Source: Leptolyngbyaceae cyanobacterium
GTDB taxonomy: Bacteria; Cyanobacteriota; Cyanobacteriia; Phormidesmidales; Phormidesmidaceae
DNA length: 64,000 nucleotides
Direction: 5' to 3'
NCBI GenBank assembly: GCA_965263355.1
Contig: CBDHHL010000056.1
Coordinates: 2,400,001 to 2,464,000 of the forward strand
Shown: piece by piece, positions 1 to 64,000 of the stretch
How the letters are laid out: every line of letters starts with the position of its first letter
Numbering within the stretch: the first letter of the stretch is position 1
Translations under genes and position numbers: made by a program
Notes under the pieces: model-generated
Told to the model about the DNA's origin: nothing
Database searches by the model: none
The model's input: only the letters and a program-made list of their open reading frames with translations

Positions 1-698
1 GGAATGGGTTGGCGATGCTCTAACCTGCCTGATAGGGTCCCGAGCCCACCCACTAAGGCACCTAAACATGAAGCCAGCAGTATACTTAGCAGCAACCCTT
101 GCCAGCCTAACCAGGCTCCTAGCATAGCAGCTAACTTACCATCGCCGCCGCCCATAGCGGTCCTGCCCATCATGATGTCACCTAATATCCTAATACCATC
201 AAATAGCCAGAGGCCCAAAATACTGGCAGCAACACTAGCGATCAAGGCTGATGAAATCGTTTGGTCAGCTAGGAAAACGCCTTGGGCTAGCCAACCTAAA
301 CACACACCTGACATCGTTAAAGCATTCGGCAGGGTAAACGTGTCGATATCAATTAGGGTAAGGGTCACCAACCAACTAATTAAGCCCCAATAAATAGGCG
401 TTTCAAGCGTCCAGCCAAATCGTAGAAAGATAGCTACATACAACAGCCCGCTCAGCAATTCTACAAATGGATAACGTGACGAGATAGTACGCCGACAATA
501 ACGACAGCGACCACGCAACCATAACCAACCCAAAATGGGCACATTGTCATAGGTCTTTAAGCGCGTGTGACACTGAGGACAGTGGGATGGGGGGAACAGT
601 AGTGAACGTCCAGCTGGCAAGCGATAAACAACAACGTTAAGAAAACTACCAACAGCAGCGCCTAAAACAAAGACAAACAGATACGGTACTAGTGGCAT
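1..698 (-). CDS. pilD: Prepilin peptidase / N-methyltransferase (type IV leader peptidase), 3' end runs off the window
   Basis: Not in the ORF track. Manual translation from ATG at 698 gives MPLVPYLFVFVLGAAVGSFLNVVVYRLPAGRSLLFPPSHCPQCHTRLKTYDNVPILGWLWLRGRCRYC...RYPFVE, with two CxxC pairs and later MGGGDGKLAAMLGAWLGW (catalytic GxGD). Confidence 0.95.
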   Translation of the reverse strand, partial: MPLVPYLFVFVLGAAVGSFLNVVVYRLPAGRSLLFPPSHCPQCHTRLKTYDNVPILGWLWLRGRCRYCRRTISSRYPFVELLSGLLYVAIFLRFGWTLETPIYWGLISWLVTLTLIDIDTFTLPNALTMSGVCLGWLAQGVFLADQTISSALIASVAASILGLWLFDGIRILGDIMMGRTAMGGGDGKLAAMLGAWLGWQGLLLSILLASCLGALVGGLGTLSGRLEHRQPI

Positions 699-1016
699 CT
701 AATGCAGGCCTGGCTCTAGCTGAGTTAACGGAATAAAACTCTCATGGGGTAACAGTATAGGCTTGGGGCCAAAAATGAGTTTGCCGCGTCGGGTAGTACG
801 ACCAATGGCTACCCCAATCGGTCGGTCAACAATGTCAGGATGGACCTCGTAATAAGTACGATAAATGTGACGAGCCGCTCGTAGCAATGCCGGATCTAAC
901 ATAGATGACGGGGAGCGCAAATTAAGTGGACTACGCTGTAGCCCAGATGCTGCTACGCTGGGATGCACAGCCGCCTCACCGTAATTACCATACTCTGGCC
1001 GTTGTAAAGATGACAC
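699..1016 (-). CDS. Hypothetical protein, translationally adjacent to pilD
   Basis: 105-aa ORF (GTG start). Its TAG stop directly abuts the pilD ATG. Confidence 0.75.
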   Translation of the reverse strand: MSSLQRPEYGNYGEAAVHPSVAASGLQRSPLNLRSPSSMLDPALLRAARHIYRTYYEVHPDIVDRPIGVAIGRTTRRGKLIFGPKPILLPHESFIPLTQLEPGLH

Positions 1017-1230
1017 GACTGAATACTCCCTCTAGCTAGATAGTACTTTTGTAATGAGACTGATCTGATTTGTTGGCAAACGTAGCACGTCATTTGCTGA
1101 AAATACCCTATGTCTGCAAATAGAAACAGATCTGCCCCTATTCAGTACACCAATACTAGCTAGCATCGATGGATTGTGCCAGACCTTTCTCATCAGCATT
1201 ACTTCAAGGATGCTTAAGCTACATCTCAGA

Positions 1231-2319
1231 TCAGACTTCTTCATCCAGAGCTTGCAAAAGAGCCTCACCCATTGCCTTACAGCCAACAGCAGTCATCCCT
1301 TTGGCCATAATATCGCCGGTGCGATAGCCCTGATTGAGTACTGTATCTACAGCCTTTTCAATCATGGCAGCAGCTTGGGGGTGGTTCAAACCATAGCGCA
1401 GCATCATGGCAGCACTGAACACTTGCGCAAGGGGATTGGCTTTGTCTTGCCCCGCAATATCTGGAGCTGACCCATGCACAGGTTCAAATACACCGGGTCC
1501 CGAGACACCCAAGCTAGCGGAAGGGAGCATGCCTATGCTGCCAGTGAGCATAGCTGCCGCATCGGAAAGAATGTCACCAAATAAATTGCCCGTGACAATG
1601 GTGTCAAACTGCTTAGGCCAACGCAGTAGCTGCATGGCGGCATTGTCCACATATAAATGGGTTAATTCCACATCGGTGTAGTCCTGACCGAGGGCCGTCA
1701 TGCGATCGCGCCACAGCTGAGAAACTTCCAGGACATTAGCCTTATCCACGGAACACAGACGCCCCTGGCGCTTTTGGGCAGCCTCAAAAGCCACCCGACC
1801 AATGCGATCAACCTCAGCTCCGGTGTAGGCCATGGTATTCACCCCTCGCTGATCGCCATCGGCATCAAATACGCCACGGGGTTGTCCAAAGTAAATGCCG
1901 CCAGTTAACTCGCGTACCACCATAATATCCACCCCTTCAACCACCTCTCGCTTTAAAGAAGAGGAGTCAATTAACTGAGGCAAAATTGTGGCAGGTCGCA
2001 AATTAGCAAATAACCGCAGCCCCGCCCGCAGTCCTAGCAGACCTGTCTCTGGTCTCTGGTCACGGGGTAGTGAGTCCCACTTATAGCCACCGATAGCCGC
2101 CAACAGGACTGCATCACTTTGGCGACAGGTCGCCAAGGTTGCCTCCGGCAACGGGTTACCAGTCGCATCAATAGCACAACCGCCAATGGGTACCTCAGTA
2201 AAGTCAAACTGAATATCTACCTTTACACCAACCGATTTGAGAACATCAACAGCAACCGCTGTGATTTCAGGGCCAATACCATCGCCGGAAAGAAGAGTAA
2301 TACGAAACTGTTGGGTCAT
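1231..2319 (-). CDS. leuB: 3-isopropylmalate dehydrogenase
   Basis: Motifs [50 protein letters not shown]. Confidence 0.98.
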
Positions 2320-2377
2320 GGAGGCGAGTCAGATGATCAGAAAATCATATTGTAAGCATGGTGAAGCACGCAAGGCG

Positions 2378-3013
2378 ATGGACAAGTACATTTATCTTCA
2401 TGGGTTTGCCTCTGGCCCTCAATCTTACAAGGGCAGGTGGTTGCGATATCACCTCCAAAACTGCGACATTGACCTGCAACTGCTGGATCTTAACCAAGCA
2501 GACTTTGGCCATCTCACCCTAACTCGCCAAATTAATCAGGTAATCCAACAACTCCAAGGGCCTACCACCCTCATCGGTTCAAGTCTGGGGGGCATTGTCG
2601 CCGCCTGGGTAACCCAGCAATCTGCTTATGTTGAACGGCTGATTCTACTGGCTCCCGCCTTTCAATTTTTGAGCCAATATTTATCACGACTAGGACCAGA
2701 AAAACTGTGCCACTGGAAATCGACAGGCTGGCTATCGGTATATCACTATGGTCTAAAATCTCAACAGCAGTTGCACTATGATTTTTTAACCGATGCCCAA
2801 CGCTATCCAGACAGTCAATTAAAAAAGCCAGTCCCCACGTTGATTGTGCATGGTCAACAGGATGAGGTCATTGCGCTAGAGGCCAGCCGTCTCTATGCCC
2901 AACATCGGCCTTGGGTTACTCTGCATTCATTAGACACGGACCATAGCATGACCGACGCCATGGCAAACATTTGGCAACATATCCAGGATTTTTGTGAGCT
3001 ACCAAAGTTTTGA
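2378..3013 (+). CDS. YqiA/YcfP-like alpha/beta hydrolase (esterase)
   Basis: YLHGFASGP, GSSLGG nucleophile elbow, HGQQDEVI, terminal DH. Start moved to MDKYIY (2378) to avoid overlap with leuB. Confidence 0.9.
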   Translation: MDKYIYLHGFASGPQSYKGRWLRYHLQNCDIDLQLLDLNQADFGHLTLTRQINQVIQQLQGPTTLIGSSLGGIVAAWVTQQSAYVERLILLAPAFQFLSQYLSRLGPEKLCHWKSTGWLSVYHYGLKSQQQLHYDFLTDAQRYPDSQLKKPVPTLIVHGQQDEVIALEASRLYAQHRPWVTLHSLDTDHSMTDAMANIWQHIQDFCELPKF

Positions 3014-3114
3014 GCTGAATCAGCCCTCAAAACTTGTAACTGATAACAGCTAACATTACGGATCAGTCCTAACAAAATGGCACAATAGGTAGCCTGCTGC
3101 CCATAGAATTTTCC

Positions 3115-4233
3115 ATGCTGCCTTTCTTGCGTGCTGATCTAGCCAACCTCAAGGCTTATCATCCTCACCCACCCATTCCCGAGCCCTATGATCAGCTTGA
3201 TACTAATGAGAGTCCACTTGATCTGCCAGCAGAGATAAAGGCGTCTTTAGCCAGCCACTATCAGCAAATCCTGGCAGCTAATCGCTATCCAGATGGTGGC
3301 CATACAGACCTTAAACAGGCCATTGCTGACTATGTAGCAGAAACAGCTGACGCTGCAACAACCATTGACATATCAGTAAACAATATATCGGTAGGCAATG
3401 GTTCTGATGAACTTATCCGTTCTCTGCTGATTGCAACGGCCCTTGACAACGGTTCAATTTTGGTAGCTAGCCCCACATTTTCAATGTATAGCATCCTGGC
3501 CCAAACCTTAGGTATTCCAGTTGTCGATGTCGGTCGCAGAGGTGACTTTTGTATCAATTTAGATAGGGCCCAAACTGCAATTGAACAGGAAACGATCCGG
3601 GCTGTGTTTATGGTGCATCCCAACTCCCCTACCGCCAATCCTTTGACAACGCCTGAAATTGACTGGCTACGACAGTTGCCTAGTGATGTGTTAGTCGTCA
3701 TCGATGAAGCGTATTTTGAATTTAGTGGACACACCCTTGTGGCTGATAGCCTGAGCCGTACTAATTGGGTAGTTCTGAGAACGTTCTCTAAAGCCTTTCG
3801 CCTCGCCGCCCACCGCGTCGGCTATGCCATTGCCCAGCCCGAACTGATTAACGCTCTAGAAAAAGTGAGGCTTCCCTACAATTTGCCAAGTTTTTCCCAA
3901 GCAGCAGCCTTAGCTGCTTTAACACACCGCTCCTCACTTTTAGCGGCTGTAGATAACACCATCACAGAACGGAAAAAAATGGTCACTTGGCTACAGGCGC
4001 AAGCCATGCTTTCCCTATGGCCTAGCAAAGCCAATTTTATTTATTGTCGTTTAAGCAATCAGGGGTTGTCGAAATTTGGGATGTCCCAAGCTGAGGGACT
4101 GAATTACATCTTTAAATACCTACTTCAGCAAGGCACCTTAATCCGTTATACGGGAGGAGGACTCCGTATTAGTTTGGGCACCACCGAAGAAAATCAGCGC
4201 ACACGGAAAAACCTACAGGCCTTGCTTCAATAA
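3115..4233 (+). CDS. hisC: Histidinol-phosphate aminotransferase
   Basis: [48 protein letters not shown] (PLP lysine). Confidence 0.95.
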
Positions 4234-4271
4234 CGGCAAGGGCCGTTCAATACCCTTATAGACTATGGCGT

Positions 4272-4904
4272 TTAACGGCTCATTTCCATACGTACACGGC
4301 GAACGGTTTGAGGCAGAACCCCAACCATCAAAGCAAATGCTTCGTTCGGGACGTTATCAATGGTGCTTTTATCAAAGTAAGTCTTAAACTGATCCAAAAT
4401 CATTTGGGCCCGATCGGTGGAACGAGGTTGATCAGTAAAATTCTGAGTTAAGCGAATCCACTGTAGACGGATTTTTAGAGCTTTTTGATGGTCCTCATGA
4501 TCATCAGGTTCAATTAAAGATAAATTTCCAAGGGGAATGATTTTATGACATCCCTGATCAAAATCACCGCCCACGGCTGCGCCAGGACCAGCAAATTCAG
4601 CATAAAACTCTCGAAAAAGAATCAGGCCGTTGCGACGACGACTATTGACGACTAATAAATCGCCACGATTAATTTTTTTGAGCAAACTGTCAACGGCTAA
4701 CGTTTCATTCACAGGCAAATTAGAACTAGAACCAAGAGGCTGCTTAGCTCGCTCAGCCCACCACTTTACCGTACTATCTTCTAGGTGCATAGCATTAACG
4801 GGAGGTGGTTGTGCTTGCACATTAAATATGTGGGCGCGCTTTCGGCCAAATGGCTTAACCGACGATGAGTAGAGTGAAGGTGGCTTGGATTGAGCATCCA
4901 TCAT
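4272..4904 (-). CDS. Hypothetical protein with a Crp/Fnr-like C-terminal helix-turn-helix
   Basis: C-terminal DRAQMIL...VPNEAFALMVGVLPQTVRRVR resembles the Crp HTH (LAxxVGxxxETVxR). FAGPGAAVG resembles a degenerate cNMP beta-roll. Confidence 0.6.
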   Translation of the reverse strand: MMDAQSKPPSLYSSSVKPFGRKRAHIFNVQAQPPPVNAMHLEDSTVKWWAERAKQPLGSSSNLPVNETLAVDSLLKKINRGDLLVVNSRRRNGLILFREFYAEFAGPGAAVGGDFDQGCHKIIPLGNLSLIEPDDHEDHQKALKIRLQWIRLTQNFTDQPRSTDRAQMILDQFKTYFDKSTIDNVPNEAFALMVGVLPQTVRRVRMEMSR

Positions 4905-5198
4905 TTTAGAGCGTCTACCTAGGGCTAAGGTAATCCAGACTAATTACTCTTATTTGATACGAGCACGATGACTTTCGTGTACTAAATCAATCGAGTTTTA
5001 TCCAGTCTTTGATAGTTACCAGTCCCTCCTCATACTCACTACATAAAAAATAATATTTATCAGGAGGATATGGATATTTTCACGGTATAAGGGGTAATAA
5101 ACTCTGTATCCAAAGTGCACTAGACTTTCTATAAATACGTAAATAACAGTTTTCTAGGTATAACTCTAAGCACTTTTTATTTTGAGTACATTAAACAC

Positions 5199-5795
5199 TC
5201 AGGTTAATAACTCTTTAACCATCATTTGTCGCTGCTGCCAGAAAGGTGTCTCACCGCAGGCGGCGTAACCAATCTTGCGATATAGAGCAATAGCAGGGGG
5301 ATTATCCGTAGCAACATGGAGATAAAGCCTCTGACAGCCCCAAGTTTGACCAATATATTCACAAGCCAGCAGCATTTGTTGAGCCAAGCCACGACGACGA
5401 TGGTGGGCCTCTACCGCAACATTGGCAATATAGGGGCGACGGGGCTGTAGAGGTTGCCAGAACTGAGATCGCAACGAAATTTCTACCGTGCCTACTATTT
5501 TGGCCTCAGCAGACTTCTCCACAACCACTAAGCAACCATACTGATGCGAAGAGTTCTTTAAACGCCGCTTAATATCCTCTTGAATACCCAGACGCATCAA
5601 TGGATATAGCCAACGATTCAAGCGACCCTCAGGGTAGAAACTCGTCAGTAGTAACTCAACTAACTGGGATAAATCTGCAGGGTAGGCAGGCCGAAGTCGG
5701 TAGTTTTGGGGCAGAGTATGGACTCTTTCCCAGTTAAGTGTTGACATGGTGAGCGGCTGACCAGCTGGGGAACTCTTAGTTGGTAATAGGACCAT
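5199..5795 (-). CDS. GNAT family N-acetyltransferase
   Basis: YIANVAVEAHHRRRGLA (acetyl-CoA motif A) and LHVATDNPPAIALYRKIGY. Confidence 0.93.
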   Translation of the reverse strand: MVLLPTKSSPAGQPLTMSTLNWERVHTLPQNYRLRPAYPADLSQLVELLLTSFYPEGRLNRWLYPLMRLGIQEDIKRRLKNSSHQYGCLVVVEKSAEAKIVGTVEISLRSQFWQPLQPRRPYIANVAVEAHHRRRGLAQQMLLACEYIGQTWGCQRLYLHVATDNPPAIALYRKIGYAACGETPFWQQRQMMVKELLT

Positions 5796-5908
5796 TCAAG
5801 CAGGTAATGTTCACATCGTAATGAATGGTTAAAAACACGGTCCAAGGGCGCACTACATTTTCTGCAGTCTATTCATTCCTACAGTCGATCAGATAACCAA
5901 CAGGGTGC

Positions 5909-8900
5909 ATGTCTAGTCCAACACGTAATCGACAAGCCCACGCGGTCAAGCCCAAAATTCTAGTCGTTGACGATGAACCTGACAATTTAGACCTGTTCTA
6001 TCGAACGTTCTATAGAGAATTTAAGGTTCTGCGGGCAGACAGTGGTCAAAACGCATTGACAAGTTTGGCCGAGAACCCAGATACCGCTGCCATTATTTCA
6101 GACCAGCGCATGCCCCATATGAGCGGCACAGAGTTGCTTTTACAAGTTGCGCAAAGCTACCCCAATACAATGCGGATAATGTTGACAGGCTACACTGATG
6201 TAGATGACCTAGTCGACGCTATCAATACAGGCAAGGTATTTAAGTACATTACTAAGCCCTGGGAGGAAGAGGATCTGCGAGGGGTAGTTCAACAGGCTAT
6301 CGAAACTCACTTAGTCCTCAAATCAAGAACTCGAGAACTTGATCGTATTCTTGAGCAAGAAACTCTCCTCAACGAAATCACCCACACTATTCACAGCACC
6401 GAAACCTCCGAAAAGATGCTGCAGGTAATCACCCGCACAGTGGGAGCAGCATTTGAAGCGGATTATTGTGTCCTACGGCCTTTGTATGATTCGCCAGGGC
6501 AGGGACAGAACTTCTGGACCTACCAAGCGGCTTCAGCCGCGAACATTGATGGAGACACTCTGGCAGACACCGCTATTGATAGCGATAGCCTACAGGTGAT
6601 GACGGCACCCAATCTCCCTGACCATAAGGCTTATCGAATCTTAAGCCCCCAATCTAGTATTCTTATACCGCTCACCAACAAACGTGAGCCTTTGGCCATT
6701 TTGGCACTGCATCACTGCCAGCAGGCCAAACGTTGGCAAACAGAGGAGCTAAAAACCCTGGGGACTTTGGTAGATCAAGCGGCCCTGGCATTGGCGCAGG
6801 CATGGACCTACGAACGAGTCCAGGCTCTGGCACAGCGAGAAGTCTTAATTAACACAATCACTCAGGCAATTCACAGTAGCTTAGAGCCAAAACAAATCTT
6901 TTCAGCCATCACCCAAAAACTGGGACAAGCTCTGCAAACTGACGGCTGTGCAATTTCGTTATGGACCCAGGACGATGACTATGTCGACTGTGTCGGCTTG
7001 TATGATGCCAAACAGGAAAAGATTCTCTCCTTACCAAAATCTCAGGTCAAAATCAGCGAGAACCCCATTCTACAGGAACTGCTAGTCAGCCGATCGCCCG
7101 TCGTCTTTGATGACTTATCGACATCGACCATTCACACCCCTAGCCATTTATCTCTTCAGGCACAGACAACGGCCCTACTGGTAGTGCCCTTAATTACTGA
7201 CGGTCAAATCATCGGTAGCATCAGTTTACGCCAGACCCAACCTCGTCACTGGCATATGGAAGAAATCAACTTGGCCCAGGCAGTTGCCAATCAAGCGGCG
7301 ATCGCAGTGCAGCAAGCTCGGTTATACCAAACCACCCGTCAACAGGCCGAACAATTAATGGCACTAGACAAGCAAAAGACTACATTTTTTCAGAACATTT
7401 CCCATGAATTTCGCACCCCTCTAACCCTGACCATCGGTCCCCTAGAGTCGGCTGTGGAAAATGGTACTGGACTGCCCCTAGATCAGTCGGTCATTGCCCT
7501 GCGCAATTCGCGTCGATTGCTGCGACTTGTCAACCAGCTACTGGACCTCCAGCGGCTTGATGCCGGGCGCATGCAGGCGACTTTTTATCCCTGCGACTTT
7601 GATCAAGTTGTTAAGGGCGTTGCTGAGGCATTTCAAGCCTATTGCGATCGCAAACGCATTACTCTAACCACTCAAATTCAGCCCTGCCCTTCGGTCTACC
7701 TTGACCTCGAAAAATTTGACAAGGTGCTCTATAACATTCTGTCCAATGCCGTTAAATTCACCCCAGCAGGAGGGGCCATTCAAATCACCTTAAATACCTT
7801 TGAAACCCGTTGCTATCTGGAGATCGAAGACACAGGGATTGGTATCCGAAAAGAACAACTACCCTACATTTTTGAACGCTTTCAACAGGCCGATGGCTCT
7901 GCTAATCGTACCCATGAGGGCACAGGCTTAGGTCTGGCACTTGTGAAAGAGTTGGTCGAACTTCATGGCGGGGAAATTCGAGTATCCTCCTCTTATGGGG
8001 CTGGCACCTTATTTACCGTTGAACTGCCGACAGGAGCTGACCATCTACCTGCGGATCGTGTCAATCAAACTGCCCGTACCCTGGAACAGAGGCGAGCAGC
8101 GGTAGAACTCGCCGATCTCCACAATCAAGTAGTGGCTGACACCACATTAGAGCCAACCCCAACTACATTAGAACCAACCCCAACTGCAGATACTGAAGAC
8201 ACTGCAGCGATTGAGCCACTCTCTTCCCCCACAATACCAAACATAGAAATAGCCGCATTATCAAATGCAACTGTAGCTCCAGAGAGTACAACCATCCTCG
8301 TCGTTGATGACAACCCAGATTTACGAAATTATGTAGCAACAATCTTGAAACAACAGAAATATCGCATCAAGACAGCAGATAACGGCGCAACTGGCCTTGC
8401 TGTAGCCAATCACATTCAGCCTCAATTGATTATTACGGATCTGATGATGCCCCAGGTTTCCGGGATAGAACTCATTCAGAAGGTCCGCCTTAATCCCAAA
8501 CTGCAAGGTACGCCCATCATTTTACTCACAGCCAAGGTCGATGATGACACTCGCTTAGAAGGCGTCGAACAGGGAGCAGATGCTTACATATCGAAGCCAT
8601 TTAAGGATCGCGAACTTTTGGCTGAAGTACGTAATTTATTGGCACTTAAGGCCAACGAACACCGGATAGCAGAACTCAACCAGTACCTCACTGAATCTGT
8701 CCTCAAGCGCTTTTTACCAGACTCCTTGGTGCAAAAGGCTGCCCATGGAACCCTACAGCTCAATCTCAAGCCCGAACCTCGCTTAGTGACCGTTTTATTT
8801 AGCGATATTGTGGGATTTACCCAACTGTCTAATACGTTGCGATCTCGCCGGGTAGCCGAACTCCTCAACGAATATTTTGAAGCCATGACCCATGCCATTT

Positions 8901-9358
8901 TTACCAGTGGCGGCACCGTTGATAAATTTATGGGGGACGCTGTTCTAGCCTTATTTGGTGCGCCAGAACCCCTGAGTCCCAATGAACAAGTCAGGCGTGC
9001 GATCGCAGCTGCGCGCCATATGTATAAAGCCCTAGAAGAGCTGAACCAACGTTGGAGTCAGCAGGGCGTTCCCCCTGTTAGATTCCGCTGTGGTATTCAT
9101 CAAGGCACTGCCGTAGTCGGCATGTTTGGCAGTGCTCAAAGAACAGACTATACCGCCATCGGCCCTAGCGTTAATATCGCTGCGCGCCTCCAAGAAGCCG
9201 CTGACGGCGAAAGCATTTTAGTCTCCGCCGCTGTCGCCGACTACCTCGACGAACAAGAAATCGTTAAATTCAGCCCTCTAAAGCTCAAGGGCATTGATGA
9301 AACAGTTCTAACATTCAACGTTAAAACAACCCTGCCAGAAGGTATAGGGATATCGTAG
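5909..9358 (+). CDS. cyaC: Hybrid sensor adenylate cyclase (REC-GAF-GAF-HisKA-HATPase-REC-class III cyclase), CyaC type
   Basis: ILVVDDEP...SDQRMP REC; two GAF domains; ISHEFRTPL H-box; NILSNAVKF, DTGIGI, GTGLGL; second REC; FSDIVGFT, DKFMGDAV, TAIGPSVNIAARLQ. This domain order is that of cyanobacterial CyaC. Confidence 0.93.
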   Translation: MSSPTRNRQAHAVKPKILVVDDEPDNLDLFYRTFYREFKVLRADSGQNALTSLAENPDTAAIISDQRMPHMSGTELLLQVAQSYPNTMRIMLTGYTDVDDLVDAINTGKVFKYITKPWEEEDLRGVVQQAIETHLVLKSRTRELDRILEQETLLNEITHTIHSTETSEKMLQVITRTVGAAFEADYCVLRPLYDSPGQGQNFWTYQAASAANIDGDTLADTAIDSDSLQVMTAPNLPDHKAYRILSPQSSILIPLTNKREPLAILALHHCQQAKRWQTEELKTLGTLVDQAALALAQAWTYERVQALAQREVLINTITQAIHSSLEPKQIFSAITQKLGQALQTDGCAISLWTQDDDYVDCVGLYDAKQEKILSLPKSQVKISENPILQELLVSRSPVVFDDLSTSTIHTPSHLSLQAQTTALLVVPLITDGQIIGSISLRQTQPRHWHMEEINLAQAVANQAAIAVQQARLYQTTRQQAEQLMALDKQKTTFFQNISHEFRTPLTLTIGPLESAVENGTGLPLDQSVIALRNSRRLLRLVNQLLDLQRLDAGRMQATFYPCDFDQVVKGVAEAFQAYCDRKRITLTTQIQPCPSVYLDLEKFDKVLYNILSNAVKFTPAGGAIQITLNTFETRCYLEIEDTGIGIRKEQLPYIFERFQQADGSANRTHEGTGLGLALVKELVELHGGEIRVSSSYGAGTLFTVELPTGADHLPADRVNQTARTLEQRRAAVELADLHNQVVADTTLEPTPTTLEPTPTADTEDTAAIEPLSSPTIPNIEIAALSNATVAPESTTILVVDDNPDLRNYVATILKQQKYRIKTADNGATGLAVANHIQPQLIITDLMMPQVSGIELIQKVRLNPKLQGTPIILLTAKVDDDTRLEGVEQGADAYISKPFKDRELLAEVRNLLALKANEHRIAELNQYLTESVLKRFLPDSLVQKAAHGTLQLNLKPEPRLVTVLFSDIVGFTQLSNTLRSRRVAELLNEYFEAMTHAIFTSGGTVDKFMGDAVLALFGAPEPLSPNEQVRRAIAAARHMYKALEELNQRWSQQGVPPVRFRCGIHQGTAVVGMFGSAQRTDYTAIGPSVNIAARLQEAADGESILVSAAVADYLDEQEIVKFSPLKLKGIDETVLTFNVKTTLPEGIGIS
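8141..8182 (+). repeat. 2 x 21-nt tandem repeat (TTLEPTP) in the CyaC interdomain linker
   Basis: accacattagagccaacccca / actacattagaaccaacccca. Confidence 0.85.
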
Positions 9359-9382
9359 ATGGCAGCATTGCATGCCATGCCC

Positions 9383-9985
9383 TTAACCTGTAGGTAACCC
9401 ATAGCTATGCATGATGTGGCGCATGCGTTTTTTGGCCCGTGATACCCGTTTGCGCAATGTGGCTTGGCTGGGAATATCGGTTTCCCCCAGCTGCTCTAGA
9501 CGACTAGTAATTTGTGCCCACGACAATTGCTCAATCGTACGCCATACCAATAGTTGAGCCGTATGGTCATCCTCACGAGATAAGGCTCTGAGAGCCTTGT
9601 AGAGTAAATCAATCTCATGGCGCAAATCAATCGACTCCAGTACATAGTCAGGCTCAGCCCCGACACGATACTCGACATCATCATAACTCTGGGATGCCTG
9701 CCGCTGGGCCTGACGGCTTTTCTCACGCACGATATTGAACGCAGTGCGCTTGAGCCAGGCATGGGGATTGTAAATAACTTCACCATTACGCTGACGTGTT
9801 TTTCCCCGTAGATAGGCCTCAAACAAAATTTCATAGGGTTCAAACTGATGCATCAGTCGAAACTGATAGAGATGGCGGCGAACCGTAGCCAATGTGGAAT
9901 AAGCATAGGAATTACCACGACCTAAAATTTCAGAAAGGGCAAGATCCAAAACATCCAATAACGGCAATTCAGGTTGGTCAGCCAT
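9383..9985 (-). CDS. Atypical ECF-like sigma-70 family factor
   Basis: Sigma2-like EILFEAYLRG...HAWLKRTAFNIVREKSR and sigma4-like LSWAQI...SQATLRKRVSRAKKRMR. 200 aa, no sigma3 region. Confidence 0.8.
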   Translation of the reverse strand: MADQPELPLLDVLDLALSEILGRGNSYAYSTLATVRRHLYQFRLMHQFEPYEILFEAYLRGKTRQRNGEVIYNPHAWLKRTAFNIVREKSRQAQRQASQSYDDVEYRVGAEPDYVLESIDLRHEIDLLYKALRALSREDDHTAQLLVWRTIEQLSWAQITSRLEQLGETDIPSQATLRKRVSRAKKRMRHIMHSYGLPTG

Positions 9986-10011
9986 ACCAATGAGCAGGGG
10001 ATTCTCTTACA

Positions 10012-10038
10012 TAGTGATGTTCAGTGTGGCCCCGTGAC
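10012..10038 (-). promoter_or_regulatory. Candidate ECF promoter GTCAC-N17-CACTA (copy 1, facing the sigma gene)
   Basis: Minus strand GTCAC ggggccacactgaacat CACTA, ending 26 nt before the ATG at 9985. Confidence 0.7.
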
Positions 10039-10144
10039 ATTACGCATTTATCTATATTTATTCAAGAATACGTAGGTTTGCCCACAGAGGACCGTAGTTT
10101 ATCGTAACGACTTCAGCCAATTAGGAAACCATTTGAAATTTGCC

Positions 10145-10171
10145 GTCACAGTAGTATGGTCCCAGCCACTA
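10145..10171 (+). promoter_or_regulatory. Candidate ECF promoter GTCAC-N17-CACTA (copy 2, facing the PG-binding gene)
   Basis: GTCAC agtagtatggtcccagc CACTA, 45 nt before the ATG at 10217. Confidence 0.7.
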
Positions 10172-10216
10172 ACCACTTAGCGTACTCATTCAGCACCGTT
10201 TAATGGAGACAAACCC

Positions 10217-10702
10217 ATGTTTAGCAATTCCAGCAATGTCAGCATTAGCAATCATGCCCAGCAACATCATGATTTGATCCATGCATATTGCCAGTTATCC
10301 ATCAAGCCTGACCTGAACGATAGTGATACTGATCGTTTGGACGGTATTTTGGCAATGGCTGAAACCGATTCGCTCATAAGTTTCTTAATCGATGAAGCAG
10401 ATCATATGCTGTCACACTTATATAGTTTGATTGATGAGAACGATATTGCTGACCAGCAGAAAAAATTACAAGCCTGCCTTAACGAATCATGGCTAAACCA
10501 AGCTTTTCAGGACCTAGCCCATCGTCTGCAAACGTCACAATGTAAAAGCCTGCAACAATACCTTAAAGAAGAGGGCTTTTACACCGGAGCGATTGATGGG
10601 GTAATGGGGTCCTTGACCAAAGCTGCCATGAAGCAATGTTGCGAACAGCAAGGACAACTGCCACAGCCATTACCGATTCATACCCCAGAGACTGTGAATT
10701 AA
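10217..10702 (+). CDS. Protein with an uncharacterised N-terminal helical domain and a C-terminal peptidoglycan-binding (PG_binding_1-like) domain
   Basis: LQQYLKEEGFYTGAIDGVMGSLTKAAMKQ matches the LQxxLxxxGyyxGxiDGxxGxxTxxA pattern. GGAG RBS upstream. Confidence 0.8.
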   Translation: MFSNSSNVSISNHAQQHHDLIHAYCQLSIKPDLNDSDTDRLDGILAMAETDSLISFLIDEADHMLSHLYSLIDENDIADQQKKLQACLNESWLNQAFQDLAHRLQTSQCKSLQQYLKEEGFYTGAIDGVMGSLTKAAMKQCCEQQGQLPQPLPIHTPETVN

Positions 10703-10797
10703 TAAAATGCTGTATTCCTTTTAACGCAAAGCTTTATACAACTTGGACTATAGCCAATTTGCTGATCCAATCGCTGTACTGACCACTATACCTACCG

Positions 10798-10824
10798 GTC
10801 ACATCTGCACGGAGGTCATCACTA
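10798..10824 (+). promoter_or_regulatory. Candidate ECF promoter GTCAC-N17-CACTA (copy 3, facing the pentapeptide gene)
   Basis: GTCAC atctgcacggaggtcat CACTA, about 30 nt before the ORF start. Confidence 0.7.
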
Positions 10825-10851
10825 GTAGATAAGTAAGCCTACTAGACTCCT

Positions 10852-11253
10852 TTGATGAACAGCATTATGCAATCGAACATTCAAACTTTAATCAAGCGTT
10901 ACCAACAGGGTGAGCGTATATTCCATGGATTAGACTTGCGGGGGTGTGACCTGAGCCATTTACAGCTACCAGAAATTGACCTCAGCTATAGCATTTTAAG
11001 TGAGGCTTCCTTAGTAAGCACAGATTTAGCATGGGCAGTTTTGCGGGATGTTAATTTGACCAACGCTAACTTGACCTCTGCCCATCTGCATCGAGCCAAC
11101 CTGAGACGCGCTAACCTCACTACGGCCACCCTCAACAAAGCCGACTTGCGCGCTGCCGACCTACGCGGCGCAACTATTGTCAATACAGTTTTTATTGACA
11201 GTAATCTTTGGGGGGCAGTGGCTCCAGACGGTAGCCCACTCCATCGGAATTAG
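10852..11253 (+). CDS. Pentapeptide repeat protein
   Basis: LIKRYQQGERIF leader followed by A(N/D)Lxx repeats. The start may be the ATG at 10855 or 10867. Confidence 0.9.
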   Translation: MMNSIMQSNIQTLIKRYQQGERIFHGLDLRGCDLSHLQLPEIDLSYSILSEASLVSTDLAWAVLRDVNLTNANLTSAHLHRANLRRANLTTATLNKADLRAADLRGATIVNTVFIDSNLWGAVAPDGSPLHRN

Positions 11254-11259
11254 AGTTGA

Positions 11260-12024
11260 TTAATCTATGCGCAACCGACGGGTGATTAAAATCAGACCAT
11301 CTTCCCGAATCAATAAACCAGATATCCAAAGGTTATCCTCTACAGCTGGCGCATCTGCTAGCTTAAACAAACCACCGGCGGATAAGAGTTCTAGATCTAA
11401 GGGACGAGGGGTAAAGAAATCTGCTGCGGTGGTGCCCTCATCTAGGGCTGCACCCAGCAAATAACGTTCACCTAGGGGTTCTTGAACAATGGCATCAAAT
11501 CCATAGCTATTACCTGGTGCTACTCGCTCAGGCAAGATCACCACAACCTCCGGTGGAGTAGCGTCAGAACTTAGCTGATTACGCTCAGATACAATTTCTT
11601 GTGATGTAATTTGATTGTTAATAAACTGCTGGCGGGAGTGAATTACCGACTCTAGGGTGAGGGAACGGGGAGTAGTTTGTCTACCATCAATATAAGTGAC
11701 TGTCTCGGCCAAATAGCCACCATTCATTTCTTCCCAAGACTGTAGCTCTACCCGATAGGTGAGGGTATCGTAACGTTCCCATAGTTGAGGCAATGTTGTC
11801 TTGAGGGCGTCATAACTAAAGCCATCATTATTAGTAAAACCGTCAGCATAAAATGCCATCACCCCCTCAAGATCTTGCTCATTAGACGCAGATTCGATCT
11901 GTTCTAAGGCATTCACCAAGGTTGCTGGTGCCGTTTCTGGAGGAGCAGCTTGGGCAGGCAAGCCAAATATACTCATCCCCAGCACACTCAATGAATACAG
12001 CAACCAGCGGCAAGGATGCATCAT
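11260..12024 (-). CDS. Exported NTF2/SnoaL-like fold protein
   Basis: Signal peptide ending AQA; ASNEQDLEGVMAFYADGF...DG NTF2-like start. Confidence 0.75.
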   Translation of the reverse strand: MMHPCRWLLYSLSVLGMSIFGLPAQAAPPETAPATLVNALEQIESASNEQDLEGVMAFYADGFTNNDGFSYDALKTTLPQLWERYDTLTYRVELQSWEEMNGGYLAETVTYIDGRQTTPRSLTLESVIHSRQQFINNQITSQEIVSERNQLSSDATPPEVVVILPERVAPGNSYGFDAIVQEPLGERYLLGAALDEGTTAADFFTPRPLDLELLSAGGLFKLADAPAVEDNLWISGLLIREDGLILITRRLRID

Positions 12025-12303
12025 ATGTAAAATCCTCGATAGTAGTATCTGTGACAGTTCAGTTTAACAATGGACTAAATTTAGCAAAGGCAAAGCGGCC
12101 AAAAAGCATTATCTTAGAACCGATTGGTTTGGCAAATGCAATCTTTAGAAAGCACTGCCTCATTCGGACCGATTCAGCAGATAATAACTGCTGGTTAAGT
12201 TACCCTCAATATCACCCTAAAGCCCAATTTCTAATCTAGAAACAGTAATTAAGCCGATTTTTGAGGCTACTGCTACTGATAAATGGTTAGAGTCTCTCAC
12301 ATT

Positions 12304-13389
12304 ATGGACGACAGACAAGAAAATGGTGCAGGCAATAAGCTATTGATTGCTGCCAGTGGTACTGGTGGGCACCTTTTTCCAGCGATCGCAACCGCCGAAC
12401 ATCTCCCTGGCCCAATCGAATGGCTGGGTGTACCTGACCGCCTAGAAACTGAGCTTGTCCCAACATGCTATCCCCTCCATACGGTCCGTATGGGGGGCGT
12501 TCAGGGAAAACTAGGGCTGGGCACATTGAAACTCTTAATCCAATTTGTACAAGCGACCTTCGCCACTCGTCGCCTCCTGCAGAACGGCCAATTCCGAGGG
12601 GTGTTTACCACCGGTGGCTATATTGCTGCGCCAGCTATTATTGCAGCACGCAGTTTAGGATTGCCCGCTATCCTGCATGAATCCAATGCTATGCCAGGGA
12701 AGGTAACCCGTTGGCTCAGCCGCTGGTGTTCGCTGGTAGCGATTGGGTTCAAGGAAACACGGCAGTATTTGCCACAGCAGGCACAGACCTTATGGGTAGG
12801 GACACCAGTGCGATCTCAGTTTCTTACTGACAGTCACGCCAGCCTCGAAGACTTTAAAGTCCCTGACGGTGTGCCCCTCATTGTGGTCATTGGTGGCAGT
12901 CAGGGAGCCGTTGCCGTTAATCAGCTGATACGAGCAGCAGCTCCAGCTTGGCTTGAGGCAGGAGCCTGGGTGATCCATCAAACTGGCACTAACGATCCAG
13001 ATACCGAAAGTCTGCACCATCCTCAGTACATCCATCGCCCATTCTTTCAAAACGTAGCCGCTTTATTTAAGCGAGCCACATTGGTCATTAGTCGAGCCGG
13101 AGCTGGGACGTTAACTGAGCTGGCCATGACCCACACCCCATCTGTTTTAATCCCCTATCCATTTGCAGCGGACGATCATCAAGCTTATAACGCTAAAGCA
13201 TTTGGCGATGTGGGTGCAAGCAAGGTTTATCGACAGTCAGAACTCGATGGCAACACCCTCCAACAGCGGGTACTGGCATTACTGGAAACCAAAACAGAAC
13301 TAGACTGCATGCGCGTTGCGGCAAAAGCACTAGCCGTGACTGACAGTGCAGAGCAGGTAGCCGAACTACTCCAAAAAATGATGGCATAA
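12304..13389 (+). CDS. murG: UDP-GlcNAc:lipid I GlcNAc transferase
   Basis: ASGTGGHLFPA, TGGY, HESNAMPG, GTPVR, GGSQGA, SRAGAGTLTE, LIPYP, DHQAYNA. The start could also be 12283. Confidence 0.97.
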   Translation: MDDRQENGAGNKLLIAASGTGGHLFPAIATAEHLPGPIEWLGVPDRLETELVPTCYPLHTVRMGGVQGKLGLGTLKLLIQFVQATFATRRLLQNGQFRGVFTTGGYIAAPAIIAARSLGLPAILHESNAMPGKVTRWLSRWCSLVAIGFKETRQYLPQQAQTLWVGTPVRSQFLTDSHASLEDFKVPDGVPLIVVIGGSQGAVAVNQLIRAAAPAWLEAGAWVIHQTGTNDPDTESLHHPQYIHRPFFQNVAALFKRATLVISRAGAGTLTELAMTHTPSVLIPYPFAADDHQAYNAKAFGDVGASKVYRQSELDGNTLQQRVLALLETKTELDCMRVAAKALAVTDSAEQVAELLQKMMA

Positions 13390-13405
13390 CGCTGCCGCCG
13401 AAGTT

Positions 13406-13894
13406 TTAGACACCAGCCGTTATCAACAGCTCGCCCACCATGCCAGCCTCAGCATGACCAGCAATGGAGCAATGGAGTTCATAAACGCCAGGTTTCTGAG
13501 GTACAAACACCCACTCCGCTTCAGCTCCAGGTTTCAGTTCCAGTTCGTGAACAGTCCCCTTAACTTCGACCTGGCCTGCTTCTACTTTTTGTGTCCAGAT
13601 CACATCTGTAAAGTCTTTAGCCGTGAAGTAATGTTTAACAGGGCTAGGATTAGCTAACAACAATTTATAGCGTTTGCCTGCCTGAAAATTCAATGTATCA
13701 GGCTCAAACACAAGGGAACCAGCCTCATTACCCAAGTGTATTTGTAACGTTTCTATCGGTTGTTGACTAGGAGCCACTGCCGCCAGTGCCCCATGGGTCA
13801 AAACTCCACAGCACGCAACCAGTAATAAACTGATACAAGCTAGCTTTTGTAACCAAGTTTTAACCAGATTGAGACAAGTACACAGGTTAATCAT
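13406..13894 (-). CDS. Exported cupredoxin (plastocyanin/azurin-like copper-binding protein)
   Basis: Hydrophobic leader, FEPDTL, and type 1 Cu ligands H(YFT)...CSIAGHAEAGM. Confidence 0.88.
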   Translation of the reverse strand: MINLCTCLNLVKTWLQKLACISLLLVACCGVLTHGALAAVAPSQQPIETLQIHLGNEAGSLVFEPDTLNFQAGKRYKLLLANPSPVKHYFTAKDFTDVIWTQKVEAGQVEVKGTVHELELKPGAEAEWVFVPQKPGVYELHCSIAGHAEAGMVGELLITAGV

Positions 13895-14146
13895 AGGATC
13901 ACAGCTCCCACCATTTCGATCTACATAGCGATCTTACTGGCCTGCGTTACCCTGAAGACATCAGAGCCCCAAGAACCTCTGACAGTCAGATTCTGACGGT
14001 CAATTTTTGTCAGACCATCAGCACTTAATACTTGGGATATTCCATAAAAAATGGTTTTTGACAATACTGCCAAAAACCATGGGAAGAGTTGTGATGAACT
14101 CTGAAAATATTATTTAGTACCCTGAAAGTTGAAAATGCACCATAGC

Positions 14147-14296
14147 TTAGCCGTTTGAATCGGGTTTTATCGGAGTAGCAATAGGGGCTCTCATCTGAAA
14201 TCTAAGGCCTAAGAAGGAAAATTTAGGCTGGGTCTCGGAAGTTTTAACGGTTTGGGTAGAAGGTGTGAAAGGTGCTCCAACATGAGTGAGTCGCAT
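14147..14296 (-). CDS. Small protein (49 aa), DUF4278-like, possibly frameshift-truncated
   Basis: Below the ORF-track cutoff. Manual translation: MRLTHVGAPFTPSTQTVKTSETQPKFSFLGLRFQMRAPIATPIKPDSNG. Confidence 0.45.
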   Translation of the reverse strand: MRLTHVGAPFTPSTQTVKTSETQPKFSFLGLRFQMRAPIATPIKPDSNG

Positions 14297-14890
14297 AGGT
14301 CAATTCCAGATAAGCGTGTAAATAAGTGTGTTAGCGGGGATAGAGTATCCTATTATACCAAATTAAAAATCCTCAACCCTACTTTAAAGTAGATGACTTT
14401 TGCAGGATCAGAGACTATTAGGCAAGAACTCGTCTTAGACAGTATGCTGCCAATTAAGCAACGCCCACCATAGCATTGGCATCAAAGCAGTCATTGCGAT
14501 CGCGAAACAGTAAGACAATTAAAGATCGTGTACCTGGGTAAATGTCATGGCTAAAGCCTCCTAAAACGTGTGTTGTATCCCTTGAATTAATAGTAAGAAT
14601 GGCTAAGCCAACTAGCTTAGCCATTCCACTGGAGGAAAGATTAAAGTTTGTTTTTTCCACTAGTGGAAAAACCTTATATGGGGGCACCTCGATTAATTAC
14701 CTATTCTCACCATTTGAGATGCTGAAACCTTTGAAAATACATTCGTGATTTCAACAGAATTTGAATACATAGAGGTGCCCATGGGACATAAAGATTTTGA
14801 ATGATAACAAGACTAGCTGCCATCATTCTGATACCAAACAAAAACGTTCTCTGAGGTTGTTGTTGACAACAAAGGTAGACAACTCACGTA

Positions 14891-15082
14891 CTACAGGTCA
14901 GCACCACCAGAAAAAGCATGACCATCAACAGCCTCAGACGAACGCCCGAAGGGATAGTACGTAGAATCTGGCTGACCATTACTGAAACGAAATCGTGGAG
15001 ATTCAGCTTGGGCAAGGGGGGCAAAGAGCGTAAGTACAGCTGTAAAAGCAAGAGCAGTCAATGCGGTACATTTACATTTCAT
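14891..15082 (-). CDS. Small secreted peptide (signal peptide plus about 37-aa mature part)
   Basis: GGAGG RBS 8 nt upstream; MKCKC-hydrophobic-AQA cleavage motif. Confidence 0.65.
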   Translation of the reverse strand: MKCKCTALTALAFTAVLTLFAPLAQAESPRFRFSNGQPDSTYYPFGRSSEAVDGHAFSGGADL

Positions 15083-15424
15083 CTGAGGAGCCTCCAGTTA
15101 TCAGGTTAGATAAGGGCTTAAACACTTATTAGAATGTCGGGATGACCTGAGTTTCATCTGGACATTAACTGAAAAAGTCTGAAGGCATTTCTGAAATTGG
15201 CTGAGACAATCAGGTGATGACAATCACCAAGTGCTGAGACAGGAGCTACTTCCATAGCTGGTCTTCTTTTTTACGTGGAGATATAGCAGAAGCTTGAGCA
15301 AAGATTGCTATTCCCATGCTAGAGTTATGAGACTAAATTAAATAGCTGGGTAGCATACTGTTAGTTTGAGCGCAAGGGCGCATGCTACCTGGGTGGTTAC
15401 CCACGTTACTAAATCGAGGTAACC

Positions 15425-15616
15425 ATGGAAGATACTCAGACGATATTTGAAAAAGCTGTAGAGGCATACAGGGAAAATTGCGATCGCAACGATCTGACAT
15501 TTCAGCAACCCAGTGAAGAGTATTCAAACATGATTCATGACGTTATGTATCTGCGGGTCAGTCCGGCTAGCTATGTAGCCAGATACGATACCCGACGACA
15601 GCGTGTTCTAGCTTAG
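15425..15616 (+). CDS. Small hypothetical protein (63 aa, FQQPS motif)
   Basis: GAGGT RBS, globular composition, followed by a strong hairpin. Confidence 0.7.
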   Translation: MEDTQTIFEKAVEAYRENCDRNDLTFQQPSEEYSNMIHDVMYLRVSPASYVARYDTRRQRVLA

Positions 15617-15626
15617 AAAGCCACTA

Positions 15627-15657
15627 TCTGTCATAGAGCCAGCAGCTCTATGACAGA
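15627..15657. terminator. 13-bp hairpin between convergent genes
   Basis: tctgtcatagagc-cagca-gctctatgacaga. Confidence 0.65.
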
Positions 15658-15742
15658 AACCTACTAAGTAGTCGCGAAACTTGAGTGCGTTCTCATGACA
15701 ACACCCAGTAGGGTATCGGGTTGCGAGAAGGTAGTTGACCTG

Positions 15743-18700
15743 TTACAGCTCTTTAGGTAACTGCAGATTCAACTCTTGGAAAAACTCCGTATCCTCTGAG
15801 AGTACTACAGAACCTGGTTCAGCCAACTGTCCATTAATCTGCAGCTGATAGGAACCCTGCTCAAGACGCTCTAATGCATACACACCAGCATCATTCGTCA
15901 CAGAAAAACGACGAGAACTGCCATCCTCCGAGATAGCCTCCACTCGGGCACCGCCTACAGCATTACCCTCAGTATCTGTGACAACGCCAATAAACGTATA
16001 AGAAGGTATCAGAGGAATGGATACTGGAGTGTAACTACCAGGGACAACTTCTATAGCTGTGGCCCCCGTATCCGCCTGCCAATCTAACGGGAAACCAGCT
16101 GGGTCAATGTCCAAACGATAGATGCCTGGAGCTGTACGCATTAAGATACCATCATCATTGATTTCTGGCCGATAAGTTCGAATTGATTCATTGTTTAGCA
16201 CCAACAACAGATCAGCATCGTCCGTATAGAAATCTTCTTCCTGATCGCGCTGACCATTGTTGTTACGATCAAAATAGGGTTCTACCAAAATACCCCCCTG
16301 CGGTCTGAGAAAATCAGCCCGCCGATCACCAGGGCGAAATCCTCGTTGAGAATTAATGCTGGAGACTAACTCTAAGCGGAAAGAATCTTCACTAGACGTG
16401 ACAGAAACCCCTTGATAACGCGCTCTTAGTAATATCCCAGGTAGTATCGTCGTCTGGGCCGAAGCAATTAATCCTGAGCCCTCACTGCCAGTGGCATATC
16501 CTGCCTGGGCTTCCCAGGCAAAATTACCATCGGAGGCCCGCTCTCGTGATCGATATCGCCACCCTGCTGTCACGAGATTGCCACTATTTTCTTGGCTACG
16601 GGTTTCGTAATTGGTAAAAATTGAGTGGCCTGAATCAAACGTATTCGATCCAGACAGGTTATAACTCACCTCTGATAGCGTGCTCACTTCATCACCGCGA
16701 GAATCAATCTCTAAATCGCCTAGACTTTGCAGAAAATTCCAGCGAAAATCACCATCTGTATTGATAGTTGTTCTCGCGAATGTGAACGCATCTCTACCCC
16801 CAAAGGCAACTTGTGCACCGATGGCCTCAGCTTCGCGATCGCTAGCAATACCCAGTAACGTTACTTCAGGACTAACACGCCAGTCGACATTAAACCGACG
16901 TTCAAAGCGATTACTCGTAAATCGAGCACTCAAATCATCAGATGGGTCATACCGTACAGCTGCATCCACATCCCATGTGCCTTCATCATCAGCTGTTAGC
17001 ACTCGGGCAGCTACCTGTAAAGGAACATCAGTAGGCTGATAGAATAACTCACCTAACCCCTGAAAATTCTCGTCATAGACAGCGCCAACCCCTAAAGTCA
17101 ACTCTTCTGAAGCACCCCAACGGTAGGCTGCGCCACCTCGCAGTTCACCAAAGTCTCCGAGAAAATTGTTAGAGCCCGTATCACGCTGCCATCCAGTAGA
17201 AACAACCCAGGCAGACGCCCCCGTTGGTAATTGACCCGCCACGTCTGAAAAACTAACAACACGAACCTCTGGTAGATCTGTTAAGCGACCATTGGGATAT
17301 AACAAAACCTGATAGTTACGACTGAGAATATTACGACCAACATCAACCTCGTTAAACCGATATAGTCCTGACGAGTCCACCAAAACCTGGTCAATTACCC
17401 GATTACTAAACCCTTCAGTCAATTGAACTAACGTACCTGGCTCTGCCTCACCTGTAATAGTCCGACCAATTTGATTACCAGATTGCAACCGTTGGCCGAC
17501 ATCAGCACTACCACTACGTTGGTCTTTCGGGTCATAGCCTTGACGCTGTACATAGGTAGCCCCCCACAGATCATTGGCTCCAGCTGAGTCCCAAAACGGC
17601 CCCTGGGAGCCCAATACCAAGTCAAATTGATCGGTGGGTCTAAAATACTGTGCCTCAGACAAATTCCAGCTGCGTGAGTCAGAAAATTCAGGTTGGTCAA
17701 CACTGAGGTACCAGCTACCATCCCAAAGCGTACCCACTGCTGAGAAATCCCCTTGATAGGAGGTATCCCGATCACCATTACTGACGACATCTAACTCTTG
17801 CTCAAAGGCCGTCACAGTCGACTGGGGCGCTTGTATCAACGGCAGTCCCTCTAGCTGTACCTCTGAGGTACGAAATAAACGAGAGCCACGGCTACCCACC
17901 AGCCAAGGAGGCAACAGACGAACTGCGTATTCACTGATATCAAATTCAGCATCAACTTGAAATCGCTCCTCAAGTTCTTTGACCGAAAAGACCAGGCCCA
18001 AATCGTCATCTATTTGAATCGAATCAGGATCCAGCTTTGTGACAAAACCCGGCGAACTAATTTCTAACTGGCCATCGGCGTCAACATCTACCTGCAAACG
18101 TAACGCTTGAACAACCGCATCATAGGGAATCAGCCAATTTTCAAAATCAACGGCCTCAGAACCATCGATTTTTCCTTTTACAAATTCACTCAGTAAGACG
18201 GCACGCTCATTAATATTGACACCCACTGGAAAGACTTCGAATGATTCAAACTGAGAATCGTTTTCCGACGCGTCCGCATCCTCTGTACTGCCGTCCTCTA
18301 GGTCTGCAGTCTCCCCATCAGCTTCACCCGCCTCTAAACTCTCTTCATCATTGGCCTCAGCATCCTCTAGAGATGAAGTATCACCCTCTAAGTCGTCCAC
18401 CTCCAGATCCTCTAATACAGGAAGTGTGGTGTCGTTAGCTTCAGTTTCTATATCAACCAAATCAGGTAGATTGTTTTCAATATCCTCGTCTGCTGATTGA
18501 CTGGTAAAAATTTCAGCAGCGTCAATAGCATCATCCTCTGCACCACTGACATTTTGGGAGTTAAGGTCTGTGCCCATATCAGGCTCTACCAGCAGATCAG
18601 CTGCTGCCATGCCATTGAGGACGGGTAGCGTATCTTCCCCCTGTAAAGCATTAAGCCTCTCCGTCACCTCAGAAGCATCAACTGTCTGGCTTTGAAGATC

Positions 18701-19198
18701 TGTCACTGATGGACTGCTATCCACCGTGTTTGCAGACACATTAGAACCATCAACTGTCTGATTTTGAAAATCCGCCACTGATGGACTGCTATCCACCGCA
18801 TTAGCAGACATATCTACAGGCTGTGGCGACGGCAGTTGAAGTGTCTCAGAAATGGGTTCTACAGTTTGAGACAATCCATTCCCAACAAGTTTATCCTCAA
18901 CAGTTTCACTGGCAACAGTTTCATTTGCTGTAAGGGTTTCCGAATTGCTCTCAATCTGTTGTGACGTCTCATTCAGGCTAACCAGCTGTCTTTGCCCAGA
19001 ACGACCAAATTTCGCAAACATCGGTTTTGGAATCCCCACCCGTCCCTGCCGCAATGAAGTAGGTGCTGATTCCACCACAGGTGGTGTTACTACAGTGGTC
19101 GTTTCCGGTAAAATCCGATCTGCAACTTCTACATTGGAGCCTGGATCTGGGACTGGTAATGCGGGGGGTAGATTGGGGATATCAATAGCATATGTCAT
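15743..19198 (-). CDS. Outer-membrane fimbrial usher-like protein with an acidic N-terminal extension and C-terminal SdrD-B / carboxypeptidase-regulatory-like Ig domains
   Basis: Plug-like TITGEAEPGTLVQL...VDSSGLYRFNEV...YQVLLYPNG; barrel-like YRWGASEELTLGVG and amphipathic beta strands; C-terminal YFDRNNNGQRD and GVVTDTEGNAVGGARV...TNDAGVY. Lies next to a PapD-like chaperone. Confidence 0.75.
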   Translation of the reverse strand: MTYAIDIPNLPPALPVPDPGSNVEVADRILPETTTVVTPPVVESAPTSLRQGRVGIPKPMFAKFGRSGQRQLVSLNETSQQIESNSETLTANETVASETVEDKLVGNGLSQTVEPISETLQLPSPQPVDMSANAVDSSPSVADFQNQTVDGSNVSANTVDSSPSVTDLQSQTVDASEVTERLNALQGEDTLPVLNGMAAADLLVEPDMGTDLNSQNVSGAEDDAIDAAEIFTSQSADEDIENNLPDLVDIETEANDTTLPVLEDLEVDDLEGDTSSLEDAEANDEESLEAGEADGETADLEDGSTEDADASENDSQFESFEVFPVGVNINERAVLLSEFVKGKIDGSEAVDFENWLIPYDAVVQALRLQVDVDADGQLEISSPGFVTKLDPDSIQIDDDLGLVFSVKELEERFQVDAEFDISEYAVRLLPPWLVGSRGSRLFRTSEVQLEGLPLIQAPQSTVTAFEQELDVVSNGDRDTSYQGDFSAVGTLWDGSWYLSVDQPEFSDSRSWNLSEAQYFRPTDQFDLVLGSQGPFWDSAGANDLWGATYVQRQGYDPKDQRSGSADVGQRLQSGNQIGRTITGEAEPGTLVQLTEGFSNRVIDQVLVDSSGLYRFNEVDVGRNILSRNYQVLLYPNGRLTDLPEVRVVSFSDVAGQLPTGASAWVVSTGWQRDTGSNNFLGDFGELRGGAAYRWGASEELTLGVGAVYDENFQGLGELFYQPTDVPLQVAARVLTADDEGTWDVDAAVRYDPSDDLSARFTSNRFERRFNVDWRVSPEVTLLGIASDREAEAIGAQVAFGGRDAFTFARTTINTDGDFRWNFLQSLGDLEIDSRGDEVSTLSEVSYNLSGSNTFDSGHSIFTNYETRSQENSGNLVTAGWRYRSRERASDGNFAWEAQAGYATGSEGSGLIASAQTTILPGILLRARYQGVSVTSSEDSFRLELVSSINSQRGFRPGDRRADFLRPQGGILVEPYFDRNNNGQRDQEEDFYTDDADLLLVLNNESIRTYRPEINDDGILMRTAPGIYRLDIDPAGFPLDWQADTGATAIEVVPGSYTPVSIPLIPSYTFIGVVTDTEGNAVGGARVEAISEDGSSRRFSVTNDAGVYALERLEQGSYQLQINGQLAEPGSVVLSEDTEFFQELNLQLPKEL
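18668..18812 (-). repeat. 2 x 72-nt (24-aa) imperfect tandem repeat in the usher N-terminal region
   Basis: SANAVDSSPSVADFQNQTVD / SANTVDSSPSVTDLQSQTVD; the core actgatggactgctatccaccg recurs at a 72-nt offset. Confidence 0.85.
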
Positions 19199-19566
19199 GG
19201 GAACCTCACAACCATTTTTGGTTTTGAATAGGAACTTTTTTTTGTAAAATCAGGCCAACAAAAGATTCCTAGCAAAGAGCCGAAGCAATGATTGAAAGTC
19301 TTTCATACAAGCGTTTTCACTTACTTCAGCACAGGATGACCATCATTTAAAAGCAGCAAGCGTAATGTGTGGGGGACAAATCTGTACCCAGAAATTGACA
19401 ACAATATCTCCGTAGTTCACGGAAATACTCCGGATCACTCCTATGCAATAAACAGGGAGACTGCTGAAGACTGAGTCAGCTTGCTCAATTAGATTGAAGA
19501 GAATTAAATGGTGCGTCTGCGTTCATATCTCCATCCTTAAATGATGAATCCACCATCTAAATCAGC

Positions 19567-19914
19567 ATGATTGCACGCTTACACAGCCGTGTTGCTGCCA
19601 GCTTTTTGCTTATAGGCAGCAGCAGTCTTTTTTTGTCAGCCAAGACCGCATTTGCAGAAAGTGCCAGTACAGATATTTTGTTTACAGGAACAGTGCCCGT
19701 CACCTGCGCATTTGAAGGACTATCACCAGCAGACCAGTTAGACCCAAAACTAGTGATGGCAAATCGTCAGGCCAACTGTAACGAGGGCACAGCTAGCCTG
19801 CATTATGAATCAACAACTGTAGAATCAACTAACTTTCCTATACCATCTGAGGATACTAGCTCAGACTTCACGAGCAGCTCCCAGCAAGGCATCATTACCC
19901 TTACTGCACACTAG
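19567..19914 (+). CDS. Short pilin-subunit paralog, opposite strand to the rest of the locus
   Basis: Signal peptide (AFA), then TDILFTGTVPVTC matching VPFTGTVPAFC of 21275..21736; second Cys in ANCN; C-terminal IITLTAH. Confidence 0.75.
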   Translation: MIARLHSRVAASFLLIGSSSLFLSAKTAFAESASTDILFTGTVPVTCAFEGLSPADQLDPKLVMANRQANCNEGTASLHYESTTVESTNFPIPSEDTSSDFTSSSQQGIITLTAH

Positions 19915-20743
19915 AGACTGTACTAGGAATCGTCACATCCAACTCAAACGGCAGGGTTTCCCACTCTTCATCTTCTGGCCAGATCAGCTCACCAGTCAGC
20001 TGATATTGGCCGGATGATAGTGTTGAAAATGTATCATCCAAGGAGCCTAGGGGGAGATGTCGAGACCCTTCTGCGATCACCGAAAACGGCTCAGTTTCAC
20101 CAGCGGCCACTTCTGCACCAGACTGTTTTAGCTGCCAGCTCACACTGGGACGACTTGATGCAGGACCAGAGTTGTTAACCAACAACTCTAACTGATTGTC
20201 TTCGACATCTACAAATGCCCTATCAACAGTTAACTCAGGAGCCAGATCTCCATGGCGTACATAAATGGTGGAACCAACTCGTGTCTTTAGCACAACACGA
20301 ACGCCTTCTTCATTGATTGACTCAACTAAATTTTCAGTAAAGAGTATACCTCGATATTCACCCTCTGCCAGACTGGGAGGGAGCTGGGCCACAAATCGAA
20401 TTTTTCGCGAACCAGCAACAGGTACCTCTAGCTCAATGGGAGAAAATCGTAGATAGGAGGTTAAATCATTGGGAGATGTCTCCAATGATTGAAACCCGTC
20501 TTCTTGATCGTAGGTAAAGGGCTCCATATAGACTCTGGCACGGAAAACCTCATCCGTCTCGTTAGTAACGGTAATCACTCCCTGAGCCCGCCCACGCTCA
20601 GCTTCTACTTCAATCACTAAGGGAGAAATCCCTACTTGTGCTGAAGCGGTCCCTACCCATAGGGCAGAAAATCCAAGCCCAAGGCCCAATATTTTTACTG
20701 TTGATAGACAACGCCAAAAAGGGAACTGCTTTATACCAAACAT
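19901..20743 (-). CDS. PapD-like periplasmic pilus chaperone
   Basis: Signal peptide (ASA), VGISPLVI, ITVTN, FSPIELEV...SRKIRF, GEYRGILFTE, NNSG in the second domain. Confidence 0.85.
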   Translation of the reverse strand: MFGIKQFPFWRCLSTVKILGLGLGFSALWVGTASAQVGISPLVIEVEAERGRAQGVITVTNETDEVFRARVYMEPFTYDQEDGFQSLETSPNDLTSYLRFSPIELEVPVAGSRKIRFVAQLPPSLAEGEYRGILFTENLVESINEEGVRVVLKTRVGSTIYVRHGDLAPELTVDRAFVDVEDNQLELLVNNSGPASSRPSVSWQLKQSGAEVAAGETEPFSVIAEGSRHLPLGSLDDTFSTLSSGQYQLTGELIWPEDEEWETLPFELDVTIPSTVSSVQ

Positions 20744-21274
20744 GACATCAACGCCTAACTAAGACTGTTTTGATAAACAACATCTCATCAGCTAACGATA
20801 AAAGGGCAGAGATTCTTCGCTATAAATGAATCAATTACCTTACAGCCTCAAAGAGTCGATTAATGTAATGGCCATTTTTTGACCTATAGCTTTTGATGAA
20901 CAGAGATCAAAGCCACTAAAAGTATGAATATGATTTTTTTCACAGTCCTCTGAAGAAAAAACAAACCTATCAGAAACTGGATATTTAAAGCCGTCATCTA
21001 CTTCTAGATAAACCCTGATAAAGCTCATTCAATATATTGCCATTAACAAAATGGTAGATACAAACCTGTATAATGAATCATTAAGTAGAAAAAGTCACTG
21101 TCTAACAATCATAGGAAAGAATGAGAATTCGATAGTTTACTTATAGTCAGGAATTCTATCTTTCCCACCACATTCCCTATGATTATTAGAGGTAAACAAA
21201 CCAGTTTTTGCTATTGCAAAACTCTGGCAAATCAACTTATCCTATTGCACCTAATGAGATACATTTAGTTTCTC

Positions 21275-21736
21275 TTAGGAAGGAGTTGCGGTAACTGTTA
21301 CTTCGAACTCATAATCAGCAGCGGGAAGAAGCGCTCCACCTTGATCGACCTTAAGATCAACCTCAATTACTTCATCCACAACTGGATCAGGATAGCTAAT
21401 AGGACCAGTACCATCATTGAGCCAAGTCATAGTATTGAATGGATTGAGAGATGGGCCAGCTTTTTTAGTAACAGCAGTCACATCTACTTCAGAAGCACTA
21501 TTACAGGTCAATTCAACAGAGCCTGAGTTACCACCAGGAGCCTTGCTAGAGAGGGCGGTAGCAGGTGTACCAATAGTTCCTAAGGTACCTGGCAGGACGT
21601 TGTCAAGCTCACAAAAGGCAGGAACAGTACCAGTAAATGGAACGTTTGCTGTTGCAGGATCTGCTTTGGCTGTAGGAGCAAGAATTACACTACTTCCAAT
21701 GGCTAAAACAGATGCTAATGCTAAATGCCGAATCAT
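21275..21736 (-). CDS. Probable major pilin subunit (Csu / spore-coat-U-like)
   Basis: Strong GGAGG RBS, signal peptide (AKA), alternating N-terminal strand ATANVPFTGTV, Cys pair (FC...LTCN), C-terminal PAADYEFEVTVT. Confidence 0.75.
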   Translation of the reverse strand: MIRHLALASVLAIGSSVILAPTAKADPATANVPFTGTVPAFCELDNVLPGTLGTIGTPATALSSKAPGGNSGSVELTCNSASEVDVTAVTKKAGPSLNPFNTMTWLNDGTGPISYPDPVVDEVIEVDLKVDQGGALLPAADYEFEVTVTATPS

Positions 21737-22131
21737 AATAATCCTCCAAGGAATCGAAAAACGTTTTAACTGATTTAAACCTCTAAAAAAGAATCTATTT
21801 AATAGGCAAACAGATATTTTTTAAAGGTCTGGTAAAGACTACTTAATAGACAGTCATTCTCCGGAAAAACACAGGGACTAAAATATTAAGAAAAATATTT
21901 TAGCCCCTAATCTTAAAACCCTATTTATTGACAGCAAAAATCACGACTAAAACCCTTAAAGCCGTAATAAAACAAAAATTTTAGAGCCATAAAATAGCTC
22001 AAAAAAAGCTTTATAAAGAAATCAATACCTATTAAATTCACTCACTAAAGCCGTGTTTTTAATAGGTTTTATCTCTTGTTTTTTGATCAATATTGCTATC
22101 TAAGGTTTAACTGTTCCAGAGACACCGCTGT

Positions 22132-22220
22132 CTGAGCGAAGTCGTTCGCGAAGCGTCTCCTTCGGAGTTAACCAATATACCCCAACCAGCGTCCCCTTCG
22201 ACGCCGCTCAGGGGACGCTG
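22132..22220. repeat. Composite REP-like element (CTTCGACnnCGCTCAG family plus a GCGAAGCGTCTCC small repeat)
   Basis: ctgagcgaagtcg at 22132; 11-bp stem cagcgtcccct-tcgacgccgctc-aggggacgctg at 22187-22220. Confidence 0.7.
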
Positions 22221-22223
22221 ACT

Positions 22224-22808
22224 CTAAGGTGCAACTGTAAGGGTCACTTTATAGGTGTAGGTTCCTGGTGGAAATCCTAACCGCAAATCCTGTGCAGTGA
22301 CGCGCATATCCACCTCTAGAGGAAGCTCGACGCCACGGGGAATAGGCAACGGCGATGCATTTGCACTGGTATTTCCCACAGGGGAGTCAACAAAGGCCTC
22401 AGCCAGGGATACCACCACATTGGGGCCGCCAGTTTGTACCGGCTCATTAACCACTAGCTGGGTATCACCATTGCACGTTAGATTAACCTGTCCAGGCAGT
22501 CCTCCTGACGCCAGACTGCTGAGTTTCTCAGCAATGGGTGACCCTACGGGCACAAGGCGACCAGGATCAGGGGTGTCAAACACACAGGCCAGGTCAACAA
22601 CACCCGTAAAGGGTACATCTACCGACGACGAGGCATTCGGAGCGGTAGAGCTGAAGGGTCTGTCAGCCGTGGTGTTATTAGTACTTGGAGTACTTACCTG
22701 TGCTAGCGCACTGGTAGAAAATGTCGTTGTCAACAGCAGTAGTGACGACGCTCCTAAGAAACTTTTTATCAGTGCTGGGATTGTTAGACAATGCGGTTGG
22801 CTAGTCAT
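22224..22808 (-). CDS. Pilin subunit paralog with a Ser/Thr-rich N-terminal extension
   Basis: VDVPFTGVVDLAC...LSS...GG.PGQVNLTCN...GGP...LEVDMRV...FPPGTYTYKVTLTVAP aligns along its length with 21275..21736. Confidence 0.78.
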   Translation of the reverse strand: MTSQPHCLTIPALIKSFLGASSLLLLTTTFSTSALAQVSTPSTNNTTADRPFSSTAPNASSSVDVPFTGVVDLACVFDTPDPGRLVPVGSPIAEKLSSLASGGLPGQVNLTCNGDTQLVVNEPVQTGGPNVVVSLAEAFVDSPVGNTSANASPLPIPRGVELPLEVDMRVTAQDLRLGFPPGTYTYKVTLTVAP

Positions 22809-23105
22809 ACAAACTCTTTCCTATTTTCTAAACTGTTGCGTAGCATGCTCTACTACTCAGCACATTCCAGGTAATGGATAGTCTCTGTAGTACACAAAAA
22901 TGCAGCTGAGCCCAGAGCACTACTGCCCCTGATTAAAGCCATCATCAGATGAACATGTGTGAATGGTTAGCCTACAGTTATGCAAATGTTGAAGCCATTA
23001 GCATCAATGCCAATACCATTGGCAGATGATTGACACCCCAAAAAGCTAAATTGAATGGCCCCTGCTAAGGACAATTAAAAACTTGTGCGACTCCGAGTAA
23101 GCCCT

Positions 23106-23519
23106 TTAATCTGTCAACACAGTAAACCTGTAGCGATAGTCACCCGCTGGAAAATCAACAGGTCGCCTGACTCGGATATCGACTTCGACCTGGGTGAACC
23201 CAGGCGGCAACGCTAAACGATCACCACTACTGCCTCGGCGACCGGCTGCGTTCACTTCTATATCATGATTTGTGCCCGCAGGATCAGGTGCTGGCCCAGA
23301 GGCCATGCTGGCCGAAAGTACCTGCAAGTTAATCGGCTCATCACTCCAAATTTCAAGGACAGCGGGGGCTGCTGTCTCCAAGACCTGTGGGTCGTAGGGA
23401 TCAATCTCTAAAAGGCCGCTATTAATCACCCGAATCGTAGATTCTGCATAGGCTGGAGAGAGTATGCCTAAGACGGGGGCGAAAAGTACGACCGCCAAGG
23501 GGAACACAAGGCGTAACAT
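23106..23519 (-). CDS. Divergent pilin paralog lacking the N-terminal strand and cysteines
   Basis: GAGGAG RBS, signal peptide (AYA). SGP...VEVDIRV...FPAGDYRYRFTV matches the C-terminus of the other subunits. Confidence 0.7.
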   Translation of the reverse strand: MLRLVFPLAVVLFAPVLGILSPAYAESTIRVINSGLLEIDPYDPQVLETAAPAVLEIWSDEPINLQVLSASMASGPAPDPAGTNHDIEVNAAGRRGSSGDRLALPPGFTQVEVDIRVRRPVDFPAGDYRYRFTVLTD

Positions 23520-23939
23520 GTTAACTCCTCAGGGAACATCGCTAACGGAATCAGACGTTAAGCAGTATCGCCAGAATTGAAGCGCCTACTCTGAAAACGA
23601 CCACAATAGATGAGTGTCGTACGTCAGTTAGTACTTCAAAGCCAATGATTTAGATTTTTAGCCGCCATCTGATGTTTTCCGCATATTTCGAAACGGACCA
23701 GTGAAAATAAGTGCTCGCTACTTCAGTAATACTTGACTGAGATCACACATCAGGAATTCTACCTAAACTTAACATTTAATAATGGTAGCTTGATGATGCC
23801 TGAGTAAAGTTACTACTACACCCAAACTGGTCGATGCTTTGCCCATGAGACATAGGAAACAGAGGACAGTCAAACTGACGCTGACCATCTCCAAGAATAG
23901 ATTATAGTATGTCGTACCACACACTTTAAGTTGAGAAAA

Positions 23940-24143
23940 TTAACTACAGGTTGAAGTATTACGAAACTTTGGCAAGGAGAATGAGGCCACAACCACTCCC
24001 AGGAGTTGACCTTCTTCTAAGATCCATCGAGCAATTGGCTGAGGAGTCTCAGCTTGGGCAGCCTGACACATTGAAGACAAAACTTCCATGACATCAGGCG
24101 GATGACTGTTAGTAGATTGAATCACCGGGATAGTGGAGAGCAT
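23940..24143 (-). CDS. Small hypothetical protein (PIARWILEEGQL)
   Basis: 67-aa ORF in the orientation of the locus. The C-terminus may be frameshifted. Confidence 0.45.
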   Translation of the reverse strand: MLSTIPVIQSTNSHPPDVMEVLSSMCQAAQAETPQPIARWILEEGQLLGVVVASFSLPKFRNTSTCS

Positions 24144-24264
24144 AATCTGTTCTTTTTGTGTTTTTGTGCAACTAAAAGCGCTGACTGTATTTGTTCCAAG
24201 TTAAGGAAACACTTTTAGCTTAAACCCTTACAGATTGCTCTTGGTGATCATTATGGCTAAACGT

Positions 24265-24280
24265 TGTGTTTTATGTCACA
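24265..24280. promoter_or_regulatory. CRP-like site TGTGT-N6-TCACA
   Basis: 9/10 match to TGTGA-N6-TCACA, intergenic, upstream of the minus-strand genes. Confidence 0.4.
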
Positions 24281-24394
24281 TAGCCACTGTGAGAAATTTA
24301 TTTAATGAATCTGCATATCGACTGAAGCTCAATACCTCCAGCCGATATACGGTTATCCATAGGGGTGTAAATTTGGGCACATGATTGCACGTTT

Positions 24395-25072
24395 CTACAC
24401 TAAATGCCGACAGCGACACTCAATATTGCACTTACGAAAAATATTTTTCATATGCTTTTTAACCGTATTTAGCGCAATCACTAACTGCTCACCGACCTGC
24501 CGATAGGAAAGCCCCTGCAGATAAAGCTCCCAAACTTCAGCTTCCCGCTCGGTCAGCTCATAACGATAGGCATCTGCCATGGCCCGGTGATGGGCAATCT
24601 GGGTTAAATCTTCAATCGTGACCAGAATGCATTTTGTCGGCTGATCTGCCCAATCAATCCATTCCACATTGAGATACAGACGAATACCCCCTGGCAGAAA
24701 CGCTGTGTCATAAAGCTGCAGCGTATATTCAGGAAAGTCTTCACAGCTTTCCATCAGGAAATTACGGAGTGTCGTCACCTGCTCAGGTATACCTGTTACT
24801 GACTGATAATCAACAGCACCAAACGCCTGACCTTTGACACCTTTGCGCAAGAGCATACAAAATTCATCGGCCCTAGTCGTACTTTGGAGTAAATTGCCAG
24901 CTTGATCAAATAGGATGAAACCGCGAAATGGAAACAACTGTCCTAGCAACGTTTCAAAAATCAAGTCCAGATTATCTGTGCTGGACTTGACCTCGTTTAT
25001 GCTGTGAACAGATTGGAACACCTCATCCATAGGGGTTGGGAGGTTACTTACGCTTGCGGTACTTAGCACCAT
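24395..25072 (-). CDS. LuxR-family HTH transcriptional regulator with a PAS-like N-terminal region
   Basis: LTEREAEVWELYLQGLSYRQVGEQLVIALNTVKKHMKNIFRK; GFILFDQAGNLL...ILVTIED. Confidence 0.92.
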   Translation of the reverse strand: MVLSTASVSNLPTPMDEVFQSVHSINEVKSSTDNLDLIFETLLGQLFPFRGFILFDQAGNLLQSTTRADEFCMLLRKGVKGQAFGAVDYQSVTGIPEQVTTLRNFLMESCEDFPEYTLQLYDTAFLPGGIRLYLNVEWIDWADQPTKCILVTIEDLTQIAHHRAMADAYRYELTEREAEVWELYLQGLSYRQVGEQLVIALNTVKKHMKNIFRKCNIECRCRHLV

Positions 25073-25352
25073 AGTTCTGTTTGCGAAATGGGGAACAAGC
25101 GATCAGCCGTAGTCAATATCTGAATGTCTAGAGGGCAAACTTCAAGTTTGATTGGTTTGACTGATCACACTCCTAACCTACGCAATGTGGCTGAACAGCG
25201 GCGACGAGAGGACTGTAGCGATCGCAATCTGACAGCAGCTACGGTTAAGACCATGGTTGCAGCCCAAGCATAACGTGGCACCCAATAGGGGCATGAGCTA
25301 GGATCAAGCAGGGTGAAGCAGGGGTGAAGCAAAATCATTGCCCCCATAGTTC

Positions 25353-26426
25353 ATGGCATACAGGAGAGGCATTCCCATGAATCCAGGGCTAAAACCAGCG
25401 GATGTTGAGGCGTGGTTTCCATTAGATGTACAAACTAAATACATCGAGCATATTGTGCATCAGCCAGGTTTAAAGATAACCCTCAGACAAGCGACCTATT
25501 TTGTCCGACTGTGGGGCTATGGCTATCTGATGCAGCATGGAATGGACCATGCACCGATCAGTACCCTCAAGCGACAGATCAGTAGCTTTTACTGCTCCCA
25601 CAGCGATGCAGCTGACTTATTTTATACACAGACCCAGGGTACACCACGGGCAGCCGGTCAGATGTTGGACAAGCTAGCCTCTAAAAACTTACTTAAACGA
25701 GGTGAAGCCGATGGTGTGGCCACCCGGCTCAGCTTAAATATTCCCCATGGGTTTGAGCTACCCGAAACAGAGAATGATGATACGTTCTATGCCGATGGTT
25801 TTGACCCTCGTAACGATGCCACCCTAGTCGCTAACATTTTAGAAAAGGTTTATAGCTACGACCCTGAACGACCGGAATCAATGCTCCACAGTATTAAGCG
25901 AGGACTCCGACAATGGGCACGACAATATTCTGAGGGTCTAAGGGTATTACGACGAACATCTACTAGAGAACCGGTTGGATTCGCTGCATTTTTGCCCGCT
26001 CACCCTGACTCAGAAGAGAAATTTGATCTCTCTCCTAGCCTAAGTTTACACCTTAGTCGGTTTGATGAGAGAGAAGAAGATCCGATCAAAATCGCAACCA
26101 AAGGAGAGCCTGATTGTTACACAGTTTTTGTGCGCAGCTGGCAAATTCAGCCCAATATTTGGACCTATGAAAACGCCTGTGAGTTGATCAAAGACTCTCA
26201 GATAACGTTGAACAAAATGCGAGACGATTTCCCCAATCTCAGTGATATTTACACCATCGCCATTCATCCCCGCTCAGAAGACTTTGCCCTATCTCTCGGC
26301 TTTCGAATGACTAAGGCAGATCCTCATTCTTCATTACGCTGGCTTTATATGCCCCTCGACCGATTTCTTGAGCTAGATTATGAGGACGTATTACTAAACT
26401 TTGATTACAGCCATCGCTACAATTAA
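25353..26426 (+). CDS. Hypothetical protein (putative winged-helix N-terminal domain plus GNAT-like C-terminal domain)
   Basis: SHSDAADLFY...RAAGQMLDKLASKNLLKR; LRVLRR...EPVGFAAFLP...VFVRSWQI...FALSLGFR. The start may be 25377. Confidence 0.8.
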   Translation: MAYRRGIPMNPGLKPADVEAWFPLDVQTKYIEHIVHQPGLKITLRQATYFVRLWGYGYLMQHGMDHAPISTLKRQISSFYCSHSDAADLFYTQTQGTPRAAGQMLDKLASKNLLKRGEADGVATRLSLNIPHGFELPETENDDTFYADGFDPRNDATLVANILEKVYSYDPERPESMLHSIKRGLRQWARQYSEGLRVLRRTSTREPVGFAAFLPAHPDSEEKFDLSPSLSLHLSRFDEREEDPIKIATKGEPDCYTVFVRSWQIQPNIWTYENACELIKDSQITLNKMRDDFPNLSDIYTIAIHPRSEDFALSLGFRMTKADPHSSLRWLYMPLDRFLELDYEDVLLNFDYSHRYN

Positions 26427-26533
26427 ACGAGTTCCCTACCTGAGGTGCGGTTTTAAGGTGGTTTACCACACATTCCAAGCCAGAATAGCTCCTTTAAAGT
26501 GGAGTGGAGCAATTCTTATGTACGTAAGCATCC

Positions 26534-26761
26534 ATGAGCCGATCTAATCCACAACCGCCTCGCCCCGTGTTGGCTAGCCAGGTTAAGTCTCAGAAAACCA
26601 CAGGTAAGTTCAAAACTTTTCGTCCCGTGCCTTACCACATCGTCCTTAGTCAAGCAGCACGATTAGAAGCATGGACTCAAGAGGTGGAAGCGTTTAGCAG
26701 CCCGGCAGAAGCAATAGATAGCAACGACTTTGATCCCAAGTTGATGGATCGATACGAATAA
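26534..26761 (+). CDS. Small hypothetical protein (KTFRPVPYH motif)
   Basis: 75-aa ORF downstream of, and co-oriented with, 25353..26426. Confidence 0.65.
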   Translation: MSRSNPQPPRPVLASQVKSQKTTGKFKTFRPVPYHIVLSQAARLEAWTQEVEAFSSPAEAIDSNDFDPKLMDRYE

Positions 26762-27041
26762 TTACCATAGTTTGTCAAGAAATATCTCTTGAAGTAATTA
26801 TTCTTGAGCCAAAGCTGCTAGAAATTTATCCACTGCGTCAAACTAATCGCGATAGGTAACGAACACGTTTGGCACGTAGATAGGCTTCCAATAACATCAC
26901 GTTAGTGATATCTACTTGGTGCCGTTGTCCTTAGGGATTGCCCCTACGGACTGATGCATTGCCCTCAGATTTAGGAACAGACAGCAAAGCCATGCTAATT
27001 CTAGCTCTGCTGCCTGCTTGAGTGTGGTTTAGCGTTGTGGT

Positions 27042-29027
27042 TTATGATTCAGAGCGCAGCTTTTCTAGAACACTCTGGTCTTCCATGGTGGTGGCATCGC
27101 CGACGAGTTCTTCACCGCTGGCCAGGTTACGGAGAAAGCGACGAATGATTTTGCCGGAGCGGGTCTTGGGCAGACCGTCAGCAAAGCGGATTTCGCCGGG
27201 GCGTGCGATCGCACCAATCTCCTTAACCACATGCTGCTTTAGCTCAGCCTTCAGCTCATCGCTAGGACTGTGGGTGCCTTCTAGAATCACAAAGGCAAAC
27301 ACATCTTCACCCTTAATCTCATCCTTACGACCCACCACAGCCGCTTCGGCCACGGCGGGGTGAGACACCAGGGCTGACTCAATTTCCATGGTGCCTAGAC
27401 GGTGACCCGACACATTGAGCACGTCATCGGTACGACCCATGATCCAGAAGTAGCCGTCTTCGTCTTTACGGGCACCATCACCGGCAAAGTAAACATACTT
27501 ACCATCCTTAGGGGGAATATGCTCCCAGTAGGTGCGGCGGAACCGAGCGTCATCGCCGTAGACGGTGCGCATCATGCTGGGCCAGGGGTGCTGAATCACC
27601 AGGTAGCCCCCTTCATTCGTACCAACAGGGTTACCTTCAGCATCAACGATTTCGGCCAGGATGCCGGGGAAGGGTTTTGTGGCTGAGCCGGGTTTGGTTG
27701 CGATCGCCCCTGGCAGCGGCGTAATCATAAAGCCACCCGTTTCCGTCTGCCACCAGGTATCGATGATCGGGCACTTCTCGCCACCAATCACTTTGTGGTA
27801 CCACATCCAGGCTTCTGGGTTAATGGGCTCACCAACGGTGCCCAAAATCCTTAAAGAAGACAGGTCACGGGCATTGGGGTGCTGATCCCCCATCTTGAGA
27901 AAAGCACGGATAGCCGTAGGCGCGGTATAGAAAATGGTGACTTTGTATTTCTGCACCACATCCCAGAAACAGCCAGGGTTAGATGCACGGGGAGCGCCCT
28001 CGTACATCACACTAGTGGCACCGTTAGACAAGGGTCCATACACAATGTAACTGTGGCCTGTAATCCAGCCGACATCTGCGGTACACCAGTAGACATCATC
28101 CTCTTTAATGTCAAAGGCCCACTTCAAGGTCATGTGGGTATATAGGTTATAGCCACCCGTGGTGTGTACCACACCTTTAGGCTTACCCGTGGTACCGCTG
28201 GTATAAAGAATAAACAGCAGGTCTTCACTATCCATGGGCTCAGCAGCACAATCAGTGGAAGCCCCTGGTTTGACATCATGCCACCAAACATCGCGACCGT
28301 CTGTCCAATCCACATCCTGCTTAGTGCGCTGAACCACTAGAACGTTGGTGACAGAGGGCACGGCCTTATTTGCTAGGGCATTGTCTACGGCAGGCTTGAG
28401 CGGCATGGCCTTATCTTTACGGAAACCACCGTCAGCGGTAATCACCACCTTCGCCTGAGCATCATTGAGGCGATCCCGCAATGCTTCAGCACTAAAGCCA
28501 CCAAAGACGACTGTATGGGCAGCACCGATGCGGGCACAGGCCAGCATAGCCACAGCGGCTTCAGGGATCATGGGCATGTAAATACCGATGCGATCGCCTT
28601 TAGCTACGCCCATATCCTTCAGCACATTCGCCATTTGACACACTTCACTATGCAGCTCAGCATAGGTCAGGGTACGAGAGTCACCGGGCTCACCTTCCCA
28701 AACCAGGGCAGGCTTATCTCGGCGATGGGTATCCAAGTGACGATCCAGGCAATTGTAGGAAATATTGATTTGGCCACCGACAAACCATTTGGCAAAAGGA
28801 GGCTGCCAATCGAGAACGGTATCCCACTTTTTGAACCAGTGAAGCTCTTGCTCAGCTAGCTCAGCCCAAAATGCAGCGGGATCAGCCGCCGCCTTATCGT
28901 AAAGAGCCTGATATTGATCAGCACCAGAAACAGTTGCTGCTGCCGCGAACTCAGCGGACGGCTCAAACAGTCGCTGCTCTTGCAGAATCGATTCGATTGC
29001 AGGCTGTGAGTTAGAGGATTGTGCCAT
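27042..29027 (-). CDS. acs: Acetyl-CoA synthetase (acetate--CoA ligase)
   Basis: [49 protein letters not shown]. Start set at MAQSS. Confidence 0.98.
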
Positions 29028-29535
29028 AGGTCGTCTTACTAGCGTTTCTATATGCGGTTTTTTGAAGGCTATAGGTTGCAGACGCAACTAAGCCAAAACC
29101 GTCTATGTTTCTCAATATTTTTTGACGTAATGGCACGCAGCAATCATTTTGGTTGGAAATTGTAAATGAAACCTTGTCCAAGTCCAGACCTGTAGTTTTG
29201 CCGTCGAGGAACCTCTAAGTTGAAACTTAGAGGTGGTTTAAGCATCATAAAGAGCGTTGAGCAGGAGTAGACCGATGGAAGCTCCGGACAGTAATCAAGA
29301 GGCAAAAAAGGTGATTTGATACCAAATTGTCTTGGCCTTTTTAGCAACACTTCTGTTGTCTATTAACGGATGTCAAAATCTACCACCATCAATCTATGAA
29401 ATCGCTAAATTATGGGAGACACTTAAAAAACCACACTGGATCAGTATCGGCACCTACATTGGCAATCCCAGTGCAGCCTATTATCTTCAATGATGGTAGC
29501 CTGCCAGCAACTAGATGCTTAGCTGACGCTTCAGA

Positions 29536-29562
29536 GTCGCCATGCGCCAGCCCTCATCACTG
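29536..29562 (+). promoter_or_regulatory. Near-match to the ECF-like motif: GTCGC-N17-CACTG
   Basis: GTCGC catgcgccagccctcat CACTG, 16 nt before the ATG at 29579. Shares CATCACT with copies 1 and 3. Confidence 0.45.
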
Positions 29563-29578
29563 AATAGAGGTAAAGACT

Positions 29579-29944
29579 ATGTCTGATGTTACGACCCTAC
29601 TCCAAAACTACAGTCGCGGTCAGAGAGATTTTTCTGGCTTATCTCTAGCTGATGTTAATCTCAGTCATGTGGATCTAAAAGGAGCAGATCTTAGCTACAG
29701 TGAACTGAGCAATGTGGATCTCAGGCAGGCGAACTTACGCGGTATTGACCTGAGCTATGCCAACCTCACTAAGGTTGATTTACAGGATGCAGATTTACGG
29801 GGTGCCATGCTAATCGGCACTGACCTACGTGAGGCTAGCTTAAAAAATGCCAATCTAAAGGACGCTGACTATATACCGGGAAGCACACAATTTCCTGAAA
29901 CGTTTGATCCTAGACAGGCTCAGATGTGCTCTGTTCAGACCTAG
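29579..29944 (+). CDS. Pentapeptide repeat protein
   Basis: LLQNYSRGQRDFSG leader, ADL repeats, TQFPETFDP tail, GAGG RBS. Confidence 0.92.
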   Translation: MSDVTTLLQNYSRGQRDFSGLSLADVNLSHVDLKGADLSYSELSNVDLRQANLRGIDLSYANLTKVDLQDADLRGAMLIGTDLREASLKNANLKDADYIPGSTQFPETFDPRQAQMCSVQT

Positions 29945-30834
29945 CTCAATTGTATTAGTTCAAGCAGCATTTTTTTGTAAAAGTCAGTGCTTCATCCCCT
30001 CTTGGGAAAATCACCTGGGAATAGATAAGGTACTAATGCCAGGAATTACCCCTATCTTGTTCAAAATATTCAGACGGACCTAGTAGCTAACTTTTGCAGC
30101 TCCTAGGTTCTTTTTTTTAAGGGAAACAGCATAACACCACAGGTACGATTATCCATTTGTTAGAAATAGGCACATCAAATCAAGCGATCGCATCAGAAAG
30201 GTACCCATGGGGGGTCTATCGGGGAAAAGGACTCAACAATACAATGAATCTGTAGCCGAGAGGGAACTAATTATGAAGCTTCCGTATTTTGACCTAAATT
30301 TTTAGGCCAATTCAGCAACTGTCTGCTAAGTACTCAGTACTTTTACAAACGTACTACATTAGGACTATCGGGAGCAAAGGGTAGTCACTATTCGTACTCC
30401 CTAAATCAATTGAGCAAATGATATGCGTCAGCTTAGGGCAAGTTAGTCCGGCAGCTCTAAGTTTTACATCAGGTCTACCAAGGTTTCTTAGGAGATAACA
30501 TAATGTCCCCAGTCCTCTTCATTTCATTACCTTTTGTACTACTGCTTCTTATGTCTCAAGGTGCTGGCACGCATAAACCCCCAAAGGTTAAGGACACTCA
30601 AGAATCAGATTTTCAGGATGGTGACATCATCATCATTCGGAAACAGTCTAAAAAGAAGTCTTAATGATAGGTAAAATGGATAGTAGATGCCCCTGAAGGA
30701 CAGTGTGTTGAGCATTGTGTTTTGCTCTGAGTTAAGAATCAGGGTCTCTCGCAATAATTTCGGCGAAGGATTTGTGATCTTCATCATCTCAACCTGTGTT
30801 CTAGCTCACTCTCACCATTAGGACAAACCCCAAG

Positions 30835-30862
30835 AAAAAGCCCCTACCGTTGGGTAGGGGCT
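30835..30862 (-). terminator. Intrinsic terminator on the minus strand
   Basis: 10-bp stem agcccctacc-gttg-ggtaggggct, with an adjacent A-run that reads as a U-tract on the minus strand. Confidence 0.7.
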
Positions 30863-31063
30863 CTACTGTGTTGTATCTCTGTTGAGAGGAGAAGGGAGAG
30901 AAAGATTGTGCGTCGTCTAGCTATCTACAAAACGCTAGATGCCTTGTAACTCATACCAAATCTGAGTTCATTAACCCCGATAAAAATACATCAATGCATA
31001 GGAGCAATCCCTTGTGGTTGCTCTGCGATATCGGATGCAAGTAGCCAAGATGTCGTACAGATT

Positions 31064-31261
31064 TTATGCCAAGAAACCAAGTCTCTTACCATTGTCGCGA
31101 GCCAAACGAATCAAATTCTGACGCTCGGTGCGGTCGATACCAAACCAATTACAAACTGTTGTAATCACTTTCGAATGGAGAGCAATCACCTTACCACGCA
31201 TTTGATTAAACTCACGCTTGCCAAGCTGACTACGAAGCAAAATTACAAGAGGTGCAAACAT
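31064..31261 (-). CDS. pgr5: PGR5-like protein (cyclic electron flow)
   Basis: MFAPLVILLRSQLGKREFNQMRGKVIALHSKVIT...RQNLIRLARDNGKRLGFLA, recognised as the PGR5/Ssr2016 family. AGGAG RBS. Confidence 0.92.
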   Translation of the reverse strand: MFAPLVILLRSQLGKREFNQMRGKVIALHSKVITTVCNWFGIDRTERQNLIRLARDNGKRLGFLA

Positions 31262-31354
31262 GTGGGCTCCTTGAAAATAAGTACATAAAAGGTCTTTTGT
31301 GGCCGTTACTTGAAGAGAATTAGAAGTGCTAGTGATAAGTAACGTGCTGCAACC

Positions 31355-31382
31355 TATGTAAACAATAGTAACGCAATGTAAC
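31355..31382 (-). promoter_or_regulatory. HLR1-type (RpaB) direct repeats upstream of pgr5
   Basis: Minus strand GTTACATT-gc-GTTACTAT-tg-TTTACATA versus consensus (G/T)TTACA(T/A)(T/A)-N2 repeats. Confidence 0.75.
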
Positions 31383-31649
31383 GATAACGTTACAAACTAT
31401 TGCATTTATTTTTCTTATGTGAGTTATTTCGACGTACAGGTATTTACGCCAGCACAAAGCAGCCAGCCTTCAATACTGACCATTAGAAGGGCTTCATAAC
31501 TGACACAAAACTGATGGCTTAAAGGATATGTACTGCGTCTATGAGTTGCTTGCGAGCTACGACAAGCCTTCAATTAATAGACCCTGCTATCCTGAATGTC
31601 TAGGAATACGGACACAACCGTTGACACTCCCTCTCTACGTTCCTCACCT

Positions 31650-33179
31650 TTAGGGGTCAGAGAGTGTTGAGGATGGAGGCACTGCCAACAATTGACTGGC
31701 TTCTACTTGCTCAGCCCAGACCGTCAGTGTTGTGCCTAGAGATTGGTTAAGGGATGCGATCGCATCCGCTAAGTCAATGGCTGCATTCACCTCATTATTT
31801 TGGGTAGCGACCACCGCATTTTGTAGCTCTAACACCTCAAAAATATCGCCCCCCCGTCCCAAGCGTTCTCTGGTAAGGGCATTCTCTAAACGCTGCTCAG
31901 CTAACTCACGAGCCAGCCGTGTTGCTTCGATACGATTGCGCGCTGATTCCACATTTCTTAGCTGATCCTCCACATCTAAGCGAATATCCGAATTCAGACG
32001 TTCGAGGTCATTGTTTAGCTGTTGCTGCCTGACCTGATTACGTTCAAAGGCCGTTTTTGTAGATTCATCGTCCAGCAGGTGCGTTAACACGAGTTCCGTT
32101 GACGCCTCGGAAAAATCCCCCGTACTGGCATTAGCCCGCAAGTCCAAGTTCCAGCGTCGGTTATCAACCGCAACTATTTCTTCAAGTTTGGCAATTTTTA
32201 GCTCAAATTGTAGTTGCTGATAATCGGGTCGATTTGCATAGGCAACCGCCGCTAACTGAGCCAGAGATGGCATTACAAACTCTCGATCAATGGTATTGAG
32301 CATAGAGAGGGCTTGGTCAGGAATTGTAATCTCTAACGAATCGGATACATCCAACAGATTGAGGAGATTAGACTTGGCCTGTTCGAGATCATTTTCAGCT
32401 TCTAGCACAGTTGTTTCCGTAGCAGCCAGGTTAGCATCAATTTCCACGAGTTCAAACTGAGCCCGACGCCCCGCCTCGACGAGTGCCTCAATCGACCGTC
32501 GCTGTTGTTGCTGTGTGGTCAATGACAGACGTTGAATTCGCAAAGCAGCCTGGGTGCGAATCAACCCATGATAAGCTTGAACACCACTGGTAATATCGGT
32601 AATTAAACGCTGTCGTAACTCCAGCTGGTTGTTTTCTTCCTGTAGTCTTGCAATCTCAATCTGTGAGGTATTGACGGCTCTACCCCCTCCCCGCAACAAC
32701 GGCTGGGTCAGACTCAGATCAAGTTCTCGATCATCTACATCGACACTGACTTCAATATCAGTACCCAAGGGAGTTAAAAATTCTGCCCGTAGCAATGCTT
32801 CACGAGTCACTTCAGGCACAGCATCTTCTTGATCGCTGAGGCCAATACTGAGGGTGGGAATAAAATCTGGTAAAAAGATACTTTCTGCTTCTTCTAATTC
32901 TTGCCGTTGAACAATTCTATCCAGAGTTGCATTTCTGAGGTCGAGATTATTTTCTAATAATAACTTAACCACGTCTGCCGCAGTCAGAGAGATATCTGCA
33001 GAGCCATTGTCGTTGTCATCTGTGGTTGACGAGTCTGTCGTTGCAGGAGCTGCTCTAGGGGGCGGCACATCGGCTGGGGGCAATTCTGGCAGGCCAGTTT
33101 GGGCTAAACCAGGGTACATAATTAACCCCAACAAAGTACTGACAAACAGAATTTGGTTAAGTTGACTTTGTAATCGCAT
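31650..33179 (-). CDS. TolC family outer-membrane efflux protein
   Basis: Signal peptide, LLENNLDL, LTQPLLRGGG, ANRPDY, two helical OEP repeats. Confidence 0.9.
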   Translation of the reverse strand: MRLQSQLNQILFVSTLLGLIMYPGLAQTGLPELPPADVPPPRAAPATTDSSTTDDNDNGSADISLTAADVVKLLLENNLDLRNATLDRIVQRQELEEAESIFLPDFIPTLSIGLSDQEDAVPEVTREALLRAEFLTPLGTDIEVSVDVDDRELDLSLTQPLLRGGGRAVNTSQIEIARLQEENNQLELRQRLITDITSGVQAYHGLIRTQAALRIQRLSLTTQQQQRRSIEALVEAGRRAQFELVEIDANLAATETTVLEAENDLEQAKSNLLNLLDVSDSLEITIPDQALSMLNTIDREFVMPSLAQLAAVAYANRPDYQQLQFELKIAKLEEIVAVDNRRWNLDLRANASTGDFSEASTELVLTHLLDDESTKTAFERNQVRQQQLNNDLERLNSDIRLDVEDQLRNVESARNRIEATRLARELAEQRLENALTRERLGRGGDIFEVLELQNAVVATQNNEVNAAIDLADAIASLNQSLGTTLTVWAEQVEASQLLAVPPSSTLSDP

Positions 33180-34363
33180 CAGTCACTCCGCAGGGCTTTA
33201 ACAATATCAACTTGGGTGGCACGCAACGCTGGAATAAAACTGGCTCCCACACCAACCGCTACCGCCGCCCCCATAGACAGGGCAGCATTACGAGGAGAAA
33301 ATCGATAGGGGGCTTGAATAACAACGGTTGTAGCAACGTGAGTCAGGCCATGGACAGTGGCTACCGCGACTCCGCCCCCCAACAAGCTTAAAATCACAGC
33401 CTCTAAAATAAACTGGCTCATCACTTCTATCTTAGATGCCCCAATGGCACGACGAATACCAATTTCTTTGGTTCGTTCCAACACGGTCGCAACCGTAATG
33501 TTGGCAATGCCGACGCCACCAATCACAAGGGCAATCAACCCCACAGCGGTGAGGGCAGCTGAGGCAATCTGTTGGACTTCTAAATCTTCAAATAAGTCAT
33601 CTGCATTACTCCAAACATGCACCTCTGCCTGGGGAAAGCTCTCGATCAAGAAGTTTTCCACTGCGTCACTTAAGTCATTGATTTGGGTCAAGGAGTAGGC
33701 GCTAATTTGTAATGAATCCCATCGACGTCCTCCCGATAAAACGGTAGCAAAGGTTTCGGTCATCCAAAGTTCTCCCCCTGTACCCCACTCAGAGTTAGAT
33801 TTGGACTCCATCACACCGATAATGACAAAGCGATTGCCATTGGCATAAATTGCCTGATTTAAGGGGGATTTCTCCTGAAACAGACTGACGGCTAATTGCT
33901 CATCCACTAAGACAACAGGACGATATTGATCAACATCCGCTTGATCAAAAAAACGTCCCTGCAGCATCCGTCGTCCTGTGGTGTCTAAATAGTTAAGAGA
34001 GACACTACGGGCGCGAATTTCAGCTTCTTCTGCCTCATGCTGCACCGTATCAATGCTGTAAACATTGCTGATGGCACTAATAGCGCGAATTTCAGGAATT
34101 GAGTTTGTCAGTGCTTTTTGAAAGGTTTCATCTAGCTCAGGTTCAGGACCTTCCCGTGTCCAGACCCAGGGACTGACAAAGGGCCGATCACGCTCCGCTA
34201 GCTTGAGATTAATTTGCTCGCGGGTAATGGTTTGAATATTCAGGGTGGCACTGACCGCACCCACCCCCATAAATACTCCAAACGCCGTCAAACTAGACCG
34301 TAACCACTGATTCGTCAGGGAGCGCCAGGTCATCAATAAAAGGTCAGGTAAGGGCAGTCCCAT
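33179..34363 (-). CDS. MacB/FtsX-like ABC permease (no fused ATPase)
   Basis: LRSSLTAFGVFMGV, GRFF, IGGVGIANI...VLERTKEIGIRRAIGA...QFILEA, IPALRA...IVKALR. Confidence 0.93.
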   Translation of the reverse strand: MGLPLPDLLLMTWRSLTNQWLRSSLTAFGVFMGVGAVSATLNIQTITREQINLKLAERDRPFVSPWVWTREGPEPELDETFQKALTNSIPEIRAISAISNVYSIDTVQHEAEEAEIRARSVSLNYLDTTGRRMLQGRFFDQADVDQYRPVVLVDEQLAVSLFQEKSPLNQAIYANGNRFVIIGVMESKSNSEWGTGGELWMTETFATVLSGGRRWDSLQISAYSLTQINDLSDAVENFLIESFPQAEVHVWSNADDLFEDLEVQQIASAALTAVGLIALVIGGVGIANITVATVLERTKEIGIRRAIGASKIEVMSQFILEAVILSLLGGGVAVATVHGLTHVATTVVIQAPYRFSPRNAALSMGAAVAVGVGASFIPALRATQVDIVKALRSD

Positions 34364-34368
34364 GGCAG

Positions 34369-35682
34369 TTATGGTTCTGGGTCCAATGCATCGGGCAAGA
34401 AAAATTCAGAGGAGTCACTAATGGGTGTACCAGGGGCAATGGTCAGCGTCGGTGGCACCAGGGCAATCTGATCATTGACACTCAGTCCTTTAGTCACCGC
34501 TACCAGGTCTAGACCTTGGAGGCCTAATTCAATCGGCTGCTGAGTTGCATTCCCTCGCTGATTTCGCAACCAGACAAACGGTTGCTCGCCATCTCGCTGC
34601 ACGGCTTCAGGCGGCACTACTAATACATCTTGCTGCTGCTCTGTAATAATTTCAACGCTGACAAAACTGCCAGGAATCAAAGTCTGACTAGCACTGTCTA
34701 AGCGTACTTGAGCGGTAACTCTGGCTTGATCATCTGAGGAATTTCGGCGATTGCCGGCGGCTAAAGCCTGGGGAGCTAGGGCCACCACACGTCCATCATA
34801 ATCCTGGGCATCAGGGCCAATGGCACGAATTCTGGCGGGTTGATTAATGCTGACTTTTGCCGCATCTAAGGTTGACAGCTGCAGAGCAACAATTTCTTGG
34901 CTGGGGTCCCCCAGGGTCAGTAGGTCAGTCTCAGTGGCAATGGCGTGACCAGGACTCACCTGCACATCCAGGACCACACCATCAATGGGGGAGCTGACAA
35001 CTCGATCGTTGAGCTGCTGCTCTAATAGGGTCAGCTGCTCAGATGCCGTCTTTAAGTCCAACTCGGTTTTGGTGACGGCTAATTGCCTGTCCTTGAGTGT
35101 GGAACGGGTATTGTCTAGCTCTGTTTGATCGCGCCGCACCTCGTCTTTAGGAATAAAGCCCTCAGCCGCTAATGTCTGGGATTCTTGATATCGCTCTAGG
35201 GCGGCATTCACCTGCTGCTGCACTTCGGTGACTTTTTCTTTGTCACGGGTGAGTTGAAGCTGAAATTTTTGGATTTCGACTTGCTGCGATCGCACATCTT
35301 GCTCTCTCTTGCGATCGCGCAGTACCACCAGCGGCTGACCAGCGGCTACTCGACTCCGCACATCCACCAGCACCTGCTCTACCGTGGCTTCATTTTGAGG
35401 GGACTTCAGGGTCTGCTGCCCCCCCAATGCCAGGGTGCCACTGGCGGTTACTGTTAGCTCGACAGTCGAACGCTCCACCGTATGGAGTGGCACGGCAATT
35501 GGCTCTGATGTAGTACTGCCATACCGCCTATAGCCCCAAATAGCGATACCGCCTAAGGCCGTAAACCCCACTAGCCAGATTGCGATCGCACGATACCTTA
35601 ATGAGTGAGGCGTCGACCTCAACGGCTCCACAGCCGTCAGCAACGTTTCCCCAGACTGCTCTGGAGCCCTAGCATCTGTCAT
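34369..35682 (-). CDS. MacA/HlyD-like periplasmic adaptor (membrane fusion protein)
   Basis: N-terminal TM, lipoyl halves (VAAGQPL; SPIDGVV), coiled coil, LIPGSFV, VPPEAV. Confidence 0.93.
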   Translation of the reverse strand: MTDARAPEQSGETLLTAVEPLRSTPHSLRYRAIAIWLVGFTALGGIAIWGYRRYGSTTSEPIAVPLHTVERSTVELTVTASGTLALGGQQTLKSPQNEATVEQVLVDVRSRVAAGQPLVVLRDRKREQDVRSQQVEIQKFQLQLTRDKEKVTEVQQQVNAALERYQESQTLAAEGFIPKDEVRRDQTELDNTRSTLKDRQLAVTKTELDLKTASEQLTLLEQQLNDRVVSSPIDGVVLDVQVSPGHAIATETDLLTLGDPSQEIVALQLSTLDAAKVSINQPARIRAIGPDAQDYDGRVVALAPQALAAGNRRNSSDDQARVTAQVRLDSASQTLIPGSFVSVEIITEQQQDVLVVPPEAVQRDGEQPFVWLRNQRGNATQQPIELGLQGLDLVAVTKGLSVNDQIALVPPTLTIAPGTPISDSSEFFLPDALDPEP

Positions 35683-35765
35683 ATTCTCTGCTACTTAAAC
35701 GGCAAATGCCCGTGATGTCCATTAATCAAATCTTACAAAGATTAACCGCTGGGTGTCCAATCACA

Positions 35766-35799
35766 CTTGCCCAAAAGTAGAGCTTGCCCAAAAGTAGAG
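35766..35799. repeat. Perfect 17-bp tandem duplication
   Basis: cttgcccaaaagtagag x2. Confidence 0.9.
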
Positions 35800-35944
35800 A
35801 AACCTGTACCTTATGCTCCGGATCCTTAAAGGCGACCTTACAGCCCGCATCCCAGTCATCTTAACGACGAGCACCATGGCTCACGATAATCATCGCACAG
35901 CAAGATTGTCGCAAGTTGTCAACAGCTTACTGCAGAGAGTCTGA
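35766..35944 (+). pseudogene. Remnant of a single-domain response regulator (Rcp1-like REC)
   Basis: LPK(V) then MLRILKGDLTARIPVILTTS...SQVVNSLL (35813-35944), resembling LPKVDGLEVLRxIKxDPxTxxIPVVILTTS...GVNSY. The N-terminal acidic pocket is missing. Confidence 0.55.
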
Positions 35945-36068
35945 TAGTAGCACATTTTGTCACAAGCCATACATCCCATAACATCTGAGGCAGACACATC
36001 TATCACTATCCCCTCTGAATCTCACTGAAAAAATCAGAGAAAAACATCTCACGTTAACTGAATAATCC

Positions 36069-36800
36069 CTAAACGATCAACAACAAAGTTGTATAAAGAG
36101 CAGCACCCGTCATAAAGGAGAAGAAACAACTTTGTATTTCATCGGGTAGTTCGTGCTTCAAAATATTGAGGATGATACTGCCAGCTAGAAAAGACCAAAC
36201 AAGAGAGATCCCAGCTTCGCCGAGGTGTAGGGATTGTCCTGCGATCGCACCCACCATAATCGCCGCCGTCAATAGCCAACGTCCATACTTATCATAGGGA
36301 ACCTGATGGTGCTCCCGTAAGCCATGATCAACAATAAAAAAGTGCAGTGCGATAGCTGCAAAAAATAATAAACACTGCAACAGAGTATGGCTGGTTAACT
36401 CCTGTAGTAAATATCCCACAATCACATTAAGCACAGTAAAACCAGCAATATGAATCCAGAAAACAGTATGGTGGGCACTATCTTGATTGTTATTAATTTT
36501 GTTAGTCTGGCGAGATTTGAGCGCTAAGATATCTAAACCGTAGAACATTAACAAGCCCAGCAATGCTAGCAAATAAACATGATTTTCCAAATAGGCAAAC
36601 AATGGAATTTCAGAATGTTCTATCGCTTCTTGAGCATGGCTTAACTCTGGAAAAACTTCAAGAAAAACATAGCCAATGGATACGCCTCCCGCAAAGGACA
36701 TCCAACGAAATTCAGGAATAAAGGAAAAAATCTTTAGCTTAGAAACAAATGCATGAACAAATGCTAGGCCAACTGCTAACGCAATCCCTGGTCCAGACAT
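36069..36800 (-). CDS. Integral membrane protein, ZIP-like (His-containing TM motifs)
   Basis: About 8 TM segments; SFAGGVSIGYVFLEVFPEL, ALHFFIVDHGLREHH, FLAGSIILNILKHELP. Confidence 0.7.
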   Translation of the reverse strand: MSGPGIALAVGLAFVHAFVSKLKIFSFIPEFRWMSFAGGVSIGYVFLEVFPELSHAQEAIEHSEIPLFAYLENHVYLLALLGLLMFYGLDILALKSRQTNKINNNQDSAHHTVFWIHIAGFTVLNVIVGYLLQELTSHTLLQCLLFFAAIALHFFIVDHGLREHHQVPYDKYGRWLLTAAIMVGAIAGQSLHLGEAGISLVWSFLAGSIILNILKHELPDEIQSCFFSFMTGAALYTTLLLIV

Positions 36801-37299
36801 AATTTTCCCTTAACTCTATAAGTCGGTACGCTACTGACAATGGTGATATAAGTTTAGACTGCAGGCTAACGTTGCTTACCTAAATTAACTTTCAATACAG
36901 ATATCACTCCTATCGCTAGCCGCTAAAACAACAATTGGCTCTATTGCTTTGCTCTCTCAGAAAACCACTGTGTGGTCTATCGCACTGACCATGAAGAATA
37001 GGTCTTAAGGTTCATCGAAACTTGAATGGGAAGTTGCTTCAAAGCTAAGTAGGATATGGATTAATTATTAAGGCTCTGAACTCGCTCAAGAATCCCTGAT
37101 ATTTTTAGTCGGTAACCCTGCTAAGATTTAGAAATCTTCAAAACATTAGGGACAGATCACTTTCTCCTAACGATAGCGATAGAGCGTAATTGTTCTCGGG
37201 CATTACCATAGTTTTTCAACCACATCCCGATAAAACTACTGGGTTACATCTATTATTCCGGATGTGGGCATAGTCGATTTTCAGTCACACTCAGTTCCC

Positions 37300-37872
37300 A
37301 TGGAAGATTTTGATCGCTATGGCTTTTCCAGGCATGACCTGAATGTAAGAGCCGCTCATTCGCTATGTAGAGCAGGCTGGATGTTGGCTGAAATCAATGG
37401 TGTTCTTCAGAACGGTGACATTAGCCCCACAGGATTTCAAATCATCCGACAGCAAGCAACCACCCTGGACCAGCTACAGCGCCAATTTGGTCCACCCCCA
37501 GCGTTGCGACCAGCTCCCGTAACCTCATCCACTGATATTAAGCTCATGGAGGTTGATATCAACCGAGTGCCAACTATGCGAGTCATGAATCGCGGCGTAG
37601 AAGAAGCTGCTGCTGTGCTGAGTCACCATGGCTGGCATTTTTCGCAAATTCGCAGAGTGCTTAAAGCACCAGAGACACCGTTAGGGGATCTAGGATTGGC
37701 CTTAATACATGAACTCCAGCAAGAGTATCAAACACCACGCAGTAATCTACGTAAATCCCCGCAGACAATTCCTCAGAAGCCGACTGTCTCTAGGGTTCAG
37801 ATATTCGTCATCTTATTTTGGGTGGGCCTGTCAATTTTTATTGGAGTTTCATTGATTCTTCACCTGCTGTGA
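37300..37872 (+). CDS. Hypothetical protein with a C-terminal TM anchor (paralog A)
   Basis: Two internal AAxxLxxxGWxxxxIxxVL motifs and a hydrophobic tail. Start at 37300 (alternative 37264). Confidence 0.75.
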   Translation: MEDFDRYGFSRHDLNVRAAHSLCRAGWMLAEINGVLQNGDISPTGFQIIRQQATTLDQLQRQFGPPPALRPAPVTSSTDIKLMEVDINRVPTMRVMNRGVEEAAAVLSHHGWHFSQIRRVLKAPETPLGDLGLALIHELQQEYQTPRSNLRKSPQTIPQKPTVSRVQIFVILFWVGLSIFIGVSLILHLL

Positions 37873-38083
37873 AGTTTTTGGCGAGACATATCAGGAGAAT
37901 CACTGTTCCCTTCGTATGTCGTTTATATGTAGTTATAAATCAGAGTATCCAGACCGCTAATTTAGGGTCAGGAATTGCTCAGTTCACGTCCACTTAGTCA
38001 TAGCAGTTATACGCAATCCAGAAGTGCTCCAAGTTCGGGCAAACGTATTTATCTAGCTAAGTATTTGATAAGTCTAGGGTTAT

Positions 38084-38728
38084 ATGAAAAACGTTCAGCA
38101 TCATGATGCCTTACTGGAGCAAGCTATAGATATCAGAGCTGCTCGCACCTTATGTAGAGATGGTTGGTCATGCAAGCAAATTAATGCTGTCCTGAAAAAT
38201 ACTAAAATCAGCGCTCAGGAATTTGTCGATATGCAGACTCAGTCCAGGGAACTGGATAAACTCCAGAACGTGTTTGGCTCGCCGGATGACTCTTTAGCTG
38301 TAGGTCATGCTGAGCCTAATCAGTCAGAGCTTGATTTTCTGAACCGTGGTCCCGATGCAGCTGTAGCGGTGTTAAAAGAAAAAGGGTGGAATAACTACGA
38401 AATTAGCCTTGTCATCCAGGAATCCATGTTTGCATCCCTGGATGAACCTACAGTTGACTGGCCTGAACAGCAACAGCCTGGAGAGATCGCCGGACATGGT
38501 GCGGCAATCCCTCCACAGACTGCGCCGCCTAGCCATAGTTATCCACCGCCCCACAGTTATAACCAGGGCCCAAGGGCTGCTGCCATTAGCAATATCTCGA
38601 CCCCTGGATTAGCCTCAAATAGACGCGCACCTCATCGCAGAAGTGCACTCCAGAACTTTGGACGTGACGTATTTATATTGGCATTTATGGCTGGATTAGC
38701 CCTGGCATTGCTATTTACCTTGCTGTAA
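38084..38728 (+). CDS. Hypothetical protein with a C-terminal TM anchor (paralog B)
   Basis: IRAARTLCRDGW...INAVLKN..IS...F...LDKLQNVFGSP aligns with paralog A. Confidence 0.78.
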   Translation: MKNVQHHDALLEQAIDIRAARTLCRDGWSCKQINAVLKNTKISAQEFVDMQTQSRELDKLQNVFGSPDDSLAVGHAEPNQSELDFLNRGPDAAVAVLKEKGWNNYEISLVIQESMFASLDEPTVDWPEQQQPGEIAGHGAAIPPQTAPPSHSYPPPHSYNQGPRAAAISNISTPGLASNRRAPHRRSALQNFGRDVFILAFMAGLALALLFTLL

Positions 38729-38734
38729 ACAGCC

Positions 38735-39007
38735 TCAATACTCAACGACAAATTCGTCAAAACGATTGATTGGCAGACAGTTTTCAACTTCGATGCGTGT
38801 AACACTTGAACGCTCGGAACCTTTTTTTGTCCATTCAATTAGCGCCTTAAGCTGGTCATCAGGCCCATCAGCAACAATTTCTACCGTATGGTCGGGCTTA
38901 TTGATAACATAGCCCGTCAAACTCAATGCCTGAGCTTTTTTACGTGTGTGATAACGAAAGCCCACACCTTGCACTCGGCCATACACCGTAATTTTTATTC
39001 GTGACAT
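38735..39007 (-). CDS. acyP: Acylphosphatase
   Basis: VYGRVQGVGFR, GYVIN.PD..VE. Confidence 0.95.
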   Translation of the reverse strand: MSRIKITVYGRVQGVGFRYHTRKKAQALSLTGYVINKPDHTVEIVADGPDDQLKALIEWTKKGSERSSVTRIEVENCLPINRFDEFVVEY

Positions 39008-39128
39008 CTAAGGGGTGAACTAACTGGTTACCCCTTATTTTGTATCAAAATGTAATTATTTTTTAAGTTTTATTAAGAGGCAAAATTTTAGTGGCCAGGG
39101 TATTTGTTTTTCAAAATGTCAGCGCAAT

Positions 39129-40154
39129 TTACCTTGACAAAGGGGCAGCATGATAAGTAATTCTACTCATTGGATCTGGGATTTGAACCAAGGCTGCTTT
39201 TACGGTGTCAACACCAGCCCCTGGTCGACAGCTATGGTCAGTCAAATGACGTTTCCAGGCCCGACTGCCAGGTTGACCATGAAAGAGCTGCAGCATATGA
39301 CGGGTAATGGAGTGAAGCTTTGTACCTTGTTCGGTCCAATGGGCGATGTAGGGCAGCATCGCAGTCACGACTTGGTGACGTGTTAGGGGCTCACCCATTG
39401 CGTAAATATCACGGTCAGCCAGGGCAAAAATATAGGGTGTGTCATAGGCGGCGCGACCAATCATCACCGCATCTACATGCTGCAGATGCGTCTGGGAAAC
39501 CTCTAAGGTTTTGATTCCTCCATTGATTTCAATCCACAACTTGGGATATTCCTCTTTAAGGCGATAAACGTCGTCGTAGCGCAGGGGAGGAATATTGCGA
39601 TTGTCTTTGGGGCTCACCCCCTGTAGCCATGCTTTACGGGCATGAACAGTAAACCGACGACAGCCAGCTGACGCTACAGTGGTGACAAATTTCACCATGT
39701 CTTCGTAGCGATCGCACTCATCAATCCCAATCCGATGCTTTACGGTCACCGGAATCCTGACAGTCGCCTGCATCGCTGATATACAATCTGCTACTAATGC
39801 TGGTTGCCCCATTAGACAGGCACCAAAGTTGCCACTTTGCACGCGATTACTGGGACAGCCCACATTCAAATTGACTTCGTCATATCCCATGTCCTCAGCA
39901 ATCTGTGCACACTTAGCCAACAGTTGAGGATGATCCCCGCCAATTTGAAGCGATAGGGGCTTTTCAGCCGGATCAAAGCCGAGTAGTTTGTTGCGATCTC
40001 CATAGAGAATAGCTTGGGCCGTAATCATCTCGGTATAGAGCAGCGTTTTCCGCGTAATCTGCCGCATAAAATAACGAAAATGCCGATCTGTGCGGTCCAT
40101 CATAGGCGCCACACTGAGGGGATAAAGGCGTTGAGCGATTGGAGTAGAAAGCAT
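39129..40154 (-). CDS. dusA: tRNA-dihydrouridine(20/20a) synthase
   Basis: SVAPMMDRTDRHFRY, LYTEM, NLNVGCPS, HARKAWLQG, INGGI, MIGRAAY. Confidence 0.95.
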   Translation of the reverse strand: MLSTPIAQRLYPLSVAPMMDRTDRHFRYFMRQITRKTLLYTEMITAQAILYGDRNKLLGFDPAEKPLSLQIGGDHPQLLAKCAQIAEDMGYDEVNLNVGCPSNRVQSGNFGACLMGQPALVADCISAMQATVRIPVTVKHRIGIDECDRYEDMVKFVTTVASAGCRRFTVHARKAWLQGVSPKDNRNIPPLRYDDVYRLKEEYPKLWIEINGGIKTLEVSQTHLQHVDAVMIGRAAYDTPYIFALADRDIYAMGEPLTRHQVVTAMLPYIAHWTEQGTKLHSITRHMLQLFHGQPGSRAWKRHLTDHSCRPGAGVDTVKAALVQIPDPMSRITYHAAPLSR

Positions 40155-40260
40155 TGAGCAACTGATCAAGCAGTGGGTGAATAGCGCATTAGCTTTGTTG
40201 GATTTCGCGTAGCTTTACCCAACAAAACCAAGGGGTGGTTAGAGACATGTAAAACCCAAC

Positions 40261-42030
40261 CTACGGTTGAAGCTCCGCACCTTCTTTATCCAAATACGCT
40301 TTTGCCTTTTGCGGCTGCCCCCAAAGCACTTGCTCGTGTTTATAAATCACCATGCCAGGACGGGCTCCTTTAGGTTTATAAACATGTTTAGGTTTTGTGT
40401 AAACCACTGGCACCTGCTCAGATTGACGTGCCCGACTAAACCAAGCAGCAATATTAGCGGCAAACGCCAGCTCATTATCACTGGCCTCAGCTCCAGGAGC
40501 CAAACGAAGGAGGACATGACTACCAGGAATTTCCTGGGTGTGAAGCCATATGTCATAGTCGTTAGCAGCCTTAAACGACAGAGCTTCGTTTTGGTTATTG
40601 TTGCGCCCTACCCAAACCTCAGTACCGTTAGGGGTTTGCAACTTATAGAAGTTGGGCAACTGATCCCGACCACGCTGTTTCTGACGCTGATAGGGGTTCT
40701 CTAGATACCCCTGTTGCACAAGTTCATCACGAATTTCCTCAAGCGCCGTAAGATCGTCAGCTTGGCCATAGCTTTCCGTCTGAGTTAGCGCCGATTCTAC
40801 CTGCTCAAGATAGAGCAGTTCGGTTTCCACCTCTTCAAGCAAGGGCATTACAGCATCACGGGTACGCTTAAGTTTTTGGTGACGCTTATAAAATGCCTGG
40901 GCATTTTGCACTGCATTTTTCTCAGGGTTCAGGGCCAAGGTCACCGGTTCTCCTGATTCAAAATCCTGCAGCTGAATCGACGACATACCCGGCTGCCATT
41001 CATGGAGATAGGCCATGAGTAAATCAGCCTTTAGCCGATAGCGTTCAGCCTGGTCAGAATCCTCCAGACGCTGATGAAAATTAGCAGCTTTTTGACGCAG
41101 CTTACCTATCAGGGTTTTCACTTTTTGGCGCAGCTGATGATGCAGCTGAGAAAAAAACTGCTGATTGAGATGGGTGGTGTAATAATCATTCAACAGCTCT
41201 TGAATAGAGCCTGGAAAATCCCCTCCTACAGATGACGCAGTCCAGCCCAAAACTGTATATCCCTGATGCGTATAGGTCGGTTGAAAATCGTTTTTCTCTA
41301 AGCATTGCAACCAACGTTGCCACTGTAGATATAACTGCTGCCAATCATCTGTCGTCAAACTGTCGGTGGTTTGATTAGGTCCCAGATTCGCAGCATAGCT
41401 CAGCTGCTTAGCCAGGGCAGTACTCAGACCGCTATAGCTTTTCACCATCATTTTGCTCAACTTACCAGGCACCAAACTAATCCGCTCTTGCCAGTCGACA
41501 AATGACTCATCCAAACGGGGCAACGTCCCTACAATGGTTGGTGGTGGCTTGTATGGCCCACCGGTACGAATCGTACGAACACTGGACTGCTGTTCATTCA
41601 CCTGATGGGCTGCCGTGATAATCTCTTGCCGAGCATTAGTCAATAAAACATTGCTATATTTCCCCATAATCTCCACATAAAGATGCCATTCTGCAGATTC
41701 ATCAGGACGACGAGCAAACTGCAAATCAATCGCACGCTCCCAAGGTGCAAGAAATTCAATCTTGGTCAGGGCCAGCCCCCTAAATTGATGTTTTAATTGC
41801 TGACTAAATGTAAAGGTATCGGGATGTTTGGGAGGAGCAGCTCCTATATGGATGCGAGCGGCTTGAGGATGCCAGGAAATAATTAGCCAACCCCGTCGGT
41901 CAAATGTACGTAACCCCAAACAAATAGTGTTACGATCTTGTTGCACTACTTGTTCACAACGAGCAGGCAACCATTCGGTGGCTAGCTCATTACATACTGC
42001 CCTAAGGGTTGTTATATCAACCGGCTGCAC
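40261..42030 (-). CDS. rqcH: NFACT / RqcH (FbpA-like) ribosome quality-control protein
   Basis: MQPVD..TL, WER, LYVEIMGKYSN, NAQAFYKRHQKLKR, VGRNNNQNE, WLHTQEIPGSHV. Confidence 0.9.
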   Translation of the reverse strand: MQPVDITTLRAVCNELATEWLPARCEQVVQQDRNTICLGLRTFDRRGWLIISWHPQAARIHIGAAPPKHPDTFTFSQQLKHQFRGLALTKIEFLAPWERAIDLQFARRPDESAEWHLYVEIMGKYSNVLLTNARQEIITAAHQVNEQQSSVRTIRTGGPYKPPPTIVGTLPRLDESFVDWQERISLVPGKLSKMMVKSYSGLSTALAKQLSYAANLGPNQTTDSLTTDDWQQLYLQWQRWLQCLEKNDFQPTYTHQGYTVLGWTASSVGGDFPGSIQELLNDYYTTHLNQQFFSQLHHQLRQKVKTLIGKLRQKAANFHQRLEDSDQAERYRLKADLLMAYLHEWQPGMSSIQLQDFESGEPVTLALNPEKNAVQNAQAFYKRHQKLKRTRDAVMPLLEEVETELLYLEQVESALTQTESYGQADDLTALEEIRDELVQQGYLENPYQRQKQRGRDQLPNFYKLQTPNGTEVWVGRNNNQNEALSFKAANDYDIWLHTQEIPGSHVLLRLAPGAEASDNELAFAANIAAWFSRARQSEQVPVVYTKPKHVYKPKGARPGMVIYKHEQVLWGQPQKAKAYLDKEGAELQP

Positions 42031-42313
42031 TTTTTATCCTCAGTTATCAGTGATTTTGCAAATTTATGAATGATTTAGCGATTTTTTTGTTCTCTTTAAC
42101 CACGAGGTGGGCAATCTAAAGCTGGGTTAATACAGACAAAATTCTTCATTTTCAATGGTTACGCCTCATTTTTCTCATGTTTAATCGCTTTTTTTTCGTT
42201 AACATTTCGGTAACAGGATTTAGTCATTTACGCAATTGAGATAACACTTTTTTGCGCACAGTAGCTCTTGCTGCTTTTCAGGTTTTATGTATTGAATGCT
42301 TGCTTTCAAAACT

Positions 42314-42571
42314 ATGGACATTAAGCTTATCAATATTGGCTTTGGCAATATCGTATCTGCGAATCGCGTTGTGGCTATTGTTAGCCCTGAGTCTGCCCCC
42401 ATCAAACGCCTGATTGGCGATGCTCGCGACACAGGACAACTGGTTGATGCGACCTATGGTAGACGCACTCGAGCTGTAATTGTGACTGATTCAGACCATG
42501 TGATCTTATCGGCTCTGCAGCCTGAGACAGTAGCAAATCGCTTTATGATCAGTAAAGAGAATGGTGATTGA
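42314..42571 (+). CDS. remA: RemA / DUF370 family protein
   Basis: [28 protein letters not shown]...[12 protein letters not shown]...SALQPETV. Confidence 0.93.
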
Positions 42572-42607
42572 TTACCATAGACTGCCGGATGTATAACAGT
42601 CCCATAG

Positions 42608-42643
42608 ATGTCATTGGCTGCGACTACGCTCAGTCAACGACAT
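42608..42643. repeat. Degenerate CGACnnCGCTCAG REP-like hairpin
   Basis: atgtcattggctg-cgactacgct-cagtcaacgacat. Confidence 0.55.
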
Positions 42644-42751
42644 TTATTATGCAAAAAGGGACGATTACATTCAGTTCACAGCCCTTGATAAAGACTTGAG
42701 CGGTTTACACTAAAGACATTAGTAATAATGCCACCAAGATTGCATTTGCAG

Positions 42752-43183
42752 ATGTCCGTTAATTCCGCTCGTCCACCAGCTTTAGACAAAATTGTTAAAC
42801 GCTTTCAACGGATTCAAGATCCACGCCGTCGCTATGAGCAGCTCCTATGGTATGCCAAGCGTCTAGAAGGGTTTCCGGAAGAAGCTAAAATACCTGACAA
42901 CAAGGTAAAAGGCTGTGTTTCTCAGGTGTACATTGCTGCTAAGGCTGATGATGAAGGTCATGTTAGTTTTCAGGGTGACTCGGATGCGCAAATTACTAAA
43001 GGGTTAGTGGCTTTATTGATTGAGGGTCTTCAAGGGCTACCACCGCAGGATATCGTACAGCTGGAACCCGATTTTATTAAAGAGACACAGCTAGATGTAA
43101 GCCTGACGCCATCGCGTGCCAATGGGTTTTACAACATCTTTAAAACAATGCAGCAGAAGGCGTTGGCATTGATGGGTGAATAA
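42752..43183 (+). CDS. sufE: Fe-S cluster sulfur acceptor SufE
   Basis: RYEQLL, KVKGCVSQVY, GDSDAQITKGL, LTPSRANG. Confidence 0.95.
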   Translation: MSVNSARPPALDKIVKRFQRIQDPRRRYEQLLWYAKRLEGFPEEAKIPDNKVKGCVSQVYIAAKADDEGHVSFQGDSDAQITKGLVALLIEGLQGLPPQDIVQLEPDFIKETQLDVSLTPSRANGFYNIFKTMQQKALALMGE

Positions 43184-43186
43184 CCT

Positions 43187-43213
43187 GTAGGGGCGTTGCA
43201 TGCAACGCCCCTA
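43187..43213. repeat. GTAG-type REP palindrome
   Basis: G-TAGGGGCGTTGCA|TGCAACGCCCCTA, a perfect 26-bp palindrome between convergent genes. Confidence 0.8.
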
Positions 43214-43227
43214 GACAATTTTTCAGA

Positions 43228-43743
43228 TTAGGAATAAAAATCTGACGCAAACTCATCACTATAGAAATCATCGGCGTCATTATCGTAATTATCCTCATCA
43301 GGTAGTTGGGTACCGATGCCAAAGGCTGCCAACAATCCTGCATTCTCAGCCGTGGAATCCAGCACATTGGCCTGGAGTTCATGCCATACCGGAGCGGCTA
43401 CGACCAAGAGCTGTCGACCTTGAGGCGTAGCCTTGAGGGATTGACTACGTTTATCTTTGCCAGGTCCGATGTCAATCCAGCCATGTTTGTGCATGCGGTC
43501 AATGGTGCGACTCACTGTAGATTTTTCCATACCTAGCATTTGCCCCAACTGACTGGGTGGAATAGGCCCCCGACTCACAATCGTCGCCAGAATGTTGAGC
43601 TGGTTGACGGTAAACCCCAGGGGACGTAATGCCTCATCATAGAGCCGAGTCACCATGCGATTAAGCTGCCGTAATCGCATAGCAATACAGTTATTGGTCA
43701 TCTGGCGAGCAATTTCTTTGGGAGTACCGTAGGTCACCGACAT
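43228..43743 (-). CDS. MarR family transcriptional regulator with an acidic tail
   Basis: CIAMRLR...YDEALRPLGFTVNQ...LGMEKSTVSR...GWI...DKR...TPQG. Confidence 0.93.
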   Translation of the reverse strand: MSVTYGTPKEIARQMTNNCIAMRLRQLNRMVTRLYDEALRPLGFTVNQLNILATIVSRGPIPPSQLGQMLGMEKSTVSRTIDRMHKHGWIDIGPGKDKRSQSLKATPQGRQLLVVAAPVWHELQANVLDSTAENAGLLAAFGIGTQLPDEDNYDNDADDFYSDEFASDFYS

Positions 43744-43788
43744 AGGTTAAAGGCATAGGCATCGACTTAGGTAATTTTTTCATCCAAT

Positions 43789-43806
43789 TGGTTGTATATT
43801 CAACTA
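43789..43806. promoter_or_regulatory. Imperfect palindrome, candidate MarR operator
   Basis: tgGTTGtatattCAACta between divergent marR and tauE-like genes. Confidence 0.4.
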
Positions 43807-43941
43807 TTCACGCTAAAAATATTTTTAATTAGCAAATTGTCATCACTCCTTAATCCTTAGGCAAATATTCGGTTTTTACATAGAGTCATTTTTCTTAATA
43901 ATCAGTAAGATCTAGTGAGTACGTAATCATGGCATGACCTT

Positions 43942-44676
43942 ATGGATATCCTCGATGCCAGCATCGCTGACAGTCTCTGGATCGGCTTAATTTTAGGTCT
44001 GGCTGCTTTAGTTCACAGCCTCACAGGTTTTGGATTTGCGCTGGTCTCAGTATCGCTACTACCGTTTTTTATGGAGCTGCGGTTGGCAGTTACTTTAGTG
44101 ATCGCTATTGGTCTGCTTAGCAATCTTGTCCTTTGGTGGTATTACCGGGATAGTTTTGAATGGTCGCGTATTGTCCATCTATCAGCAGCGGCTCTAGTGA
44201 CCATTCCTGTGGGAGTTCTAGGACTGCATTATGTGCCGGAGCATTTAGCGCTACAGGTCTTAGGTGCTATGGTGCTGACCTATGTGGCTTACTCGTTGCT
44301 GCAGCTATCGTTACCAAAGTTAACCAGCAGATCCTGGGCCTATGCCTTTGGTGCTGCCTCCGGGGTGCTGACTGGAGCATTTAATATTGGCGGCCCACCC
44401 ATTGTCATCTATGGCAATTGCAACCAGTGGAGTCCCCAGCAGTTCAAAGGCAATGTACCGGGGGTAATCTGCGTATTGTCTTCGGTTGCGATCGCAACTC
44501 ATCTCTGGCAAGGCGACTTTAGCGCCGACCTATTTACCCAGGTCGGCTATGCAGCGCCTTTCTTTGCCACGGGTCTAGGCCTTGGGCTTTGGCTCTCCAA
44601 ATATATTGATGCCGCTAGCTTTCGTCAGCTAGTTCTGGTCTTGCTAGGCATCATTGGTTGCAAGCTGCTGGTTTAG
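43942..44676 (+). CDS. TauE/SafE family (sulfite exporter-like) membrane protein
   Basis: TGFGFALV and GAASGVLTGAFNIGGPPIVIY. Confidence 0.92.
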   Translation: MDILDASIADSLWIGLILGLAALVHSLTGFGFALVSVSLLPFFMELRLAVTLVIAIGLLSNLVLWWYYRDSFEWSRIVHLSAAALVTIPVGVLGLHYVPEHLALQVLGAMVLTYVAYSLLQLSLPKLTSRSWAYAFGAASGVLTGAFNIGGPPIVIYGNCNQWSPQQFKGNVPGVICVLSSVAIATHLWQGDFSADLFTQVGYAAPFFATGLGLGLWLSKYIDAASFRQLVLVLLGIIGCKLLV

Positions 44677-46157
44677 TTATCCCCCTGAGTGTCAGGAATG
44701 TCGGGAGTGGCATCAATAATTTCGTCACTAATGACTTCTACCTCAGGCTTCGCATCAGGGATATCATCCGTAGCTGTAGCTGGTACGTCCAAGTCGGAGT
44801 CTACCTCAGTGGGTTCAATCTCCACAGGTTCAACATCAAAGGGGGGATTATCCCTGAGGTTGTCTCGTAAGGTATCGCCAACATCGACAGAATCCTCATC
44901 GGGTTCAGTGACCTGAGTCTCTTCTGGAGGATTATCTAAACTGAGTCTAGCTACTTGACCACGAAAATAAGCTTCACGATATTTGAGGGATTCCGCAAAG
45001 GCCACCCCAGCTCGAAAGGCAATCCGAGCATTTTCAGTATCGTCAATGCTGAGGTACAGCTGTCCTAAACGGTCATAGGCGTCTAAAATGCCGTGATGAT
45101 TATAGGCTTGCTGTTCAGCCCGCACCAACAAGTTATACATAGTGAGCGCTTCATTGGTCAGGCCTTGCTCAGCATATAAGTCACCCAGGTCCTTGAGTAC
45201 CGTGCTCACATGACCATAAAGCTGCAGGCTTTGAGCGGTCACATAGGCCAAGTTGTAATATTCCAAAGCTTGGGGATAAATACCGATGGCCCGAAAATTG
45301 CGAGCCATGTCTATTTCTAGGGGGGGCTCTCGGTCGTTTTGGCCCGTAGACCTGTACAGCCTAAGCAGCTCAGTTTGCACAGGCAGTACCTGGGCATAGT
45401 CCTTGGCTTGCTGATAGCTATAGATCAGATCTTTCAGGTATTGGGTTTGCTCTACTGTATTGCCCTCAAGTTTGGCATTAGCCGCAAGCTGGGTATATAG
45501 CTGAGCGGCATTATCAAAATCAAACCACTGTAAATAGTGACTGGCCAATACAACGACCCAACTTTGCCGAGTGGGTTCATCATTTGCCGTCATCTCAATC
45601 AACTGTTGATAAATCTCCGTTGAGGTATCGCGCATCCTCAAGGTTTGGGCAATGGTGGCAATGGTTTCCACCCGCTCTAATGTGGCTGTCTCCTTTTCTG
45701 CGGCCCAAATGCGTTTTAGCCTGACCGCCATCAGACGAACTTCTTGCGATCGCTGAGCATTCCACGCCTGCTGACCAATCCGATTCAGCGCCTCTAGTTC
45801 AGCCTCTAACCCAAATAAACGACGTAGCTGCACCTCTCGCATCCATAGCTCAAACGCAGCATCCGGCTGGTCAACTAGCAGCAACTCTCGGGCCTGGGCA
45901 TCCATCTGAAAAAGCTCTAGCTCTAATTCATAAAGCTCCAGAGGACTGAGGGGACGCTCGACCACCGTCGTCGGCAGCAGCGGATCCCTGGGCTCCGCTT
46001 CCAGCGGATTTGTCAGAAACGCATCGAGCAACACCGGATCCAACCGCTGACCATAGGCAGGCAGTGACATTAGACAGAACGCCAATACGCTCCCTGCCAA
46101 TCGCTTGCTGTAGGACTGCAACCACCTCAGATTTTGGCAATTAAAATAAACACTCAT
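44673..46157 (-). CDS. Exported TPR-repeat protein with an acidic C-terminal tail
   Basis: Signal peptide (AYG); repeats such as LGDLYAEQG...AL..Y and LGQLY. Confidence 0.8.
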
Positions 46158-46285
46158 TTACAGAACTTTGTACTCTCGCGGCTTTGCGACCTGGTGCGGT
46201 CATCTGTGCTGTAATCTTAAGATCCTGTGTAATTCTTTTGTCAGCAAGCTTTGCTGGCTGCTTAACCATAACAAATCTGTTAACT

Positions 46286-47242
46286 ATGTCCCCAAATGTA
46301 GCAACCCGCACTATTCGGATTGGTTCTCGTAAAAGTCAGCTTGCCCTGGTGCAAACCCACTGGGTGCAGGGTGAGCTACAAAAACGCTTCCCTGAGATTA
46401 ACTTTGAAGTTAAAACCATGGAAACCCAAGGGGACAAAATTCTCGATGTTTCCCTTTCCAAAATTGGCGACAAAGGTCTCTTTACCCAAGAGTTAGAAGA
46501 CGACATGCTAAACGGCACCGTCGATTTTGCCGTGCACTCCCTCAAGGATTTACCCACCCGTCTACCTGAAGGCCTGATGTTAGGGTGTGTCACCGAGCGC
46601 GAAGACCCTGCCGATGCCTTGGTAGTGCACGAAAATCACGCGGGCAAAACCCTAGATCAGCTACCGGAAGGGGCTATCATTGGGACCTCTTCCTTACGTC
46701 GTCTAGCCCAGCTACGGCATCACTATCCTTCGTTTCAGTTCAAAGACATTCGTGGCAACCTGAATACGCGTCTGCGCAAACTGGATGAAGGCCAGTACGA
46801 CGCCATTATTTTGGCAGTGGCTGGCCTCAAGCGTTTAGAAATGGCTGATCGGATTCAGCAGGTCGTTCCTGCCGAGATATCGCTCCATGCTGTCGGGCAG
46901 GGGGCCTTGGGGATTGAGTGCCGCAGTGGAGATGACGATATTCTGGCGGTGATTAAAACGCTAGAACATCTACCCACGGCCCAGCGCTGTTATGCAGAGC
47001 GGGCATTTTTGCGTGAGCTAGAGGGCGGTTGTCAGGTGCCCATCGGCGTTAATACGGTGATTGAGGACGACACCCTTACTCTGACTGGCATTGTGGCGAG
47101 CCTGGATGGTCAAACCTTAGTAAAAGATACGATTGCAGGGCCAGTTGACACTGCAGATGCCATGGGTACGACGTTGGCAAAGCGGGCTAAGGAAGCCGGA
47201 GCCCAAGGGATTTTGGATGCGATCGCAGCCGAAAACCGTTAA
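46286..47242 (+). CDS. hemC: Porphobilinogen deaminase (hydroxymethylbilane synthase)
   Basis: [53 protein letters not shown]. Confidence 0.98.
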
Positions 47243-47277
47243 TTCTGCCTACGTTCATATTCAAAATATTAGGTCCC

Positions 47278-47315
47278 ATCCTGTAGAGGCGTTGCCTGCA
47301 ACGCCTCTACAGGAT
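47278..47315. repeat. GTAG-type REP hairpin
   Basis: atcctGTAGaggcgttgc-ct-gcaacgcctCTACaggat; the same gcgttgc..gcaacgc core as at 43187. Confidence 0.8.
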
Positions 47316-47440
47316 ATGAAAGGCCTAGATTGCTGCGAATTAATCCCCCTTCCGTAGGCTGCAGCACTATGCACAGAGCCAATCCCCCACTAGACTTGAT
47401 CCGTGGAGGATGGATGTTTCATCGGGGCAACAGAGACGAC

Positions 47441-48868
47441 ATGCGAATTTTATTTGTGGCAGCAGAGGCCGCACCCTTAGCAAAAGTAGGTGGCATGGGG
47501 GATGTGGTCGGCACACTCCCCAAAATACTGCGGGCCATGGGGCACGATGTGCGGATCTTTATGCCTTACTACGGCACCATGGCCAAAAAAGTGGACGTCC
47601 CCAAACAGCCAGTTTGGTCTGGCGATGCCATGGTCACACCGTTTGACGTCCATGAAACTGTCCTGCCCAAATCCGATGTTCCCCTCTATCTATTTAGTCA
47701 TCCGGCCTTTGCAATTGATCAAATATATGGCACTGCAGATGAAGAATGGCGGTTTACCTTCTTTGCCAATGGGGCGTCCGAATTCTGCACTAAGCACTGG
47801 AAACCGGATATTGTTCACTGCCATGATTGGCATACGGGCATGATTCCGGTCTGGCTGCACCAGACTCCCGACATCTCCACTGTATTTACTATCCATAATC
47901 TCGCCTATCAAGGCCCCTGGCGCTGGAAGCTAGAGCAAATGACCTGGTGTCCTGGGTATATGCAGGGGGAAAGCACGATGTCTGCGGCTCTGCTTCACGC
48001 TGATTGGGTCAATGCTGTATCCCCCACCTATGCTCGGCAGATTCAAACCAAAGAATACGGTGAAACCCTAGAAGGGCTGCTGTCGTTCATTAGTAAGAAG
48101 CTCAGTGGCATTGTCAACGGCATTGATCTGGATGCGTTTAATCCTGAAACGGATGAGAGAATTGCCCAAACTTACACAGCAGAGACGTTAGAAAAGCGAG
48201 CTGTCAATAAAAAGGCACTCCAAACCGAAATGGGTTTGGACATTGATGATGACCTCTTTCTGATTGGTCTGGTTAGCCGTCTGGTCGAACAAAAGGGCAT
48301 TGACCTGATTTTGCAGACCATGGACCGCTTTTTGGCATATACCGATGCGCAGGTAGTGATATTGGGGTCTGGCGATCGCACTTATGAAACCCAACTGTTA
48401 GAACTCTCCAGTCGTTTCCCTGGTCGAGTTTCGGCCTACATTATGTATAGCAGCCAGCTGGCCCAAAAAATCTATGCTGGGTCTGATGCATTTTTGATGC
48501 CATCTCGATTTGAGCCCTGTGGCATCAGTCAAATGATTGCCATGCGCTATGGTTGTATCCCCATTGTGCGCCATACAGGGGGTCTGGTAGATACGGTTAG
48601 CCAACATAACCCGCTCAAGGGCACCGGCACGGGTTACTGTTTTGATCGCTATGAGCCGTTGGAGCTGTTCACTTGCATGGTACGTGCCTGGGAAGGATTC
48701 CAGTACAAACCCTTCTGGAAAAAATTGCAACAGCGGGCGATGGCAGAAAACTTTAGCTGGGAAAATTCTGCCATAGAGTACATCAAACTCTACAGCGACC
48801 TCAAAGGCGTAAATCCGAACAGTCAAATCCCAGTAAAGCATGGAGGACTGCTAAAAGTTAGTCCATAG
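47441..48868 (+). CDS. glgA: Glycogen synthase
   Basis: MRILFVAAE..P..KVGGMGDV, HCHDWH, FTIHNLAYQG, VSRLVEQKG, MPSRFEPCGISQ. Confidence 0.98.
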   Translation: MRILFVAAEAAPLAKVGGMGDVVGTLPKILRAMGHDVRIFMPYYGTMAKKVDVPKQPVWSGDAMVTPFDVHETVLPKSDVPLYLFSHPAFAIDQIYGTADEEWRFTFFANGASEFCTKHWKPDIVHCHDWHTGMIPVWLHQTPDISTVFTIHNLAYQGPWRWKLEQMTWCPGYMQGESTMSAALLHADWVNAVSPTYARQIQTKEYGETLEGLLSFISKKLSGIVNGIDLDAFNPETDERIAQTYTAETLEKRAVNKKALQTEMGLDIDDDLFLIGLVSRLVEQKGIDLILQTMDRFLAYTDAQVVILGSGDRTYETQLLELSSRFPGRVSAYIMYSSQLAQKIYAGSDAFLMPSRFEPCGISQMIAMRYGCIPIVRHTGGLVDTVSQHNPLKGTGTGYCFDRYEPLELFTCMVRAWEGFQYKPFWKKLQQRAMAENFSWENSAIEYIKLYSDLKGVNPNSQIPVKHGGLLKVSP

Positions 48869-48948
48869 CACAAGAGATTTTTTCCCTTGTACTACACCAG
48901 ATGAGACGCTCTAGGACAGAGCAATCAATTAAATCCAATCTCAGAACC

Positions 48949-48990
48949 AATAGTTATAGGACTTCGACTCCGCGCAGTCCTATAACTATT
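48949..48990. repeat. CTTCGACTCCGC(T/G)CAG REP-like hairpin with a 15-bp stem
   Basis: aatagttataggact-tcgactccgcgc-agtcctataactatt, between convergent genes. Confidence 0.75.
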
Positions 48991-49003
48991 AACCAGCAAA
49001 ATG

Positions 49004-50239
49004 TTAGTGCTTAAAGTTAGCAAAACTACCACTCTCACAACCCGTTAGTTTCTCCAAAATAGCTTGGGCAGAAGTATCCTCACCCTGGCGAATCTGTTGT
49101 GTCATCGCAATATTGATCAACTCCATACCCAGGCGTACCCAGTAAGCCCCTGTGACCGACTCAAAATCTACAGGTGGCATTTGCTCCGCATAGCTTTGAT
49201 CCAACTCCAGCTTTAACGTTTCACTTAGCTGACGAACTACATATTGTCGCTGGGGTGGAGCCTGATCTAGCCAAGCCGTTATCGGCTGAGCAAAGATAGC
49301 ATCGATCTCTGCTTCGCTGGCCTGTTTTTGCAACCAGACCTCAACCGTAGAGACAGGCCAATCTGTTGTCTCTTCATCGACTTTTGCAAAGGCATGGGCC
49401 TCAGCATAGGAAACAGTCCCATCGGTGTTGTAATCTGCAGAAGCAACCGGTTTTCCTGTTCGATCAAGGCCACTGAGACCGGCAAAAAAGCTGGAGCTGT
49501 AGTCTCGATAATCAGCCTCATTCACCGCAGGAGTACACCCCACCGACGGACGCTCAGCGACGGTGGCAAAAAAACCACAGCGAGTCTGCAACGCAACCGG
49601 ATTGTCAGGATTACCCTGTTCATAGATGAGATTGGCAAAAGAGCCTGAAAAACATTGGGCCATCATGGTGACAAAGGGCTGAGCAGGGGGCAGTTGATCC
49701 AGCCAACCAGTCAGGTCTTGCACCGAAACCAATTTTTCTTCCCAAAGAATCATCGCATTGTTATCGGGATTCTCATTGTTATAGGCTCCATGCCCCGTGA
49801 AATAGAAAAACGCTGGGCATGGAGATGATTTCTTGGTTAGACGTTCAAACCAGGCTTGAGCATTTTCAACGGTGGCAGGGCCATCAAGGTGATCAATTTC
49901 GGGGGGTTTAAACTGCTCTTGCCCTACCAGGTTGAGATAACGCACCGTAGCTTCACCATCATTACCATTGGCAAAATACTGACGCGCATTACTGAGACTG
50001 ATACCCAGAGAACTCAGCGTGCGTTGAAAGTAACGCACATTTTTTTCAAGGGCAATTTCGTTGTAATAGGGGGCTCCCCCCCCGGCTAGCACCAAAAACT
50101 CCATGGGTACTGCTGCCGTTTGCACCACCGTAGGCTGATTGACTGTAGCGGCTTGCTTACTCCAGCCCAGCCCTAAGCCAATAGCGACCCCCATCAGACT
50201 AGTGGTCAATAGCTGAGTGAAAAATGATGATGGGCGCAT
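49004..50239 (-). CDS. Exported caspase/legumain-fold (clan CD) cysteine peptidase-like protein
   Basis: FFYFTGHG and VTMMAQCFSGSF (His-Gly / Cys dyad after hydrophobic strands); N-terminal signal or TM segment. Confidence 0.75.
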   Translation of the reverse strand: MRPSSFFTQLLTTSLMGVAIGLGLGWSKQAATVNQPTVVQTAAVPMEFLVLAGGGAPYYNEIALEKNVRYFQRTLSSLGISLSNARQYFANGNDGEATVRYLNLVGQEQFKPPEIDHLDGPATVENAQAWFERLTKKSSPCPAFFYFTGHGAYNNENPDNNAMILWEEKLVSVQDLTGWLDQLPPAQPFVTMMAQCFSGSFANLIYEQGNPDNPVALQTRCGFFATVAERPSVGCTPAVNEADYRDYSSSFFAGLSGLDRTGKPVASADYNTDGTVSYAEAHAFAKVDEETTDWPVSTVEVWLQKQASEAEIDAIFAQPITAWLDQAPPQRQYVVRQLSETLKLELDQSYAEQMPPVDFESVTGAYWVRLGMELINIAMTQQIRQGEDTSAQAILEKLTGCESGSFANFKH

Positions 50240-50436
50240 GGCAAGCAGTCAGTTACTTTTGTTTTATTTTAGGACGCGTTTTTTATATCGTTTGTGGCCA
50301 GGGCTCTAAACCATGCCTACCCAGGACCACCTAAAACAAAAATCAACCCCGACAACGTCAAGGTTGATGCGTTAATCAGCGACTGGAAAAAATCAGCCCT
50401 AACCCTCCACGGGATGGATAGAATTTTTATCCTGGG

Positions 50437-50868
50437 TTAAGCCACATAGCTATTGATGATTTGAGCCAGATCAGGAACAGCGGCTTCGACATCATTTTTT
50501 ACAGACTTGCGCAGTTTGTTATAGGTTGCGCTCACTACGCCATTGCTAGTTTTGGCAATGCGGGCATCGGTCACACTCAAGATGCTATCAGCGGTGCGAT
50601 CGCTATTGTCGCTTAAGTATTGGACCGGGTCACCGGCTTCAGCGCCCTCTTGCCAAATCGGGTCAAGCGCTTTTAGGGCATCGGGCAGTAATCGGTTAAT
50701 AGCACCAGGAATGTAGCCTGCGCCAATCCCTTTGATGACACCATAGGCAGCCTTCATTGCCATGCCACCGAGACCACCTTTAGCAGCTACTAGCTTATCG
50801 ATTAATTTGGCGCAATCATCAGCAATACTAGCGAGTACGGTTGCGTCTTGAAGTTTTTCACTCAACAT
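50437..50868 (-). CDS. Conserved hypothetical protein (DUF6918-like)
   Basis: DCAKLID..VAAKGGLGGMAMKAAY...LLP...ADSILSVTDAR...YNKLR...VEAAVP. Confidence 0.75.
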   Translation of the reverse strand: MLSEKLQDATVLASIADDCAKLIDKLVAAKGGLGGMAMKAAYGVIKGIGAGYIPGAINRLLPDALKALDPIWQEGAEAGDPVQYLSDNSDRTADSILSVTDARIAKTSNGVVSATYNKLRKSVKNDVEAAVPDLAQIINSYVA

Positions 50869-51000
50869 AAGGCTTTGCCCTAAATTATCAATATAAATTG
50901 GTCTAATTCCTAGAGAATTATAGACACCATCATTGTTCCAATATATCGATAGGTGTCAGACAACTTTGCGGGATCTTTACCCATCGTCATTCCCGTAGTA

Positions 51001-51615
51001 CTAAGCCAACAGCAATGCAAACAAACCACACAGCGCTATGCCATCAAAGATGCCCGCTCCACCAATACTGAGATGACCAGGTGACAGTCGTTCAATTTCA
51101 CTCAGATGCAGCAAATCTGCACCGATGAGCGTGCCTAAAATTCCCCCTGCAAAGGCGATACTGGGAGCAGCCACTGCCCCCACAAACCAGGCGCACACAA
51201 CCGCCGTCAAGGGGGACACCATGGCATTCATCCGAATTCCCTGCCCAGGAACAACTTGGGCCGCCCAATAGCTGACCAGGGTAACGATGCCAGTGGTCAC
51301 CAGAATGGGTAAAACATAGCCCCGCGTCAACTGATACACCGCCAAGATAACGGGAATTAGCCCCCCACCCACGTTCAGAGAAACGACACTAGACCGCTGA
51401 TGCCAGGTCATGCCAGCGGCTCGAAAGCTACGTTGGTAAAGGGGAATATTAATACTGCTGCCGATGACAATGGCGGCTAATAGCAAAATGGCCAGGGAAG
51501 GAGAAAACCCTAACTTAGCGACGGCAACTGTCACCATATCCAGGGTGAAACCAGTAATCACTAGCGGTAGCATCAGGATCACCAGTAAAACCACAATAAT
51601 GGGTAGAACAACCAT
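51001..51615 (-). CDS. DUF1614 family membrane protein
   Basis: GSSINIP, LNVGGGLIP, GTLIGADLLHL, SIGGAGIFDGI. Confidence 0.88.
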   Translation of the reverse strand: MVVLPIIVVLLVILMLPLVITGFTLDMVTVAVAKLGFSPSLAILLLAAIVIGSSINIPLYQRSFRAAGMTWHQRSSVVSLNVGGGLIPVILAVYQLTRGYVLPILVTTGIVTLVSYWAAQVVPGQGIRMNAMVSPLTAVVCAWFVGAVAAPSIAFAGGILGTLIGADLLHLSEIERLSPGHLSIGGAGIFDGIALCGLFALLLA

Positions 51616-51824
51616 CGTTTGTCCCTCTGTTAAGTTCGCTCATACCCAAATCTCAGGTGTCCAGGTACACCCCCAGTGTGGCGCGAATAATCAGGCCTGT
51701 AGGGTAGAAAACTCCGTACTTTCCAGGGACGGATGTTACCAGGTGAATACCCAGGTCTCATACTCTGTAGGCTGCCATATAGTACGCTGATAGACCTAGC
51801 TGTTTCGTTTTCGGCATTATCACC

Positions 51825-53273
51825 ATGTCTGTTCGCGTTCGGATTGCGCCGAGTCCCACTGGCAATCTTCACATTGGGACAGCCAGAACTGCGGTTTTTA
51901 ACTGGCTGTTTGCCCGTGCCCAGGGCGGTACGTTTATCTTGCGGGTAGAAGATACAGATGTAGAGCGTTCCAAACCTGAATACACCCAGAATATTATGGA
52001 TGGCCTGCAGTGGCTTGGATTGAACTGGGATGAAGAGCCTGTTTATCAAACCCAGCGCATGGGTCTGTATCAGCCCAAAATTCAAGCATTGTTGGATCAG
52101 GGACTGGCCTATCGTGCCTACGAAACATCGGCAGAGCTGAACGAAATGCGGGAAAAACAAAAGGCCCGCAGTGAAGCACCTCGGTATAACAATCAGCACC
52201 GTGATCTTACCCCTGAAGAAATTGCTGCATTTGAAGCCGAGGGGCGTCAGGCAGTGATCCGTTTTAAGATCGACGATGACCGTGATATCACCTGGAACGA
52301 TATGGTGCGCGGTCCAGTGCATTGGAAGGGACGTGATTTGGGGGGCGATATGGTGATTGCGCGGGCGTCCTCTAGTACGGAAATTGGTCAGCCGCTCTAT
52401 AACTTTGTTGTGGTTGTGGATGATGCTGATATGGCGATTACCCACGTTATCCGGGGGGAAGACCATGTGGGCAATACGCCAAAGCAAATCTTGCTGTATG
52501 AGGCAATGGGTATGCCAGTGCCGCAGTTTGCCCATACGCCACTAATCTTAAATGAGAAGGGAGCCAAGCTGTCTAAGCGGGATGGGGTGACCTCGATTTC
52601 AGACTTTCAGGCCATGGGCTTTACCCCCGAAGCACTGGCTAACTATATGACCCTGTTGGGATGGTCTGCGCCTGATGCACAAGAGATATTTACCCTCGAT
52701 GAAGCGGCCAAAATCTTTGGTTTCGAGCGAGTGAATAAGGCAGGGGCTAAATTTGATTGGGATAAGTTGGATTGGATTAATAGCCAGTATCTCCATCAGA
52801 CATCCCCAGAGGACCTGCTAGGGCTAATAGCGCCTTACTTAAAGGAGGCGGGATATGAGTTTGATTTAGCCACCGATCAAGACTGGTTACTTAAACTAGC
52901 TGCCCTAGCAGGTCCTAGCCTTACCCGGTTAACTGACTGTGTTGACTTGAGCCGGTTTTTCTTTACGCCTGCCATGGACTTTTCTGAGGCAGCGACAGAG
53001 CAGCTTAAAAAAGACGGTGTAGCAGAGGCAATGCAAGCTGTACTAGATGCTCTAAAAGCCCATGAGGGGCTCCATGAGGTGAGCGACGCCAAGGGGCTGA
53101 TCAATCAGGTGACGAAGACCTTGGGCGTCAAGAAGGGGCTGATTATGAGATCCCTCCGGGCGGCTCTAATGGGAGATATGCAAGGTCCGGATCTAGTGGA
53201 GTCTTGGTTGATTTTGCACCAGCGAGGCTTTGACCAGGGACGTTTGGAGAGTGCGATCTCACTCTCTAGCTAA
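51825..53273 (+). CDS. gltX: Glutamate--tRNA ligase
   Basis: [13 protein letters not shown] (HIGH), RVEDTD, RGEDH, KLSKR. Confidence 0.98.
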
Positions 53274-53337
53274 CCCATTAGTTATCGATCCCTGGCATGT
53301 TCACTACGTAACAGATTGCTCCTATCTGAGAAATTAC

Positions 53338-53361
53338 GTTACATTTAGTAAACAATGTAAC
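53338..53361. promoter_or_regulatory. Inverted pair of HLR1-like half sites upstream of ftsH2
   Basis: GTTACATT-tagtaaac-AATGTAAC. Confidence 0.5.
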
Positions 53362-53489
53362 TAATAAAACTCAATTAGCTTATCGAATTACCGTTGGCTG
53401 ACGTTGAGTTTTTGCGGTTTTCTTTTAGAACATACTGTTGAATCTGCTTACGCAGTTAGGACTGTTAATCAAAACGAGGCCACCGAGAT

Positions 53490-55382
53490 ATGAAGCTTTC
53501 TTGGAGAGTCATTTTGCTCTGGACGCTGCCAGCCCTGTTGATTGGGTTTTTCTTCTGGCAGGGTTCTGTGGGCGGAGACCCCGCAAACATAAGTCGTAAT
53601 ACGGCCAGTACCCGGATGACCTATGGTCGGTTTTTAGATTATTTAGATGCTGGCCGAGTGACGGCGGTTGACCTCTATGATGGTGGCCGCACAGCCATTA
53701 TTGAAGCGGTTGATCCACAGCTAGATGATCGTGTAATGCGCTGGCGTGTGGACTTGCCTGGCAGTGCTCCTGAGTTAGTAGAGCGCCTTCGCGATGCGGA
53801 TATTAGCTTAGATTCCCATCCGCCTCGCAATGATGGTGCTTTAGTAGGCATTTTGGGAAATCTACTGTTTCCCTTTCTATTAATTGCTGGTCTGTTTTTC
53901 CTCTTCCGTCGGTCTAATGGCGGTGTTGGAGGTGGTCCTGGTCAAGCCATGAACTTTGGTAAGTCCAAGGCTCGCTTCATGATGGAAGCCAAGACAGGCA
54001 TCATGTTTGATGATGTGGCCGGGATTGACGAGGCGAAAGAAGAGCTACAGGAAGTCGTAACCTTCTTAAAGAAGCCCGAGCGGTTTACAGCAGTAGGTGC
54101 CCGCATTCCCAAAGGTGTGCTGTTGGTTGGTCCTCCAGGAACCGGTAAAACTCTGCTGGCGAAAGCGATTGCCGGCGAAGCGGGTGTGCCTTTCTTCAGT
54201 ATCTCCGGCTCCGAATTTGTAGAAATGTTTGTGGGTGTGGGTGCCTCTCGCGTTCGCGACCTGTTTAAGAAAGCGAAAGAAAATGCGCCTTGCATCATCT
54301 TTATTGACGAGATTGATGCGGTTGGTCGTTCCCGTGGTTCCGGTATCGGGGGTGGTAACGATGAGCGCGAGCAAACCCTTAACCAAATGCTCACTGAGAT
54401 GGATGGTTTTGAGGGCAATAGCGGCATCATTGTGATTGCAGCAACTAACCGGGTAGATGTGCTGGACTCTGCCTTGTTACGTCCCGGTCGCTTTGACCGC
54501 CAAGTATCGGTTGATCCGCCAGATATCAAGGGCCGTGCGGAAGTATTGGAAGTCCATGCTCGCAATAAGAAATTGGCCGACGAAATTTCGTTGGATGCGA
54601 TCGCTCGTCGCACCCCTGGTTTTACTGGCGCTGACCTAGCCAACTTGCTCAATGAGGCCGCCATTTTAACCGCTCGCCGCCGCAAAGAAGCCATTACCAT
54701 GTTGGAAATTGATGATGCGGTAGACCGTGTGATTGCTGGTATGGAAGGTACGCCTCTAATTGACGGCAAGAGTAAGCGTTTGATTGCTTACCATGAAGTT
54801 GGCCATGCGTTGATTGGTACTTTGGTAAAAGCCCATGATCCCGTACAGAAGGTGACCCTGATTCCCCGTGGTCAGGCCCAGGGTTTGACCTGGTTTACCC
54901 CCAGTGAAGACCAAATGCTGATTTCCCGTGCCCAGCTATTAGCCAGAATTACCGGTGCATTAGGGGGTCGTGCTGCCGAAGACATCGTCTTTGGTGAGGC
55001 TGAGGTGACCACAGGAGCAGGCAATGACTTGCAACAGGTGACTACCATGGCACGGCAGATGGTCACTCGCTTTGGCATGTCCGCCGAGCTAGGAGCGCTA
55101 GCTCTGGAAAATCCTCAGGGTGAAGTCTTTCTTGGCGGTAGTTGGGGAAATCGTTCTGAGTATTCAGAAACCGTCTCCCAACGTATCGACGAACAGGTGC
55201 GCGTCATCGTTGAGCAATGCTACAACAATGCTAAGTGCCTGATCCAGGAAAATCGTGCCGCGATGGATCGAGTCGTAGATATTCTGATCGAAAAAGAAAC
55301 CCTTGACGGAGAAGAGTTCCGTCAAATCGTGGCCGAATACACCACAGTGCCTGAGAAAGAACAGTTTGTCCCTGTTTTGTAA
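53490..55382 (+). CDS. ftsH2: ATP-dependent zinc metalloprotease FtsH (FtsH2 type)
   Basis: [11 protein letters not shown]...[12 protein letters not shown]-terminus typical of FtsH2; [23 protein letters not shown]. Confidence 0.93.
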
Positions 55383-55461
55383 TCAAGACCTCTTTTTAAT
55401 GGCCGATTTTGGCTCAAAATTAGGTCAATCGTAAACTTCCAGACTCTTAAACAGAAACAAC

Positions 55462-55506
55462 AGCAACGGGTGAGGTAGCATCGAGTGCCTCGCCCGTTGC
55501 TATTTT
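55462..55506 (+). terminator. Intrinsic terminator after ftsH2
   Basis: agcaacgggtgagg...cctcgcccgttgct followed by atttt. Confidence 0.7.
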
Positions 55507-55672
55507 AAGTTGGCCTATTTGTCCGTAGGGGGAACAACGACAACGCCAATAGCATCTATAACGTTTATCCTGAAACCTATGAAACTAACTGGAAACACAT
55601 ATTTAGTTTTGGGAAATTTAGGTTTTGATACCCATTGTTCCTACTCCCCTCGTTTTTCCAACTTAGATTGTG

Positions 55673-56203
55673 ATGAAAAAAGCGATTCTTTTGTCTGCCA
55701 TTGCCGTAATTTCGACGTTAATGGTAGGTCCCTCTGCTGACGCTAATCCTTCCTGTTATATGTTGGATGCCGAGGGAAATACCGTTCACTTAGGCCACCT
55801 ATGTGGAGAAACGAGTAGCGAGACGGAGCCATCAACCTCCAGTTCTATTTCGACTGAGCCAGTGACATCGACGGATCCGGAACCTGCCAATGGCATCGAG
55901 GCTGCTCCCACAGAGGCTGCTCCTACTGAACCTATCTCCACAGAAGCAGATACGATTTATACCCCTGAGTTGATTGCCGAATGGATGGACGGTTGTATAT
56001 ACGGAGCCACAGGTGGTGCCGCCAATGTGTCAGCCGATGCAATCAATTCTGTACAAGCCTATTGTCAATGCACCATTGACACCATGCAAAATAGACACAC
56101 CAGCGACGAATTTGTAGCGATTCTCGATAGTACATTGGCTGGTTCTGTACCCCCTGCACTGCAGGATATTATTGACTACTGTGCGAGCCGTATTTTTGGA
56201 TAA
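55673..56203 (+). CDS. Secreted Cys-rich hypothetical protein
   Basis: Signal peptide (ADA), CYML...LGHLC, Pro/Thr/Glu linker, C-terminal DGC...YCQC...YC. Confidence 0.75.
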   Translation: MKKAILLSAIAVISTLMVGPSADANPSCYMLDAEGNTVHLGHLCGETSSETEPSTSSSISTEPVTSTDPEPANGIEAAPTEAAPTEPISTEADTIYTPELIAEWMDGCIYGATGGAANVSADAINSVQAYCQCTIDTMQNRHTSDEFVAILDSTLAGSVPPALQDIIDYCASRIFG

Positions 56204-56237
56204 TCGCTAGAGTTATTTACCTAAAAGAGTCAGGTGT

Positions 56238-57311
56238 ATGCCCAAACTGTATTTAGCAATTACTAATCATGGTTTTGGCCATGCCACGCGAGCCGCGTCA
56301 GTAGCGGTGACGTTGCAACAGCATCGTCCTGACATCGACATTATTTTGGCAACGACGGCTCCTCAATGGCTACTACAGTCTTACCTGCAGCCTGGGCAAG
56401 TAACCTACAGACCAGTGAGTTTTGATATTGGTGTGCTGCAGAGTGACAGTCTGACCATGGATAAGGCCGCCACCTTGGAGAAACTCAAGTGGATTTGTAA
56501 TCATCAGGATGAAATACTTGCGCCAGAAATTGAGTTTATTAAAACCACTGGCATTGATCTGATTTTGGGCGATATTCCCCCCTTGCTGACCCAGCTGGCT
56601 AAGGCGGTAGACCTGCCCTGCTGGATGATGGGTAACTTTGGTTGGGACTTTATCTATCGACCCTGGGGTGGTGAATTTGAAGCCATCGCGGATTGGATTG
56701 CGGATTGTTTTGGGGATTGCGATCGCCTTTTTCGCCTACCCTTCCATGAAGCAATGACAGCATTCCCTAACATCATCGATGTGGGTCTGACGGGGGGCAA
56801 CCCTAAGCTGACCGCTGATGAAATACGGGCCAAGTTTGGTATTACCACCCCCAGCGATCGCACTATTCTGCTCACCTTTGGTGGCTTGGGTCTGGCTCAA
56901 ATCCCCTATGAAAAGGCACTGCCTAGCTATTCTGATTGGCAGTTTATTACCTTTGATCGGCAGGCACCGGACCTGCCCAACCTGATTAAGATTCCAGAGA
57001 CTGGTCTGCGACCTGCGGATCTGATGGTGGTGTGCGATCGCATTGTCTCCAAACCTGGCTATAGCACCTTTGCCGAAGCCTGTCGTCTAGATCGAGGGGT
57101 GCTCACCATCCCCCGTGAAGGGTTTGCTGAAGCCCCTCTTCTACTCAATGGCATCCAACGTCATGCCCATCATCAGATTTTAGGCAGTGATGCTTTTTTT
57201 GATGGCAACTGGTCGTTTTTAGACCAACCGTTAATGCCGCCTACTGGAGACAAGCTATCCCATAATGGCAATGAAGTCATTGCTAATGCTATTAGTGATT
57301 ATTTGACTTAA
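56238..57311 (+). CDS. GT-B glycosyltransferase-like protein (arabinokinase N-terminal-like)
   Basis: ITNHGFGHATR, NFGWDFIY, LTFGGLG, SKPGYSTFAEA, REGFAE. Confidence 0.85.
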   Translation: MPKLYLAITNHGFGHATRAASVAVTLQQHRPDIDIILATTAPQWLLQSYLQPGQVTYRPVSFDIGVLQSDSLTMDKAATLEKLKWICNHQDEILAPEIEFIKTTGIDLILGDIPPLLTQLAKAVDLPCWMMGNFGWDFIYRPWGGEFEAIADWIADCFGDCDRLFRLPFHEAMTAFPNIIDVGLTGGNPKLTADEIRAKFGITTPSDRTILLTFGGLGLAQIPYEKALPSYSDWQFITFDRQAPDLPNLIKIPETGLRPADLMVVCDRIVSKPGYSTFAEACRLDRGVLTIPREGFAEAPLLLNGIQRHAHHQILGSDAFFDGNWSFLDQPLMPPTGDKLSHNGNEVIANAISDYLT

Positions 57312-57359
57312 TATTGCGCAAGACTCAAAATTTTAGGTAATACCAAAATGGTGCATCAA

Positions 57360-58496
57360 CTAGGCAGCTTGCCTGAGTTGGGCATTAACCATGGCCATTT
57401 TGGTGGGCAAGGCATAGTCTTTAGGCAACTGAGTACCAGTCAAAATAGCATTGCTTAAATCTACATCCGTTAGCTCAGTATGACTGAGATCAACGTGACT
57501 GAGGTTGGTATAGGTCAACTTGGCATTCTTTAAGCAAGTGCCCTGTAAATTCGCTTTGCTCAAATTGGCACCACTCAGATCAGCGCCTTGCAAATTCACA
57601 TTTTCTAAATTGGCCTCGCTCAGCATAGTTTTACGACAGTCCGTCTGAGCCAGGTTGCTATTTTGCAGCTGAGCATGACAGAGGCTAGTGCCCACCAAAC
57701 TAGCCCCAGTTAAAATAGCGTTTTGAATCTGTGCGTTGTTCAGATTTGCCTGATTGAGAATCGTCAGATTCAAATTAGCCATCATCAAATTAGCCCCTGT
57801 CAGCAGGGCACCTGTGAGAATGGCGCGATCTAGAATCGCTCTAGCAAAGTTACTGTTACAACCATTCACATCCTCTAAAATCGCCTGGGTAAGATTAGCC
57901 TCACGAAAATCAGCTGCATTTAGATTAGCTTGTCGCAGATTTGCCTGCCGCAGATCCGCCGTATAGAACAGGCTTTTTTGTAAGTTGGTATAGCTCAGAT
58001 TACAGTTATTCATCTGAGTCATACAGCCATCCACACCCTTTAAGGATGCCTCACAAAAATTACTATCACTAAAGATGCCTTCCCGCAGATTGCTTCCCTG
58101 CAAATCTGCCATCACAAAATTGGTGTTCTCGGCTTGCACCCTCAGTAAACTAGCATCTCTAAGGTTAGCCTCACGCATATCCACCCCTGCCAAACGGGCC
58201 AAATCAAGTCGGACCTGGGATAAATTTGCTGTATAGAAAATTGCCTGAGTAAGGTCAGCTTGGAATAGGTTAGCACCCGAGAAATTGCTGATACAACTAT
58301 CTACACCACTCAAGTTCACTCTAGGTAACTCTGCTCGGATGAGCAATGCTTCCCTGAGCTGAGGTGGATGGGGTTCAGTCGCTTTGATGCGACGCCAATG
58401 GTTCCATGCAGCAACTCCCTGCATGATGACAATAATCGGACTTGGAGGCAGCATGGGATTAGGATTCAGGAGTAGATGACCGCTCCCACGTTCCAC
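57360..58496 (-). CDS. Long pentapeptide repeat protein
   Basis: QGVAAWNHWR leader plus more than 60 A(N/D)Lxx-type pentads. The true start may be 58454 or 58424. Confidence 0.9.
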   Translation of the reverse strand: MERGSGHLLLNPNPMLPPSPIIVIMQGVAAWNHWRRIKATEPHPPQLREALLIRAELPRVNLSGVDSCISNFSGANLFQADLTQAIFYTANLSQVRLDLARLAGVDMREANLRDASLLRVQAENTNFVMADLQGSNLREGIFSDSNFCEASLKGVDGCMTQMNNCNLSYTNLQKSLFYTADLRQANLRQANLNAADFREANLTQAILEDVNGCNSNFARAILDRAILTGALLTGANLMMANLNLTILNQANLNNAQIQNAILTGASLVGTSLCHAQLQNSNLAQTDCRKTMLSEANLENVNLQGADLSGANLSKANLQGTCLKNAKLTYTNLSHVDLSHTELTDVDLSNAILTGTQLPKDYALPTKMAMVNAQLRQAA

Positions 58497-58953
58497 ATCT
58501 CAGTTTTTTAAGTGAAAACACCTAGTGGACGTGGCTTTAAGCTTTAAAAAAGCACCTGGTATTTGTAAGTTCAAGATTCCCGACTGAGCCATTGATACAA
58601 CGCTCATTCGGTATAAACTTTAGGTTGCTCATCATCAAGCTATTGGTCCGTCAAGCCTAAGATTTAGGATAAAGCTAGTAAAGAGTGAAGAGTCAGGCGG
58701 GATGAAGAGTAACTCTTTACCCTATAGCTGTGGGGACATAGCTGACGCTAATACTCTTCATCAATACAGAACCTAATTTTTAGCGTTGACGCTGCGTTAG
58801 TCTGGTTTAGCTGTGACAAAACACTAAGCTCATCATTGTCGGACGTTACATTAGCTTGACCTTAGGGAAAACTATAGGTTTTAACTGGGTCGTGATGAAA
58901 GTCCTGCTCTATGCTGAAAAGCATTATGAGTCTCGATTTCAGAGGGCATCGCC

Positions 58954-59397
58954 ATGACTCCTACCACATCAACGTCCGTGCATTATCAGACTGTGCTCAG
59001 GTTAGAAACTCGTCCTAAATCGTTACAGCGCTTTACGATGCAGGTGCAGGATGCTGTTCGTGAATCTCGTGTACGCACTGGGCTATGTTGCCTATTTTTA
59101 CGTCACACCTCAGCCAGCTTAGTGATCCAGGAAAATGCAGATCCTGATGTATTAGTTGATATGGAAAACTTTTTAGCCAAACTCATCCCAGAGGGCAATT
59201 ACTATCACCACAGCGCCGAAGGTCCCGATGATATGCCTGCCCATTTACGCACAGCATTAACCCACACATCTGAGCAAATTCCTATCATGAATGGTCGATT
59301 AGCTCTAGGGACCTGGCAAGGAATTTATGTGTGGGAGCACCGTAACCATGGCTATCGCCGTGACGTAGTAGTACATATTACAGGTGAAGCCTGGTAA
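58954..59397 (+). CDS. yjbQ: YjbQ / UPF0047 family protein
   Basis: HTSASLVIQENADPDV, EGPDDMPAH, LGTWQGIY..EHR. Confidence 0.93.
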   Translation: MTPTTSTSVHYQTVLRLETRPKSLQRFTMQVQDAVRESRVRTGLCCLFLRHTSASLVIQENADPDVLVDMENFLAKLIPEGNYYHHSAEGPDDMPAHLRTALTHTSEQIPIMNGRLALGTWQGIYVWEHRNHGYRRDVVVHITGEAW

Positions 59398-60358
59398 GGA
59401 AATCGTTGAGAACGACAAAACAAGCATGACCATTAATCTGGGGGGAACCCCAACACCGCCACCGGGGTTTCGTTCAGGATTTGTTGGCATTGTGGGACGC
59501 CCCAATGTAGGTAAGTCAACACTGATGAATACCCTGGTCGGGCAAAAGATTGCGATTACCTCACCGGTTGCCCAAACTACGAGGAATCGACTGCGGGGGG
59601 TGATGACCTTACCGAATGCTCAGGTAATTTTTGTGGATACCCCTGGTATTCATAAGCCCCACCACGAGCTGGGCAAAGTGCTGGTAAAGAATGCGCGCAT
59701 TGCCATTAATTCGGTGGATGTCACCCTATTTGTAGTGGATGGAACCAGTGAGTTAGGCCGTGGTGATCTGTTTATTGCGGATTTGTTAAAGCGAAGCGAA
59801 GTGCCGATTGTTTTAGGCATTAACAAAGCTGATTTGCAGCCCGATACTAAAGCTCAGATGATTGATATTAGCTATCACTCTATCGCTGAAGAAAATGGCT
59901 GGCCTGTGTGTAAATTTTCAGCCGTGACGGAAACGGGTTTAGATGATCTGAAACGTTGTTTAATTGAGCAGTTGGATGTTGGTCCTTATTATTATCCACC
60001 TGATTTGGTAACAGACCAACCGGAACGGTTTATTATGGGCGAGCTGATTCGGGAGCAGGTGTTGCTTCACACTCGCGAAGAGGTTCCTCATTCGGTGGCA
60101 GTTACTATTGAGCGGGTGGAAGAGACTCCCTCGATTACCAATGTGTTGGCAACAGTTTTTGTGGAACGAAATTCTCAGAAGGGTATTTTGATTGGCAAAA
60201 AGGGATCGATGATGAAGACGATCAATACAGCAGCCCGTGAGCAAATGCAAAAGTTGATTGCTGGCAAGGTGTATTTAGAGGTGTTTGTGAAGGTACAATC
60301 ACGTTGGCGACAGTCGCGATCGCACCTGGCGGACCTAGGCTATCGAGTGGAAGAGTAG
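59384..60358 (+). CDS. era: GTPase Era
   Basis: GRPNVGKST, QTTRN, DTPGIH, NKAD, EEVPHS, KH domain IGKKG. The start may be 59426. Confidence 0.97.
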   Translation: MKPGKEIVENDKTSMTINLGGTPTPPPGFRSGFVGIVGRPNVGKSTLMNTLVGQKIAITSPVAQTTRNRLRGVMTLPNAQVIFVDTPGIHKPHHELGKVLVKNARIAINSVDVTLFVVDGTSELGRGDLFIADLLKRSEVPIVLGINKADLQPDTKAQMIDISYHSIAEENGWPVCKFSAVTETGLDDLKRCLIEQLDVGPYYYPPDLVTDQPERFIMGELIREQVLLHTREEVPHSVAVTIERVEETPSITNVLATVFVERNSQKGILIGKKGSMMKTINTAAREQMQKLIAGKVYLEVFVKVQSRWRQSRSHLADLGYRVEE

Positions 60359-60399
60359 AGCAGTTTTTAATCAAGCTGTAGCCCCCTTTGGGCTACCAT

Positions 60400-61431
60400 T
60401 CAGCCCGCTGCTCGAATAGCCTGCATCATTCCGTCTGCATATCGTGCAGCGATCTCCCTCTCATTATCGGTTAACCGGCTCAAAATCTCTTCAAGTAGTA
60501 AGTGAGTCCCTTCAATAATCATCTGCCAAGGGAGGCCAATACCTTTGAAGATGTAAGTACAAAAAAACACCAGCTCTTTTTCAATGACATCCAATCTTCC
60601 CTGCAGTAAACATAACCATAGATAAACTTGGAACATACCAAAGTCGCGCAGTGACGAACGCCTTATCTTTATGGTGTTTATGCCTCCTCTAGGCCCAGCA
60701 TACGTATTAAACTGTTTACTCCATCGTCTATAGGCGGCCAAAGAAATATCAGAGAGACTCACCAGCATTCTCTCAATTAGTTGGTATTGCGGCGCAAGCT
60801 GATCACATTGGGCGGCTACCAGACAAAGCTGAGACCAAGGAATAGAGACATATTCTTCTAACAGATCGCAATAGGGTTTGAGCATTGCCTGCTCTACAGG
60901 GTCTAAAACAGACAGTAGAGAAGCGCTCGTCAGACTAATTTGAGATGTGAGAAAACATTGAACTAGCCAATCTTTTGACGCAGAATGTTGAGTCTGAAAC
61001 TCTGAAAAGCAGGTTTCTAGATGGTTAGCTAACGTATGAATGGTAGGAAGGCCAAACTGCACTACAGAAGAAGCTCCTGCTGTAGTATTAACTTTGGATG
61101 AATAAACTACCAGTGGTTTTTGTTGTTGATAACACTGTAAAAGGACAGGAATAGTTTGAATTGTAAATTTAGATAAATCTACGGTGTCGTTAAACTGTAA
61201 ATACTCATGCTGCAAATATAAGCTTTTAGTTCTAGCTGCCGCTGCATGAGAGGCTTCTTTTATCAGTCTTTCAGGCAATTTTGCCAGTGTTTTCTTACGA
61301 CCAGTATCAGAGGCTACGAACTCTAATGAATATTTTCTAAAGTCAGCTTCAGTGGTAGATATATCATTTACTGTAGCAACATATCTAGCTCTCCAAATAT
61401 CTAACAAACGTTGAGGTATAGATGCTTGCAA
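60400..61431 (-). CDS. Hypothetical protein with a phycobiliprotein/globin-like C-terminal half
   Basis: SSLRDFGMFQVYLWLCLLQG...GIGLPWQMI.EG...LSRLTDNE...AARY parallels xCLRDxxxYLRxxxYxxxAG...LGVP...EA...Y. TTG start is uncertain. Confidence 0.6.
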   Translation of the reverse strand: MQASIPQRLLDIWRARYVATVNDISTTEADFRKYSLEFVASDTGRKKTLAKLPERLIKEASHAAAARTKSLYLQHEYLQFNDTVDLSKFTIQTIPVLLQCYQQQKPLVVYSSKVNTTAGASSVVQFGLPTIHTLANHLETCFSEFQTQHSASKDWLVQCFLTSQISLTSASLLSVLDPVEQAMLKPYCDLLEEYVSIPWSQLCLVAAQCDQLAPQYQLIERMLVSLSDISLAAYRRWSKQFNTYAGPRGGINTIKIRRSSLRDFGMFQVYLWLCLLQGRLDVIEKELVFFCTYIFKGIGLPWQMIIEGTHLLLEEILSRLTDNEREIAARYADGMMQAIRAAG

Positions 61432-61663
61432 ATACTGAAAATTATTTTGCGTACTTATTCTAAAGTCAGTACAAAAGTTTTTTACCTATACTCTAGTCTG
61501 CTCAACTATCCGGACAATTATTAGTTCACGATGAAAAGATAAAACTTACAATGATTCTTCAGTAGTATTGCGGTCTATTGGAAGCACATATATCGCAACC
61601 AAGGTTCAAACTGCTCTCTGGTATATCTTGACCGATCTCCCCCGCTCAAATAAACCTTAGCAG

Positions 61664-61681
61664 CCTACCGATATCGGTAGG
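61664..61681. repeat. Perfect 18-bp palindrome downstream of dnaB
   Basis: cctaccgat|atcggtagg. Confidence 0.6.
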
Positions 61682-61722
61682 TGTAGAACTCAGTTATTGA
61701 GCAGAAAAACCCTCTGTTTTCC

Positions 61723-63627
61723 TTACGAATTGGGCTTTGCAAGATTCCTGAAAAGAGTATACTGTGGCTCAAATAACAATTTCACTGTACCGGTTGGACC
61801 ATTACGGTGTTTGGCGATAATCACCTCTGCAAGACCCCGATCAGGCGTATCGGGATCGTAATATTCTTCGCGATATAGCATCATAATTAGATCTGCGTCC
61901 TGCTCAATCGAGCCAGAGTTATGCGAAACAATACCGTTTCCTACCCAAGAGGCTGGACCTGGCACAGTTAGATCATAGACTACCTCTTCTCCAACAAACT
62001 CAATAGAGACAACCGTGTCCCAAACAGTCTGTGAATGAGTAAATTTGTTTATTTCTGACCTATGGTAGGACCCAATGCTAGACAGTACTGCTCGGGACTG
62101 TCTCAAGTTGTTATGGAATGATCTGGCGTAAGATTTACCTTGTAATGCTATAAATTCGTTTTCTGAGAGTTGATTCATTCGAGGCATGTGGTTTGCAACT
62201 GCAAGACGTTCACCTACTTTGATGTCTTGTAAACGTTGCCATCCATCAAAGGTATAAAGACGATGCTTATTGGTTGCTTTGAGTTTTCGCCCGCTAGCGG
62301 TAGTGATTTCATAAACTGATTTTCTGCCTACTTTCCACACTAAATCAGTTTTTGCTTCAACCAACTTACCGTGAGCATCTATCGCAATGACGTCAGGGGT
62401 TTGCCCAACCAGATCTGCTATGGGTATACGCCTACCGTCTGCTAACCAGACGAGCGTATCTCCGGTTACACATTCTCTTAGATCGCTCATCATGGGGCGT
62501 TTGTTAGTACGTGACTCAACACCACGGCTGAGCTGAGAAAGAGAAACAATTGGCACATTGAGTTCTCTGGCGAGACCTTTTAGCGATCGCGTTATTTTGG
62601 ACAGTTCCTGCACCCGGTTATCGCTACTACCTTCCATCAACTGCAGATAGTCGATCAGGATAAGGCCCAATGCACCACCATTTTCAGCCTTAAGACGACG
62701 GCATTTAGAGCGCATCTCAGTGACTGAAATATTGGGAGTGTCATCGATAAAGATAGGAATCTGCGATAGCGAACTAATGGCATGGCCCAACGGTTCCCAT
62801 TCATGCTGGCCAATACGCCCAGTACGCAGACGACCGCTTTCAATCCTGGCCTCTGACGACAGCAGACGATATACTAGCTGCTGCTTAGACATTTCCAAAC
62901 TAAAGACAGCCACTGGCTGCTTATGGCCACCTGCGATATTACGAGCCACATTGAGCACGAATGAGGTTTTTCCCATGGCCGGGCGTCCAGCAGCGATTAT
63001 CAGGTCAGAACGCTGAAACCCCTGGGTCATAGCATCTAAATCATAAAACCCACAGGACAGACCGGGCAGCACCATACCCATGGACCGTTGTTCAATATCG
63101 TCAAAGGTTTCGGTCAGGATGTCCGATGTAGCGGTGAGCCCTTGCTGGGGGCGCTCTTGGGTAAGACCAAAGATTTTTTGTTCCGACTGATCCAGGACCA
63201 TTTCCAATGCGGTCTCAGTTTCATAACCCAGCTGGGCAATTTCCCCACCGACTTGGATCAGCTTACGACGAGTGTATTTATCCATCACCAGTTTGGCATA
63301 CTGGTCAATGTTGGCAGAGCTGATGGTACGGTCAAACAGCTGGGCCAGTCGAGCCTGTCCCCCGGCTTTTTCCAGCAGGCTGTGATCTTTCAGCCAGGAG
63401 GCAACGGTCATCAGGTCGGTGGGTTTGCCTTTTGCCTGGAGATCAACGGCGGCGCGATATATCTCACGATGTCCAGCAATATAAAAGGCATCGAGGACCA
63501 AAATTTCAGTCACGCGACCCATGGCTTCTGGGTCCAGCAAAATGCCCCCTAAAATGGCTTCTTCGGCATCGATATTCTGAGGCGGTAGGCGATCAAAATT
63601 TGCTTGAAACTGACGTTCTTGACCCAT
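61723..63627 (-). CDS. dnaB: Replicative DNA helicase, intein-containing
   Basis: PPQNIDAEEAILG, GRPAMGKT, FSLEM, DYLQL, SQLSR..E.R..KRP..SDLRE/SGSIEQDAD, AKHRNGPTG. Confidence 0.98.
   Translation of the reverse strand: MGQERQFQANFDRLPPQNIDAEEAILGGILLDPEAMGRVTEILVLDAFYIAGHREIYRAAVDLQAKGKPTDLMTVASWLKDHSLLEKAGGQARLAQLFDRTISSANIDQYAKLVMDKYTRRKLIQVGGEIAQLGYETETALEMVLDQSEQKIFGLTQERPQQGLTATSDILTETFDDIEQRSMGMVLPGLSCGFYDLDAMTQGFQRSDLIIAAGRPAMGKTSFVLNVARNIAGGHKQPVAVFSLEMSKQQLVYRLLSSEARIESGRLRTGRIGQHEWEPLGHAISSLSQIPIFIDDTPNISVTEMRSKCRRLKAENGGALGLILIDYLQLMEGSSDNRVQELSKITRSLKGLARELNVPIVSLSQLSRGVESRTNKRPMMSDLRECVTGDTLVWLADGRRIPIADLVGQTPDVIAIDAHGKLVEAKTDLVWKVGRKSVYEITTASGRKLKATNKHRLYTFDGWQRLQDIKVGERLAVANHMPRMNQLSENEFIALQGKSYARSFHNNLRQSRAVLSSIGSYHRSEINKFTHSQTVWDTVVSIEFVGEEVVYDLTVPGPASWVGNGIVSHNSGSIEQDADLIMMLYREEYYDPDTPDRGLAEVIIAKHRNGPTGTVKLLFEPQYTLFRNLAKPNS
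61918..62472 (-). mobile_element. Mini-intein (185 aa) in DnaB
   Basis: Starts CVTGDT (block A), has T..HR block B (ATNKHRLY), VYDLTVP block F, and ends SHN followed by extein Ser. No LAGLIDADG motifs. Confidence 0.95.
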
Positions 63628-63812
63628 GACAATCTTCAGACGATACGACAGGTGATACACACCCAAATGGGCTGAAACTTATAACTGTTTGAGCAGTAAG
63701 CCCCTGGTTTTAGACATGAAAAAAGACAAGGGGGGAGCAATCGGTGGCATGGAAAATGCTTGAAGTGCATGCCAGTTAATCGTGCTAATTATCCGGCCAC
63801 TCCCTGCTTACA

Positions 63813-63842
63813 ATTATCCTAGATACACATATGTAGTGTCAA
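63813..63842 (-). promoter_or_regulatory. Candidate sigma70 promoter for dnaB
   Basis: Minus strand TTGACA-N18-GATAAT (or N15-TAGGAT). Confidence 0.45.
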
Positions 63843-63871
63843 GTGAGACTGCAAAACTCTACATGTAGAGT
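63824..63871. promoter_or_regulatory. Tandem NrdR-box-like sites, 32 bp apart
   Basis: TACACATATGTAGTGT (63824-39) and ACTCTACATGTAGAGT (63856-71). The second lies in a perfect 26-bp palindrome at 63851-63876. Confidence 0.6.
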
Positions 63872-64000
63872 TTTGCCATGGCGATATGAGGATGGAAATG
63901 AATTGGATGGGAAAATAAACCTTATGCACCTCCAGAACTGAAGCTTCGCAATATAGTTCACATGTATTATAGCAAGTCAACGACTTTGCAGAGTCAGTCG

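Follow-up and report, generated by a model that had tools for sequence, protein, structure and literature searches.

The window analysed here, a 64-kb stretch (64,000 nucleotides) of cyanobacterial DNA, contains a gene for an ECF-type sigma factor of 200 aa (9383..9985, minus strand; sigma2, residues ~10–100; sigma4, ~115–195) and, divergent from it, a gene for a 161-aa protein (10217..10702, plus strand; hereafter designated the partner) composed of an N-terminal domain (residues ~10–105) and a partial PG_binding_1 domain (108–140), which is likely an anti-sigma factor. These are followed by the gene for a small, Alr5209-like pentapeptide-repeat protein (10852..11253, plus strand; Pfam Pentapeptide, E 8e-22; 102.5 bits against the NCBIfam Alr5209 family, below its cut-off of 125), which is a likely target gene. 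Each gene is preceded by a copy of the bipartite motif GTCAC-N17-CACTA. Site 1 (10012–10038, minus strand), in which a T precedes the GTCAC, ends 26 nt before the sigma ATG (9985) and is likely an autoregulatory promoter; site 2 (10145–10171, plus strand) ends 45 nt before the partner ATG (10217) and is likely the promoter of the partner gene; and site 3 (10798–10824, plus strand), likely the promoter of the pentapeptide-repeat gene, lies 27 nt from the first possible start of that gene (10852) and 42 nt from the ATG at 10867, which is probably the true start and is the one used by the orthologues.

An earlier note on this DNA had described three exact copies of the motif at these positions and strands, each intergenic, facing a different gene and differing in the inner spacer, and all of this was recovered. 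Thus, a search of the window for GTCAC-N16..18-CACTA gave exactly three matches, every one with a 17-nt spacer, where base composition predicts 0.12 matches to GTCAC-N17-CACTA and sequence shuffles gave a mean of 0.25 and a largest count of 2, none of 100 reaching three. With one mismatch allowed, seven matches were found against a mean of 3.06, and the four extra ones were left out of the site count. A sigma-70 consensus scan returned one site, below chance.

The 200-aa sigma has no match in Pfam and weak ECF matches in NCBIfam, with none to TIGR02957. A profile built from 123 relatives matches SigW (E 2e-7, residues 46–191), which is the top PDB sequence match, and SigL (6e-6). The structure model (pLDDT 89), in which the linker near residues 100–115 is short and of low confidence, gave ECF sigmas as the top rows of a Foldseek search, none under E 0.001, and a second aligner matched both sigma4 (Z 10.2, rmsd 2.4, 80 aligned) and sigma2 (Z 7.6, rmsd 2.2, 79 aligned). 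As modelled, the protein has an ECF sigma2-plus-sigma4 fold that is missed by Pfam and is without sigma3. The two non-canonical features singled out in the earlier note are both real and, by alignment, family-wide: region 2.2 reads EILFE (EILFEAYL) in place of DxxQE, and the sigma4 helix-turn-helix has a 6-residue insertion relative to SigW and AlgU. At family position 55, that of the DxxQE glutamine, N, V, I, H, F or S is found with the flanking acids kept (E/D-x-x-x-E/D), and E/D52, E/D56, R60 and W77 are kept across the family; because the glutamine is replaced, core binding could be weak. The recognition helix reads TLRKRVSRA, in which R178 aligns to RpoE Arg171; an Arg occupies this position in 82 of the 86 family clusters, within the helix pattern LR(K/Q)RxxRA.

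The family comprises 514 representatives at E 0.001 or less and was detected in 40 of the 301 class genomes sampled and in 82 of 150 genomes from the order, with members also on Nostoc, Calothrix and Fischerella plasmids. The closest named relatives are Leptolyngbya sp. Heron Island J, PCC 7375, Adonisia turfae and Leptothoe kymatousa, whose sigmas are 86–93% identical to that of the window. ECF surveys filter on Pfam Sigma70_r2 plus r4 (Todor 2020). Since Pfam detects sigma2 (r2) in only 6 of 123 family members (r4_2 in 48), surveys requiring both domains would drop most of them.

The motif had been derived post hoc, and this worry is answered by independent orthologous loci, which keep it. 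In 19 orthologous loci with upstream DNA (an incomplete locus, L019, being excluded), sites 2 and 3 are exact throughout, and site 1 is exact in 14 and within one mismatch in 18, being degenerate in L003; the presence of the motif upstream of orthologues, on which the earlier note had staked its reading, is thus borne out. The inner spacers are 48–69% alike between these loci. At 52–54% identity, orthologues of the pentapeptide gene still have the site upstream, with CACTA or CACAT as its second half.

Across the sigma family, the pattern was relaxed to GTCAC-N16/18-CAC, a form adopted only after distant loci had been viewed, and was found upstream of 34 of 49 clusters in a first set (shuffle mean 0.72, maximum 3). 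The enlarged set, which holds part, not all, of the family matches from the class and order genome searches, consisted of 147 distinct genes, equivalent to 86 clusters at 70% identity and 56 at 50%. Sought on the coding strand in the 350 nt before the gene, the relaxed motif occurred in 51 of the 86 clusters (coding-region control, 1; reversed-pattern control, 5) and in 31 of the 56 (controls, 1 and 2, respectively), accompanying the sigma gene down to approximately 27% identity. Its placement is regular: 35 of the 51 sites start 41–59 nt before the start codon, with spacers of 17 nt (32 sites), 18 nt (13) and 16 nt (6), and the relaxed motif is also present before 16 of 17 divergent partner genes. 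T precedes GTCAC in 27 of 34 sites and A follows it in 32, giving the consensus (T)GTCAC(A)-N16±1-CAC(T/A)(A/T), 3' of which come a T and then, 6–9 nt on, a purine run where the start would be expected. The motif was found in most main clades of the sigma tree and in neither of two small ones, and two Nostoc plasmid modules carry both motif copies; this movement of the motif with the module was counted as support for the sigma–motif pairing. It is absent within 350 nt upstream in 35 of the 86 clusters, and among six motif-less members with the partner gene directly upstream, only two had it further up. Some of the 35 motif-less members carry a CRP-like palindrome instead.

The -35 half can also be compared with the recognition helix. 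In the known ECF code, C at -31 is selected by Arg171 of RpoE (Todor 2020 preprint). R178 is the equivalent of that Arg, and C is the base that the motif carries at -31, so that motif and helix fit the code at -35. At -10, the same code would predict T at -11 from the basic residue 60, but this base is C in the simplest -10 register. A co-variation of the fourth -10 base with loop residues 61 and 74 (Fisher p about 1e-5), sought as a sign of sigma–motif co-evolution, lost its significance once the tree was corrected for (5 independent pairs, p 1). The occurrence of the motif before the sigma gene and its two neighbours, and again before the relatives of the sigma, makes it likely that the motif is a -35/-10 promoter and that the neighbouring ECF-type sigma reads it. 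The same proposal in the earlier note, that is, a promoter of this non-canonical sigma, thereby gains support at the sequence level from the family linkage, the fixed distance, the 17±1 spacer and the fit to the -35 code.

The N-terminal domain of the partner is helical (predicted helices at 18–28, 35–50, 52–68 and 74 onward), with the family consensus Y..L....L...D..RL..IL..AE.D.LLSFLIDEADH. The Pfam PG_binding_1 match (E 2.5e-6, 28 bits versus a cut-off of 23) covers positions 4–36 of the 57-position profile only, and the domain is full-length in the partners of two other loci (L081 and L067). The protein has no membrane helix (hydropathy maximum, 1.07) and is thus likely cytoplasmic; the fold of its PG domain also occurs in OpcA, a cytoplasmic enzyme partner. 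Of the 86 family sigmas, 70 have the partner domain encoded no further than 2.5 kb away, in 25 cases divergently, in 32 downstream, in 8 upstream and in 5 convergently. Sorted by simple rules that undercount PG domains, as locus L075 shows, 69 partner proteins comprised 24 with a PG-binding motif and no membrane helix, 16 with a hydrophobic helix, 29 with neither and none with both. PG_binding_1 without a membrane helix is the commonest recognisable tail; others contain DPBB_1, cadherin plus laminin G, a second sigma, or membrane helices with outside domains. In this modularity the tails resemble those of anti-sigmas. A partner search in 251 genomes of the phylum, with no more than 14 candidates scored in each, found at least three. 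A separate and weak test for longer fusions of the partner gave none.

A complex of the sigma with partner residues 10–105 was predicted with a score of 0.76, whereas none of three controls scored above 0.00; this score is reached by 116 of 157 solved pairs and 2 of 215 mismatched ones, counts that hold roughly with the alignments used. The runs agree in at least 81% of contacts, the partner pLDDT being at least 82, and the predicted interface comprises sigma residues 49–63 (core-binding helix), 72–87 (-10 helix) and parts of sigma4. The pass may reflect a likeness to solved sigma/anti-sigma pairs. The best fold match to partner residues 15–74 was PupR (Z 6.2, rmsd 2.6, 55 aligned), tied with unrelated folds; a Foldseek search matched the PG domain only, and neither Pfam nor PDB gave a sequence match to known anti-sigma families, nor was a zinc motif found. 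An Atlas look-up returned a 0.75 lead only. Taken together, the location of the N-terminal domain beside 70 of 86 sigmas and the predicted clamp on the sigma suggest that the partner is likely an anti-sigma factor. The earlier note had treated this gene simply as a PG-binding gene; it is indeed a motif-preceded neighbour, and the likely anti-sigma role, indicated by this linkage and the predicted complex, had been missed.

Genome-level statements, including those on remote sites, rest on relatives of the window genome. Exact matches with the 17-nt spacer number 4–15 per genome, fewer than those of the reversed-pattern control in 17 of 19 genomes, and composition predicts 15 per 8 Mb, about the number seen; the genome-wide enrichment for which the earlier note had proposed a test was therefore not found. 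What stands of its regulon is a candidate regulon of this sigma that is small rather than genome-wide. Outside the module, three sites have been retained in the close clade. Of 17 close-clade loci with complete upstream DNA, 16 have the motif at -51/-52 of an NfeD-like gene, behind which lies a gene for a Band 7 flotillin; it was also present in 2 of 5 loci of the next clade, and in none of 27 more distant ones (50 of the 101 genomes with the gene examined); the flanks of this site are conserved too, which weakens its case. A second site is contained in the 3'-terminal part of a PP2C gene, some 160 nt ahead of a CHAT-FHA gene, and is exact in 17 of 17 close-clade loci and in none of 13 distant ones (30 of 143 examined). 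The linker encoded by the PP2C gene at this place is only 30–58% identical outside two near-identical loci, and the spacers are 44% alike, so that the exactness of a site within a hypervariable coding linker points more strongly than any other observation to selection at the DNA level. The third site lies 66–69 nt from the ATG of an AAA+ ATPase paralogue in five of five genomes, and the motif was found in none of 19 loci of a 50%-identical paralogue. From these patterns of sequence conservation, the NfeD-flotillin operon, the AAA+ ATPase paralogue and the CHAT-FHA gene are likely remote targets in the Leptothoe/Adonisia clade. Candidates set aside were ileS (exact in 2 of 7), cysE (1 of 6) and most other single matches, which fell within coding regions or failed to recur; of the remaining matches, two batches of 20 were viewed. 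Two genomes with remote sites and no sigma (G340 and G423) were uninformative, as both assemblies lack the entire 7-kb region, murG included.

We consider it probable that the motif is the promoter of the adjacent sigma, which is held inactive by the N-terminal domain of the divergent PG-binding protein. An operator for a non-sigma factor binding a TCAC direct repeat about 20 bp apart, the sigma promoter being elsewhere or absent, would agree with the near-identical halves of some members (GTCACA...GTCACA in L073–L076 and L080) and with TCACA being one half of a CRP box. Against it, the spacing varies over 16–18 nt and follows the sigma clade, orientation and start-codon distance are fixed, a TGTGA half is missing upstream, among the loci listed no gene for another regulator travelled with the module, and a site persists in promoter orientation within a coding linker; we therefore regard an operator as improbable. 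It is more improbable still that the motif is a promoter read by another sigma, such as an ECF41 sharing the -35 box. ECF41 proteins pass the family cut-off in three of five genomes tested, and ECF41 loci carry TGTCACA; however, their sites end in CGTC or TGTC rather than CACTA, one genome (G251, of unclear completeness) has three copies of the motif at its module and no ECF41 match (best E 8e-7), and no copy precedes the NfeD gene in 27 of 27 more distant genomes.

The sigma-like protein might itself bind the motif without recruiting RNA polymerase, serving as a repressor or decoy. The family-wide loss of the conserved region 2.2 glutamine, the Pfam sigma2 match in only 6 of 123 members and the doubts about r4-only cyanobacterial sigmas (PMC11119718) would accord with this; on the other hand, the model contains a complete sigma2 fold, residues E/D52, E/D56, R60 and W77 are conserved, the existence of a dedicated partner predicted to cover the core-binding helix is best understood if the helix is functional, and the atypical cyanobacterial HetZ proved to be a true sigma (PMC13342950), leaving such a role with very little likelihood. 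Less improbable than any of these, and still unlikely, is that sigma and promoter are as proposed and the partner is a co-regulated target or co-activator, not an inhibitor. The partner gene has its own motif copy, no partner lies nearby in 16 of 86 clusters, including some paralogue clades, and the PupR match reaches only Z 6.2, in a tie with unrelated folds; yet both DNA-binding domains, and the core-binding helix as well, fall within the predicted interface, as in class I anti-sigmas (PMC7406223), and the tails include membrane helices with outside domains.

Under the preferred reading of a promoter, its sigma and an inhibitory partner, the N-terminal domain of the partner is predicted to wedge between sigma2 and sigma4, covering the core-binding and -10 helices. 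A signal would free the sigma from the partner, and RNA polymerase would then fire the three local promoters, of which that of the sigma gene would give positive feedback, that of the anti-sigma gene negative feedback, and the third the pentapeptide protein. In the Leptothoe/Adonisia clade, the sigma would also fire the three remote promoters of the candidate target list, and the NfeD-flotillin, AAA+ and CHAT-FHA genes point to a response to membrane and protein damage. Presumably, the releasing signal is envelope damage sensed through the variable C-terminal part of the partner; this favoured option is the weakest step of the scheme. A more far-reaching version, which we regard as rather doubtful, is that the soluble anti-sigma senses cytoplasmic peptidoglycan or its fragments (upon wall breach, lysis or faulty septation) and switches on a repair-or-die set of flotillin microdomains, AAA+ ATPase and caspase-family CHAT, within a cyanobacteria-wide unclassified ECF group. 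The CHAT protein in that version would be reached through a promoter hidden in the hypervariable coding linker.

No published description of the sigma family, the -10 box, the partner domain or the target set was found in the literature covered, which comprised few subscription publications and a part of the ECF classification supplement; to that extent, the view in the earlier note of a cyanobacterial regulon not recognised as described agrees with what is in print. The -10 box matches no described ECF group that we found, a distinction drawn from published group descriptions. For the sigma family, there is now a candidate promoter, together with a likely inhibitor and a few candidate targets. 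Pfam-based surveys miss this family or file its members as 'r4 only', and a 2024 survey asked whether r4-only cyanobacterial proteins work as sigma factors (PMC11119718); a module with three native promoters makes sigma function directly testable. The partner domain has no family name, and its frequent PG-binding fusion without a membrane anchor, if the proposal is true, would be an unusual way of sensing the state of the envelope. Being stringent, and matched by chance at few places in a genome, the set of sigma, anti-sigma and promoter could also be used as an orthogonal switch for engineering cyanobacteria.

The logic of the module is that of an ordinary ECF system, and among described groups we compared it with ECF41 (SigJ-like), whose promoter is TGTCACA-n16-CGTC (Wecke 2012, PMC3426412). 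Shared features, as far as described there, are the TGTCACA -35 box, the 16±1 spacer and a small local regulon, and both recognition helices conform to R-Q/K-x-x-x-R-A. The -10 box differs, being CAC(T/A)(A/T) here and CGTC in ECF41. Furthermore, ECF41 has a C-terminal extension of ~100 aa, SnoaL-like, and a WLPEP linker, both absent from the 200-aa window sigma, which, unlike ECF41, has a separate predicted anti-sigma gene. The true ECF41 proteins encoded in the genomes of the same relatives indeed carry the extension and the linker, together with the helix xCRQxxxRAR and sites of the form TGTCACA-N16-CGTC/TGTC. According to the group descriptions of Casas-Pastor 2021 (PMC7826278), TGTCAC(A) is also found at -35 in ECF103, ECF250 and ECF288, whose -10 boxes (TCT, GTTATATA and TGTCTAAT, respectively) differ from that of the window motif. 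In the same source, ECF103 is entirely from Firmicutes; a membrane anti-sigma is encoded at +1 in this group and in ECF250, and ECF288 is given none, having a Cys-rich tail instead. Of the cyanobacteria-rich groups described there, ECF111 has a putative anti-sigma at +1 and the promoter TTGAACCT/GTCTAAA, unlike the window motif, and ECF237 is listed with neither an anti-sigma nor a conserved promoter, unlike the window module (PMC7826278).

The candidate targets recall the regulon of Bacillus subtilis sigmaW, which includes the NfeD-flotillin operon yuaFG (PMC3503724). In the present case, the NfeD site is confined to a single clade. SigmaW also has a different promoter and a membrane zinc anti-sigma. 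The class I anti-sigma domain is a three-helix bundle with a fourth helix, in dual contact with sigma2 and sigma4. The partner resembles class I anti-sigmas of the RseA, RsiW and PupR type in its small helical N-terminal domain, predicted to contact sigma2 (regions 2.1–2.2) and sigma4, and in the occurrence of both soluble and membrane-anchored versions (PMC7406223); it differs from them in having no Pfam anti-sigma match and no zinc motif, and in its commonest tail, PG_binding_1 without a membrane helix. Finally, the sigmaHetZ–PatU3 pair of Anabaena likewise consists of an atypical cyanobacterial ECF sigma and a soluble inhibitor, and was first known through its motif; sigmaHetZ, however, has a TCCGGA-N16/17-TGNA promoter, large insertion domains and 546 predicted promoters (PMC13342950), whereas the window sigma is a compact protein of 200 aa with about six sites.

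A match to the likely sigma promoter motif, GTCAC-N17-CACTA, that deviates at one position is located at 5015-5041 on the plus strand of the window, and it is kept entire, including its 17-nt spacer, in six orthologous loci. There is no gene ahead of this match on the same strand, and the element may belong to the gene at 4272-4904 on the minus strand, the 210-residue product of which gave no match in Pfam and NCBIfam searches. An additional motif copy was also seen in the Nostoc plasmid modules L127 and L128, in which a third exact copy (at 3967 and 3968, respectively, both on the plus strand) is oriented back toward the 3' end of the gene for the predicted anti-sigma partner, here 108 residues long, and is antisense to it; this copy possibly drives a small RNA or an unannotated small gene.

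In locus L140, an exact site is followed by a short gene encoding a WRVKYQ(A/G) motif, and a short gene with the same motif is convergent to the sigma gene in L074-L076; this gene is possibly another NfeD-like target. Following the gene for the CHAT-FHA protein, a candidate remote target, locus L212 encodes a 203-residue protein (3327-3938, plus strand) without a match in a Pfam search, and the two genes may share a common transcript.

The gene arrangement around the family sigmas is variable. In the close clade only, the sigma gene is adjoined by a hybrid kinase-cyclase gene (window 5909-9358, plus strand), which ends 24 nt from the sigma stop codon and encodes a protein of 1149 residues with receiver, two GAF, histidine kinase, receiver, and adenylate/guanylate cyclase domains. 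Some loci (L086, L092, L067, and L384) contain two tandem family sigmas, and the partner genes lie either between the two or alongside. Immediately downstream of a family sigma in L077, a single 492-residue reading frame (1-1476, minus strand) fuses two copies of the helical partner domain with a second ECF sigma.

At the sigma gene's own site (window 10012-10038), the spacer is more conserved among the orthologous loci L001-L020 than those of the other two sites. Within it, many of these orthologues carry an inverted repeat, GTTCA-N3-TGAAC, possibly the site of a second regulator, of which the window retains only the TGAAC half. A paralogue clade having neither the motif nor a partner nearby (L116, L121, and L057) carries, about 120 nt upstream of sigma, the palindrome TGTGA-N6-TCACA, which resembles a CRP site.

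Follow-up and report, generated by a model that had tools for sequence, protein, structure and literature searches.

A chaperone-usher-type locus with four pilin paralogs in a Leptolyngbyaceae cyanobacterium and its family in the Cyanobacteriota

Within the 64,000-nucleotide stretch of DNA analysed here (the window), six open reading frames, all inside positions 15743–23519, encode an usher, a non-classical chaperone and four exported pilin paralogs. At a probability of roughly 70%, we propose that these proteins build an adhesive surface fibre, likely by donor-strand exchange. By analogy, such a fibre would serve adhesion to surfaces or neighbouring filaments, or mat formation; the fibre, its function and the strand exchange are what we infer, whereas what the data show is the gene set with its linkage and purifying selection, the folds of usher and pilin as modelled, and an Arg89-type signature in the chaperone. 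The locus is one member of a common cyanobacterial family, not a one-off. The features of the locus are as follows.

15743..19198, (-) strand: usher, 1151 aa (AlphaFold2 model, Foldseek and pairwise structure comparison), with an acidic leader (aa 1–315), N-terminal domain (~aa 321–434), barrel (aa 464–949, 26 predicted strands), plug (~aa 577–653) and, at the C-terminus, a pair of beta-sandwich domains of which the second is PF13620
19076..19198, (-) strand: Pro-rich start of the usher gene (41 codons), conserved among three species and replacing a Sec signal peptide
19567..19914, (+) strand: truncated pilin paralog, 115 aa, candidate terminator or anchor (motifs)
19901..20743, (-) strand: non-classical two-domain periplasmic chaperone, 280 aa (profile matches and signature residues)
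21275..21736, (-) strand: modelled pilin of 153 aa and, as the full-length paralog that varies most, the likely major shaft subunit
22224..22808, (-) strand: pilin, 194 aa, putative minor or adaptor subunit (motifs)
23106..23519, (-) strand: single-domain pilin paralog, 137 aa, tip-cap candidate (donor strand and cysteines absent)
23732..23747, (-) strand: CRP-like site TGTGA-N6-TCAAG, a possible regulatory site, conserved in both L001 and L002 and lying about 215 bp upstream of the first pilin

Five of the genes lie on the (-) strand, and the paralog at 19567–19914 alone on the (+) strand. The same six genes in identical orientations were found in Leptolyngbya sp. Heron Island J (L001) and in a further species (L002, where the usher is cut by the contig end), and comparison of the window with these two gave dN (0.10–0.41) below dS (0.64–2.97, or saturated), which together rule out a chance grouping. 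Purifying selection acts on all six genes.

None of the six proteins matched an NCBIfam family, and we detected no meaningful repeats or invertible element. Promoter and terminator scans remained at chance level (12 versus 17.8 and 9 versus 10.0, respectively), as did the CRP consensus across the window (2 versus 2.19), and CRP sites were not enriched upstream of pilins family-wide (1/61 versus 5/279 at one mismatch or fewer). A plasmid search left the usher unmatched and returned only two chance rows for the chaperone.

The usher and its chaperone

The AlphaFold2 model of residues 316–1151 (pLDDT 84.5, pTM 0.73) identifies the 1151-aa protein as a plugged-barrel usher, in which an N-terminal domain leads into 6 strands, the plug and a further 20 strands, with two beta-sandwich domains at the C-terminal end. 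Foldseek ranks 1–18 were all FimD/PapC (best E 2e-25), and superposition on the PapC pore with VIA gave Z 15.7 and an rmsd of 4.3 over 357 residues, bearing out the plug, barrel and two C-terminal domains proposed in an earlier note on this DNA. That note had expected about 24 barrel strands; the model predicts 26, which leaves its identity as a plugged usher unchanged. In a covariation analysis, whose alignment shares sequences with the structure model's own, 21 of 25 consecutive strand pairs exceeded the 95th percentile of 299 non-adjacent pairs, with the barrel closure within noise for both strand 1–26 (z 1.8) and strand 1–24 (z 0.7). PF00577 matched neither the window usher nor any of its 120 listed homologues; Pfam gave a faint CooC_C match at the C-terminus (E 0.23), and a PDB sequence search with the usher profile returned nothing beyond designed Pizza proteins and a single chance row.

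The usher leader is 35–41% identical among the window, L001 and L002 over its whole length, and 27, 25 and 24 of its first 41 residues are identical. A canonical signal peptide was not found, the best 11-residue hydropathy in the first 60 residues being 0.88, which leaves the usher's route to the outer membrane unexplained and counts against our main reading. Similar leaders occur on other ushers, five of them outside the profile-building set, among 759 ORF starts. We rejected a frameshift concealing an upstream signal peptide, since in-frame stops precede the usher start in all three species, and contigs from runs X1 and X2 (X1 may be the source sample) carry no indel there.

The best solved matches of the chaperone profile were CfaA (E 5e-4) and EcpB (E 4e-3), and a PDB sequence search with the chaperone alone gave nothing significant. 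Its Pro102, Arg131 and Val156 align with EcpB Pro60, Arg89 and Ile117 (P0), and its G1 donor residues V150/L152/T154/V156 with the EcpB donor residues; the domain 1 proline and the Arg89-equivalent are each invariant (40/40 chaperones), and of all features of non-classical chaperones this arginine, which lies in strand F1, is the most characteristic (PMC4654587). The window chaperone has no PapD_N match and lacks the classical Arg8 anchor, mature position 8 being V or I in 27 of 40 sequences, with no conserved Arg in the first 12 mature positions. Classical PapD/FimC/Caf1M chaperones carry an Arg8/Lys112-type carboxylate anchor in domain 1, and the anchor pair in domain 2 of non-classical chaperones is Tyr196/Arg174 in CsuC. 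The window family has an invariant Tyr (mature 212) and a near-invariant Arg (193), but its domain 2 did not align to EcpB. Judged by the Arg89-type signature and the missing Arg8 anchor, the chaperone is non-classical and not PapD-like, so that the earlier note was right about the chaperone and mistaken about its type. In a quick tree, window-type chaperones stood apart from those beside PF00577 ushers, with weak deep branches, and did not group with EcpB/EcpE, the sole alpha references.

The pilin paralogs and a proposed route of assembly

Modelling of the 21275 product (pLDDT 95.8) gave six main core strands and a free N-terminal segment, the first 16 mature residues having no secondary structure. 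The predicted Ig fold is incomplete and leaves an N-terminal strand free, rather than being the complete, groove-less fold that the earlier note had named as the contrary outcome. Its structural neighbours are CS17 (Z 6.8, rmsd 4.0, 107 aligned) and CfaB (Z 6.4), along with the PapG/FimH pilin domains, CsuA/B and CupE. These model-based scores are middling and count against the main reading, with a best Z of 6.8 and no Foldseek match at E≤0.001 (CfaB, E 0.009). The homodimer prediction reached a median of 0.34 (runs 0.32/0.45/0.34; mark 0.42; controls 0.00–0.01) and carries no weight here. A PDB sequence search with the pilin profile returned CsuE only (E 3.6), and similarity to SCPU was weak (5 of 56 pilins at E≤0.1, best 0.008), with SCPU present in 39% of members of the pilin's atlas neighbour cluster.

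Among 56 pilins, the donor-strand motif keeps its F in 40 and its G in 42, and Cys17 and Cys53 are kept in 43 and 46, respectively. Of the four paralogs, described in the earlier note as sharing some or all of three motifs, only the 21275 and 22224 products contain all three; the 23106 product has just the C-terminal one, and the 19567 product combines FTGxV..C and the second Cys with no GxY motif. An additional Ser/Thr/Pro-rich stretch precedes the donor strand of the 22224 product. Identity to L001 is 58% for the 21275 product and 73–77% for the 22224 and 23106 products, the last being 77–82% identical across the three species. The 19567 product retains its signal peptide, donor-strand motif, Cys pair and C-terminal strand around a deleted mid-fold; its gene is convergent with that of the chaperone, overlaps its 3' end by 14 bp and gave dN of 0.31–0.41 at dS of 1.1–2.8. 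The locus contains no two-domain adhesin, as the earlier note observed, and in genomes G001, G002 and G003 the pilin profile gave only three weak N-terminal matches outside the locus (E 1.5e-4 to 0.006).

In the assembly route that we propose, pilins would cross the inner membrane via Sec, whereupon the chaperone G1 strand (V150/L152/T154/V156) would fill the pilin's missing strand and Arg131 would hold its C-terminal carboxylate. The usher N-terminal domain would recruit the chaperone-pilin complexes, and its C-terminal domains would pass them on. Going by their motifs, the paralogs may divide the work among themselves: the donor-less 23106 product would enter first as a single-domain tip cap, the 22224 product would be a minor or adaptor subunit, the 21275 product would use its V-x-F-x-G-x-V strand to form the shaft, and the truncated 19567 product, able to donate a strand and accept none, would end or anchor the fibre.

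A family across Cyanobacteriota

Full-length ushers of the window type (class I) were present in 26 of 401 Cyanobacteriota genomes and PF00577 ushers in 19, with both in 6. A chaperone accompanies 30 of the 33 class I loci and at least one pilin 29, and no further recurrent neighbour family, including type IV pilus genes, was found beside them. Only one pilin occurs at 12 of the 33 loci, so neither a tip nor a terminator is a general part of class I. A two-domain pilin-like subunit was found at two loci, so that its absence from the window, which the earlier note thought unusual, is shared by 31 of 33; the polyadhesive systems Caf1 and Afa/Dr are precedents for lacking a two-domain adhesin.

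Named class I relatives, among the matches listed, include Nostoc, Fischerella, Calothrix, Rivularia, Coleofasciculus and Symploca; one full-length relative is named Trueperaceae, and atlas neighbours lie in Fusobacteriota and Pseudomonadota. Two sister groups occur in Cyanobacteriota, class II and class III, which matched the class I usher in profile comparison over 763 columns at 100% probability and at 96% probability, respectively. Both, as well as unannotated outer-membrane proteins of the 'carboxypeptidase regulatory-like' kind in other phyla, share the class I layout of usher, chaperone and small exported protein, whereas class II and III pilins (~200 aa) have N-terminal motifs unlike those of class I and class III loci carry an extra 300-aa exported gene. 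Pfam gave no SPOR tail in class I.

Since cyanobacterial chaperone-usher systems were found through PF00577, earlier surveys miss the class I family; standard annotation does not recognise its proteins as ushers, and our literature search found no paper on it. Across those 401 genomes, class I matches or exceeds the PF00577 type in frequency. What the non-type-IV pili of cyanobacteria are made of is an open question (PMC4390875), and the relatives in named filamentous genera mean that knockouts are possible in tractable strains. Although the system is a variation on a well-known machine, with a function that here is presumptive, a 26-stranded usher and an alpha-type chaperone mixed with FxGxV pilins would bear on the evolution of ushers and on the classical/non-classical split. 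Taking all of this together, we tentatively suggest, at somewhat below even odds, that the locus represents an undescribed non-classical chaperone-usher branch, the commonest chaperone-usher type in cyanobacteria. This branch would have a 26-stranded usher (LptD barrels also have 26 strands), brought to the outer membrane in some lineages by a Pro-rich leader and not a canonical Sec signal, a donor-less single-domain cap and a truncated antisense-encoded pilin as its end; it would account for some unassigned thin pili of filamentous mat-formers and, with its two sister groups, span the whole phylum.

Instead of distinct pili, the same chemistry could yield short fibrillae, a capsule or a layer of the sheath, and protein U in Myxococcus is a precedent for a non-pilus product of subunit polymerisation. 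Such an outcome, which we consider unlikely, would suit the scarcity of two-domain adhesins and the 12 single-pilin loci, and Yersinia Caf1 fibrils do form a capsule via a chaperone-usher system (PMC13721041); however, the nearest pilin folds are those of the rod-forming CfaB and CS17, and the donor-less tip candidate is retained here under strong constraint. Less likely again is a pure export role for usher and chaperone, in which single subunits or other proteins would modify type IV pili or the surface with no polymer of their own, as proposed for Synechocystis CccS/CccP/Slr0019 with their effects on thick pili (bioRxiv 10.1101/130278; PMC4390875). The CRP-like site upstream here as well would agree with this, but the conserved donor-strand motif only makes sense for exchange between subunits, the 33 loci have no recurrent type IV pilus gene family beside them, and the chaperones fall into a group separate from that of the PF00577-linked ones.

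The missing hydrophobic N-terminal segment of the usher and the truncated paralog on the opposite strand could also be read as a system decaying or inactive in this lineage, its usher signal peptide lost and one pilin truncated. We regard this as very improbable given that dN is far below dS for the usher core, the chaperone and all pilins, that the three species share a conserved leader start, with similar leaders present on other ushers, and that the X1 and X2 contigs are intact at the usher start. An adhesive fibre built by donor-strand exchange thus remains our preferred reading, with the proviso that a chaperone-usher locus need not yield an adhesion phenotype, since a Synechocystis mutant in ushA (slr0019), of the other cyanobacterial type, keeps its motility and flocculation (PMC6755745).

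Comparison with known systems

The alternative (alpha) systems (CFA/I, CS1, CS17, ECP) share with the window a chaperone best matched by CfaA/EcpB and pilin folds closest to CS17/CfaB. They differ in that the window proteins have no Pfam alpha-family match, the window locus lacks a CfaE/CooD/EcpD-type two-domain adhesin, and its pilins carry the FxGxV..C donor motif and Cys pair, which are reminiscent of FimA/PapA. Querying plasmids with EcpB brought up no CfaA-type locus. Profile comparisons that used single sequences of EcpC, FimD, EcpA, FimA and FimC were insensitive: hhalign of the usher against EcpC gave a probability below 1%, and the control, EcpC against FimD, only 0.2%.

With the archaic (sigma) systems (Acinetobacter Csu, Pseudomonas CupE and cyanobacterial CccS/CccP/Slr0019), also present in cyanobacteria, the window has in common the non-classical chaperone arginine, the fold neighbours CsuA/B and CupE, and the weak SCPU similarity, but PF00577 is lacking in its usher and the 120 listed homologues. 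The CccS/CccP/Slr0019 type comprises SCPU subunits, a PapD_N chaperone and a PF00577 usher (PMC4390875), all three below cut-off or absent at the window locus, and the window-type usher profile aligned with cyanobacterial PF00577 ushers over 59 C-terminal columns (probability 77%) or not at all. We therefore rejected the Synechocystis or Nodularia type as the identity of the locus, from which Pfam, the usher profile comparison and the chaperone grouping all separate it; a distinct system, as the earlier note had proposed, and one separate from CccS/CccP/Slr0019, is supported by folds, chaperone signature, gene linkage and that same chaperone grouping.

The cyanobacterial tubular (CT) pilus of Microcystis is likewise a non-type-IV filament with a neighbouring outer-membrane protein, set apart by its description as having a tubular pilin fold, unlike chaperone-usher pilins, and a glycosyltransferase cluster (PMC12397347). 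The best structural matches of the usher model, FimD/PapC, share with it an N-terminal domain, a plug after strand 6, a barrel over the same residue range and two C-terminal domains; they differ in having 24 barrel strands (PMC13721041) versus the 26 predicted here, at 9–14% identity, and the Pro-rich acidic leader belongs to the window usher.

Gene content and pilins of the locus

All six open reading frames (ORFs) of the chaperone-usher-like locus proposed in the earlier note were found in the window:

15743-19198, minus strand, usher
19901-20743, minus strand, chaperone
21275-21736, minus strand, pilin paralog
22224-22808, minus strand, pilin paralog
23106-23519, minus strand, pilin paralog
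19567-19914, plus strand, pilin paralog

In the six proteins Pfam recognised just two domains, PF13620 in the usher and, at E 0.15, SCPU in one of the pilins; an NCBIfam search of the six gave no match. The host is near Leptolyngbya sp. Heron Island J, with a usher core 88% identical and flanking genes common to both; the six-gene set, with orientations unchanged, is also present there and in a second related locus (L002). Purifying selection acts on all six genes, with dN at 0.10-0.41 while dS is 0.64-2.97 or saturated. We consider the locus to be a chaperone-usher system with a probability of about nine in ten, and its product is probably a discrete adhesive fibre.

The mature 21275 product was modelled (pLDDT 95.8) as a beta-sandwich closing with the C-terminal strand; the 16 residues at its N-terminus belong to no sheet. 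Its structural neighbours, at middling scores, were CS17 (Z 6.8), CfaB (6.3-6.4), the pilin domains of PapG and FimH (6.0), CooA and CsuA/B, and Foldseek returned no match to this model at E<=0.001. In a set of 56 family pilins, 40 carry the F and 42 the G of the donor motif; the counts for the two cysteines are 43 and 46, and those for the GxY motif 51 and 54. The 23106 product, having neither donor strand nor cysteines, fits the expectation for a tip subunit, which would be incorporated first; paralogs lacking the donor strand also occur in four other loci (L010, L021, L027, L030). The 19567 product retains donor strand and cysteines, with the middle of the fold gone. An AT-rich gap of 488 bp separates 22224 from 21275, and within it lies a 16-pair hairpin with a T-run (21872-21909, minus strand), from a scan whose total was at chance level, that could separate minor-pilin from major-pilin transcription.

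Several features flank these genes. Downstream of the usher, 1.85 kb (13895-15742) contains no ORF of at least 80 aa, and a 63-aa ORF there (14891-15082, minus strand) resembles a small exported peptide. Between a LuxR gene and the first pilin, a 67-aa ORF (23940-24143, minus strand) without any Pfam match is conserved in the Heron Island J locus (L001) and L002, with changes mostly at third positions; about 120 bp upstream of it is a second CRP-like site (24265-24280, one mismatch), similar in L001. The LuxR-type HTH regulator (24395-25072, minus strand), which has no receiver domain, and a divergent 357-aa protein (25353-26426, plus strand), with zero Pfam or NCBIfam matches, also lie beside the L001 locus; neither is a recurrent neighbour among 33 loci of the window's usher family (class I). 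A hybrid sensor 6 kb from the locus (5909-9358, plus strand; receiver, two GAF, histidine kinase, receiver and adenylate/guanylate cyclase domains) is syntenic in L001.

Usher and chaperone

An AlphaFold2 model of usher residues 316-1151 (120-row alignment, pLDDT 84.5, pTM 0.73) matched FimD and PapC ahead of all else (E 2e-25, TM ~0.44; Z 15.7, rmsd 4.3, 357 aligned). The model's secondary structure runs from six strands through a plug to 20 further strands, every barrel strand having one conserved hydrophobic face. Covariation across 272 sequences (effective 193), with consecutive antiparallel pairs scored against 299 non-adjacent pairs, backs 21 of 25 such pairs, the weakest being 24-25, 12-13, 8-9 and 6-7, and gave no signal for barrel closure. 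The earlier note expected a plugged barrel of about 24 strands; the model has the plugged barrel, with a predicted 26 strands; in the available text of PMC13721041, FimD and PapC have 24 and LptD 26.

The first 315 usher residues contain no hydrophobic segment and are acidic (70 D/E against 9 K/R in 320), and the first 41 are identical at 24-27 positions across three species. By a crude hydropathy rule, 214 usher homologues comprised 142 signal-like, 36 Pro-leader and 36 other proteins; the rule overcounts signal-less proteins, because it also missed 6/61 pilins and 12/41 chaperones. Against 759 ORF starts, a Pro-leader profile matched (E<=0.05) six ushers from its training set and five from outside it, and nothing else.

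A 40-row chaperone profile matched CfaA (4NCD, E 5e-4; also 6K73 and 4Y2O) and EcpB (E 4e-3). In the EcpB alignment (probability 83%), Pro102, Arg131 and Val156 correspond to Pro60, Arg89 and Ile117; the Pro102 and Arg131 equivalents are conserved in 40/40 chaperones, and the classical Arg8 is absent from the chaperone. PMC4654587 singles out the Arg89-type arginine as the feature that most characterises archaic and alternative chaperones. Non-classical, not the earlier note's PapD-like, is the correct label; by sequence, the protein bears the non-classical signature, and the assignment of the system stops short of the alpha clade.

Distribution and sister groups

Across 401 Cyanobacteriota genomes, centre genome G001 included, with two candidates scored per genome, the usher profile matched 36, of which 28 at E<1e-100; two of these 28 are short forms (L040:7242-9206, L041:8899-10878; 654-659 aa) without C-terminal domains or a nearby chaperone. 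Full-length class I ushers thus occur in 26/401 genomes, two of them split into two ORFs. PF00577 matched 19 of the same genomes, and six have both types. Split ushers (L003:9494-12552, L031, L035) have frameshift, insertion or assembly error as candidate causes.

The 33 class I loci (30 from this search plus the window, L001 and L003), several of which stop at contig ends, include a chaperone in 30 and at least one pilin in 29 (none in 4, one in 12, two in 9, three in 5, four in 3), with no further common neighbour beyond generic signalling genes. Only two contain tandem two-domain pilin-like genes, each between pilin and chaperone:

L037:12903-14036, 377 aa
L039:6490-7509, 339 aa

These are candidate CsuE-like tip adhesins of one sub-branch, and the chaperones of the two loci are sisters. 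In the same quick tree of 67 chaperones, which has weak deep branches and long branches meeting, class I chaperones form one group (SH-aLRT 98), separate from four PF00577-usher-linked chaperones and EcpB, EcpE and FimC. At E<=1e-30, a wide search with the usher profile collected 200 representatives. Because one full-length relative carries the name Trueperaceae, the family cannot be called strictly cyanobacterial. Three proteins of 460-495 aa (P0235, P0253, P0262) match the barrel's second part only.

The chaperone profile, matching 70/401 genomes, exposed two sister groups. Class II (L042-L049, L092-L094) combines 900-1250-aa ushers, mostly with Pro-rich leaders and aligning with class I over 763 columns, with a chaperone and ~200-aa pilins; several loci adjoin polyphosphate kinase (L043 and L045 confirmed). 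Class III, described from 14 of ~25 loci (L076-L089), has a 300-aa exported gene, a chaperone, two 200-aa pilin-like genes and a 900-1015-aa usher-like gene, PF13620/SdrD_B being its only Pfam names. Its hosts have 1.6-2.5-Mb, mostly low-GC genomes within Cyanobacteriota and, from these traits alone, are taken to be putative non-photosynthetic Vampirovibrionia.

Relation to known systems

Cyanobacterial chaperone-usher clusters are defined by SCPU, PapD_N and PF00577 in the available portion of PMC4390875, whose Figure 2 draws weak homologies as broken lines, so some family members might appear there. Slr0019 of Synechocystis is the subject of bioRxiv 10.1101/130278 and PMC6755745, a FimD/SCPU cluster is described in Nodularia (PMC5853447), and Limnospira has two annotated chaperone-usher genes (bioRxiv 10.64898/2026.10.22.760931), as far as the accessible texts go. 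No description of the window's usher family was found in a literature search that covered mainly open-access papers. The pilus of PMC12397347, from the part of that paper available, is a different one. Unlike classical ushers, the window usher has neither their Pfam match nor, by prediction, their strand number, and by its domain tests the system also falls outside the Synechocystis chaperone-usher type.
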